From: Chrysomallon squamiferum
Lineage: Eukaryota; Animalia; Mollusca
Assembly: GCA_012295275.1 (NCBI GenBank)
Contig: CM022678.1
Span: forward strand, 12,710,001-12,774,000
DNA length: 64,000 nucleotides
Direction: 5' to 3'
Shown: in pieces, positions 1-64,000 of the stretch
How positions within the stretch are numbered: the first letter of the stretch is position 1
How the letters are laid out: every line of letters starts with the position of its first letter
Notes under the pieces: generated by a model
What the model was told of the DNA's origin: nothing
Databases searched by the model: none
Seen by the model: only the letters and a program-made list of their open reading frames with translations
Program-made: the position numbers and the translations under genes

Positions 1-544
1 ATGTATTTAACTCCACTGTATTGTACAGTTCAGTCATTCGCTGTAAATATAACATGAAGGAGAACATCAGAAGACAAAGACGGCAGATAAAATGAATGCA
101 TATAAAAGTGATGTCCAGTAAATTTACAGGGAATCAGCTTCACCCTCAGTCATTAGTAATCTGCAACAGCCCATCACTAAAACAACACTTTAACAATTCT
201 GTTGTGGCTGGCAGCTCACGTCTTTATAAATATCTATAAATAAAACAATATTCAACCATTACCACCTTAAATTCTTTACAACTAATTTCTTTATGTAATT
301 AAACGATGATTTTTCTACACTAAATGTGTGTGCGTGTATGTGTTGTTTTGTCTTTTTCCCCCATTCAGTAACCTTTGACAGTTCAGTGTGTGGCATGGTC
401 CAGCTTTGTATTAAACAAGTTGTCAGTTAATTCTCGACATGTTACATGAAGACAATGTTGTTAATTCTCACTGTTAACATCAGTGAATAAGTTTTCCGTT
501 TAGTTTGGTCTCGTCTCATACGTAATTTTTTAATTAACGGAAAG

Positions 545-681
545 TCTGCTCATTGGCTTTTCTTAATTTGACGGAAAATCGACAAAGTCTGAGAACGGAG
601 CGCGGTCAAAGTCTGGCGAGAAAGAGTTCTTTCGTTATTTTGCTGGAGACTGACGTAACATTCGCTCGCTCGTCAATCAAC
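545..681 (+). promoter_or_regulatory. Possible promoter / first exon of an unassigned transcript
   Basis: CpG-rich patch with reverse CCAAT (ATTGG ~552), CRE-like TGACGTAA (~651) and a donor-like ACG|GTAAAT near 682. Downstream exons were not identified. Confidence 0.3.
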
Positions 682-944
682 GGTAAATAATCTGAGATCT
701 GTGAACCTTTACTTTAAAATTATATTGACAGCATAAAATAATTCCTCAACTCTGACTTCACATAAACCAACTTGGAATTTGTTTCACATTTTTATTCTTT
801 CAGTTTGAAACATAACTTTATTCGGGTACAGTGTATTTACCTCGTTATCTTGACAGTAAATCTACGGGGTGTGCAAGCCCTGGCCCAGGATCCATGACTT
901 GAATCATTTCTATTTCTTTCTTTTTTTCCCCCTTTTTTTTCTCT

Positions 945-996
<52 letters not shown>

Positions 997-2949
997 GTAT
1001 CTATCTATCTATGTATCTATCTATCTATCTGTCTTTCTGTCTATCGATGTATGTATGTATTCATTCTTCAGTTAAATTAAGTTCCAGTTTCAGATAAAAT
1101 ATTTGGTAGGTATATAATTTTAGCAGTGAATAAAACAATACATTTACTTTTTGGTTCACTTTAAAGTGAACCTGTGTCAAGAAGAACAGACATTGTCTAG
1201 TCAGATTCTGTACACATCCAAGCCATTATTTCTTTGTTTACCGCAACCTGTCATTACACATAACAAGGTTTGACAATAACACTGTTATGAAACTGTAGCT
1301 CTTCGCAGCTGGAGTCGTGACGTCATCACATAATGGGACAGATGACTGCTTTTTGCTACTTACTGGACTCACCCCAGGCGGTAGAACTTTTAATTTGTGT
1401 AATATCGCTTCGTTGAATCATAAATATTCCGCGAAATAAAATGTCTAAGTCATTTACATTTCTGACTTGTAATATTTATATTTGCGACTTTCTTCAAAAT
1501 GACTCTTCAAACCGAAAATCAAATTTGATGTAGTTATTTTTTTGGTTTTTAGAGAATTGTTTTACAGTGGAAATCAAACATCCTTTTATACTTTTGGTGT
1601 CAGTATCTTTGTTATTATTAAAAACAACCCTGCAAAAATAACAATGAATAAATCAATACATATCTTCTGCCAAATAAACTATCTGTTAACATGTGTTTAT
1701 GTCTTTTAAAATATAATAAAGTAAAAACAAGAATATTAAATTGTAATATCGCCCTTCTGCTCAAAATCGACTGCTCTGAAATAAAAATAAACTTCTTTGT
1801 TGGATGATAAAGGGATTAATTCTACTGTGTAAAAGCGTTACTAAATAGAGAAAAAATGAGTAAATCTGAAAAGACAGGTAACCAATCCTCGAGAATGTTC
1901 CAGAGAACAAAAAATGCACTTCATATTATTTACAAGCAACGAAACAAACCAAAAAACAATTTGATAATACACAGTAATTACTCTTTCCTATATATAAAAT
2001 TTTCTTCAATTTTGTCATTGTTCTTATCTTGTTTTATTTAATTATTTAGCTTCAGTAAATAAGATCATTATTAAAGCTAGCCACTGAATGCAGATAGTTC
2101 TAGGTCACTGGTTTATTTCTATATACAAATTAGAACACACACACACACTCCAAATTGGGAGGTGGAAAGAGAAAAAGTAAGAAAAATAACTCGAGAGTAA
2201 TAATAATAATAATAATAATTTCTTTACACAGTAACAGTCAAGTGCAAATGAATTTGCTTATAGAGTATTGCTACGTGTTTTATAATTTAAAAAAAAGAAA
2301 AAAGAGAAAAGAAAAAGTTTTCTTTGTAATAAATTATACAGCATATAAGCCACACACTCTCAAACAACTTAAAAATGATGTTAGAAGGGACATAATAGAA
2401 ATCTTTTCATCACGGAATCATTTACATTCCCTTTTGCTACCGATAATTTCAATTAATAAACCGGAATTTTGTTGATATCTTAAGGATAATGAAGATATTT
2501 TCCACGATTGCTTTCGCTACGCCTGTAATAGTTTTGTTGAGTAAAAGTTAGTATGCGTTGTAATATACGTCTGACTTAGCTAGTATTTAATATATTTTAT
2601 TTGTGCATGTGTTCATAATTAAAGTGTGCTACTATAGGATGTGGAGTATCTGGTGTTACATAAATAATAATAATAATTATAATAGTAATAATAACAGTAG
2701 TAGTAGTAGTAGTAGTATAGTAGTAGTATAGTAGTAGTAGTAGTAGTAGTAGTGGTTGTAGTAGTAGTAGTAACATCAGCAGCAGCAGTAGTATTCGCAT
2801 CTTCGAAATGCAAGACTTACTCTAAGACATCATTTTTGAGATATCTAAATCTCACAGTAACATACCCACATAACTCTAAAAAATTGGTTTGTTCTTTTAT
2901 CAAAAATAACAACCACGCTTACAGTTGAAAACAATAATTCTGCATTAAA

Positions 2950-5900
2950 TCATTTATTTCTAAAACTGGTCAAATAAACATTTGAAAACACAAACAATAA
3001 AGTGTGTTATTTGCTAACTCGTGTCTACAAGACTGAACTATGTCTCAGTGACGTTGACTAGGGAGCTTGCTTATTTTAAAAGCTGACCTACTGTTTCACG
3101 CACGACACCCTGGAGTGACATTATCATCAACAGCTGCATAACGACATTTTTCCATTCTCTAACAATGAGTGTAACTACACTGGTTTCAAATTCTCCTTAA
3201 CAACTCAACCGTGAACACGATTAAAGTGCGGTCTGTCTAGGTAATAGTAGTAATAGTAGTAGTAGTAGTAGTAGTATGTGCAGAACACCGATATCATTTT
3301 CAAAATATGTACATGTGACAATGATATACACATAAAATACACTAGTTAAAAATTTAAAAAAAATAAAAATGGAACTATCGCAGTTAAATTAATGAACTGT
3401 CCATTAAAACATTTATTTTTAAAACTGGGCAAATTTTATTTTCTATAATGAAAATAATAAACATTTGCATAACAATAAAGTGTGTTCTTTGCTAATTCGT
3501 CTGTACGTGACAAAACTGATGTTGAGTACTTCAAGGAGTTGCACGCCCAGATCAGGTGACGATGATCTGATGTTAAAGTTATATGACCTTGAACAGTGAG
3601 CTTGTTTATTTTTAAAATCTAATGACAGAGAAAATTGAGTAGTAATAATAAAGTTTTCATTCTCAAACATTTACCAAATCAGTTGGTATGGTACCTTTTA
3701 TCTTTAGTTTAATTTCTGTGCTCGTCGCAATAATGTAATTTAATAATTAATTTGATATAAAGAAAACAAGAATTTTAACAATAAAATAACTTGAATCTTG
3801 CAAGAAATTATTTCAGAGAGAAGATAAAAAATACATTACAGAAACTAAACATAATAACAAAATACAGAAGACTAAAGCAGGAACAAAATCAATAATAAAT
3901 ATAATTTTAATAAGGAATACTTGTTCTAGCATTTTTGAATTACATCTCAGTATTACATTTCAATTATACCAAATCAGTACATTGAAATTAACATTTTACA
4001 TAGTTAACGTAGTTAATCAGTAATTAAAACTAATTGTTTACTTATTTGTTTATTTACCTACACAAAGGAATAAATAAATAAATAAATAAATAAACAAACA
4101 AACAGACAAATAAACAAAAATAACGCTCTTCTTTCCCAGTTCTCTGGTGTATTACTTCCTAATCGTTTCTGCGCGGATTGTTTTTAAAGAAAAACGCAAA
4201 CGAAAGTCGGCTGAAGCTCAAGTGCGCGCAGTTGCTCCTCACCGCTGGAATCGCGCGCCTAGGACAGCCGGAGGATTGACGCTGGCGACAACCAAACTGA
4301 AGTATCGAACCTGTATATTCAAACATTCATAGCCCAATTATTATTTCAACTAGAGTTTCAAAAATGAAACAACAAGTAGACGATATTGAAGAAACTAAAC
4401 TGAAGATCCGAAAATGGAATAAACATCTGGCTGACAAATACAGTAAAAATGTAAATAATGAAACCATCACGACTGTTATCTCGGATTTAGAAAATCTAAG
4501 TGAATCTTTTTCACACGAACTGCTTAAAACCACGTGAACAGAAATAGGTATCCGTGAACACCGCGATTAATACATGAAACCATTTTTACACAAATAGAGA
4601 TAACGCTCTGTAAATATTGTATTTTTAAATTTCTCTGGTTGAAAAACTAAACTGACTATACCAGAAGTTTTTAATTTTTGTAATCGGTATGATATTTTGT
4701 GTTTAGTAGAAACAAAAGTTGATGATATTGATCAGGTAGTAATACCAGGTTATGTAGTATATACAAATAACAGGAATGGAAAATCATGTGCTAAATCGGG
4801 CGGCATATGCCTAGCTGTCAATAGTAATATCACTTCAAAAGCACATGTTTATCAAAAAACATGTGAACATGTATTATGGTTTAAATTTAAAGATTAATTT
4901 GTATCTAGAAAAACATCTAATATAAGTATTGGTGTTGTATATTTACCGCATGTAGGCTCTCCTTATTTTAACGTGTTGCAAGACGAACTTAATAAATGTC
5001 TACTGAAAATATGTTCTTTTCGGCGATTTTAACGCCAGAAAACAGAAACTCCCTCGTTATATAATGTGTGAAATTGAAACAAATAACATGATACAATTTT
5101 GAGATAAATTATTTAATTTATGAACGAGCCAAAGAATCTGTTAAATTTAGGAAATTATCTAGAAAGAAAAAGTCAGGAGATTGGTAGGCCAAATAGTCAT
5201 GGATATACTTACTCAATTTTGCATAAATAGCAACATGTATCCTGTATACGGAAGAGATGATAATGATAAAAATATTTTTATCCTTTATATTCAGGCATTC
5301 ATAGTCCACTTATTATTTCTATTAGTTTCAAAAATGAAACAACAAGTAGACGATATTGAAGAAACTGAACTGGATAATGTAGAAAGTTAAAAATATCTCG
5401 GTATTATTTTTGCACAAATCGAATAGATTTACTAAGGCAAGAAACTTGTTATGAACACAAGCACTGAAGGCTGTATATTTCATTCTACGACAAAAAAAGA
5501 TGCCATAATATTTCCATCCATGACTCGTTTAACGTGCGGTCTGTAAAAGTATGTATACATGTACTGCGCACAGTAAAACGATAATAATAAGAAGAAAATA
5601 CCCATATTACATCTTTCTATTCTCTAACAATGAGTGCAGCTACGCAGGTTTCACATTGTCCTTGTTTACAACTAACCGTGAACACGATTAATGTGCGTTC
5701 TAAGTATCTATGCATGTACTGCGCACAGCAAACATGTAATAAGAAGAAAAAGAAGAAGAGGAAGAAGAAGAACAACAACAACAAAAAGGAAAACTGGTAT
5801 TAATTATTTTAAAGTGGAATGTATCTGGATCTCGTGAAAAATGATCTTACTTTAAAGTAGCAGTGACCCTGCTACTTTAAACTTGTTTAGTTTAAAATGT

Positions 5901-8392
5901 AACGACAGGGAAGTGAGTATTAATAATAAACTCTTTTAACTAAAACAAGAAATTTAACAATCAACTAACATGAATCGTTCAAGACCCTAGTGAAAAATAA
6001 TTTTAAAAGATGCACCATACTGAAGAGATAAAAAATTATAATTAACTTCTTAACTTCCCTCAATAACAGTTAAGCCCCACGAAAATTCTGTTTTATAATA
6101 AAGAATAGTGTGCATTCATAAATTTAACAGTGAAGCACAACATTGTGGACAATTTATCACACTTAATCTTAGCCTCCAACAGAAACCAGATTAATTTACA
6201 CATACACAACTTCACCCATTACATAAAAGTGACACCCGTAATGTAAATGACCAATATATTTTCTACACGACTAATTTAGCTAATGCTAAGTCATTGTTTC
6301 ATAATAAAAAATATACCAGCGTTTTTAACAAATATTAGAATAGTATACAGTTAAAATATACAATCTACAAGATAAGACAAAGGTTTTATTCTGAAATATG
6401 TTTCAACATACTGTCAAGAGCTAAAGCTTTCTTCTTCTTCTTCTTCAAGATGATCTCTAATACTTTGCTTCACCACACATTCCCATCCACTTGCTTAGTG
6501 AGATCACTGATTGATGTCAGAGTTCACTTCTGACCGGCGAGTGACAGTCTTTTAAGGCTCGCCGCACGGATATCGTTTCCGTGTTTTTCAGAAAGCGACG
6601 AAATTGCTCTTTTCGGGAATTATGCTTGATCGAGTACTTTTTGTGGATAGAAAGAATATTTTCAGTTGAAAAAACCTGTCTTCTAAATTTTCGAACCAAA
6701 GTTTGGTTCGATTTATGAAAGGAAAAGACCATTTTAAGTGAAGTCCACGATGTTTCGTAGGAGATTAATTTTAGACTTTTTTTTTATTTATCGCGAATGG
6801 GGAAAATGCCGGACGGGAAGCTCGAAACCATGTCTATTTTCGACAAGTACAGAGACATGTCACGTCAAAGTGTTCAGAAAATAATTAAAAATCACACACT
6901 TTAATCCGAACAAAAAGAAAAAGGGAATTGGAAAGGAAATGTTACTCTTTATTGTGCTTGCTTCTTTGAACAAAAGTGTTTCTGTGCCGCGCTGGGAAAA
7001 GAGAAGTTTTCAACTGATTCAGGCTTTGCTAGCAGCTGCGCAGTGAGTGTGACAGATAAAAAACGTCAACCTCTGTCCAAGGTCATGCTCCCTTGATAAA
7101 TTTCAAAATGTAGATACTAGTTGCTTCTGAATATTTTAAATAGTGTTTGTTATAATAATAATAATAGTAATAATAATAATAATAATAAATATAATAATAA
7201 GAAGAAGAATAAGAAGAAAACGACGAAGAGCCACAACAACACCAACACCAGCAAGATCAGTGATTATAATATTAAAAATAATAAGAATGAAATGAACAAA
7301 TTAAATAATACAAATGATGAAAATGAGTTTCTTGAAGTTAAATGAAGACATTTATACATATACAGATCCATACCTTTATACTTATACACACACACACACA
7401 CATATATGCACACCAACCTACAAAGATACATGTCCATAAAAAAGTTAACTTTTCTTCTGTAGCACAAGATACATATTTTTAGTAGTAGTAGTAGTATTGG
7501 TTTATTTAATAGATTGATCAAAGACGACCACATATATGCAAATCGATCAAAATACATATAAATACATGTAGTTATCAGTCATAAACGTAAGAGAAATATA
7601 AAAATGAATACCTCAAATAATAACAGCAATAAAATCCGTGAAAAAAAAAAAAGGAAAAAAAAAGAAGAAGAAATATATATCGAATTAATAACTTAAATTG
7701 ACTTACTTTTCTCATGTTTAAGTACTCAGTAACCAATTAAGTAAGTAATGAGAAATTCGATACTTTAATACCCAAGAGATAGGTTCTTGCAGCTACGATT
7801 AATTTATCTATATAAAACACGACACTGAAAACATACAGAAAATAAACTCTGATAAATTTTCTTTTAAAACCATTCATATTAACATCCATTTCTTTATATT
7901 TTCATCTTCTTCTTTCTCATTCTTTTCTCAAACTACAGTTATCTATAAATAACTTTAAATCAACAGCAAATATCTCATTTCGGGTTTTATCCTCGTTGTG
8001 TTGTTTAAACAAAATCAGGAGCATCTCCCTTGACTTTGAACTTGATTCTTTTTATTGTTATTTTTCTCTATTCCATTTTATTTTAATGCATATATATATT
8101 ATGCGTGTGTCTCTGTGGGTGAGTGTGTTTTTTGGATGTCGACCTATAAGTCTGTTTTGTACATTTTCTGCATTTCATATAGATGTGTTTACTTATAACT
8201 GCGAAAGTACATGTATGTTTGTGCGTCTGTCTATACGTGTTTTACAAACTGCTCGTTCATCAGTAGTGTTTATACTTAGACACAGCTTCTCTTATTCGCG
8301 CTTTTTACTTTTTTCTTTCATTCTTCTTCTTGTTCTTCTTTTCTTCTATTTCTTATTATTAATATTAATATTATTATTATTATTATTATTAA

Positions 8393-8438
<46 letters not shown>

Positions 8439-9002
8439 AAGATGTAATTGGAGCTACTGCTGCTACTACTACTACTAATAATAATAATAATATTACTACT
8501 ACTACTACTACTACTACTACTAATAATAATAATAATAATAATAATATTAATAATAATAATTATAACAAACAACAACAACAACCAGAATAATGAAGAGCAG
8601 TTTAACATTAAAGTTTGAAATCTGACATGTTTCACAGACAAAAGAAGGCATTATTGGTAACATTATCTTCGATACCCGTATAACGACATTTTTTTTTAAA
8701 TTCTCTTACAATGAGTGTAACTACACTGGTTTCAAATTCTCCTTAACAACTCAACCGCGAACACCATTAACATTCGATCCAAGTATATAAACATGTACTA
8801 TGCAGGGTAAAATATATAATAATAATCATAGTAGTTATAATAATAATAATAATAAGATCAGATTAAAAATAAAATTATAAGTGAAATAAAAATAAAATCA
8901 GGTGATTGAAGCTAAATGAACATAACAAGTTATAAACATTTACATACACACATACATGTCCATAAAAAGTTATTTTAAATCTGTAACATTTAACACCAGA
9001 TA

Positions 9003-9042
<40 letters not shown>

Positions 9043-9280
9043 TTATATATGTTTCATTTATTTTTTATTTTTAATACATTGGTCAAAGTCAACCCCGAAT
9101 ATGCAAATAGATCAAAATATAAAAAAATATATAAAAAAAACATACAAGATATATGTAGTTATCAGTCATAAATGTAATAGAAAAATAAATGAATACCTCA
9201 AATATGAACAAATAAATAAATAAATAAGTAAATAAGTAAACGAAATAGAGACGTTTCTGTATTTTAATTTCGTTGTTGTA

Positions 9281-9311
<31 letters not shown>

Positions 9312-10590
9312 AACATTTTAATTTATTTTTGTATTTCTACACAGAGGATGAATAACAGTAACAGGATTAATATTCAAATCTCTCGTTGTTTTGACGATGT
9401 ACGTCTAAGTACAGTTCGTCCTGTAACCATGTCGGTTGCTCTTACTAGTTTTAATAAACGTTTTACATTACGTACATAATAATCCACATGTGACCTTTGA
9501 CTGTGGACACTGACGATTGACAAAAAGACAGGGACCTGTGTTTAACTGAATCGCTGATCTTTCAGTACTGTCATTCATGTGACACGACTCGCACAGACAA
9601 CATTGCGTGATTTCTCTTCTAGCTGACTTCAGATTTTAAAAAAGAACCCTCAAGTTTGTTGTTGTCTTTGAGGTCACAGTTCAGGTCAACCATTTATTCG
9701 AGTACGGCTACAACACTACCACTTATACAAATTTGTTCAAACTGGTTTGCATGCAGGTTAAGAAAGAGACGGAAATAATATGGGGTAGCGGGATGGAATG
9801 TATCAACTACGTGTAGTAAACAATAATATCGAGCTTTACAAACATCCACAGAACGTCGAATTAATAACTTTAATTTACTTACATTTCTCATATTGAAGTA
9901 CTGAGTAAGTAATCAAGGAAGTAATGAGAAATTCCATGCTTTAATAGGTATTCTGCAGCTACGATGATTTTAGCATTAATTTGTCATTTAGCATTAATAT
10001 ACAATATGCATACACATATATATATTTGTGTGTATGTGTGTGTGTGTGTAGTTGCTGTGTCGTGTTATATATTACACGTGTGTCTCTGGGTGGGTGTACT
10101 TTTGGATTCGTTCTATACGTCTATTTTATAGTGTATGTTTTCTGCAGTTCATATACATGTGTATTGTTATATTAGTGAATGTACTAGTATATATTGTGCA
10201 TATGTGTTTGCGAGCACTCTATTTTAGAAAATGAAACAGTCCACTAAAACAATAAAATTAAAAAAGGAAAAGAAAAAGAAAAAAGGAAAAAGCAGACTGA
10301 AAATTAATCAGTAAATAATTAAGAACTAGAGAACATTTAAAATAGTAAGTATATAAAGATGATGATGATGATGTTGATAATAATGAACTGTAGTTTAACA
10401 CTAAACTTTGAAATCTAACCTACGTTTCACAGACAAAACTTGGTATCTTCTATACCCGTGTAAAAACATTTTTCTGTTCACTAACAATGAGTGTAAATAC
10501 ACTGGTTTCAAATTCTCCTTGTTAACGACTCAGTCGTGACCACGATTAATGTGCGATCTAAATATGTAGAGATTTTAAACACAGTAAAAG
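2950..10590. repeat. Decayed local tandem duplication
   Basis: A shared ~140-bp block (…aacaatgagtgtaactacactggtttcaaattctcctt…) at ~3092-3232, ~5598-5700, ~8630-8780 and ~10424-10557. Further paired blocks: 7700-7800/9877-9965, 8100-8210/10070-10160, 7330-7620/8920-9205, 2960-3080/3420-3615. Confidence 0.8.
4140..5510 (+). mobile_element. Decayed, internally deleted non-LTR retrotransposon (LINE)
   Basis: GC-rich 5' part, then APE-type endonuclease remnants (CLVETK, SGGICLAV, VLWFK, IGVVYLP, GDFNAR near 5020-5040) with stops and frameshifts. An RT C-terminal motif (LDNVES*KYLGIIF) lies at ~5370-5412. Confidence 0.75.
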
Positions 10591-10625
10591 AACGTAAGAA
10601 AATAATAATAATAATAATAATAATA

Positions 10626-10711
<86 letters not shown>

Positions 10712-11149
10712 TTTAAATAGCACATACATGTACATACATTACACTATCCTGTACTAAAACAGAACACATGTAAGTGCTTTGTCTCTCTAAATAGTTATTT
10801 TTATTTTCTCGCTGTTTAGCTATTGTTATTTAATTTTATCTAGATATTTTTATTTTCTTCGTATCTTATTTTTATTTTCTCGCAATCTTGATTGTTCAAT
10901 TTTATTGATATCTAGTTACTTCGATTTTCGTGACACAAAATGTAACATACCTCATTGGTGAGGTGTTGTACTGTCACTGACATCAGTCTGAAATACCTGA
11001 CTACAAGTAACAGAAAACTCACAGAAATGCTACACAACTTTATACAGTCAACACTTGGGTGAATAACCGTGTTATTTTCTCTACCGCTGTTTGGAAACAA
11101 CATTCCCACTTTATTCCCAGAGCAAACAGCTAGAAAGATACCAAATATT

Positions 11150-11615
11150 TATCATACTTCACTGCAAGCCTAAAAAATGTACCCTGAAACATACCTTACA
11201 TTACATTTATGATACCCCAACCATGGAGAACATACACCGAAATATACTAAACATTACTTTTACCCAAATAAAGAGATTATACACTGATTTACATATATGA
11301 CACCCCAGACAAACCTAAAGAATATACAAGAAAACATACCAAGCATTACATTTATGATATTCCATCCCAAACTCAATCAATGAAATATGTCAAAAATTTA
11401 TTTTATGATACTCCACGTCAACCTAATGAACGTACGCTGAAACATACTAAACGTTACAGATATGAAACTCCATCTCAACCCTCGAGAATGTATACTGAAA
11501 CATATCAAACATTATATTTATGATAATCTATCCCAACCCTAGAGAATATCTTGAAGGATACGAAACATTACATTTGATATTCAAACCCAACCCTAGAGAA
11601 TACAGACAGAAACAT
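11150..11615. repeat. Degenerate tandem repeat, ~57-bp unit
   Basis: Recurring ...gaaacatactaaacattacatttatgata...cccaaccctagagaa..., about 8 diverged copies. Confidence 0.7.
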
Positions 11616-11981
11616 ATCAAAAAACAGAAAGATTGCATTAATAATGAACATACAGGAAAACATAACAATAGTCTCAATAATTAATTACCCACTATGACAA
11701 AATTAAGACATAAACAAGCCTCTGTTTTGTGGTATATTTCCAAAAATTATTTATATGGAAGAGTCAATCAGTAGAGTTACCAGACACGCTGGTTTGTAAC
11801 ACACTGTCAGTAGTAGATGTCAGAGGATGTCACACAAACTCGTACAATGCACTGTTCTACTGAAGTGTCTTTTTTCTTAAACAACACATGAAATTTACTT
11901 TACCTAATAAAGAAAACAAAACTAATTACATTTATAAACATATTTATCATGTTAAGTTTCAATGGAATTATAGTACGCTCA

Positions 11982-12042
<61 letters not shown>

Positions 12043-12892
12043 ACTATAATAATGGTAACAAACAAAATAAAAATAAATCATTAACGACAGAACATAATTT
12101 CCGGAAGGAAACAATTATCAAGTCCAGCAATAAAATACAAGATATTTATCAAGACAGTCATTCAGTGTAAGACCAATACATTTCTCAAAATAATTTTACA
12201 TAAAAATAATAACTATTCATAAAAAAAGTAGTTTGATACAAGTTATTTACAAATAAAATAACGATAGTATTAAAATTTTATCACACAAATTAAATCAGTT
12301 TAACTTCACACTCATAGTTCAATGTCAAACAGATCAATTTAAATACTATTAACTATCATCAATATTTTACAATTATTAAATTAATAAATGTAAACATTAT
12401 TAATTTTAAAATATTCCTACTTAAAACTTACATTTACTTTATTAAATATTCACTATTTTGTAATTATTAAAGTTATATGTAAAAATTTACATTTGCTTTA
12501 TAAATTTTGTTAGTGTCTATTTTCTAATGAAAGTTTAATCAAATGTAAACATGATATGAATGTATCTTCTATTGTGTGCCTGTATATATGTATGTCTGTA
12601 TGTAAGTACGTATGTCAGTGGTCTCGCCAGCATTTGTGAAAGGGATGGCGGGAATCGGCGGAACTGGTGTAAGCTAAACGAAGAGACGGTACTGAAAATG
12701 TTCAGAGTACAAGTACTTTGAGCAATCAAAAATACTCCTATAAATAATTGCATCAAATGCATTAACTATTAACACGTTTATTTTATTTGCAATTAAATAA
12801 AGTCAAAGTGTCTGTTACAGGCGAGTTTTGTCTTGTTGTTCTGTCAGTTATATTATTTTGTAACCTTCTGTATATATATATATATATATATG

Positions 12893-12932
<40 letters not shown>

Positions 12933-13076
12933 CAACTTCTCGCGGGTAAAAAGAAAAAGAAATATGATAAAATAAAATAACCTAAAATAAAATAATTAAA
13001 GTATTTCTGAATGAAATAAATCAAGAATCAACAGCCACTACAAAACACAAAACAATATAGTATAAGTTTTAGTTAC

Positions 13077-13143
13077 CTGCAGTAGAAAAGAATGCAGAAC
13101 TCGAAACTAGTCAACAAACGAAGTGACCCAAATTCTTCACCAT
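13077..13143 (-). pseudogene. Signal-peptide-like first exon with an in-frame TGA
   Basis: MVKNLGHFVC*LVSSSAFFSTA followed by phase-1 donor CAG|GTAACT, in a CpG-containing patch. Confidence 0.3.
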
Positions 13144-14829
13144 CTGCTCGCTCAGTGAAACATCCGGCGATCAAGACTACCCTGTTTAGCGTTCAGGGCA
13201 GACCTTGTTTATTTATTTGTTTATTTATTTAGATGTTCTGGTACAATTTTTTACTTATAATCTGAATAAAATTCACGTAACTAACACGCCGATCTTTCAA
13301 GTTTAATTTTATGTATGTGCTTTCTAAGAGCAGTTCGTTCTAGATGACCGGTAAACATTTGACGTATAATCTACTGTCACACTTTAAAGTGGAATAAGGA
13401 AATGAGGACAGCGGTAGGAATAAAAGTAAATTTATATTAAAAAACCATTTTAAAAGAAACTGTCACAAAAATTAACTGAAGAATAAAAGTAAAATAAAAT
13501 TAATTAATAAATAAATGATAAATAAATAAACAACCAAACAAAGAAGTGAATAAAGAAAGAAAGAACGAAATAGAAACAGGATACTGACATGTGTCCTCCC
13601 AAACTAAAAATGCACAGGCGGACAAAATCCACCAGCAGAAATGCAAGATAGTATAAAAGTCTTCAATACATAAACAAAACACAGCAGTGTAAACGCTCCA
13701 CGACTTAAAATAAAATGTATGTGTAATACTTATAATAATAAAAGGAAAAGAACAAACATTCTGTCATTGTTTAAAAATGTTCCTGGGTGTGACCAGCTTT
13801 AATAAATGAGTAACTTTAAAAATAACCGACATAATTAGTGACATAGCATAGCTTAGAAAATATGAAATTTTTCACTCGACACTCATAGCTTAGAAAATAT
13901 GAAATTTTTCACTCGACACTCACAACACTGATTTCGATATAATTTTTGAATTAATTTATTACACGATTTCAGTGAGAAAAACCTGCATGAATGGAAGATT
14001 GTCTTTTGTGGCTTGCAGTCTTTCAGGCTTTCAGCCATTTTAAACTGTCCAGAAACTAATCGTTTTATTGACAATGTTTAGTTTTTTTTTTTTTTTACTT
14101 TTTGGGAATACATTTAAATGCAATCTTTACCGAGATAGTTTTGGAATAAATCATGGAGTTCGGAATAATACGTTGAATATAGGAACGTTTTCTGCACATG
14201 CACAGACGCCTTTGAACTACAACACAGGTTATAGCAGCTAATTGTTTATCTAAAGGGCCTACGTGACGTTTGTTTACTCATTTTCTTTCTCTGTCTTTAG
14301 TTTTTGTTTCTGCTGTTAAACTATATGTCCTTTTCACTCTGTTGTACATATATTGTTACTGTTAAATCTAAACTTACTTCTGACAAAGTAAAAGTAGAGA
14401 ACCAGGCCTGGACTTCCTAATGTTAAAGATCTACTCTCTCACACCAGATAATGTTATTAAACTTTTGCTACGGTTTTTTAAGCGATGACACAATGCACGA
14501 ATAACTGTTTATTGTGTATGTATATAACGTTGTTGTACAAAGAGACCAGGTTAAATGTACGCAGGTAGGCTTATAAATAAACAGGGAACTTTTCCAAGGA
14601 TTGCCTTGGGAAACAGACAAAAAAATTGGTTGTTTGAAAAGTTGCTTTTTAATCTATGGGTAGAGCTTTTGTTTCTTTATTTTCCTAATTACTTTCAAAA
14701 GATTGTTATACGTGACTGAAATAATAAATTTGGAATATTTGTTTCATTTCTGTTTTCATCTGAAGCAATAAAGAAGCAATAAAAATAACAATAAAAACAA
14801 AACAAAAAATACAAATACAAACACACACA

Positions 14830-14872
<43 letters not shown>

Positions 14873-14911
14873 GTACACACACATACATACATCTAGATAT
14901 ATATATTCACA

Positions 14912-14943
<32 letters not shown>

Positions 14944-15477
14944 AAATACACATACCACAAACTAGTAATAACAACATGGGGCATTGGTTGGGTATAAAAT
15001 CGAGCCATGGAGTATATCTACTTAATCTTTCCAGAAAACTTGGAAATAAAAGACACACACACACACATACACACACGCACACCAGATACACATACACTGA
15101 ATTATTAAGCTCAATTCGATTGGCTGACAATAATTTGTTCATGTAAATAATAAAAACTGAAAAAAAAGAAGAAAAAAAACTTGATTAACCGGCTATAAAT
15201 AGTGTGTATGTGTGCGAGCGCGCGCGCGCGTTTGACATTTGTGAAATTAGCTGCTGAGGTTTAGTTTGTGTCATTAGCAATACAGGATCCTAATAGCACT
15301 TGCCCACATACTGAATAGTATATAGTAGGGTTTATTTACTGGCTAGAGTAAAAAGTGGTCTGATGTTGTTCATCAAGAGAAAGCAACGCACTGCATATTC
15401 CTCTCAGACAAGTAAAGAAGAAATATTTATACATGTACTGCCTTTGTTTAGCAACTACTACTCTAGTAAATAAACAA

Positions 15478-16411
15478 CTAAAACAAACAACAAACATAAA
15501 ATTCAGGTATCACACAACTTTCTCTGTTGTGCTGATGGGAGACATGAACAGCTGGTTCATCTTTCTGTGTAGCAACATTCTTTTCAGTCCCATCAGCTGA
15601 GAGAGGAATTATCTTTACACTTGGTTTAGCTGCACCATCTGACTGGCTGAGGTCAGGTCCAACATGTTCATCATTTCCATACAGTAGAGCCACATCAACG
15701 AGGTGGATATAAGTGTTCAGCCCAGCTTCATCATCAGGTCTAAGCAAGAAACAGTCTTCAAGCTTTTTCTTTATACCTGTGAGTTTTCAGCACACACTCT
15801 CTTTATCAATAAGACAACTTTATCTATCATGCAGTTCCTTCAGTCTATCATCCAATTCTTTCATACTATCATCCAGGTCCCTTTGTCTATCTATCTGTAT
15901 TATGTTCATTCTGTTTATCATCCTATATCTTCTTATTACCATCCATTTTCTATTTTTAGGACTATTATCAAGATTATTTTGAAATGACTGGTTCGAACTG
16001 ATCACGAAAACAGGAAATGTGTCTGATTATTTTCCACTTTCTGTTGGTGAAAGGTTTTGTCCTTTTGTCCTGTAGGTGCTACTGACCCACCAGCTAGAAA
16101 GATCTGGATAACAGTTGAGTTAGATGCATCAGTTGTGTTAAATCTGTCAGTTGATACAGGACTATGAATATCAGTGGGATTGCCAGTGTCAGGGCTGAAG
16201 GCAACGCTGAAATATCTGAGAGGGTTCAGAATGTCCATTAAGCTGACTGTGTTTTGACTGTGGCTGTCACTAGAATTCCCATGAGCCCTGGGAATAGCAC
16301 TGTTAAACTTAAAATCCAAGTCCAGGTTAAGAGGCTGTTTAGATTCAAGTCCATATCCTTTGTCTTTGATACCATCTTCCTGTTCAGTACCAGGTTTAGC
16401 AGTCTTGGCTT
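15478..16411 (-). pseudogene. Disrupted large exon of an unidentified protein (disordered plus coiled-coil)
   Basis: Acceptor ttattacag at 16413-16412 opens EAKTAKPGTEQEDGIKDK... After one frameshift near 16005, one frame runs to 15478 with two stops (15820-15822, 15787-15789) and includes RQRDLDDSMKELDDRLKELHDR. A phase-compatible donor G|GTAAGT lies at 16710. Confidence 0.55.
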
Positions 16412-17937
16412 CTGTAATAAATACATTGAAGTAAAGACAATGTACTGAAAGGAATTGCTTGTTTTCATGTTATGTAAAATGCTATGTTTTATCCAGTATA
16501 CTTTGTGTAAATATGTTATTAACCTTCCCTTGTAAAATGTAAACTTGTTTCTGTTGTTACTGTCTATTTGAACAGCACACTGAAATCTGTGTCCAGGACT
16601 GGTCTGAACAGTTTACATAGAGAGTTATCTTTCTTGGTTTAATCAACATTTCTTCTCTCTTCAGAGTGCTTTTCTTCCATATTTATCTATAAATAAATTT
16701 TCACACTTACCACCATCATCATCTTCATTTAATAAGAGTGTGTGGGCATTGTTTTGTGTGTTTATGTGTATTATGAAAATTAAATGTATGTATGTATATG
16801 TGTGCATATATGTGTCTATGTGTCTGTCTGTGTGTATGTGTGTGTGTGAGTGTGTGTTTAATGTTCTGAATCATTTTGTTTGTACCTTTCTGATTGGTCT
16901 GAAAAACATCTTTATCAGAAATATGAAATAAACCAATATGAAGAAAATGTTCATCTATTTCAGAAAAAGAAAAGAAATTAACAACAACAACAACAATAAT
17001 AAAATGAATAGTTATAATAGTAATAATAGCAACAACAACAACACTATAACAATAATTAAAAACACAATACTAATGAAATTATAGTTTTCAATCTGTATTT
17101 TTGCATTTAACGTTTTTTAGAAATATACTTTACTAAATCTAATTTGACACCCTTTTATTCACAGAAATAGTCTGTTCATGACCCCCGAGTTTTAACAGAT
17201 TTTGTTTCTCTTTTACGATTTGTTGTGTTTATTTCAATACGGTTAAAACTACAAAGTTTAATTCAGTGTAACAAAAGATAGGTCTACATAATTTGATAAA
17301 TCGTAAATTACTTAAAGTATCAGAGTATTAACCTGAATTCCGTATTTACAGTTCTGTTTTGTTTCATTCAGAAATACTTTAAAATGTATGAACCAACTGT
17401 TCGTTTGATGTTTCAGCTATAATACAAGAAAATAAACTACATAATTCTGAAATTGCATAATTCAGAGTTTTCATGTCTTGTTATGAGGATTAATTAGTAG
17501 TTTATTAATGACGAAAATTTGTAAGCAAACAGAAATAGGTAAATATTATACTTCAAAGAGATTTAAACAAAAGATATTAAATTAATTATCACTTTCAAAG
17601 TAAACTCTATTTGTTACATTCATAATAAAAATAAAAAAAACAAGAAAGAAAGTAAAATAAAGATAAGCATACCTTTTTTTAAGATAAAATATTCGATCGC
17701 CAATTCGCAGTAATATCACTGTTGCTATGAGTATAGCAAAATTTGATGACGTCATCACATGCTTCGCAAACTGTACTTCGGGACAGTTCGTTAATTTTAA
17801 CGAACCTTCAGCAATTTTTACAAGAAAAAGTTGTATTTTTTCTTTCTGTCAATTTTATATATTCCATAATTACGTTAAAACATTAATCAACTGATTAAAA
17901 GAAAGAAATAAAAAATTCAAACTGAAAAGAGTAATAA

Positions 17938-17994
<57 letters not shown>

Positions 17995-18614
17995 CACTAA
18001 CAATGGCAGAAATAATAAAACTTTCTGTAATATCGCTGACAAAATTTTAATAATTTGTGTGTTGTATTCAAACTTTTTATTCTGACATTCCATTCATAAT
18101 CGTCAGGTTCTAAATATTATAAACCTTAAACTAAATTTTCGTCCTCCTATTTTTCTATATAGATACTCTATTTGTATTATCGTATAATACTCTCATTAAT
18201 ACTATACTTCGGTAAATGAATCTTATGTACATCTTGGTCTGTATTTTTTGTGCATAAATTAATAAAATCAAGTTTTTTCTTCTTTGTTGTTATTTTGTTT
18301 TGAATATTAGGAAACATATTCGTGCATCAGTATTCTTTAGATACAAACAATCGTAAAGAAAAAACAAACACAAACAAACAAACATATGTAGCTTTATCTG
18401 TTGGTAAAACATCTGAAAGTCATCAGATCTTTATTTTTATTTTATTTTTTCAACCATAGCTTAAAAGGAAAATAAATAAATAAATAAATAAAATAAAATA
18501 AATTTAAAAAGTCAGAATAAAAAATATAAAACATAATTTGCTTGTCTCCCTTTATGTGAAATCAAAACTAAAATTAAATAACCGTCAATGCTTATTATTA
18601 TTATTTTTTATTTT

Positions 18615-18650
<36 letters not shown>

Positions 18651-18849
18651 CATTATTATTAGATTTCTTTAAAAAAAATGATGTTTTCAATGATTTTTTT
18701 TTAACATTTGTTTATTTTAATTATACAGGTTTCCGTGACATACGCGTTAAACGTCAGTTTTAGTGAAACTGTTCTGTATAAAGATGACACCTGTACACGT
18801 GTAATGAATAAGTGTTAAATAACATGTTGTTTTCTTTGTTTGTTTGCTG

Positions 18850-18907
<58 letters not shown>

Positions 18908-19218
18908 TACTTTACTTTTTTTTAATTATCAGTTATATTATGCATGGTGCTGTAAGAAATGTTAGTGTATTAAGAAGTGTATTAATTTGTACCAGTAACC
19001 TTCAAATAAAATTATTTTCTTTCTATTCATAGTATAATTATTAACTAGGGTTTCATTCTTCATTTTTCATTGTTTGTTTTAAAAGTATATTTAGCACGTA
19101 TCCACGGGCACAAGCTTGCTGGATACCTGTAATAAGTATTTTTACATCCATTTTCATACTAGAAATGGAGAAACCAAACATAAATCTTATCATTATCTAG
19201 ATAATTAATTTTTATTAC

Positions 19219-19260
<42 letters not shown>

Positions 19261-19595
19261 AATTCAGTTATTGATTTTTTTAAGAATCTTGTCTACTTTC
19301 AACTGATGATCAGTGTAAAACAGTATAATGTATTCACCTGTTCGGACTGACCCGTATAATATATTAATATAATAACCGTATTTTGGTTATTACGTCTAAT
19401 GTCAATTTGCATATTTAATAAACAATAAACTATTAATTCTAATAATATTCATGTGTGTGTATGTGTGTGTCATTTTAAAATCACTTTAATAATTATAATT
19501 AAATTAAAAAACCGGAACTGCATAATTTATACTATATGCCGTCGCCCACATACAGCTGAATTCATTATAAAATTTAGTTATTTGAACGAAGAGGA

Positions 19596-20920
19596 ATGTT
19601 GAAAGTGTTGTTAAAAGTGTTGTTATGCGTGTCTGCCGTGTCTCTGACTCTCGCCAAGCAACACGATGGTAAGTCCAGCCGACTGTTATTGACATGCGTG
19701 CAATTAAAACAAGTTTTAACAAGTCTGCATGCAGTTACGTCTAGGATTAATTTTATATTTGCCAATAGCGACATTTTAATAAGTTTGGTTAAAATAAATC
19801 GTGTGTTCCAATCTTTATATGACAGCTGTATTTGTATGTGCATTAATAAGCTACACAACTAAAGAATTTAGAAATAAGCTACAACTGACGAATTTAGGAA
19901 CAAGTTATAATTAGGGAATTCAGGAATATGCTAAGGTTTAGAGAACTAAACTATTAAGAAATAACTTTACAGTTCGGTACGTCAAAAACTAATAGTTTAT
20001 TTAATAATGAATAACTTGGCAGCTTAGGTAACAACAAATAATTTTATAATTTGGTCAGTAACAAATTACTTGATTGTTAGGTCAACAACAAATAACTTGA
20101 TTGCAAAGCCCCAAAGACTCAAGTACAATTCCTAGTACCGAGAAATATTATGAGAAATGAAAATATTTGGAATCTGTAAATACAGATGAAATATATAATA
20201 AACAGTTTTTTCGATTTAAATATAAATCAACCAAACTTATGGAGTCCCCCCATTTGGAGGCCCGGGGCCACTCCACTGCACGCCACAGGGAATAAGAAAT
20301 AATTTGATTGGTTAAAAATGTCATAATTTGTGGCAACCAACAAATAGTACATTTCGGGTCTAATGATTCAAATGTTAATGTTAATAGTTTCGTTTTCCGA
20401 AAGCAAACAATGGAATGTCTACTTTTGCAGCGCTTTAAACACTTTTAATTATAACAGCATATAAAATATTATTAGGGGACAGGCGAGAACATTAAATAAC
20501 ATATAAAGTAACAGAAGCACATACCATATCATTTCACTAAAAATATTCAGTAACAGGGTGGAACGGAAAAAACACAATGGACAATATGATGAGGATTGCG
20601 AATCAGCATATCTCGGATCAGTGTTTTAACGACAAGCTAATAAATAATCAAATTTACCAGTGATATAAATAATAATAAAAATAAAATAAATAAATAAAAT
20701 TGAAAGAAGTGGCTTAAGGGCGTTTTGTACTCATTTAAAGGTTGTTTGGAATATGTTAAAAGTAGTTAGGTCACATGATGTATATTCGTATATGTATTTT
20801 ATCATTTTCTGTTGTTGTTGTTTTGTTTGTTTATTGTTGGACTTATTTATGTTTTTGTTTTTTTATAATTTGTTTTACCCATCTTCCTCTTTATACTTTT
20901 GCCTGATCTTCTGAGAAACC

Positions 20921-20988
<68 letters not shown>

Positions 20989-21907
20989 ATTTACGTAAAC
21001 ATTAATTAATTAACTTGTAGGAGACAAATCTAAGAAGAGAGTCGAAGAACAGAGTATTGAAGGAGATTATAAATTAGCGGAATCTTATTTCTACGCGTAC
21101 AAACCTCATGACGTAAAAGATTCGCAGAACGTCCTGACGTAAGTATAAAATGTATCTTCTGACGTAAGTATAAAATGTATCTCCTGACGTAAGTATAAAA
21201 TGTATCTTCTGACGTACGTATAAAATGTATCTTCTGACGTACGTATAAAATGTATCTTCTGACGTAAGTATAAAATGTATCTTCTGACGTACGTATAAAA
21301 TGTATCTTCTGACGTAAGTATAAATTGTATCTTCTTGTATTGAGGAGGGAGAACTGGTATTTCAACGTATTACTCGTGTTTATAATTATTATGCATTATT
21401 AAATTAAAAAAAAAATAAAAATAACGAGAGAGAGAGAGAGAGAGAGATCGTAAATGTGTCTACATGTAAATAATACATATGTAGATGTATGGATTGATAG
21501 ATTTAAGCGAGGTAGAATTAATCTTGATTTTGTTATTATTCTGCTTTATTATAAAAACTGCCATACGAGAGAGAGCCTAAATAATAAGTACGGATTTTGA
21601 TGAATTGACAGTGCTAAGCAAGCGTAAACATTACCTTTTATATGAATACACATGCGTGGATCTATCTATATATCTGAATACAAGTGTATTTCTATGTCTG
21701 TCTGTCTGTTTGACTGAATGTAAATCTGTATGCCCGTATATTTATCTGATTAAAGACATGTTTGTTTTTATTAACAGAGGCGTAAGTAAGAAACGAAAGC
21801 TGGTACTGAAGAAAACTGACGCCAAAAGTTCTCTGTTTGAGATTTATTATCCCAAGAACGATTCTTCCGGAGCTGTTGTCTTCCGATTACGCTTCCATAT
21901 ATATTAA
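19596..21907 (+). CDS. Orphan small secreted protein / putative peptide precursor, 106 aa, 3 exons
   Basis: Exons 19596-19668 (ATG, signal-peptide-like, donor G|GTAAGT, phase 1), 21021-21138 (acceptor aacttgtag, donor AC|GTAAGT, phase 2) and 21778-21907 (acceptor ttattaacag, TAA) splice in frame to MLKVLLKVLLCVSAVSLTLAKQHDGDKSKKRVEEQSIEGDYKLAESYFYAYKPHDVKDSQNVLTGVSKKRKLVLKKTDAKSSLFEIYYPKNDSSGAVVFRLRFHIY. AATAAA follows near 21940. No family recognised. Confidence 0.65.
21133..21332 (+). repeat. Minisatellite, 8 x 25 bp (YCTGACGTAMGTATAAAATGTATCT)
   Basis: Units start at 21133, 21158, 21183, 21208, 21233, 21258, 21283 and 21308. Confidence 0.95.
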
Positions 21908-22277
21908 AATAATATAAGATTTATATTTTGAAAAATAATAATAAATTAATCAAATTACTATTCGATACTTATCTTTATGTTATATTATTATTAATGGCTT
22001 TAATAATAATAATAAAAAAAAAACAACAACATAAGTATATATATATATATAGATGTACTTGGTATCCACTTTGTTAAAAAAATGATATCCATTCTGTAAT
22101 ACGATATTGATGTTTGCAGAGTTTGGCTGACATTGTATCTCCCATTACTACGTACTGAATTATCATTTAGCTCCCTGCTTATGTTTGGTTTACAGGATCA
22201 AAATTCAGTGTGGACCTAATTACAGTTCCTCTACGCACCGGACTAGTGCTATTCGATTAGTATACCAAAGGCCGCAG

Positions 22278-22278
<1 letters not shown>

Positions 22279-22316
<38 letters not shown>

Positions 22317-22332
22317 CACTCACACACACACA

Positions 22333-22399
<67 letters not shown>

Positions 22400-22438
22400 T
22401 CACACACACACACACACTCACACACACACACACACACA

Positions 22439-22484
<46 letters not shown>
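22279..22484. repeat. Long (CA)n microsatellite
   Basis: About 200 bp of CA with sparse CT/CG interruptions. Other microsatellites include (TATC)n ~946-1030, (TTA/CTA)n ~8355-8560, (CT)n ~20923-20986, (GA)n ~28820-28892 and ~30916-30972, and (TA)n ~57235-57292. Confidence 0.95.
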
Positions 22485-22488
<4 letters not shown>

Positions 22489-23616
22489 TATAAACCCTCA
22501 AAACCGACCGTCAGTAAAGCTATGTATCTTTTTATTGATATTCTAGTATATAAATACAACATATAATTGTGCGTAGTAACACTAATGACTGTAACATAAA
22601 AATATCTACAAATGCTTAGATTAAGTAAGTTTAAAAATAAATAAGATAAAAATCCAGATATGTATTGATTTTGTTAATCCATTGCGTTTTGTCATGTGTA
22701 CCGACTAAAATAATTAAGATATCATCGAATATTTGTTCTCATTGTTTTAAACTTCACACAAAACGAAACAGATTTATCTGTCTAGAAATGTTGTCTTACA
22801 AAATAATCTTCCTTTACACAGCAATTATTCACATCTGATGAATAATACAATCATTATTAATAATTATTTATACCTAACTGTATTTTTTGTAATTGTATGT
22901 GTACAATTATCCACACAAAAAAAAAAAAATAGAATAAATGTTTAAAACAAAAATAAAGAAAAAGAAAAGAACAATAATAGAAATAATAAACAATGCAATA
23001 AATAATTTAAAATAAAATGAAATGATAATGAATAAAATTAATTTTTAAAATAATTCAGTATATTATGTTCAAATTAAAAAAAACACCATTTGACCTTTTT
23101 GAAAGAAAACATAAACCTTCTGCCATATGTTCAATTCTAATCTACATATACATACACAAGCAATATATTTATTAGAATAAAAAAAAAACACCCCAAAACC
23201 ACACTATAATAATTTAGTAATATTAAATATAAAAATAAATAAATAAAATAAAAACAAAATTATAATGATAATGAATAATAAAAATTAGTTTTTCAATGAA
23301 ATAATAATAATCAAAATACATCCTTTAGAGAATAAAATGATTGGTTGGAATGTGAAAAATAATATTATTAGCTGTCGGCTGTTACTATAAAGCAATGGTC
23401 ATCAATTTTTGTGTTGCTGTTGGGCATACTAATTTCTGTTTCATTTCTTTCATACTTTTTTACAAATACATGTTTTTTTACTTCTCAACTTTTTCTCATT
23501 TTTCAACACTAAACACTTCTGCAGTTTTCTTCTTTTTTTCAGTTTTTTTTTTTTACATTTGTTACTTTTAAATAATTTTATTTATTAATGTTATAAAATT
23601 TACTATTTACGTTTTA

Positions 23617-23808
23617 TTATAAATTGACATTGACTCGAATCATATCCTTTTGTAGTTCGTCTTGCTTTAAGAATGAGACAGATTCCCCTGACAAATGTTC
23701 TGAGTTGACTACAGTTAAAACTGATTTATTTACCGCTGGGGATTCTGAACAAGCCACAGCACAAAGATGATTAACAACCAGCCTGAAAATAACAAAAACA
23801 AAGAGAAA

Positions 23809-23841
<33 letters not shown>

Positions 23842-24601
23842 TACAATAATTAAAAAATATTTACGAAAAAAAAAAAAAAAAGAATATTAATAATAATAAA
23901 GAAATTTTTGAAAAGATATGAATAAATAAAAGTTATTATAAAAATTTTATAAATAAAAAATTGTGGTAAATGTGAAAATTATAACATATGATGTATTGTT
24001 AAAAACCCATAACATTATAATAATCCAAATGACAAACAAAGAAATGAAAATAAATAATATATATATATATATATCCCAAACAAATTCCATAAGAACAAAA
24101 ATACAAAATTAATATAAAATGGAAAAGATAAATAAAAACAGATATGTTGAAGCAAAACCAGATACAATCTAAAATATTTATTTACTTATTTATTTATTTA
24201 TTTATTTTTCTTACCAAATAGCATGGTTTGCTGTCAGTGGCATGTTATACACAGCAAGTGATAAAGTTGAGGTAATTATCTGTAAAAAAAAAAAAAAAAA
24301 AATTAAAATAACAAACAAACACACAAACTAACAACACAATAAAATAAAATAAAATAAAATAAAATAAATAAAACAAATAAATAAATAAATAAATAAATAA
24401 ATAAAATGATAATAATCAAATACATTCAAAAAGAAAGAAATAATCACAATAAAACAAGAAAGATGAAAACTAAAGAAATAAAGAAATAAATAAAATAAAT
24501 ATAATAAAGAATTTTTATAATAAACCAAAAAATTAAATAACAAAAACATTTTAATGAACAAATTATAAAAAAATAAATAAGAAAATAAATAGAAGTATTA
24601 A

Positions 24602-24632
<31 letters not shown>

Positions 24633-25848
24633 AAAATAAATAAATACAAATTTAGTAATAAACAAATAACAATAATAAAAATGTCATAAACATCTGCTCT
24701 GCAGTATTTCATGAAAGTTTTCAATATGTAAACATTTTTATTTTACATTTGACTTATTCTTACTTTAAGATAGTTTAAAGTAGTTCTCGTTACCTTGGAA
24801 ACCGATTCTATCATGTCCAGATCAGCTTCAGTAAAACTGTCATTTTCTTGTAGTCGGATGAATGAAAGACAAAGAAAAATTCCAAATACACCACTGAAAG
24901 AATAAACAGTGGAAATGAATAACAGAAGAATAATCGAAAGAATGAAATGAACAGATAGCTAGATAAACAATAGATAAATAAAATCTGAAAATAAATAAAA
25001 ATGGAAAATGGAAAAAAATAAAACCATAAAAGAATAAAAAATAAATTATAAATATATTAACAAATGACTGTTTGCACCATTTTTCAACTATATAATTATG
25101 TGTGTGTATGTACGTGTTTGTGTGAGTATGGGCATGTGTTTCAGATTTTACATATGCTTGTTTATACTTTTCATGCGAATAAGTAGCTATACAAATCAGT
25201 TTTTTTACAAATGTTTAGATTTTTACCTCAGCAAACATCCAATGTAAAACTTGGCAAAGAACAGAAAAGGAAATTTACTTGCTTCCAAAGCATCACCTGC
25301 AAACAAAAAACATTTTTATTACATCCGATTTCATTAAAACATTAAGAAGTATGTGCTTGAGCTTGTATTCATGTATACAGTCTTACTCACCTAGAAAATA
25401 GCTGCACGGTGCAAGAACAACAACACTGAAAATAAAGTAAGAGATCTGTAGTTTACATTCAAACATTACTGTTTACTGCTGTGTCACACACACACACACA
25501 CACATCAATACAAAATATAAACATGTACATATACAGCTACATATCAACAAATACTGTAAATATACACACACACATGCCACATAAAACACATCAACAACAC
25601 AATAAACAAATACATGCACAGTACATATGAAAGTTTATATACACAAACACAGACACATACACACACACACACACACACATACACACACACATTCAGACAC
25701 ATGCACACTCAACTATACACACACAAACATCAACAACACAGTTCAGACAAGCACAGAAGAACAAACACACTCACCACCCACACAAACACTCACCATACAC
25801 ACACAAACACTCACCACACACACACATAGAAACACTCACCACCACACA

Positions 25849-25890
<42 letters not shown>

Positions 25891-26178
25891 TACACACAGA
25901 AACAGACTCACCACACAAACACACAGAAACACTCACCACACAAACACACACGCGCACACACACACACAGACACACACACAAACATACACACAGGAACAGA
26001 CTCACCACACACACAGAAACACTCACCACACAAACACACACATGCATGCACACACACACACACACAAACATACACACAGAAACACTCACCACACAAACAC
26101 ACACACACACACACACTCTCACAAACTCACACACACACACACACAGAAACACTCACCACACAAACACATACACAAACT

Positions 26179-26212
<34 letters not shown>

Positions 26213-26959
26213 CACACATACTCACCACACACACACGCACACACACACACACACACACAGAAACACTCACCACACACACACACACACACACACACAGCTC
26301 ATTTCTACATGTTATTTTCTGCCTACCTATAAATGTACGAAGCATACAATCTTTCTGTAGAACTGGAAGGTAAATAAATAAATAAATAAAATATGTCAAA
26401 ATAAAATAAAATAAACACACAAACATTTTAAACCTGACAATTAAATTTGACGAACAAATAAATAACAAATAATTGTATTTTAAATGAATTAATGAATTCA
26501 AACTCAAATGTTTATATGAATTTTGGATAAAGTAAATCAATATTTTTAAATAAATAATAAATTATGTAAATAAATTTAACAGACTTTTGTTATGAATTAA
26601 TTAACGAAATATAGTGATAATAAAACTATTTGATGTTCAAAAAATAAAAGAAATGAATTATAGATTAAAAAAAAAAAAACAAACAAAAAAACAAAGATTT
26701 ATGTAAACTTCTGTAACTTAAAAATGGAATAAAATAATTTATATCAAAAAATATGTTTTTTTAATTTAACATAAAATTCCAGAATCACTGTTATATGATA
26801 TCAATGATGACAATGACATCAACATTTTTTTTTTTGATATTTATTTGGATAAAATAGATCAAAATTTGTATTAACAATGCATATAACTATAAAACAACTA
26901 TACATCTATAGTTTTACAAAAACACACATTTGTCTGTAATTAATATCTATCAATCCACA

Positions 26960-26995
<36 letters not shown>

Positions 26996-28798
26996 TATTA
27001 CAACAAAGTCACATAATGCTTACGTCAGTTTCAGCCGGTCTCTTACAAGTCTTGTATATATTTGGTGTAAACCTAAAAAAAATATAATTACTTAACTGTC
27101 TAGCAACAAGAAATAAAACAGAAATCAGTAATCCACTGATAAGTAAATGTAGAGTATATGATGGAAGTTTACTCAGCAGAATTTCATTTGACCCACTGAA
27201 GTAACTTAGACCAACACTACGAAACAGCCCAGATGCAGATTAATGGAGGGCTTACCAGTTGCAAGGAAACAGCCCCAGCTAAAAATAAAACAACAGAACT
27301 GATGTTGACAGGTGATGACACCTCTCATCCACCCAGTCTCAATATATGAGAGAAAAATGGTGACCAGCTGCTCAAACATTACACATCTCTCTCCACACCT
27401 AAAGCATAATGAACCCTATCACACCCCACCCCACATCAAACTGTGACTAATTAAAGTTTAACCTGTCTCTTACTATTAAATTTTAACCTGTCACTTACTA
27501 TTAAAGTTTAACCTGTCACTTACTATTAAAATTTAACCTGTCTCTTACTATTAAAATTTAACCTGTCACTTACTATTAAAGTTTAACCTGTCACTTACTA
27601 TTAAAGTTTAACCTGTCACTTACTATTAAAATTTAACCTGTCACTTACTATTAAAATTTAACCTGTCTCTTACTATTAAATTTTACATATTTTTCACTGT
27701 TCTAAAACACTCACCATTACTGACAATATGAACACACATCCAAAAATAGGCATCCTCATCAAACTAAAAATAATTAAAATCACCTTTATCAGCAATATTA
27801 GTTAACAAGATGAAGACAATAATAATGATAGTGATGATTATAATAATAACAATAATAAATAATAATGACAACAATAATAAAACAATTATCATAATTATAA
27901 TGGTTATAGTAATGATAATGACAATACATGTAATGTTTGTAATATTTTAATGATGATAATTATAACAGTTGTAATAAAATTATAATATTAATAATGGTAA
28001 CAACAATAACAATAATAAAGATAATAAGAATATCAGTAATTTACCTTCGGGTCAGTTCTAGCTATACAAACAGATGAAACTATTATCAACATCAACATGA
28101 CATATAGAAAACCTCCTGTTAACTGTTAAAACAAAAACTTTAAAAACTATTACTCATATAAATTAAAATATAATAACTATTACTCATATAAATTAAAATA
28201 TAATAAATATTACTGATATAAATTAAAATATACTAAAGTAAAATAACTATAACTGATATAAATTAAAATATACTGTAATAACTATTACTGATATAAATTA
28301 AAATATCATAATAATAAACATTACAAATATAAATTACTAATATATTATAATGTAATAAATATTACATGAAAATATTAACAACAAAAAAATAATGCACAAA
28401 AATATTCATAATCTAGAATAATGTATGATATGTAGAAAATATATTGTGAATCTATTAATTTTTTGTTTTTAATTAGTTTTGATATTTAATTACAGGTTTG
28501 GATTTTTAAGTTATTTTTTTTACTGTTAAAGTTTAGTTTCACCAGCATTTTTTTAACTTTGTAATGGCTTGAATTTGCACATTCGGACATGAGACAACAG
28601 TGTAATTAAATACAAACACACCTGTCGTGAAATTGCAATGTTTGCAGTGCATTTGAAAACCAGGACTATATTCTGCAGTGACAAAAACACAGGAATAGGC
28701 TGGAAAAAAGATTAACTGATTAAGGTTATATTCACAAGTGTTTAGTGAGATTATAAACAAATTATGGATATGACAGAGCAAGGTATACAAGAGACAAC

Positions 28799-28897
<99 letters not shown>

Positions 28898-30912
28898 GAA
28901 AGAATATATGTATACTTGAAACAATGTTTAAAATATTTTTGAGTGTGTGTGCATGTGTGGTTTTACTCTTTAATGAAAATTATCTATATACTTCCCACAA
29001 TGTGAATTATTTATCAAGAGCAGAGGTTTTTCAAACTTTTACTGACCCTACATCTTGGAGAAAATATTCAATGAATGCAAATATTATGTCAGAGCAGCTT
29101 CAATATTGTCAATTAATATGTGAGCAAACTTGCCCAGTGCTTTAATTGGAGAAAATATAAAACAAAATTATAATTTCTGAAGGACAGGTGACAATATCGT
29201 AATGTGGTTTTATGTTTATCCTTCTGTTTTTATTTTCTTAGAGATTTTGATAGAGATGTAAATGAACAAATATTTCTTTTTTTTTTCACTGACTTACCAA
29301 GGCAGACAGGGCTTTGGATGCAGAATAAATAGACACAACAAACATCATCATTCCTGGCAGCCACAAACCTAGCTCCACTCTACAGATAACAAAAACAACA
29401 ATTGTCATTGTATTATAAAAACAACTACAACAACAAGCAAATAAATAAACAGTAACAACACAACAACAACAACAACAACAAAAACAGTAATAATAATAAT
29501 AATGTAATAATAACAACAAAAACAAAAACAACGATGATAGTAAGTAAAGAATAAGAAATCAAATGAGCAAGAAGGAAAGAAAAAAAACACATATCAATAG
29601 TAAATATTAATTAACATCTATTAAAATCAGTCAACAGCTGATGTTCCTTTTTACTAATTTCAAATAGATGTAGTCACACACATCAATCATGCTCACAACA
29701 CAATATTTATAATATTTATGAAATGATACCAAAATCTCAAAACTCCCAATATAAATTATTTTCATAGCTCTGTCTGACACCCAGAAGCCTTTCAGGTTTT
29801 TTGTGCTACAGTGTCTTTAAACATTCCTTCCTTCTTTCTTTCATTCAATATTAGCTGTGACTACAGAGTTACCTCCTCTTACCTGTCTACACCAGATGTC
29901 AGTGGCTCAATGGATCCTGTAGAGATCATAATTCGTAGAACAACAGCACCGACTAAAGTCTGCCATCTAAAATATATTATAAAAATATACATATATACAT
30001 CAAAATATTAAAATATATATATATATATATATACATAAAAATATTAAAATATTTTATAAATATATATATAAATATATTCATAAAAATACTAAAACAAAAT
30101 CTGATATAACATCTCATCATTTCATTTAACTCATATTAACAAAACTAGGACCAACTAAAAAAAAAAAAATCAATTTCATACTTATCTGTTAATGCTGGCC
30201 AGATTAATACAAATCAGATTAATTGTTTTACAGAATATAAAGAACTCAATTATAAGGCTTTGTCAAATTGTTGATACAGACATATTAACACATCAATTAT
30301 AATACTGTAACATGTTGATGCAATCAGTGTTTACTCATCTGTTATAATACTTTATTAACCTGATGATGTAGACATCAATTTGTTACCCTTCTGATATACT
30401 GAGTACTAACATTACATCATTAATAATACTTGTTAATCTGTAGCTGTAGATAGTGCTAATGTTACATCATTTATAATACTGTGTTAACCTGTTGATGTGA
30501 ACACTACTAGTATTACTAATATTACTGTTGATGTAGCTAGTTTAATATTAATATTTTGTTAACTTATTGAGGTAGAAGTATTGATACAGTGAGTTACAGA
30601 AGCTGATGCAGACATCAATCAACAGAAACCTATATTCAGTGAGTTTTACCAGTTAACAACTATTTTCAAACAGTTGTACAAACTGCTTTTATTAGTGAAA
30701 TAAAATTCTACAATACCCTGAAAATTATATTAACTATTTATAGCAACTGTTCTAAATAGAATAAAAGTCTGCAGTTACCCCTGAAATATTGTCGGGTAGG
30801 TGAACTTCAGGACGGATAGAACATACTGAAATAAAAAACCCAAATAATTAAGAAAATTATGAACAAATAAAATAAATTTATAATCACATGAAAATAAAAA
30901 GATTATCTTTTC

Positions 30913-30975
<63 letters not shown>

Positions 30976-31052
30976 AAAATTACCTTATTTACAAAGTTGG
31001 TTCCAATAAAAAGCAGACATGACAAACTCACTAACATCAAAGATTTATTCAT
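23617..31052 (-). CDS. TMEM241: TMEM241 (SLC35D4) nucleotide-sugar-transporter-like membrane protein, 335 aa, 14 coding exons
   Basis: Exons 31052-30984, 30825-30779, 29966-29883, 29379-29298, 28699-28622, 28122-28045, 27763-27715, 27072-27024, 26362-26327, 25425-25391, 25296-25227, 24893-24794, 24279-24215, 23782-23617. Total 1008 nt, all GT-AG and in frame. Translation has [61 protein letters not shown] and [13 protein letters not shown], matching recalled human TMEM241. Confidence 0.95.
25640..26296. repeat. Compound (CA)n / CAGAAACACTCACCA repeat in a TMEM241 intron
   Basis: CA microsatellite interrupted by recurring cagaaacactcaccacac units. Source of the HT/CV-rich spurious ORFs. Confidence 0.9.
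27451..27675. repeat. Minisatellite, 9 x 25 bp (TTAAARTTTAACCTGTCWCTTACTA) in a TMEM241 intron
   Basis: Nine consecutive near-identical units. Confidence 0.95.
28145..28305. repeat. AT-rich minisatellite, ~29-bp unit
   Basis: Repeated aactattactSatataaattaaaatata. Confidence 0.75.
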
Positions 31053-31518
31053 TTTTTTGATAGCTGGGGATAACGTTAATCAAGAACCTCCATTAAACCA
31101 AACTGTCTCCTCCATTCCATCCAGTGGAAACACTGACATGGCACAAATTCTATAAAACTTCATTTATGTGTTCTAAAAAAAAAAAACTAAGAAACTATAA
31201 TTTTCTTTTTAAAAATCATTTCATTAACATGTTCTTAGTATTATTCTAGTTTTTTTTTTTTTTTTTCTGCTTTTCAGTATAGCAAATAAAAAATAAATGT
31301 GTAAAAATAAAAACGAATATATATATTTTTTTTAATCAGTCAGTCAAATAATGATACAATGAATGGCTAATAATAATATATAATAGTAAATGGCGAATAA
31401 TATTTTATCTGAATTCTGTTTTCAATATCTGTTTTCAAGACATTCAATACACACAACGTCGCACAAAGTAAAACATTTTACAAAGGCATTATTATTGTCA
31501 TAGGAACATAGTAAATTA

Positions 31519-31549
<31 letters not shown>

Positions 31550-31762
31550 ATAATAATAATAATAACTAATAACAATAAGTGAATAACAACAACAATTAAA
31601 ACAACACTCAATAGCTATAATTTGTTGTCGTTATCATTTTAATTATTAATATAAGAACAACATTAAGATGTGAATATTTCTAGTAATCTGATTTAAGTAT
31701 AATACAAAGTTGTACCAATATTTAAAACGTGCAAAAAGATAAACATTATAATACATATTTAC

Positions 31763-31820
31763 CAAAATCTTGTACACGCCATTCGTTCGGCAAAACAGTC
31801 GAGAGTTATCTGCCCTTGTA
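31763..31820 (-). promoter_or_regulatory. Probable TMEM241 non-coding first exon / promoter
   Basis: CpG-containing patch ending in donor TTG|GTAAAT near 31762. The ATG-containing exon has an acceptor at 31174-31173. Confidence 0.4.
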
Positions 31821-32145
31821 TTAAGTGAAAATGAAGACTACAAAAATAAATGAAATATAGACAAGAATAATTCGATGCATAACATAATTAAGTCAAATCA
31901 GTCTATACGTAAAACAACTAATGCTATAAAATATTTTAATACGCGATCAACTTTTAATGAACATCTGCTATCAGTTTTGTTTTGTTTTGGGTTTTCCCCA
32001 AAACCCGATCTCAGTTTCAAACAAATTCACTATCTTCATGCAACAAACTTATTTACCATCTTCTTACAACAAAATTGCCCAAAACGATGAAAAAACATTT
32101 ATTTTTCTCCCAAATTTAGCTATTAGCACAACAACAACAACAACA

Positions 32146-32195
<50 letters not shown>

Positions 32196-35100
32196 GATTT
32201 GTTCTTGTACATTGCGACACACGTGTAGAACATTTAATTTTCTAAAGATATTGGTGATCAAGATGCGACACAAATCTGTGTTAAATGTTAATGTGTGATG
32301 TCAAAACTCAAACGTCGTTATGATGTTGTTAATCAGCATATATATATATATATTATGGTTAAAACGCGCACGCACACAAAACACACACACACAACTATAT
32401 ATATATAGGTTTTTTTTTCATATAATGTTACTATTTGCAGTTCTGCCGCTTACACTATATTCATACCTTAGAAATTAAAATAATTTTGCACCGGCACCGA
32501 GACGCTGTATTAACGAAAAGAATGACATCTTCAAGTAGTGTTTTTAAATCATGCTTTTACGCTAGTCAGCCTAATTATTTTAAATGGAACATTGTCCTTA
32601 TTTAGTTTATTTTGGGGGATGGCGTAATTCAGTTATACAGTTGTTTTGCGAAGATATTACCTGGCGACATCGCCAGTTATGAGTGTTGATAATCAGTTAA
32701 AGAGCTTTTCCAAAACACAATCAGTGCCAAATAAAAAAATAAAATAAAAAATGTAATAAATAAATAAAAATAAATAAATAAGAAATAATAATAATAACAA
32801 TTAAACATAATAATAACAATTAAATAATAATAATAATAATAAGAAATATGAGACAGAAATCGTCTACATTTAATATTACATTTTGTTGCAGTTTTATTAT
32901 CATTACATTCTCCCCCCCCCTTGGATCACATTTCAGTTGTTTTATGCAGGTCTCTACATTTTATGCTGTTCATCTACAGTATCAAGTTCAGCAGAACTTT
33001 TATAACAAAAAATAAATATATTAACTGAATAAATTAAAAGAAACAGATATGAATAGTGAGAAATACTTCAACTGATCGTCTAATGTATTTCATAAGCTAT
33101 ATAATAAAAAATTAAAAATTCCATCAAGAGTATATTTTCAGTTTAAAATACCATTCATGTTAAATTTGCCCACAAACAGAAAAAAAGAGTGTAAATTTTA
33201 AAATTATTTTCAGATTTCATTTTATTTAAATCAATATATATACATAATGAATTTTTAAAAAAGGAATCTGAAAATAACCTTAAAATTTTAGCATATACAT
33301 ATAAAGTGTATCTATATATAACAATTGTGAATGCATGAGGATTTACGATAGTAAATTATAAAATAAATTTACATAAACTGAAATAGGATGTTTGGTGTGA
33401 ATAATTCAAAATGTTTATATATAAAGTAACAAAAATAAAAATTATCATTATATATGTATATACATATAAAATAATAAAAACACAAGGGTGAAATTTCAAT
33501 ATATATTTTATTAAATAAATACACAGACTTTTTAAAAAATTTCATTCATTTACAATACTGAAAATAAAATGCACACAATACGATCAAAGAATACGTAAGT
33601 TATTTTACATTATTTTTGTAAAAGGGAGGATCATTTATCTATTCAGAATTTTGTTTTTCTCTTCCTTCTAATCTGATTTTAGGAATATAAAATACAATTT
33701 CCAAAATCAACCATCATCAGTAGAAGAATAAAAGTAAATAAATGTACAGTAGTCTGTAAAATCATATATATATATATAGATAGATACAGATATAGATATA
33801 TGTGCAAATGCTCTGGTATAATGCACATACCAGAACATTAATTTTTCTCAGCCTTTTAAATGCTTAACAAGTCAATTATATGTGCCTGCATTGTGTGGAC
33901 AGCGGTATCGACTCTGTAACTCAACATTGTGATTAAAATAAACTTAAATGCACCAGGAAAGAAAACAGCATGCCTGAAGATTTATTACACTACAAATCAT
34001 AGTAAATTATAAAATGACAATTTTACATAAACAAGTGAAATAGGATTAACTATACAAATGTTAATACATCTGTGTTAGAGTGAATAGTTCAAAAAATATT
34101 TGTTTGTGTATATAAAGTAACAAATTTAAAATAAAAATTATTTAAAAACTATTATTCATAAAACTTGATTTGATCTAATTTCAACCATGGTTTTCAAAAG
34201 TAAATATAATTCTAAAAATGTCATTTCACTAAGGTTTTGGTAAGTATTTACAATAAGTAATACTAATCTTTGTGAGATATGCTATTGTGACTTAGGAATG
34301 AGGAAAATTTGAAGTTCTATTGAAACAAATGGAAATACTAATTCACTGAATTATTACACATCAATATAGCAAGTAATACAGAGAATATAGAAGAAAATGA
34401 TATATTCTCTTAAAGAATGGTGATCAAGACTATGCCTAGGGAGGTTTTGAAGAACAATCATTTGGAAAAATCTCTTGATAGGTCAATCACATTTGAATAT
34501 TATTCCAGTTCTTACAGGATATAAAACAAGAATGTTAGCCTGGGGAACAAGAAAAACCCAATAAAAATATATCACAAACTAACAATATTTAAAACAAGCA
34601 AATAAATAATAAACAAACAAAACTGAAAATGTGAAGTCTGCAAATAAGAAACATGAAAACTGAATGTCAGGAATCAACAAATTTTTTTTTAAATTAGGTT
34701 GACAGAATGTCTAAAAATAATTTTTTTTAAAAATAACAATGTAAAAAAATAAAAAATTATATATAATATAATAATAATAAAAAAAGTCTTTACCGGTTAA
34801 TTTTGAGCTAAAAACAAGTTTCAAAATTTAAATGTTTTCTAATCTGTGTCAGATGTAGAATTTCACAGCAGTGCTTGTCAGTGTTGGTCATGCTTCCAAT
34901 TCCCAGTTTTAGATGCTACTGATTTGCTGAACAGAGAATGACTGGGCAAGAATTAACAAACTTTGATGATCACGAATGATTATTATTATTATTTTTTTTT
35001 TTTAAATCAGTTTGAACAATTCATATGCGTAAAATTGAACAGATGCTCCATGAACCAGATTGATTACAGCATGAACATACGAACACTTTCTTCTGAAATA

Positions 35101-35495
35101 TATTATCTTTGAAATGAAATTAAAAAAAAATTATTTTTATTTATTTTTATTTGTTTTTTCTCATTTAATTTTGACTGAATGCTCAAATGTATTTTGTAAA
35201 ATGCTGTAAATCAACACAGTGATTATACAAAAAATGTTAGCAAATACTTTAAAAATATTAATAAAATATATATAAAAATAACAAAATTTCATAAAAATGA
35301 AATATTTGCAAGATTACATAACTCATATTGATACACTTTTATTGTAATGTTTATATTATTAGTTTAACCTTCACCAAAGTTGCTTAATGTATATGTATGT
35401 AATTTACAGCATTTAATTGCAAACTGAATACCCTCTGTTTCTGTTATATGTGATAAAATTTTGAGATTTATATAAAAACTTAATGTGATAATTTA

Positions 35496-38400
35496 TTAAA
35501 CTGATTTTTTAGCTGCTGTTATTGATTCAGCTACATATTTCATAAAACGATGGACATCTTGAAATGAGCAGTACAGTGGTACAGGTGCTACTCGAATCAC
35601 ATCTGGAAGACGCTTGTCACACTGAAGAAGAAAAAGAAAAATGTATTTATTAATATGAAAATAATATGTTTAAAAACAAGGAAACCAAAAAGCATTTCTA
35701 TATAAATGCAGTTATGTAACTAAACATAAATGCAGAAATGAAAAAGTAGGTATTTTCTTAAATGGTAATAAATTTTCTAACCCAGGCAACAAAGATTTGT
35801 TTTTTTACTTCATTTGAAATAATTGAAAATTTTATACTGTATATTGCAGGTCTTCAAAAAATGACAGGCAAATTTGAAGTGTCCTTACAGTTTATTTGTT
35901 CACAATTTTGATCAAAAAATATCACAAAAGGAATCCTGAAAACAACATTGTTATGATTATTGCATAGGAATCAAAACAAAGTTAATCTCAACACCAGTGG
36001 CTATTTGTAAGCACATATATTGTTACAACTGCTGAGTTGTTACTCCACCCCAGGACACTTTAAAAGGAGTTTCTAATCTGGTGTCATTTCTCTTATTATG
36101 AACAGATTTTGCATCAGATGAAAATATAATTACTCCAGATTCATTACATAGGCTCTGAGGAAGCATACTAATTTGAAACTAATTAGCTTGACAGACAGTG
36201 TAAACATTTTATAAGTAATTGTTATTTAATTTTTATTTTCTTTCCCTTTGTAAAAATGCTAAAAAAAAAATTCAAACAATAATTTAGACATTCACATGTC
36301 CCAGTTTAACTGATGTATGGGATGTTTCATATTAAATTCCCTCCTTTCATAGTCAATTCCTTGTTGTGATGAAGGGGCTTGTATGTCTCAACAACTCAAA
36401 GAGCTGTGCCAGCTTTTGTTTGGAACACCCATGCTGGACAGGTCAATGGGTAGAGTCTAGACAAATGGGGTTATGGTGAGGTAATCTCAAGTGCTTAAAT
36501 CAAAAGTTTTGGGCTGCACGCATATTCTTCTAACAGACTACAAAAGCATTAATACAGCAAGTAATACGGAGAATAATATAGAAGAAAATGATATCATCTT
36601 TCAAGGAATGGCAACCAAGAGTATATCAAAGGTAAGTTTTTGAAGTACTATCCTTTGGAAATGAACTGTAAGAACAATGTATTGGTGGGCCAATTGCATT
36701 TGTATATGTTTTTTTTTATCTCAGATATTTTAGTGGATTTTTTTTTACTATATGCAACATTCTAAAAATACATTTTTAAAAATGTTTTGCATCATTAAAT
36801 CAACAAAATCATGTTATCAAACTTAAAGCCACAATATCAGATCATAGTAGACTTTTAGGATGTATCAATTTACAAAGTTATACAGTTTGAAGAATCAAAT
36901 TTTTTAGTTTATGAAGTATTTTTCAAATACATGGAGACATACAAACTGCATCATTATAAATCCTTTCATCATCATCATACATTTAAAGTTCTTTGTTACT
37001 TAACTTTCTGTAGAACCTAATGAAAGTTAAATAACAAAGAACTTTTTAATGATGCCTGTTTAGTCCTATTTTGAAATTGCGAGGTTATTCAAAATGAGTT
37101 CAATGATAAATTAAATCTGTGACCATCAGAGAATCAGAAAAACAAGATGCAGTCTTCATAATAAAATTAGGTCTATATTCTGTAGTGAACAAACCAAAAT
37201 TGAGTATCAAATTCAAACTAACCTAGACTGCGATTCTAAAAATGTTGTGTATTATGTAAAACAAACAAGTCTGCCAAATACAAAATGTTACAGGATAGAT
37301 CTGTTAGGCATAAAGTTGACATTCCTGTGACCTAACATTTTAATCTATATGACCATATACTGGATGCTCATTCTGAAATAATCCCAATACAGAAACCCCC
37401 ATTCATAGTTGAAAAGCAAATGGAAAACTCTTGAGATTCGAATGAATAGCTTTCTGGATTCACACATCTGGAATAAATGCATCTGGTAAATTCTATCAAA
37501 ATCTCCAGCTAGATTTGATTTGTACTCATCATACATTCCATATGTTCATTTTAACAATGTTATATGATTTGCAACAATATTTTTCATTCACTGCCAAAAC
37601 AAAGATCTGCTACATTAATTACTATATCATTGCACTGACTTTTTTACAGAGAGCTGAAATTATAACATCCAGAAAGGAGTTAAATAACTCTTAGTAACTA
37701 GAAGCATAAACATCTGAGTGGCTGAAATCTCAGTCATGATCTAGATGCTTATATACGTGAGCAGCCAAAATATCAGCTGCAAGCTACAAACAATTACATA
37801 CCCAAACCTATGAAATACAGGCCAGGGATTCCACTGATGGCAGTGTTTATGCTGCAGTTTGTGGGATCATCTTTACTGTTACTCAGTGGCTCCTGATGAA
37901 TTTGCCTTAATGCTTAACTGAATAAGGGCTTTCATATCAGTCTGCAAAAAGTTGAAGGGCTAGCATTTATGAGACCAACATTCTGATCAAAACCCAGTTA
38001 AAGATATGGCTAGTTTGCTTTTATTGTCAACTGATCAAGTTCTAGATGTGTGATAAACATTATGAATGAGCAAGCTGATCACCTGCTTCATTTGTAATTT
38101 AATTTAACAACCTGTGACATTTCTTTGTTTAAGGTAGCTATGCGGATCCAGAAATGTGTTCCAAATATATGTGAACTATGGATTGACATGTATATACAAT
38201 GTTCAGATGTTAAAAATGAGTTTGTGAAATGTTATTTTGTTAACTAAAATGATTCTCTTTCTTTTTTTCCTCTAAGGAAATGACAATGACATGAATATAT
38301 CTGGGTTTTGTTCATTCTGACATGTATAATTCATTTTCTGCTAGCCAGTTGACTTGAGCTGCTGCAAACACTGCCAAGAATAAAGAAAAGATGTAAAGAT

Positions 38401-41400
38401 ACTTTCAGAAATTGTACAGATTCTTTTAGCAGTTAACAAAACAAACTATGCAAACCAAGGCAAAGCTTCTTCAGTGATTCTAAAATAAAATTTGTACAGA
38501 TTAACCAGTGACTTACTTTTATGAATGCCTTTTCAGTTAAAACTTTTGGAGGAAGAAAGCCATAACCTCTCAAGTTATTTGTTGTTATCATTAGATTTGT
38601 GCATCTTGGGCACTGACCTCTTGAATAATAAAATGCACTTCTTTTGTATAATTCCAGTTTCAGGTCTGGTATTCCTATATGAATATGACCTTGGCAGCTC
38701 ACTGTTTAACTAATTTCAGTCACACTTATAGCAGAGTCAGTTTTTGCTGACACAGACCTAATAATTAAAATATTGCCAACATGACAATGAACGAAATGAA
38801 TTGCTTTTCAAATTGCAACCTCAAGAAATAATAAATATACATGAAACAGAATGGCGTGTTAAGTTTCCTAATGTTGCTGATATTAAGCATAGAGTGTGAG
38901 ATGGGATTCAGCTAGCAAAGGCTGTTCAAGATACACTGGACTTACTGATGCAGATTTCAAAAGAGGGAAACAATACTATAACATTTTCTGAGAGGGATGA
39001 AAACAAAAGTTATGAATGACACTGTTCCCTAACATATGTATAAAATGCATGTAAAAGAAGTGAAAATGCCAGTGAATATACATAAGCAATATTTTAAAGA
39101 AAGGACTAGTGCTGAAAACAATAAAACAATCCTCATTTATTTAGATCAAACTTACCACTACACCTCGCTTCTGCAACTCATCACTGATGACATGGACATC
39201 AATGTTAAATTTCAAAGACAGTTGAGCACCACGTTGATCAGGGTCAGATGGTGTCAATATTTCAATATAAACTTCATCCAACTTTGGTCCATTATTTGGC
39301 TGTTGATATTTTTTTTTTACAAGAAGTTCAAGGTAGCCAGTCAGAAGTACTGATTTTTTCCTCAGATCATCCATCGATGTTTTATTGAAAATCTAAAAGC
39401 AACAAAATAAAACTGACTTGGAAACAAACAAATCTGAACACATGGTATGAATCAACTTTGTATTTTAAATTGTAAAGCATTTTACCAAAACTTAAACTCA
39501 TGACTACAATCAAAATATAAAATATAAACACATCTCTATGCACTCAATGTTTATTTCCATATTAAAAAATCTACACTGTAGAGAATAAATTCAAACACAA
39601 ACAAAATATTTTGAAGATGTTTTAAGAAAAATACCTCAAAACTGGCTTTCAGTGGTGGACAGAGAAGACCAGGTGGATTGGAAACCCTATAACCATATAT
39701 TCCAGGACTCAGATCAATTTCTAAAATTTAATTATTTTGAAAAATATATTACCAAAAATCAGTCAAGTTATTAGGTGCTGATATTAACAATTTGCATAGG
39801 CTTCAAAGATTTTTATAATATATGACATGAAAAACATTTGGCTCTTTTATAGTTCATTTTATCTTTAATATTTATTATTACTGTTTTTCTGAAGGTGCTC
39901 TAAAACTCCTGCAGTATTCATGAAATCAACAAAAATGCACAAAAATAAATAATTATTTAAAAAGTTGAATTTTAAAACAATTTTTTTTTTTTTTTTTTTT
40001 TGTCACTTAAATTTCATTGCTAACTCCTAAAAACATTATTAAAAAAATATTTAAGATATCTTACTGTTATCCATAACAAATCTAGTGTCTATTCGGTGGC
40101 CCCACCATCCCACCAACTTTGGGAAATCATTCAAGCTATGTTTTTCATGGAGAAAAGCTCCAGCCAGACCACCAGCACTTGCACACATGTACTGAAATTT
40201 TAAAACCAAAGAATTAAAAACTATTTAAATAGAGTTTTTATGTTATAAAAGAAGAAACTAAATCTTAAATTTCAAGGATATTTAAACAAAATATAATTCA
40301 CAAAATTCTAATATAAACAAATTAAAAAACACACATAAGTACATAATGAATATGGAATTGAAAAGATCAAAGAAGAAGTGTAATTAAAACAATGTTCTGT
40401 TAATTATGTATTTTAATTAGTTATATAACTGAAAGAAAATCGTAATTAAAAAAGTTATTAAAAAGAAATTAAGTGAAAAAGGATATTAATTGTAACATAC
40501 CTTCTGTTATTAATTGAAAAGTCCCCCCACCAAAAAAAAAAAAAAAAAGAAGGTAAAAGGATATTAGTTATACCATACCTTGTATGAACACCAACAGGCA
40601 AAGTCAACTCCCCAATCATGTAAATACAATGGTACATTCCCTGCTGCATGTGCCATGTCCCACCCAACATAACAACCTTTAGCCTGCCCAGCTTTGGTTA
40701 TCTCTTCTATGTCGAACAGCTGACCAGTGTAATATTGGACTCCAGACAAACATATCACTGCTATACTATCCCCTTCTTCTTCTATTTTCTTCAAAATGTC
40801 TTCTGTTTGAAGAGTGGCTTCACCCTGGATTTTAATTTATGTATATTGACAAGTAATCATGCAATTGTGTGAGATTCTAAAATAACAAACACAAGACACT
40901 CCTTACTTTGTCTTTAATAAACCTACTAGTTCAAAATTAAGGCATAGTTTTGTTACTGCATTCAATAGAATAACAGGTTGCAGAATCAGACTGTGCATCA
41001 TTTGTCTTCTTTCAACTTCAAGATTGATAATATTTTAAAAAAGATGTGTAATAGACTTATTAACTAAATATTATAATCAAAATCATTTTATAATATATAT
41101 TTAGAAAAAAAAACTTTTTTTTTTTAAACTTTTATACTTATTAACTATATTACTAACCTCTCTTGGTTCTAGACAGACCAGACTAGTTTTAGGATCATAA
41201 CCATGTAAACGTATTTGGCTTTCAAAAGCATACTGAAAATTAAACATTTTTCAGAAAATAAAATCCTTTGATAAACATTATTACATAATGCTATTATGTT
41301 TCGTTGTGGTTTCCACACAAAAAGAACTAATGTAAACTATTTAAATACAATTTGTTCATAATAACTAAAATTTTAATAAAAAGAATGTCTGTATTTAAAA

Positions 41401-44400
41401 CATTTTGAATTTAATATGAATTTACATAATTAAATTATCTCTAACATTTTATAACTTAATATGAATTTTTTGATGTTGTAATTTTAGAAATGTTTTATAA
41501 TTGTTATTATTTACAAATAATGCTCAAGTTAGGCATGAGAGTAATCATTCACTATTTTATTATTTTTAACATACATGATCTGATGGAAATGCTTTGCCTT
41601 CACACATAATTTTGTGTCGTGATTTTGATGGTCGATAGAAAGAGACCTGTAAAAAATAAATAGAAAAGTCAGAAAATCTAGCATTTTTATATTTTTAAAT
41701 AACTACAAAGCCACTAATAAAAATGTTATTTAAAAACTTTTTTACATGATATAACAGAAATAAGTTCATTCTGTTCATTAATTAAAAACTGATGTCTTAT
41801 TTACAGGAGATACTAATTTACATTATAAAAAAATACATATTTAATCTTAATCAAGTTTTTTTTAACAATCCACTTAGTATTTTTACTACTGAATGGCAAA
41901 AAATATGAGTGAAGATAAAAACAAAATTTTAATACAAACCAACAATAAATGTAGATTGACAGTTAAGCCATTCATTATGGCTACTTCTCCTTTTTTACCT
42001 CCTGAAAGAAAGTAAAAAAATGCCAGCTTACATAAAAATCACTTTTCTAAAACAAATACATTGAAATTTAAAAACAAAAAACAAAAAATTTGAAATCTAT
42101 CAGAACAAAATAAAAGTCCAAAAAATTACAAACCATAATAATCAAAAAAAGTATTTATCACTGTATCTTTAAATAAATTAAAAATTAATATAACGTCATT
42201 CTTTTATTATCCTTTTACACATTTATACCAATACAATATAACAAAGTTGAAAAAATAACATCTGTCAGGAAACTTCAAATGTTTTTTGAGCAAACATTTA
42301 TTAAAAAAATAAAAATAAAAATATTAAAGCAAAAAGAAATGAATAAAAAACACAATAATACAAAATCCAAATGACAAAACATATACTTGTTAAGAGAATT
42401 ACACAACCAAAAAATGACAAAGGAAAAAGTCAAGGTAAAAATTTCAAACTAAGTTGTGAAGTTATATGTAAGTAGAACTGCATGCATGCTTAAGTAGTTT
42501 ATACATTAATAAGGTTAGATATTGAAACATGCATAATATATTGTTTTTAAATTTTATAATTACAGAATTTCTAAAACATGATGATGATGTAAACATTACA
42601 ATTTTTTTTTAATGTATAAAATTATAAATAAAAAAATTAAAGAATTAGAGTAGTCTGAAATTAAATTAAACTTTTAAATGAATTTTTGTTGTATTTAAGC
42701 ATATTTTGAGATATCTCAATTCTGGACATCTAAGCATTTGTCTGAAAATCAATAAATGAAACATAAGTAATCTTAGTTTATAAATTCTAGATTGTTAACT
42801 TGCAAAAACTCAAACCACTGCAAACACAAATACAACCTCATAAAACTAATTTTAGGCACAAATTTGTATCCTTAAAACTAAACACTAAAATAAAAATAGC
42901 TAACATAGCAAGAGTGACTATACTAGCACAGTTTATACTTTGTCTTTAGAATGTGATTAAACTCTTATCATTACTTAATGCCCTGTAGGTGGAAAAAATA
43001 ATAAAGAAACTGATGCAGTGAAATTACTGAACTGATGGTGCATGGACATCACATATCTTTCATCTAAAAAGCCAATATAGCTGCCTCAAGCTGCAAGTGC
43101 AATGCCTGATGCAACCAGGCTTGCATAATTTTATAGTAATAAAACTGCAAACCTTGGAATAATACCAATTTTAATAATAATAATTATAAACATTTTTTTT
43201 TTTTTAAATTTAAAATAAAAAAAAAACACTGAGAAAGAAAGAACAGAGAAACAAAAATGCTGACAAAATGTTTTTAAAACTAAAATAGTAGAAATAGACT
43301 CCATTAGTGAATATAGGCATACATCTAACAAGTAGATCACAATAAATAAATAAATAAATAAATAAAAATAATAATAATAATAATAATAATCATCATCATC
43401 ATCAAAATCTGGCATTAAGAATGATAAGAGTAAAAATTAAATCAAAATCAAAGACAAAATATTCTGTGCTACTCACCAACCAGTCGCGCCATATCCAAAT
43501 CTAAACATTCATCACAAAATGCCCATGGAAGAACACCTTCCCTATGACCTTGAACTCCTCTACAAGTAATAGAAAGAAAAAAAAAGTCCAAAACAATTGT
43601 CTTTTTGTTACCTTTGAACCTGAAGAGCCAAACAAAAGTGACCTGTCATATGTCCAGGATGTCCTCTACAATTAAAAAAAATAATAATAAATTTGCTTAA
43701 ACTTTTACTCCTAAAATTACTTATTTTTACTGCATTTAATTTTAATATTTTTTTTGTTGTTGTTGCCGTTTTCTTTCTTCTTTTTTTTTTGTTATTTGTG
43801 TTTTGCTAATTCATGGCTGAATGGCTGGTTGTAAAAATACTGTAGAAGAAGCATTTTATTTTGGGAAGGTCAACAAACATTCATTTTGTTTTTTAATCCT
43901 CTTACACTTTACTGATACATTCAAGATGTAAACAGATGTGTTCCTGGTAACAGTTTCCATTATTTATAAGGTTTACCTTTTTTTAATTTGGTAACATATT
44001 GAACAGTTTATCAACATTATCTTGTAAATCTAAATGTACATACATCATTAATTTATGACCATGTGGGATCCTGCAAATTGGTTGCAAGTTGATCTGGACA
44101 GAAGTCAAACATTTATATTTATAAAATCTATATTATTGTATGTACAGTACTGTATGTAATCATATTATCTCATCCTATTAAATCATACATATGTATAATT
44201 TATTATTTTTTTCAGTAAATCTTTTAATTAGTTTAATTCAAACATTTCACATTACAATGTGCTGAATACTTGCTTGTTTGTTTTTCTTTAAATTACATTT
44301 CATAGCACAAACTAATGCCACTGTCACATAGCAAGTCAAAGTCAAACAGTTGTAACCTGACAACTATATTTATAAATATAAATGTTCTGGATACATCAAA

Positions 44401-47226
44401 ACAAGATATTAAATTCAAATTACTAAGAATTATTATTTGTCTTGCAGCTGTATGAAATGTTATTCTTCTTATAATATTAAAAAAATAATCTTATACTATG
44501 AAATGAAAGTAGGGGGAAAACAACAACTCAAATGCACAGAAAAATTTCAGTTGTACCACAGATAAATAGCAATATCATTTATCCTAAACACTGTTAATTT
44601 TATAGTTTCTTTCTATTAGGAATAAATATTAATGAAATTATTATTAATGATTTAGATCTATATAATTTTAAAAAAATCTCTCGTTAAATACAAGATATTA
44701 ATAAAGAAAAAGTTGAAGGAAAATGTTTATGTATTTCTGAACAAAAAATTCAGTAAAATTAAATTTCACCTTTTGATTGATATTAATCAATTATTTCCTA
44801 AACATGTAAGATTCCAATGAAGAAAGAAACAAACAAAAAAATAAATAAAATAAAAAATAAGGAAAAAAGCAGAACTCAAGACAGGTAAAATATAATACAG
44901 GTAAAAACTTACACTTCAGTATCAATTTTCATATTATTTATTAAATTTAAATCTTTATTGCAGCACTGCAATTAAATTATGTTAAAGCATAAAATAAGTT
45001 TTAAGTTGTTTTTAATCAAAATATTGCAATTATTCATATATAATAATCACTTAATTAGTTAAAATTGGTATTGTTTATTTTTTTTCAATTAAGACCATGC
45101 AATTTTTTTACCAAGACCTCAAATATGCTCAACAAAATGCAATGCAAAATGTTAATAGGACAAACATGCTGACAGACTATTGACAAACATTAATTTATAT
45201 ATCTACATACAATTATATTTTAATGACATTTTAAAACAGCAAGTTTTCTTTCTTTTTCTGAATTGAGAGCAATAAAGTCCAAAGGAAAAAGATGTGTCTC
45301 TCTGCCATTATCTCTCACACACAGACACAGACATAGACACAGAACCACAGACACACACCAAGCATACATGTAAAAAAAAAAAAAAAAAGTTATTCTTAAC
45401 CAATAAAAATAGATAAAAATTAAAATAAAATGTTTAGCTAAGATGAAAGAATTCAGTATATGTTTATTTATCATAACAAACTCCACATTAAGAATTGTTA
45501 ATATTAATATTCACCTATACCAACACCTGTTACTTTCATTTTTTCATAGCAGTAATTTTATGCTTTGTATCTAATGGAAATGTGATTATAATTTGTTTTT
45601 GGTTTTTTTTTTGGTTTGGGGGTTTTTCATATATAAATAAACCATAATAAGAAAAGGCTAATAATTATGGGTCTCGCATTCATAATACTCACCAACAATC
45701 TTAGCTAGGTCACTGTCCAAACATTCATCACACATTGCCCAGGGAAGGTCTCCATTAAAATGACCCTCCACAGCCCTGGGTGAGATAACATACAGTATAT
45801 TTAATATCTCCTAGGTGACACAATATCAAAGATATACTGGTGGCTCTTGTGAATTAAAAATGTACAACAATATTGTATTTTGTTGTTTGTGGTTTAGACA
45901 ATGGGCTATATACTAATTAATATTCCAGTATTATTTTAATCCAGGACATACATGAATAGACTAGTGTACATTTCAAGTGACAAATTTAAAAATACATAAA
46001 TAATTTAGTGTCTTATGGGCTAGTTAGCATTATATTAGATTTCTGTGGCTTAAGATAAAGTAATAAAATATGAGGCTGAAATAATTTTTGCAGACTTAAC
46101 CATGAAATTTACTGCACAGTGCAACATCTTATATTACACTTGCTCTGAAATACTACACTAATGACATATGAACTCATACGTCAGTGAAAAAAGGAACAAC
46201 TAAAACAAAAGTCTTTTGTTTCATTATATTATGGCTGAATATGATACTTTGAAACAGATCCACTGGAGTTTTGAAACAATAAAATAAAAATAAAATATAA
46301 AATAATAACAATCTTAAAATAAATAGCATAATGTTTTTACTGGCTGACGGAAAAATAAAAAATAAGAAAAATGAAAAAAAAAAACATTTTTCTGAAACTA
46401 TCTGCTAATAAAAAAAATAATTATAAAATGAAATAAATGAACATTAAAGATATAAATATCAGGCTAGCAAATTCATAAACCCAATTTTTAGTACATATTA
46501 TGAATTAATCACTAAATTTAAATCTAGAACAGCAATGCAAAAACAAGATAGAATCAATTAAAGAAAAGTTAAAAAAAAAAGTAAAAAAAAGAAAAGCAAG
46601 ACAAAACAAGAAACTACATGCAAAAACAGCCTAAATATCTACATCTAATACATTAGTAAAAATGAAGCATATATTTAAACTTTTTTTTGTGTAGTCTACA
46701 CATTAGTCTTATGAAGACAAAATCATCTTCACAACTATTTTAAGGATTTACTCACTAGCTAGTAATTTAGCAAACTTTAGGTGTTGAGAAATAAAAAAGT
46801 ATGTAAATTTTTTCATGTAGGAAATTTATTTTGAAAACTATGGATATATCTGAATTAGTTATTTTTAACTATACAAATACAGAATTACTTACAGTTTGGC
46901 CCACTTGTCTAACTCAATATCCATAAACATTTTAGTTTTTTTTGGACAAAGACCAAGTGAGTTGCCACAGAAATAAACACAGTCATCCTCTGGATCCACA
47001 AGAGATAAATCAGCTAAAAAATATATATATTATATTAAAAAATAAAAATAAAAATATATTAATGAGTAAAACTACATTTATAAAATACATAATCAAATGG
47101 ATAAAATGTTAGATAAAATTTGTTATTTATATTTTTAATAGAATATTTGAAAAGCAAAAAAAAAAGGAAAATAAACATATTGAAAAAAAAAAGTTTAAAT
47201 GGAAAGGAATGAACATATTACTAATG

Positions 47227-47268
<42 letters not shown>

Positions 47269-48884
47269 GTATAAAATCACAATGTTAATTCCATCTATAT
47301 TAATAACAATATTTTGGATCTAATTGCTGATTTTCTTTCATATTGCTACCTCGTTAAGAATAAAGTGATTGTGGCACCAAGCACAACTCAAGCCTGTGCC
47401 CTAACCATGAGCAAAAGCTTTAATCTTGGCCCATGTTTGAACCTGATAAACTGTTGGAACTTTGAAACTATTACAAAGTACAGCTGAAAATATAATCAAA
47501 AATTAAGATTAGTGGAAGAATCACTTTATTCTTAATGGGGCCAGAGATATAAAGGAAAATGAGCACTTTGTCAAAAATTTGTGTTGTGAATTCTCTAACT
47601 GGAATTTATCTCTGACAGTTTGTGTGTGTGTGCAATGAATACCTTTCAAATAATTTTATTTTCATTTTTTTATATATATGATTGGAAAGTGAACTTCTAA
47701 ACTGAGAAAAGCTATTTTCTGATAGTCTTTTATAAACTAGACAACCATCATTATTAACTTCAAACATATAATACAAATCTGTAGAGAAAAGCTTTAAATG
47801 ACCAAAAAGTTAACTTATATTAGTACTAAGGTTTTTTTAATGACAATAACTCTTGAAGTTTGTGGATTTACAATATTTTACTGTAGCCATCTATAATACT
47901 CATAAAAACAATTATACAAATTAACAGATGAAAGAAACTTAAAAATAGTTCTGGTAAAATACTAGAATGAACAAAGCACCACATGAATCTAATTTGCTAC
48001 ATGATACAAGATTGGGAATCATGATCATTTTAGAGATGTGAAGTAACATATAGGCATAAGCCACTTCATGTCCCTTTCAGATCAATGCTCAGATCACTTA
48101 CACTGCCATATCAGATGCATTTCATTTTGGGATAGACTGAAGCACAATCTCATCAATAGATGCATCAGTCTGAATTTTCTACAGATTATTAAAATAATTA
48201 TATGTATACATATCTTTAAATTGTGATGTCCTTTAAGAGAAAACTTTGTTTGAATAAAGTGAGTAAAATTGATCTTTTCCCAAAACAAAACGCACTCAAA
48301 ATTACTCAAAACAGTCAGTAGAACAATTGTTCAAGCAAAATCAAGTTGAAAGATAAGAGAAAAATCTTTTGGACTAATGTTTGAATTCAACTGCCATTTG
48401 CATCAGGCTGGGGGGGTTCTTTTACGCTGTGGGGTGTGAGAACAGTGACACAGATGTACCTATAGTACTGTACAAGGTACAAGTCTGACTGGGAATTGTA
48501 CTTTGTAGCTGAATATATTCATTTTAATTAAAAGTGGATTTGTTTTTGATATATAATGTTACATGTGAAAAGAGGAGGAAAAAATAAATAATTGTACAAA
48601 CTGTACTGCAACATAATTGTTATAAAAATTGTTATAAAAAAAAAATAATTGTTAAAAGATTTGTAAAAAAAAAATATATATTATTATAAAAAAAGATTTC
48701 TAGCTTAAATGAGCAACTCACTGTGTGCAAGGTCTTTCATTTTGGGATAGAAAAAGTCATCTCGTAGAAAATGAAGTTTATCTTGTTTATCCATGTACAA
48801 TGCAAACTGAAGATCGTTAACATCATAACCCAGTTCATTAGCAACTGAAACTAATTCCTCAGCAGGATGATTTTTTGAAGCCAT
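35496..48884 (-). CDS. KYNU: Kynureninase (PLP-dependent), 465 aa, 11 coding exons plus one alternative exon
   Basis: Exons with GT-AG boundaries and consistent phases: 48884-48722, 47013-46893, [45775-45693 or 43559-43477], 42001-41940, 41646-41575, 41232-41158, 40824-40579, 40191-40065, 39720-39635, 39392-39156, 35621-35496. Total 1398 nt. Motifs: [55 protein letters not shown] (PLP lysine), [33 protein letters not shown]. Confidence 0.97.
36358..36470 (+). mobile_element. RTE-clade LINE/SINE 5' fragment in the last KYNU intron
   Basis: ccttgttgtgatgaaggggcttgtatgtctcaa...acccatgctggacaggtca resembles the recalled 5' region of RTE/BovB-like elements. Confidence 0.5.
37300..38750. mobile_element. 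Heavily decayed coding-like insertion in the last KYNU intron, possibly transposase-derived
   Basis: Higher-complexity, microsatellite-free block with short broken ORFs. Plus-strand pieces [15 protein letters not shown] and KDMASLL loosely recall KDZ/HMGXB3-type transposase motifs. Family and strand are uncertain. Confidence 0.25.
43477..43559 (-). CDS. KYNU: KYNU alternative coding exon 3B: [27 protein letters not shown]
   Basis: 83 nt, acceptor ttacttgtag after a T-rich tract, donor GTGAGT, same phases as 3A, open frame. 17/27 aa identical to 3A. Confidence 0.9.
45693..45775 (-). CDS. KYNU: KYNU alternative coding exon 3A: [27 protein letters not shown]
   Basis: 83 nt, acceptor tatctcacccag, donor GTGAGT, phase 2 in and phase 1 out, open frame. 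Homologous to human [27 protein letters not shown]. Confidence 0.9.
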
Positions 48885-49294
48885 TACTGTAACTAAATAT
48901 GAAACAAAATTAATTTAGAAAACAAAAAACGGTACAATGTACATAAATATATAATATATAAAATTTACAAAATGATAAAATTGTATGTGCCAGTTATGAT
49001 TATCATTATAGTTAAAGCTTCATTCGGTGTAGATCATATACCAAAGTAGCACCCTTTATTTACTTAATTAATAACGGTTAATAATAACTTGTTAATTAAT
49101 ATAGTCATGAAAAAATATAGCAAATATTAATCTTATTAATTAGTCTGTAGAGTTATTGTTGTTATTATTATTATATAATTCAATAGTTACCGTGTCGGGT
49201 GTAACTTTTTTCAGTAACTATACACATGATAATCGATAGGTCACTTACACTTTAAGTTTACGTTAAATATCGTTATGACTTCAAATAGATCATT

Positions 49295-49342
<48 letters not shown>

Positions 49343-49441
49343 ATGTCAATAACTTGAACTCAATTTACTTATATGACGACGTATTTTTTCAATTTAATAA
49401 AAATTTGCTGACCCGTAGAAAACAATTTGACCTACACTTAC

Positions 49442-49520
49442 CTTTAAGCCGCGTGGCACTCACTCTGCCGTTCAGGAAAAGCAGACGGCAAATTTGTAAT
49501 ACGGTCTTGTCACGTGATGC
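49442..49520 (-). promoter_or_regulatory. Probable KYNU non-coding first exon and promoter
   Basis: Locally GC/CpG-rich patch ending in a strong donor AAG|GTAAGT (GT at 49441-49440). E-box GTCACGTGA at 49509-49517. The ATG exon at 48884 is preceded by an AG acceptor. Confidence 0.55.
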
Positions 49521-49529
49521 GAGCATGTC

Positions 49530-49560
<31 letters not shown>

Positions 49561-49753
49561 AATATTCTGATTGAAATTACTTTCTTCTTCTTTTTTTTTT
49601 TGTTACCCCACGCTTACGGATTAGCCTTTTATGAGAAAAATGAGCATTTAATAATTTATGAAAAGTGAAACATTTGAATGTCAATATTAAAATAACAGTT
49701 ACATGAAGAATTTAAAGAGTAAATGTCTTGCAAAATAATAATAATAAAAATAA

Positions 49754-49784
<31 letters not shown>

Positions 49785-50680
49785 AAAAAGAAGAAGAACA
49801 AAAATATATATATACACATAAATTGACAATAACAACACACACACACAAATATATATCCAAAACAATTTTTTTAAATAAAATAAATAATTATTATTCATTA
49901 TTATTTTTGTTAATATTGCAAGAAAAAAAAAAAAAAAAAGATATGCAAATGTAAAAAAAAAAATTAGAATAATTATATATATCCTTTCAGTATTGTAATT
50001 TTACAGCACAGAGTTGTTTGCGTATTTCAAAAAATAAAGAAGTAAAGAAATAAAAATATGATTAAAAATAACGAAACTATATTATCATATTCGTAGTTTA
50101 TGCCCTTGCTCATGAATAACTAATTTTAAAACTATCTCTATCTGTATTTAATCTATCTATTTATCTGTCTATCTATCTATCTAACTACATGTCTATCTAT
50201 CTATTTGTTGTCTTTTTTATTCAATCATTCGATGACTGTATCACTCGCTGTGGGGTGACAATCTAGTCTAGTCTTTGTGTGTGTTACAAACAATCACTGA
50301 TTGCTACTTCATACACTGATGAATGAACTGAAGTAAATATACAGTTAAAAAATAAAATATTAAAATAAACTGTTACAAATAGTTTTACTTCGAAATATTC
50401 AAACTTATGCCTGTCGTCACTTAGTGACTCACTATAATTTAACTTTCTGTTTAGTTAACATACAGATCCTGTATCACTATGATAATGAGACTTACCATTA
50501 CAAGTAAGCACTGATAGAAGTCTTCCACACGATTTAAAACTGGTTGTTATGTACATTTTAAAAGCTAGTGGCTTAGCACTTTCATCATTCCATGAAGTGT
50601 AATAATGTTTACCCGACTCGGTGAACTCGACCTTCTCTTTCGACTCTCTATTTATTATTCATCCGGGTACGGGTGCATAA

Positions 50681-52020
50681 TACAGTGGACTCTGTCAAAA
50701 CCGGATTCTCTTGGGACTAGCGGTATATGCTGTTTCAGTTAGAGTGTCGGTTTATAAGATTAAACTAACATGAAATAGAATGTTTTGTTTATTTTATTTT
50801 ATTTTATTTTTACGAATATTACAAATAAAATTCTATCGGGTGTCAGCTGAAAAAGTCTGTCACTGATGGTGTGGTGAAATACTCGCCTTTCTTTTAAGTC
50901 TTAAGTCGCCTTTATTTTATTTAATTTAATTTTTAATTTAATTTTTTTTTAATTTTTATAAATTAATTAAATTTAATTAATTTAATTTAATTTAATTGTT
51001 AATTGTTTTCAAATATACCACTTAGAAGTGAAAAGTATAGTACATTATGCCTCCATTTTGACCAACGTGACGTGAACACATTTTCCATCAAATTATATTT
51101 GTTAATAAATAATGTGACTAAAAGTACGAAGAGCTGCAAAAAAATAAAAAATAAAAAAATGTGATTGTTTTGCTGTTGTCGTTACAGGTTGACAATAAAC
51201 ACAGTTCTTTTAAATTTGTATACAAATTAAATTATTGGAAATGGACATGAGAATCTACTTTCTAGAGTAAAAATTACAGCTGGCAAACAAAAGCAAACAG
51301 AATCCGAGAATTGAGAAAGCAGACTGCAAGTAACCGAAAAGAAACATAAAACTTTTGTTAAGTAATTTGATCACTTATGTTAATATCCAGTTTTATTAGA
51401 AATAGCACATCGTTGAATACAAGTAGATGTTTACTTGTATGTTTGCGACAGTGGCGTGGTTATGTCGTATTGTCTCATTTCGCCTTACTGTGTCTAGAGG
51501 AAGAATTGACTTCTCCCTATTTCTCTAGCCTAGCGTAAATCGTGCATACCAAATATTCTGTTTACACAGAGGATTTGATGAAAACTGTTAATGTTTAGGT
51601 CGTGCTGTCATTACGACTAATTCACTAATACACTAATTCATTAACACATTACTAATAATCTTGTTTATTTAGCTGCATATAATAATTACAAAAGGTATGG
51701 AATCATTATTTATTAAGACTTCAAAGAAGCACGATCATTTTATCTCATGCGCTAGCCTAATCACGTGCAAATTGTCGCTGTTGCCAATTTAGATAAAACT
51801 AATTGCTATTCAACTTGTTCTGTTTTTTTGTTCTGGAATTTACACTCGAAATCTGAAGTACACAATGACAATGACTTTATTATCATGGGATTACAATTCA
51901 GAGAAGAATGCATTACAGATTTATACTAACAAAATTAAAATGCACATCCGGATTAGTCAAGGTTTTGTTCGTAACAGATTAACGTAGCTGGACGGGCTTT
52001 GAAATGGTGCCGGTTTAGTT
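50681..52020 (+). mobile_element. Possible decayed pogo/Tigger-like DNA transposon remnant
   Basis: TA|CAGTGGACTCTGTCAAAACCGGAT TIR-like start. CENP-B/psq HTH-like relic RIYFLE*KLQLANKSKQNP near 51250-51305. No clean right TIR found. Confidence 0.3.
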
Positions 52021-52414
52021 GCCATATACAATGATATAGTTGAAAAATAGAACGGTGGAACGCCTTAGTCTTTAGGACTAAATTAACGTAAAAGTTGGGA
52101 AATTATAATACCTTTGTACAAAACCTGGTGTAAGCCTCTATCTTACAGAAGAGCGATCTTCGTTGTTGCACGAGTAGAAACTGAAGATGAAAAAATTACT
52201 GACAGAAATAATTAAAATAAAACTGCACTTTTTATTCACAAATATTTTTTTATTAACAATATTGTGAAATATAATTAATAATTTTTTTTTAAAAGACATT
52301 ATTATTATTATTATTATTATTTAATGTATCCGGTTGAATAGCTGTTCCAAAAATGTATTGTTGAAAATATGTTTAAGGACTATAGATATAAAGACATCTT
52401 CAATCACTTGTCCG

Positions 52415-52536
52415 CTGTGGATTGGTATTTGTGGAATAATTTCGGAATTATCCGAGTTATCCCGAATGAAATGTCAATGTCTGTCCTTGTACATCCGGTC
52501 TAAACATTTACGATAGCTGTTTTCATTAATAACAGT
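52415..52536 (+). promoter_or_regulatory. Probable promoter and non-coding first exon of the ASB-like gene
   Basis: CpG-containing patch with reverse CCAAT (GATTGG, ~52420), ending at donor GTGAGT (52537). The ATG at 53147 sits directly after an acceptor AG, so an upstream exon is required. Confidence 0.4.
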
Positions 52537-53146
52537 GTGAGTGTAGTCTTGCAGTTTATGGCGTGATTAATATAAATATAATTGTTATTTAATTATATTG
52601 AATGAATAATGGTGTGTTACTTGTTAATAGACTATTCAATTCCAGATTGTTTAACAAAACATAAAAAAGCTATACTGCTTAAAAAAAATTATTGTCGTAT
52701 TTGGTAGCCGACACTTTTTTTGAATCAGAGATAACATGATGGTTTGGGTTTTGTTCCTTTATTGAGTTTACGAAATTATAACTGAGCTTTAAAATACACG
52801 AATAAAAACCCAAAGAGTACAAATTGACAATTAGCTTTACAATTTTTTTAAATTTTATTTTTATTTTATTTTATTTTATTTATTAGTGATTACATAATTT
52901 ACTGGAGTTTAGGATTGTAAGTTTTGGATTAGAGCATTGCTTTCTAAATGAATTGGCAGTAGAAGCATACAAATATTCTTTAATTCAAAACATATCACTG
53001 ACAAACATTATTTTGAAACATGTAAGATGTCATGAACTAAAATTTCAGTTGCAAATGCATGCAAAAATAATATTTTATTTTAACAATAATTCTCTTTTAA
53101 TCAGTGCTTATTAAACTAAAACTAAATTATCTTACACTGATTGTAG

Positions 53147-54682
53147 ATGGCTGAATCTGATGAACAGTATCCACTTCCTCCACCACTTCCACCTGCTGTA
53201 CCAAGATGTCCATGGACGCTGGACACTCACAGCAACAGAGGTTAGAAGTTAGTCAATGTCTTTATAGTGCTAATTGAAATTCACACAGATGTAAATGGTG
53301 CCAGATGAATAATTTTATTTTCAGAGTTGCTGAAACATTACAGCTGGCTTAGTAAGAATAATAAATACTGCATATTTTAAGGAAAATAATTAAAAAGAAC
53401 CAATGAAAAACCATAAATAAAATTTCAGGGCATTTTTTATTTCATTTTTTGTTATGAAGAAAAGAACAGTTTTTGTCTCTAACAAATTCAGAACCATAAG
53501 AAAAGTCAGTGATTATTAAGTAGAAATTTAATTTTTGAAGTTTATTTTGTAGGAAAACGATACCAGAAAGAATTGCAGTTCCGTCTTGTTGGTGCTATAG
53601 AACAACAGAACACGGAGAAAATTAAATATCTTATCCAGTGTGGTGTTAACACTGACTGTACAATTCTCTATGCCAAAACTCCACTTCTGCATGCCACTGA
53701 ACAAGGATATGAAGAAGTTGCAACACTTTTAATGGACTCTGGTGCTGATCTAGAGAAAGCAGAATTTGTAGCTTCACAGAGACAACCACTTCACATAGCA
53801 GCCACAAATGGATCATACAACTTAACAAAAGCACTGCTAATCAGAGGAGCCAAAGTGGATGGAAAAGATGGGTCAGGGATGACTGCTTTGCATCACGCAT
53901 GTTTCCACGGGCATGCAGATGTTGCTGATCTGCTCCTCCAGTATGGTGCTAGTGTTATGACAAGTGATAATTGTTCCAGAGATGCATTCCACAGGGCGGT
54001 AGAAGGGGGACACCTTGATCTAGCAGACATGCTGCTTCATCACAATGCTGCCATTGATGGTGTTGACAGGTTTGGCTGGTCACCATTGTTCCAGTGTGTT
54101 GCTTGTAACAGAATTGATAGAGTCAAGTTTTTACTTGATAGAGGTGCAGATATTAACTTAACAGACAAAAAAGGTGACACCCCACTGCATATTGCTTGTT
54201 GCCGGTTGTCAAGAGAAAATGTCAGAATTATGTTATCCACTTCAGTGGACTTTTATAGACGAATTAGAAAAATTCCTACATCAGAGCTTCAGGAATTGTT
54301 ACAAGATGAACACAGTAATGATTTTGAAATGGTTCAACTTCTTATAAACCGAGGTTCAGATATCAATGCTGTTAATGATTTCTTTGCCCGTCCTCTTCAT
54401 CTGGCTCGTGATCCAATGATTCTTAAGTTTCTAGTCTATTGTGGATCTGTGATTGACTTTGAAATGTTGTTGTGTATGTTTGTGGAGTCAATGCAAAGCA
54501 GCTGGTTGTCAGATCACTTTAGTGAGCAACTGCAGTTGCAGAAACTGTGCCGCACAGCTATACGTTCATGTCTGAGACACACTCATGATATTGAGAGTGC
54601 AATTGTTCGACTGCCAGTGCCAGAAAAGATGAAGGAATATCTGAACCTGTCTGATTTCTGGGAGGATGTGTCAACATCATAA
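53147..54682 (+). CDS. Ankyrin repeat and SOCS box protein (ASB-like Cullin-5 substrate adaptor), 407 aa, 2 coding exons
   Basis: Exon 53147-53240 (MAESDEQYPLPPPLPPAVPRCPW..., donor G|GTTAG) splices in frame to 53553-54682. About 7 ankyrin repeats (TPLLHA, QPLHIAA, TALHHAC, DAFHRAV, SPLFQC, TPLHIAC, RPLHLA). C-terminal SOCS box LQLQKLCRTAIR...LPVPEKMKEYL. Confidence 0.93.
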
Positions 54683-54719
54683 ATTAATTTTATATAATGT
54701 GAACTCTCTGAACTCTAGG

Positions 54720-55130
54720 TACAAGTTTTCCAGCAATACCTTCCAGATCTCTGTTTTTATACCCAAGTAACAGTGCCTATCAATGAAGATTGCGATTATT
54801 ATAAACTGTATAATTATATACTCTCTACAACTTGTTTCAGAATTTGGTGTGTTTTAGTATCACTGCCAGCCACGAGACTGTCATCCATCGTATATACCCT
54901 TCTGATTCCTCCTAGCATCTGATCCATTATTCTCTGGAATGCTTCAGGAGCACAGGAAATTGCAAATGGAAGATGTAACCATCTGTATCTTTCTATGGTG
55001 TATTGAGTTTTGTGAGATAGGAGGAAGTTCATCAAGTTTCATCTGGAGAAATCCACACTTTGCATCTTGTTTGGAGAATACATTGGCTTCAGGAATTTTT
55101 GATACTTTGTCATTTATAGGTAATGTTTTC
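54720..55130 (-). mobile_element. Ty3/Gypsy-type reverse transcriptase fragment
   Basis: NVFSKQDAKCGFLQMKLDE, RYRWLHLPFAISCAPEAFQRIMDQML and YTMDD (degenerate YxDD), broken by frameshifts. Confidence 0.8.
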
Positions 55131-56889
55131 TCTTAATATCAACTTTGAGAACTGGTGAATTTTGTACATTCACAAAGAAACTTCAGAAGAAACCAACATG
55201 GTCAATAAAAAAGCTTTGAACTTGGTACCTGTGATTTTGTTTATTCTAATAGGTTTATTATTTTGAAACAGTAAGAACCATCCAGCCAAAAATTTCGAAT
55301 ATTCAGTATCTTGGTAAATGAAATATTTTCATTACTATAAAAATAATTGGCACTCCAATAATAATTATAAATAAATAAAGCTAAACAAATAAAATTATTT
55401 TTAAATAATTTATTAACCTATGAAACATCAGTATCACAAATTGTTTTCAAATGACATGATTGTATCACAAACACTGTAATCACAAAACCGAAATAAATCC
55501 ACTGCTGTGTTCGTGGAAGACCATATTATATGAGCATGTCGTTTTGTTGTTCTTCCTTTAAAAAAAAACTGGAATAAAAGAATTGCACACATACCAATCT
55601 GAAAATTTCACGCCTAATAAAAGTCATGGCAAATTTCATTGCAATATATTCCAATGACTAGTTCAAGGTTATTTTTCAAAAAAATATTTTGTTATTTTGA
55701 TTTGACTGAAGATTAGCTAAAGCTTGTTTTTCAGTAAATAATTTAAAGTTTAAATATTTTGTTACCAGTCGTTTGTTTTCACATCACCAAGCCTGTTTTT
55801 TTTTGTTTTTTTGTACACCACACTTAAATCAATATTTCAAGTCACTACAATGGTAAATATATATAAAAAGTAACTAAAAAAAGTAACTAAATAAATTAAT
55901 ATTAAATAGAGATATTACTTTTTATTAAGAACTATTAATTTTTATTGATATATAAAATAAAATGAAATTTTGTTTTAAATGGAGATATTACTGATAAAGT
56001 TTTATTGATATATGTCAAGTGTGCGAAGGTTGGCAGAAGCAAAATAGCCATGATGCATTGCACACTGATAAAAGCTATGGCTCTAGTGAAAACAAGCAAC
56101 TGTGCAGTCTGATTTAAAAATCAAAGAGAAATATTAGAAATCCAAGAATAACTAAAAAGAGGATATGTAAAATTAATGAATGTTCTTAAAAACATATATT
56201 GTTTCTTGTTAATAATGAAAAAAATATATATATAATATAGTGTTGTTTTTCTGAATAGTTAAATAGTATAAAATGTGTTTGTATGGCTGGATATGTTCAG
56301 TTAAAATTAGACTTGGTTTAACATTTTTTAAATTATTTTTCACATCATTTTCATATTCTACAAATATCTTAAATGTCTGGGTTTATAAAATTTTCATTTT
56401 TAATTCTATATAAATTACATTTATTTTGTAATTCATTTTTTTGTTTTTTAAACCACAGTTGTTTTAATTATATTTTAACACATCTGTTTCATAAGAATAT
56501 ATTCAACAACAATTAATATTTAATAACAAAAAAATAACAATCCCAGTTACAATATAAAACTCAAAATAAAATATCTGACACACTCAAAGGAAACACAGGG
56601 CAAACAATTCAGTAAAGAAAACAGTTTCATTTTCTGACTCCTTTAACACTCAGAACCAAACAAAAACTGCACTTTAAACACCTGACTATAGAATTTTAAC
56701 ATTAAACAAAATATTAAAAATTTACATTATACACTCAATTCACGTTCAACACTTGATGATAAATTACATCTTATGATTACAATTTACATTCATTATCTGA
56801 CAAAAAAAAAAAACAACATGATATATATATAAAATGTTTACATTTACATTCTGAGAAATGAAATGATAAAACTTTCGTATCTAACAAAA

Positions 56890-57170
56890 AACCCTGTTCA
56901 CATTCAATGAAAAACAGTCCATATTCAATTTTTTAATGAAAAAAGTCCATGTTCAATGTCTGAAGAAAAACTCCATATTCAATTTTTTAATGAAAAACAG
57001 TCCATATTCAATGTTTGAATGAAAAACAGCCCATATTCAGTGTTTGAATGAAAAACAGTCCATATTCAATGTTTGAATGAAAAACAGTCCATATTGAGTG
57101 TTTGAATGAAAAACAGTCCAATAAAAAATAGTTCATGTTCTCAGTGTCCAATGAAAAACAGTTCAAATGA
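56890..57170. repeat. Minisatellite, ~29-bp unit (TGAAAAACAGTCCATATTCAATGTTTGAA)
   Basis: About 8-9 tandem copies. Confidence 0.85.
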
Positions 57171-57231
57171 GAAAGGTCAAATTAAAAATCTGATGAAAAA
57201 CCCATTCATTTGATTAAAAACAGTTGAAATT

Positions 57232-57296
<65 letters not shown>

Positions 57297-60105
57297 ACAT
57301 CTGATAAAAAAACCATCATGATGCAGGATTTCTGAGATTTTTATGAAATATGAAATGATGATTATACCATACATATAATTATGAAAATTAAAAAAACTTC
57401 CATTAGAAATATATATATAATTTTTTTATTTGGGACTGAATTTCTTTTTTTATTATCTTTTGTTTTGGAACAAGTAATAATACTGGACAATTCCATTTTT
57501 AAAATGATTAAAACTATAATATTTTCTATATTGTCAAAGAAAAAAAAGTATTTAATTAATTAATGTTTTTAAATTGATTTTATATTTAAAAAAATAAAAA
57601 GTTCATAAACAGTTTTACATTAATTTCTGTTTCTTAAACAATTAAAAAGGTTGTTTAAATAAAACAAGACAAGCTTCAGTATCATTTTAGGCAGATCTCA
57701 AAACTGAACGACTTTACTTGGACTAATGGATGGGGAGAAAAATAAATAAATGCTAATCCACAAATTCCTACTGAAGAAATGCCATAATAAAATAATTTAT
57801 GACATGAAAACTGAATAAGAGATATTTTTGATATTTAGTTTTATATTATTTTGACAAATTCTGTAAGAAATGTTTTTGATACTTTGAATGTTTAAAAGTG
57901 TTCATGTAGCTGTATAATCTGTGTGTGAAATAAAAAACTCATATTATCTAGACTATTTTAAGATAAAAATGAAGATTATAACTGATTTGATAAATAAATA
58001 TTAACGTGATGATTGTAACGAAATGAAACATTTTTTTTGTTTTGTCTTCATATGAAGAAATATAATAATTTTGTAATCAATATCACTTTACACTTTAAAC
58101 ATGCATCACAAAAGGCATCAATGAAAAATCACAAAGAAAAAAATTTTTTTTTTTTCTTTAGCACTCCTAAGTAAAATGATTGATTGTCAATAATAATAAT
58201 CAAGTTATTATTTAATATTGTGATAAAAAAAAAACAGAACTAATATTTATAGTTTATATATCAATAAATTTGAGTAACCTAGTGTTGGCTTTCAAAAAGT
58301 AAATATTATAAAAGCTCACAAATAAATGTTCCAAGTTATTAAAAATCTTGAATTTATTTTTTTTCTGGAATCTAAATCAACAAATTTTGGCAAAATAAAC
58401 TGGCAAATGAAAATGTTTGCAAAGCACTATTCTGTCTGACAACATTTCTGCTACAACACACACAGTTTATACAACTCCAAATAGAAGTCTACTTACAATA
58501 AAATTTACAAAAATTACTTAGCTACAGAAAAACATTATGCAAATTCAGTAAAAAAACTAAAATTATTTCTCCCACAACCAGATTGGCATACTGAAAATGT
58601 GTCAAACTTTTACAAAAATGTTCAGTAACAATCCAAGTAATTAATGATCTTTTGAAAAATATGCGAACAATTTAATAGATATATATATATATAATCAAAA
58701 AATAATAATAAACTATGTTTTTATGATTATAATCTAGAATGTTGTTTTTTAACATGTACAAAATAACCTATAGTAATACTATAAAATATCCTCTTGCAAA
58801 ATGAGTGACCTTGTTGCACTAATTAACAGTTATATATAAAAGATATTAGATATTCATGTCTCACATTTTTTTAATGATCTGGTTAACTAATAGTGTAATC
58901 AAAAATATTTTGTAACTGTAAAAGTGATTATATCAATTTCTACTTTATAATATTTCCATAAAGTATATTCATTAACAACTAATAAAAATTAAATATCCAC
59001 TAGAATTTCAGATCTTCTTCCCTTTCCAATCTATCAGGTTTATCTCTAAAATCTATCTTATACAAACATTCTTGAATATGGGAGATAATGAATTCATCTG
59101 GTTATTTACTAACTATTATAAATAATAATAAACACTGTTAACACTTGTGAATGTCCGAGATTCATAATCAGATCCAGCAAGTTACCAAATATTATTAATT
59201 ACTACAGAATTAACAAAAAAAACATTAACTATAATCTAGAGATATTAATATTCCACATTCACTACAACAGTAATCAAAATATTGTGAACTATATGCATTT
59301 GCAGAAATAATCCTAATTACTTGCTAAATTAATATTACCTTTTATTACAATAAACATTACTAATATTATTGAAAATATCAACACAGATCTAAACATTACT
59401 GATGGATATTTATCATTCTTTTGAACTGTGTTGTTATCAAATATAAATATTATTTTGTATAACTTTTATCAAATATTTATAAACTACAGCATTTACCAAT
59501 TTCCAGTGTGCTTACTCTATTCACAAAACTAGTCAAGTCAACATCTATCTATTTCTTAACATTCTTATACCATTAACACACATTACAATTATTTTTAAAT
59601 TATGAGCTTATTTAATATTTTGCACAACAATTCAATCTATCCAACATCCAGCAGACCAAAATGTAAAATACATTTATAGATGATCATAACAATGGACATA
59701 ATCATAACTAAAACAAACAAAAAATAATCTACGTATCTGACATAAATAGCAAAATGAGTGACTCATTGTTTATAATATTTACTACTTAAAATTACTAAAC
59801 ATAAAAGAGGGCACATTATAATATTTTTTCACTGACTATCACTAAATATTCCATCTGTCAAACATCAGATTAACAAAAGTGGAAAAAATTCATGATTCAC
59901 ATGTATATTGTTAAAGTTGATATTTATAAAATTGGAAATGTCGAAATATACTGTCTCAAGCTATCTCTACAGGTGGATAAAAGCAAAATTAAAAAATCAA
60001 TATCATAACCTGTTTACCAAATATTAACCAATCTGCTTTGAGAACATAATCTCAATTTTTCCATAAAATTAAAATACATTCCTCATGTGTATTGTTGATT
60101 TTACC

Positions 60106-60136
<31 letters not shown>

Positions 60137-63100
60137 TTATACCCTGTATATCATTTTTATACCTGGAATATAACACTTATTATTTTCTATCTTGTCAATG
60201 ATGACAACATACATTCACATTCACAGTTCACCATTATTTCTTGTTGCCAATACCACACATAAAATTATTTCAACATTACATACTCAGTACATATTTAATT
60301 TTTCTACAATTAAATCATGCACACATCTTATTTTCATTATCAAAACTTTACATGCTGACTCACAGTCCAAAAAAAATAAAAAATAAAAAATCAAATAAAT
60401 AAATCAAATAAATAAATAAATCAATAAATAAACAATTTAATTTCATTGCTCAAAATACAAACAAGTAATTTTTACACCTGTTTTCCCATTTACAAATAAA
60501 CAAATAAAACATTATTAGAAATTAACCATATTTATCATTTACACAAATTAAATAAAATATACATATATCAACAATACCAAGAAAAAACTAATCATTCTAT
60601 GCATTGACTAGGTACAGGATTTGTGTCGCTTTTATTCATTTCACAAATTTTTGTGCTTGATACGTGAAATGGGCAAAAATAGCTATCAAAACCTTTATTT
60701 TTATTTATTTAATTTTTTTTTTTTTATTAATGTTATTTCAGTTATTATTATTTAATTTTACAATTCTTTATGTAATTTATGCTAATTAGTAAACCCATTC
60801 TTTAAAACAAGAACAAAAAGTATAAATAATTTAAATGTCACAAACTAACAAAGTAACTGTCAGGTCAGCGTAATCAAAAACAATGTAATTTTACTACCAG
60901 TTATTGTTACATTGAGGACAAAAGTTGGAATTGGAAAAAAGGAAGCCAAATTCAAATCTAAACATAGCTATATAAATGAACTTAAAAGTGGAGCCCATGC
61001 ATTGTTGAAAAAATGATAAAACATCACTTTCAGGAACATTCACCAAAACTAAACATTCATATTTATACACCATTAAAAAAACAAAAGCATGAATTCAAAT
61101 TTATTCATGTAACAAATACACGTTTACTGTATGTCTATGTATAATTGTTTGAATTTGTAAATTTCAACAAAGCTGAAAATAAATTCATATACATTATACT
61201 TGTTTACACAATTCAATTTTAAAAACAAACACCTTTGCATCAAGATACACAAATGTCTGATATTTCAGAATACAGCCCAGAAAGATATCAATAAATAAAT
61301 AAATAATAAATAAATAATTACAAAAAGTGGTTAAGATTAGAAAATGTCTGGCTTCACAAATGATGGATAAGAGAAGTTTAAGGGAATGTGAGGAAAGAAG
61401 GAAAAATAATTGAAGACATTTTCTCAGAGATCATTTTAATTTGAAAACCCCCAAAACCCCTTATATTTAAGAAACTATTTATCATAAGAAATGGAAAGGA
61501 ACTTTTTGATTTGATAATGACACAAAATATTAAACCATTCAAAAAAATAAAATAAAATAAATAGATAAAAAATTATTAATTTAAAGGTAGAGAATTTTTT
61601 TACTATTAACTGTGACGTCATAAAATACAAAATATTCAATTATTTTTATAAATTGGATAAATTAAATATTTTAAGAACAAATTAAACAAAAGTTATTAAA
61701 TTAACTTCTAAAGAAAAAAATGAATTAAATAAATTGAAGTAACAAATTTTTTATTTTCTTATTAAAAATAATAAAACGTAACAGATTTAATGACAATTAT
61801 TTTAAAAAGAAATATATATATAATCACTCACTGAAACTATAAATAACTATTTTTATCAATCTACTTTGTGCAGGTCTGAGGTAATATGCATGAGGATTGT
61901 CATATATCATAATTTAATTATATATTCCCCCTGAAAGATGACCCTCCCCCCCACTCCATAAAAGGAGTTAGTTTTTGACATTGTTTTTTACACATAATAA
62001 AACTGAGTCAGTAAAATAAAAATAAAAATTTGAAACAAATTTCTGTGACAAGTGATAATGAATTTAAAGCATTTTAAAGATGACGAATGGCAGTCATTTA
62101 TTCATCATGACTTGACAATGCTGTGAAACAGTAAAATTTTAAAAATACAATGATAATGTGTTGTACAATGATGAGGTATGCAGGTAAAAACAATGAATAA
62201 AAACTAATTTGTGCTCACAGTATATACAAACAATACTTCCAAGCATTTGCAACCCTATCTACTATAACTGGTCACACTATCACTAAATATTTTAATTTTA
62301 GTTTAATTATTACTTTATTTATATAGTTTAAGATTAGTTAAGAACATTTATTTACCATAAAATTAAACAACAAAAGTTAAATATAATTCAGTAAATTTAG
62401 TACATGGTTTGATTCTGAAAAAGTAGTTTCACCTTTAGTTTGACACATAAATATAACTTGACATTTTTCTCTTTTTAAAAAATTATTTGGAGAAAGAAAA
62501 ATTCCTCAGTAGAAAATCTATAATTGAGGCAAGTTGTTACTATTCTTGTATAAAAAAATCACACTAACTGCTGCTACTACTACTACTACTGCCTGGGTGG
62601 TGCAGCTGCTGTCTGTGTGACCTATTTCACCAGACAGGGTCACAGTTTGGCTCATTCTTTATGATTAGAACATTTTAAAACTAACAACAAAGCTCACAAC
62701 TCCTTGAAATTGTCATTTATCTTTCTCTGCAGCATAATATAAATATTATTATAAGTTGATTGTTTGTTAATAAACACCAAACAAAATAAAATAAAAATTT
62801 GGTGGGTTAAAATACATTTTTTGCTGTTTTTTATTTTTCAGATCTTTAGCTCAACCAGAAGAAGCCATTAGAAATTATTTTTAGTTTCTGTGAAAGTATA
62901 TCATGGGAGGTGGCAAGGGAAACAATTTCAGATTGATAATTCTTTTAACAGATTGTAACAACAAGATACCAGAAAACTGATTCTGTTGTTAATGTTGCAG
63001 ATCACTGAAGCCTATCTATGATACCATTTTATAGATTAATAAAGTAATAATAATTTAAAAAAAAATAATTCAAAATAATTTATAAATCAATAAATAATAA

Positions 63101-63314
63101 ATAACTTAGAATAATAAATAAATAAATATTGATATCAGCAGTCTACAGTAATAATAATAATAAGAAGAAGAAGAAGAGGAAGAAGAAGAACAAAAGGGTG
63201 AATCTGGCCTTTACTGAAATAGATTTACTATTAACTATCTAATGGCAGCCATTATTTCCCCCTGGATATACTTTACAAGAGCCATGCACTATGGGCAATA
63301 TTTTCCTGAAACTG

Positions 63315-63363
<49 letters not shown>

Positions 63364-63626
63364 CTTCAAAAACAACCCTTTCAATTAAGAATATCTTCAC
63401 AGCCAACAGATTGAATAAATAAAATAATTATGTAATTATATAATAAAGCACTGAAAAACAGTCGATGGCAATTTGATCACTAATACACTTAAATAAATAA
63501 ATAAATAAATAAATATATTAATGATTGCAACTGAAAATTAAAAGTGAAGAGTAATCTTAAAGGCTTTGCTGACTGCAGCAAACAGTTGCAGTTGTTTTAA
63601 CAATAATAATAAGTTAGTTAGCATAG

Positions 63627-63779
63627 TCAGGCCTTGAACTTTATCTTGTACAACTTCAGTTTGAAACCAAGCAGTTCTGTGAGGACTGCTGAAAATGCCG
63701 ACAGCACAACGACTTTGGTGACGTTGTAGATGAAGGGATTAGCAGAAAATCCTGAGATCTTGAATGGACTCTCCAGTTC
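63627..63779 (-). CDS. PHTF: Last coding exon of PHTF-family protein (gene continues beyond the window)
   Basis: Acceptor tttttcag, then ELESPFKISGFSANPFIYNVTKVVVLSAFSAVLTELLGFKLKLYKIKFKA*. Matches the recalled PHTF1/2 C-terminus ([47 protein letters not shown]). Confidence 0.88.
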   Translation of the reverse strand, partial: ELESPFKISGFSANPFIYNVTKVVVLSAFSAVLTELLGFKLKLYKIKFKA

Positions 63780-64000
63780 CTGAAAAAAATAAAAATAAAT
63801 AATAAAAAATAAAAATAAATAAATGAGAAACAAAACAGAATGAATGGATGGATAATAGATGAATTTGTTAATGAATGACTGTATTTATTTTAAAATTTAT
63901 TTACTATTAGAAACTCTTCAATAAATTCAAAATATGTATACAAATTTAAAAATTATTAGTAGAGGCTATTCAATAAATTCAAAATATGTATATAAATTAA

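Follow-up and report, generated by a model that had tools for sequence, protein, structure and literature searches.

Two candidate alternative exons for the His102 loop of a kynureninase gene in the vent snail Chrysomallon squamiferum

Results

Gene model and family membership

The window analysed here, i.e., the whole stretch of 64,000 nucleotides of Chrysomallon squamiferum contig CM022678.1 (assembly GCA_012295275.1, positions 12,710,001 to 12,774,000), carries on its minus strand a gene of 11 exons for kynureninase, an enzyme of tryptophan breakdown, in which exon 3 is present in two 83-nt copies, hereafter 3a and 3b (Table 1). The two copies are neighbouring homologues that agree in length and phase, and each has splice sites of its own. 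As described in the first-pass annotation of this DNA, both have AG acceptors and GTGAGT donors, the donors reading TTG/GTGAGT in full. A single frame is open, the same one in both copies, and scripted splicing reproduces the frame arithmetic of that annotation: a protein of 465 aa is obtained with either copy, one of 141 aa with both and one of 96 aa with neither. The gene holds no second duplicated exon in the window, again as proposed, the score of 3a against 3b in a six-frame ungapped scan being 103 vs. 30 for the best off-target match of any exon. The two C. squamiferum isoforms differ at 10 residues, all in the exon 3 loop, and are identical over the rest of their length.

The gene product is a kynureninase of the His102/Asn333 type, the catalytic activity itself being predicted. 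The orthologues of the related deep-sea vent snail Gigantopelta aegis, which are 81% identical to the window's protein, reach 482 and 478 bits against TIGR01814 (cut-off 246), while the window's exon 7 alone scores 122 bits as a fragment. Both isoforms hold the equivalents of Ser75, His102, Phe165, Asp168, Asp250, His253, Tyr275, Lys276, Trp305, Phe314, Ser332, Asn333 and Arg434, in human numbering (window residue + 2, e.g., Asn331 = Asn333, aligned through the Gigantopelta orthologue). Exon 3 had been said to contain the equivalent of human His102, and the aligned residue, His100, is found in both 3a and 3b. An AlphaFold2 model of Gigantopelta isoform X2 (pLDDT 95.5) compares with the human structure 3E9K at TM 0.93/0.97 and an rmsd of 1.6.

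Table 1. Features of the kynureninase gene and of the predicted RNA stem (positions in the window; residues in human numbering)
Feature	Position	Strand	Remarks
Coding exon 1	48722..48884	-	ATG at 48884; gene model with 465-aa frame
Exon 2	46893..47013	-	Constitutive; Ser75 equivalent; last 30 nt joined to 3a in one RNA contig, run X4
Alternative exon 3a	45693..45775	-	Residues 96-122; His102, Phe103, Met111, Leu120; matches Gigantopelta isoform X2 at 21/27; joined to exon 2 in RNA run X4
Alternative exon 3b	43477..43559	-	Residues 96-122; His102, Arg103, Phe111, Met120; 21/27 identical to Gigantopelta isoform X1; use here inferred from contig ends
Exon 4	41940..42001	-	Gene model
Exon 5	41575..41646	-	Gene model; Phe165, Asp168 equivalents
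Exon 6	41158..41232	-	Gene model
Exon 7	40579..40824	-	Asp250, His253, Tyr275 and PLP-binding Lys276 equivalents
Exon 8	40065..40191	-	Trp305, Phe314 equivalents
Exon 9	39635..39720	-	Ser332, Asn333 equivalents; common to both isoforms
Exon 10	39156..39392	-	Gene model
Exon 11 to stop codon	35496..35621	-	Arg434 equivalent
Stem 5' arm	43411..43495	-	Last 19 nt of exon 3b, 3b donor and 66 nt of intron; prediction
Stem 3' arm	42902..42982	-	Intron between 3b and exon 4; prediction
Weak second partner of 3' arm	44300..44328	-	Possible selector, doubtful; -25.6 kcal/mol; 5/100 shuffles as good

Age and distribution of the exon pair

Exons 3a and 3b share 52 of 83 nucleotides and, as first reported, 17 of 27 residues, 7 of which are encoded by different synonymous codons. 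The dN/dS between the copies is about 0.15 (pS 0.72, pN 0.28, Fisher p = 0.002), and a neutral simulation at the same nucleotide divergence yielded no copy (0/20,000) that stayed open with at least 17 identical residues. Similarity is gone from the introns that flank them (2–4 of 10 bases per bin). Together with the presence of the same pair in RefSeq models of Gigantopelta aegis, this dN/dS bears out the suggestion that the duplication is old and that purifying selection acts on either copy. A pseudo-exon, a recent duplication and an assembly artefact are all ruled out by the selection test and the orthologous pair.

The Gigantopelta models, which are automatic, are annotated as kynureninase-like isoforms X1 (XP_041361627.1, XP_041361629.1) and X2 (XP_041361628.1); both are 465 aa long and they differ at 12 sites, all within residues 96–121. 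Exon 3a is 21/27 identical to X2 and 3b is 21/27 identical to X1, vs. 16 and 15 crosswise, while identity outside the exon is 82% (356/436). On these alignments, the exon pair is older than the split between the window's snail and Gigantopelta. When sites are grouped across the two species, five follow the exon type and one follows the species, the five differences fixed by type (3a/3b) being Ala/Gly98, Glu/Gln100, Phe/Arg103, Met/Phe111 and Leu/Met120. Exon 3b is closer than 3a to the mollusc consensus at positions 98, 100 and 120, and Leu120 of 3a departs from a site that is Met in 48/48 other mollusc sequences.

Of 214 pairs of proteins with an identity of at least 97% outside exon 3, only two, those of the window and of Gigantopelta, have five or more differences within it. 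Protein cluster look-ups with 30 proteins likewise recovered an exon-3 swap in Gigantopelta only, a weak indication of absence from other molluscs because such clusters conceal members less than 90% identical and annotation may omit minor exons. Six short fragments with the exon-3 segment were found, none representing a second exon type, and a metagenome scan with exon 7 returned 80 loci. The frame is unbroken in nearly all of these loci, 76 cover the segment and none carries two copies. The protein P0292 corresponds to the genomic frame of exon 2 and stops at the same exon boundary. Second kynureninase genes of molluscs can be devoid of His102, with Tyr in three scallop proteins and in a Gigantopelta paralogue, Arg in protein P0004, and some also without Asn333. 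The Gigantopelta paralogue has a 3a-type segment (21/27 to X2, 14/27 to X1) and has moved to Tyr102 and Ser333.

RNA evidence for splicing

RNA contigs of four runs were compared over a 626-base stretch around exon 3a, at a depth of about 2.6–5. Exon 3a is spliced in one run out of four (X4), where the junction 46893>45775 joins it to exon 2, and unspliced in two (X2 and X3), while X1 has no contig there, which carries no weight either way. The junction 45693>42001, from 3a to exon 4, was not seen in the contigs around exon 3a of the four runs. The sole spliced 3a contig breaks off precisely at the two boundaries of the exon, a pattern that a graph simulation with k=31 reproduced only if the successor did not begin with G, as is the case for 3b. 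Of nine simulated scenarios, only one matched the contig ends of run X4 in full, namely the one that combines an unspliced donor of 3a with the junctions 2>3a, 2>3b and 3a>3b, a result suggesting that exon 2 is also joined to 3b and that 3a leaks into 3b.

The first-pass annotation had envisaged two isoforms produced by exclusive splicing. Two full-length forms are backed by the Gigantopelta RefSeq pair and by the 2>3a junction, so that the snail probably produces the enzyme in two versions, but strict mutual exclusion is unproven, since the X4 contig ends fit 3a>3b and 3a>4 was not seen. The tissue-specific use and the heterodimers also put forward there are hypothetical. Steric exclusion between the copies is rejected, because 2,133 nt lie between them.

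A predicted RNA stem at the 3b donor

A stem of 66 pairs (58 Watson-Crick, -71 kcal/mol) is predicted over the 3b donor, ranking top of 89 windows across the gene, with a z of -6.4 vs. 0.24 for the matching 3a flank and 0/60 shuffles as good. This predicted structure is new here. Its transition mismatches are all G-U compatible on the sense strand (6/6), as read through a sense-strand energy scan, a choice that itself favours G-U there. The second partner of the 3' arm has 0.0 expected pairs when co-folded with the main stem, and a two-selector model was left unsupported, this partner being weak and outcompeted in folding. Pairing was not significant at the 3a acceptor (5/12 shuffles as good) or around the variant at 45714 (7/12), and thus no editing helix was found at these sites. 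Rfam over 35500–49500 gave two sub-threshold matches only, far from exon 3. The 25 longest entries of a generic inverted-repeat list, in which AT-rich chance pairs dominate, do not include the stem.

Predicted substrate preference of the two isoforms

Exon 3 had been put forward as a substrate-specificity exon. It does encode the His102 loop, with different neighbours in the two copies (Phe103 in 3a and Arg103 in 3b, in C. squamiferum and Gigantopelta alike), but the canonical His102 and Asn333 are unchanged between the forms, which precludes a classic specificity switch. As position 110 (Ala) is also shared, any change would be a tuning via residue 103 and its neighbours rather than a canonical swap. 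Residues 103–106 read F-N-G-D in 3a and F-E-G-D in Gigantopelta X2.

According to PMC11329768, the triple change E103F-V104H-G105T raises kcat/KM of the human enzyme for kynurenine 17-fold, a figure that belongs to three changes jointly in a human background and does not involve Arg103. According to the same paper, HsKYNase_66, a kynurenine specialist, carries E103F, V104E and K106D, simulations of the human enzyme have kynurenine stacked by Phe103 and 3-hydroxykynurenine bonded by Glu103, and loop 102–112 took roughly one third of the changes in two human variants that evolved independently. Among the proteins that we compared, position 103 is most often Phe (137/273, redundant isoforms counted), and eastern-oyster records have Thr or Phe at this site, which therefore tolerates change. 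Our best reading is that 3a is predicted to give a kynurenine-leaning generalist and 3b a 3-hydroxykynurenine-leaning form.

Discussion

Interpretation of the exon pair

We give about an even chance to the following account: the snail has kept tandem exons for the His102 loop, one or the other of which is likely spliced in, so that two enzymes of 465 residues result; the enzyme with Phe103 (3a) is predicted to act better on kynurenine, and that with Arg103 (3b) to incline towards 3-hydroxykynurenine. Double inclusion or skipping would bring early stops and probably removal by nonsense-mediated decay. If the stem folded before splice-site commitment, 3b would be skipped and joining of 3a to exon 4 allowed. 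Exon choice would then alter how much flux goes to anthranilate and how much to 3-hydroxyanthranilate, from which NAD and rhodoquinone derive.

At a clearly lower probability, both isoforms could be made and needed while performing the same chemistry, the pair being kept for particular tissues or conditions, or for reasons of stability or turnover. Every canonical catalytic and specificity residue is common to both, the 48 other mollusc sequences vary freely at most of the positions that differ, and one exon suffices in other molluscs, since only 2 of the 214 near-identical pairs have five or more differences in the exon. Equivalence sits less easily with five differences fixed by type in two species, with a Leu120 that replaces a Met found in all 48 other mollusc sequences, and with the share of changes that the loop attracted in the evolved human enzymes (PMC11329768). 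We consider it improbable that in this snail 3a is now mostly a poison exon, joined with 3b so that the frame is shifted and decay tunes the enzyme level, the 3a protein being rare or fading. The only spliced 3a contig indeed breaks at both exon ends, the full simulation match is reached only without 3a>4, 3a is unspliced in two runs, and its acceptor has a pyrimidine content of 0.64 vs. 0.86 for 3b. However, acceptors are as weak in other, constitutive exons; at such a depth assemblers drop junctions of low abundance, and the contig ends would look identical if 3a>4 had been pruned. Moreover, the identity of 3a to Gigantopelta X2 is near the 82% of the remaining protein, a constraint that would be needless if 3a were untranslated. 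Kynureninase has a side activity on sulfur-containing amino-acid conjugates, and one isoform might serve a different substrate of this sort, relevant to a sulfide-rich habitat, which for this snail is presumed from its relative. A demand for a second specificity is suggested by the mollusc second genes that repeatedly do without His102, and sometimes without Asn333, but His102 is present in both exons, Asn333 is common and no result here indicates a new substrate, which makes this idea very improbable.

Returning to the account with two tuned isoforms, a broader version of it is rather unlikely. In the rhodoquinone pathway, vent snails would switch splicing at a second point, one step upstream of COQ-2, where a stem over the 3b donor that responds to transcription rate or temperature picks either a 3-hydroxykynurenine enzyme (for rhodoquinone and NAD when sulfide is present or oxygen is low) or a kynurenine generalist (to anthranilate); the second specificity would have arisen more than once in animals, here through duplication of an exon and in scallops and other snails through duplication of a gene.

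Relation to known systems

Tandem mutually exclusive exons that remodel an enzyme active site are a known kind of system. Among vertebrate enzymes, pyruvate kinase M1/M2 and ketohexokinase A/C use tandem alternative exons, with measured kinetics. The exon switch of CYP4F3 similarly yields enzyme forms differing in kinetics or substrates, though in another enzyme family, in vertebrates and with measured kinetics (cited in PMC7434440). The same paper calls clear cases of a splice choice altering an enzyme's substrate rare, and describes the closest parallel, COQ-2, whose homologous internal exons 6a and 6e are used one per transcript and remodel the substrate site, in molluscs too. COQ-2 moreover belongs to the same pathway, as kynureninase yields the 3-hydroxyanthranilate used by COQ-2e (PMC7434440). 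Its exons have also been studied in vent annelids (PMC12403961). In contrast, the COQ-2 switch is proven genetically and spans helminths, annelids and molluscs (PMC7434440), whereas the kynureninase pair was found here in two related snails only, keeps the canonical specificity residues and has a predicted function. The Gigantopelta X1/X2 pair, which is orthologous, is itself known from RefSeq annotation only.

Long-range pairing with a 3' arm in the intron past the last variable exon recalls the docking sites and selectors of 14-3-3zeta, Mhc and MRP1 (PMC6071210), and RNA structure also controls mutually exclusive exons in human ATE1 (10.1101/2020.06.04.134791). Unlike docking-site systems, the snail stem is single, dominant, overlaps the downstream exon's own donor and is predicted only.

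The engineered enzymes HsKYNase_8, _93D9 and _66 had their preference moved through the 102–112 loop, with E103F in all three (PMC11329768; PDB 7S3V), and HsKYNase_93D9, a generalist, kept His102 and Asn333, as the snail forms do. Those were made in the laboratory and carry 3 to 24 changes, whereas the snail swaps the loop as one exon. Because this exon is exactly the loop that engineers altered to shift the human enzyme towards kynurenine as a cancer treatment, the isoforms, 10 residues apart, offer a ready natural experiment. Kynureninase is where the routes to anthranilate and to 3-hydroxyanthranilate diverge; in C. elegans, rhodoquinone is fed by 3-hydroxyanthranilate only, not by anthranilate (PMC6656428), and survival of sulfide needs rhodoquinone (PMC11422605). 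A regulated switch here in vent snails, if true, would be a new control point of animal anaerobic metabolism; if the isoforms are equivalent, the pair is an ordinary lineage-restricted exon duplication.

The earlier statement that no such switch of the kynureninase gene had been described holds for the papers, in that we found none describing the pair (subscription papers lay outside the search), but not for databases, the Gigantopelta isoforms being already in RefSeq. No relevant passage was found in the scaly-foot snail genome paper, and a literature search for a fungal precedent with two kynureninases gave nothing usable. The supplements of the Gigantopelta genome paper list two kynureninase genes without comment.

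An Exon Pair under Purifying Selection

The kynureninase gene carries two conserved, frame-compatible copies of exon 3, termed 3a and 3b, and 3a is used in RNA. As the first-pass annotation had described, each copy is 83 nt long and both have equal phase, AG acceptors, TTG/GTGAGT donors and one common open frame; computed splicing yields 465 aa with either exon, 141 aa with both and 96 aa with neither. No other kynureninase exon has a duplicate within the window. The two copies share 52/83 nt and 17/27 residues, seven of these residues through synonymous codons, while similarity is lost in their flanks. The view of an old duplication with both copies under purifying selection also holds up, with a dN/dS of about 0.15 between copies (Nei–Gojobori; pS 0.72, pN 0.28, Fisher p = 0.002; 27 codons only, with dS near saturation) and with the pair also present in Gigantopelta aegis. 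Among 20,000 neutral simulations matched to the 3a/3b divergence, none stayed open with at least 17 identities.

Features of the kynureninase region and of the remaining window (window positions)
Feature	Position	Strand	Remarks
Kynureninase gene	48884 to 35496	minus	11 exons; 3a and 3b alternative exon 3
Exon 3a	45775–45693	minus	
Exon 3b	43559–43477	minus	
Stem, 5' arm	43495–43411	minus	predicted; contains 3b donor
Stem, 3' arm	42982–42902	minus	predicted
Stem loop	42990–43160		higher G+C than surroundings; several short hairpins
Ankyrin/SOCS-box frame	53513–54682	plus	389 codons; ankyrin repeats, C-terminal SOCS box (ASB-like E3 adaptor)
Stop-broken frame	about 54800–55120	minus	by eye like a decayed retrotransposon reverse transcriptase
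Open frames	about 15480–16610	minus	several of 100–155 codons; protein-like composition

The closest protein matches are molluscan, and the window kynureninase, 81% identical to that of G. aegis, clusters with both Gigantopelta kynureninase genes (support 100/99 in a 24-row tree). Window G+C is 28%; a mean of 37.2% is reported for the G. aegis genome, and the split of the two sequenced peltospirids is put at about 116 Ma (71–184), taken here as a yardstick only (PMC7895826). Given this gap in G+C, the window probably stems from a different neomphalidan snail, presumably one living at vents. The RefSeq isoforms X1 and X2 of G. aegis are both 465 aa long and differ at 12 sites, all within residues 96–121. 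Exon 3a shares 21/27 residues with X2 and 16/27 with X1; for 3b the figures are 21/27 with X1 and 15/27 with X2; because 3a thus pairs with X2 and 3b with X1, the duplication is older than the species split. Five sites sort the four sequences by exon type (Ala/Gly98, Glu/Gln100, Phe/Arg103, Met/Phe111, Leu/Met120, in human numbering) and one by species. Outside exon 3, 356/436 residues are identical, so that 3a and 3b have each been conserved about as well as the remaining enzyme. Residue 113 is Cys in 3a as in 3b, versus Arg in both Gigantopelta 3a-type segments, and residue 117 groups by species, a hint of local gene conversion between 3a and 3b.

Our survey for exon-3 swaps covered 327 fetched proteins, 293 of which span the segment. 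When pairs with an identity of 97% or more in the rest of the protein were compared (214 in all), five or more differences inside the segment were seen in the window and Gigantopelta pairs alone, for which reason the exon pair looks lineage-restricted, though annotation misses minor exons.

RNA Evidence

Five runs contain part of the region, and contigs of four RNA runs (X1–X4) were compared with the 626 bases around 3a. The expected junction from exon 2 to 3a (46893>45775) exists in one 113-nt contig of run X4, which, letter for letter, joins the final 30 nt of exon 2 to the exact exon 3a and stops precisely at both exon ends. Runs X2 and X3 cover 3a unspliced only, X4 has an additional unspliced donor contig, and X1 has no contig over these 626 bases. 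Nine scenarios were simulated on a k=31 graph, and just one reproduced both X4 contigs in full: it has 2>3a, 2>3b and 3a>3b together with a 3a donor left unspliced, and it lacks 3a>4. At the depth of about 2.6–5, a pruned 3a>4 junction would give identical contig ends. The match speaks indirectly for use of 3b in RNA and, just as much, against clean exon exclusion, as 3a can precede a non-G start, most simply 3b. At 45714, all three covering runs have C where the plus strand has T, which in sense orientation is A>G and turns Ser116 of 3a into Gly; this is the sole difference across about 1,230 bases of RNA contigs compared; it represents an allele, an assembly difference or A-to-I editing, and no editing helix was found around the site.

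A Predicted Stem at the 3b Donor

In a pairing scan of seven regions around splice sites, the 3b donor stood out, its positions −6 to +10 being mostly paired in a predicted stem of 66 pairs (58 Watson–Crick; −71 kcal/mol). Of the 89 windows scanned along the gene, this one pairs most strongly (average −32, sd 6.9; runner-up −50); the core of the stem was equalled by 0/60 shuffles, and the 601-nt region folds with a z of −6.4 (0/20 shuffles) versus 0.24 for the equivalent 3a flank. The 3' arm is placed like the docking sites reported for 14-3-3zeta, Mhc and MRP1 (PMC6071210). The sole second partner, near 44328–44300, is weak (5/100 shuffles as good; no pairing under competition). The arms have no clear second copy elsewhere in the window. 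All 6 transition mismatches between them could pair as G-U in the sense orientation (p = 0.016, a significance overstated owing to the way the stem was found). The predicted stem is likely a repressor of the 3b donor, with an effect that would depend on timing, as reported for ATE1 (10.1101/2020.06.04.134791). It may instead be a decayed inverted duplication without function. Within the loop, which has no Rfam match, 42 nt resemble window positions 3358–3399 (81%).

Active-Site Loop and Alternative Readings

The first-pass annotation had proposed an active-site switch. Both exons do retain His102, but to speak of a swapped canonical determinant goes too far, since the two isoforms share every catalytic residue and every canonical specificity residue, among them His102, Asn333 and Ala110. 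A modelled Gigantopelta 3a-type isoform (pLDDT 95.5) fits human kynureninase at 1.6 Å. In the human enzyme, the loop is reported to tune selectivity even with His102 and Asn333 unchanged: E103F-V104H-G105T raises kcat/KM for kynurenine 17-fold, one generalist engineered variant retains both residues, residues 102–112 hold 5/17 and 7/24 changes of two evolved variants, and in simulations Phe103 stacks on kynurenine while Glu103 bonds 3-hydroxykynurenine (PMC11329768). Exon 3a resembles the kynurenine specialist HsKYNase_66, as described, in Phe103 and Asp106 (Gigantopelta X2 also in Glu104); in 3b of both species, the 103 position is taken by a charged Arg. A second Gigantopelta gene, with a 3a-type segment, has Tyr102 and Ser333, a further step from the 3-hydroxykynurenine motif. 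Three scallop proteins and one snail-like protein have lost His102 as well (records P0012, P0016 and P0030 from scallops and P0004 from JGI, besides P0005/P0122 from Gigantopelta), and the His102-less mollusc proteins occupy three separate parts of the tree. Extra genes without His102 (Tyr or Arg) have been kept repeatedly in molluscs, three also without Asn333 (Ser or Ala). Counting against a special role of Phe103, Phe is the commonest residue at 103 in the protein set (137/273; Arg in 6), and in a Crassostrea virginica cluster (protein records P0156, P0280–P0286) the position is Thr or Phe, apparently as alleles.

Each productive transcript would take one exon, leaky splice products being cleared by decay; 3b would be the default, with 3a picked when the 3b donor is masked, and the 3a enzyme would act better on kynurenine, whereas the 3b enzyme would tend towards 3-hydroxykynurenine. 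Both isoforms are very probably made as protein, while the whole proposal, including the direction of the substrate shift, stands at roughly even chances. A lesser but real share of probability goes to two isoforms of equivalent chemistry. That 3a is a poison exon is improbable, and least probable is that one isoform serves another substrate.

Rhodoquinone Context and Precedents

Molluscs are reported to make rhodoquinone and to switch COQ-2 through mutually exclusive exons (PMC7434440), both COQ2 exons being retained in vent annelids (PMC12403961). The rhodoquinone precursor in C. elegans is given as 3-hydroxyanthranilate, not anthranilate (PMC6656428), sulfide is reported to kill kynureninase mutants (PMC11422605), and helminth kynureninase is described as without special active-site residues (PMC8659336). 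Our results hold no direct tie between the exon pair and rhodoquinone, and no such pair occurs in other rhodoquinone-making molluscs among the records compared.

We found no description of a kynureninase exon switch in the open full-text literature, judged mostly by titles and abstract openings, subscription papers being outside this scope; RefSeq already lists the Gigantopelta isoforms, as automatically generated models. Enzyme exon switching is known from pyruvate kinase M and ketohexokinase. COQ-2 and CYP4F3 are further cases (PMC7434440). The kynureninase pair lends itself to an unusually direct and cheap test.

Other Features of the Window

Two of the open frames near 15480–16610 had no Pfam match; these frames are possibly exons of another gene. 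The ankyrin/SOCS-box frame lies upstream of the kynureninase gene, head to head with it.
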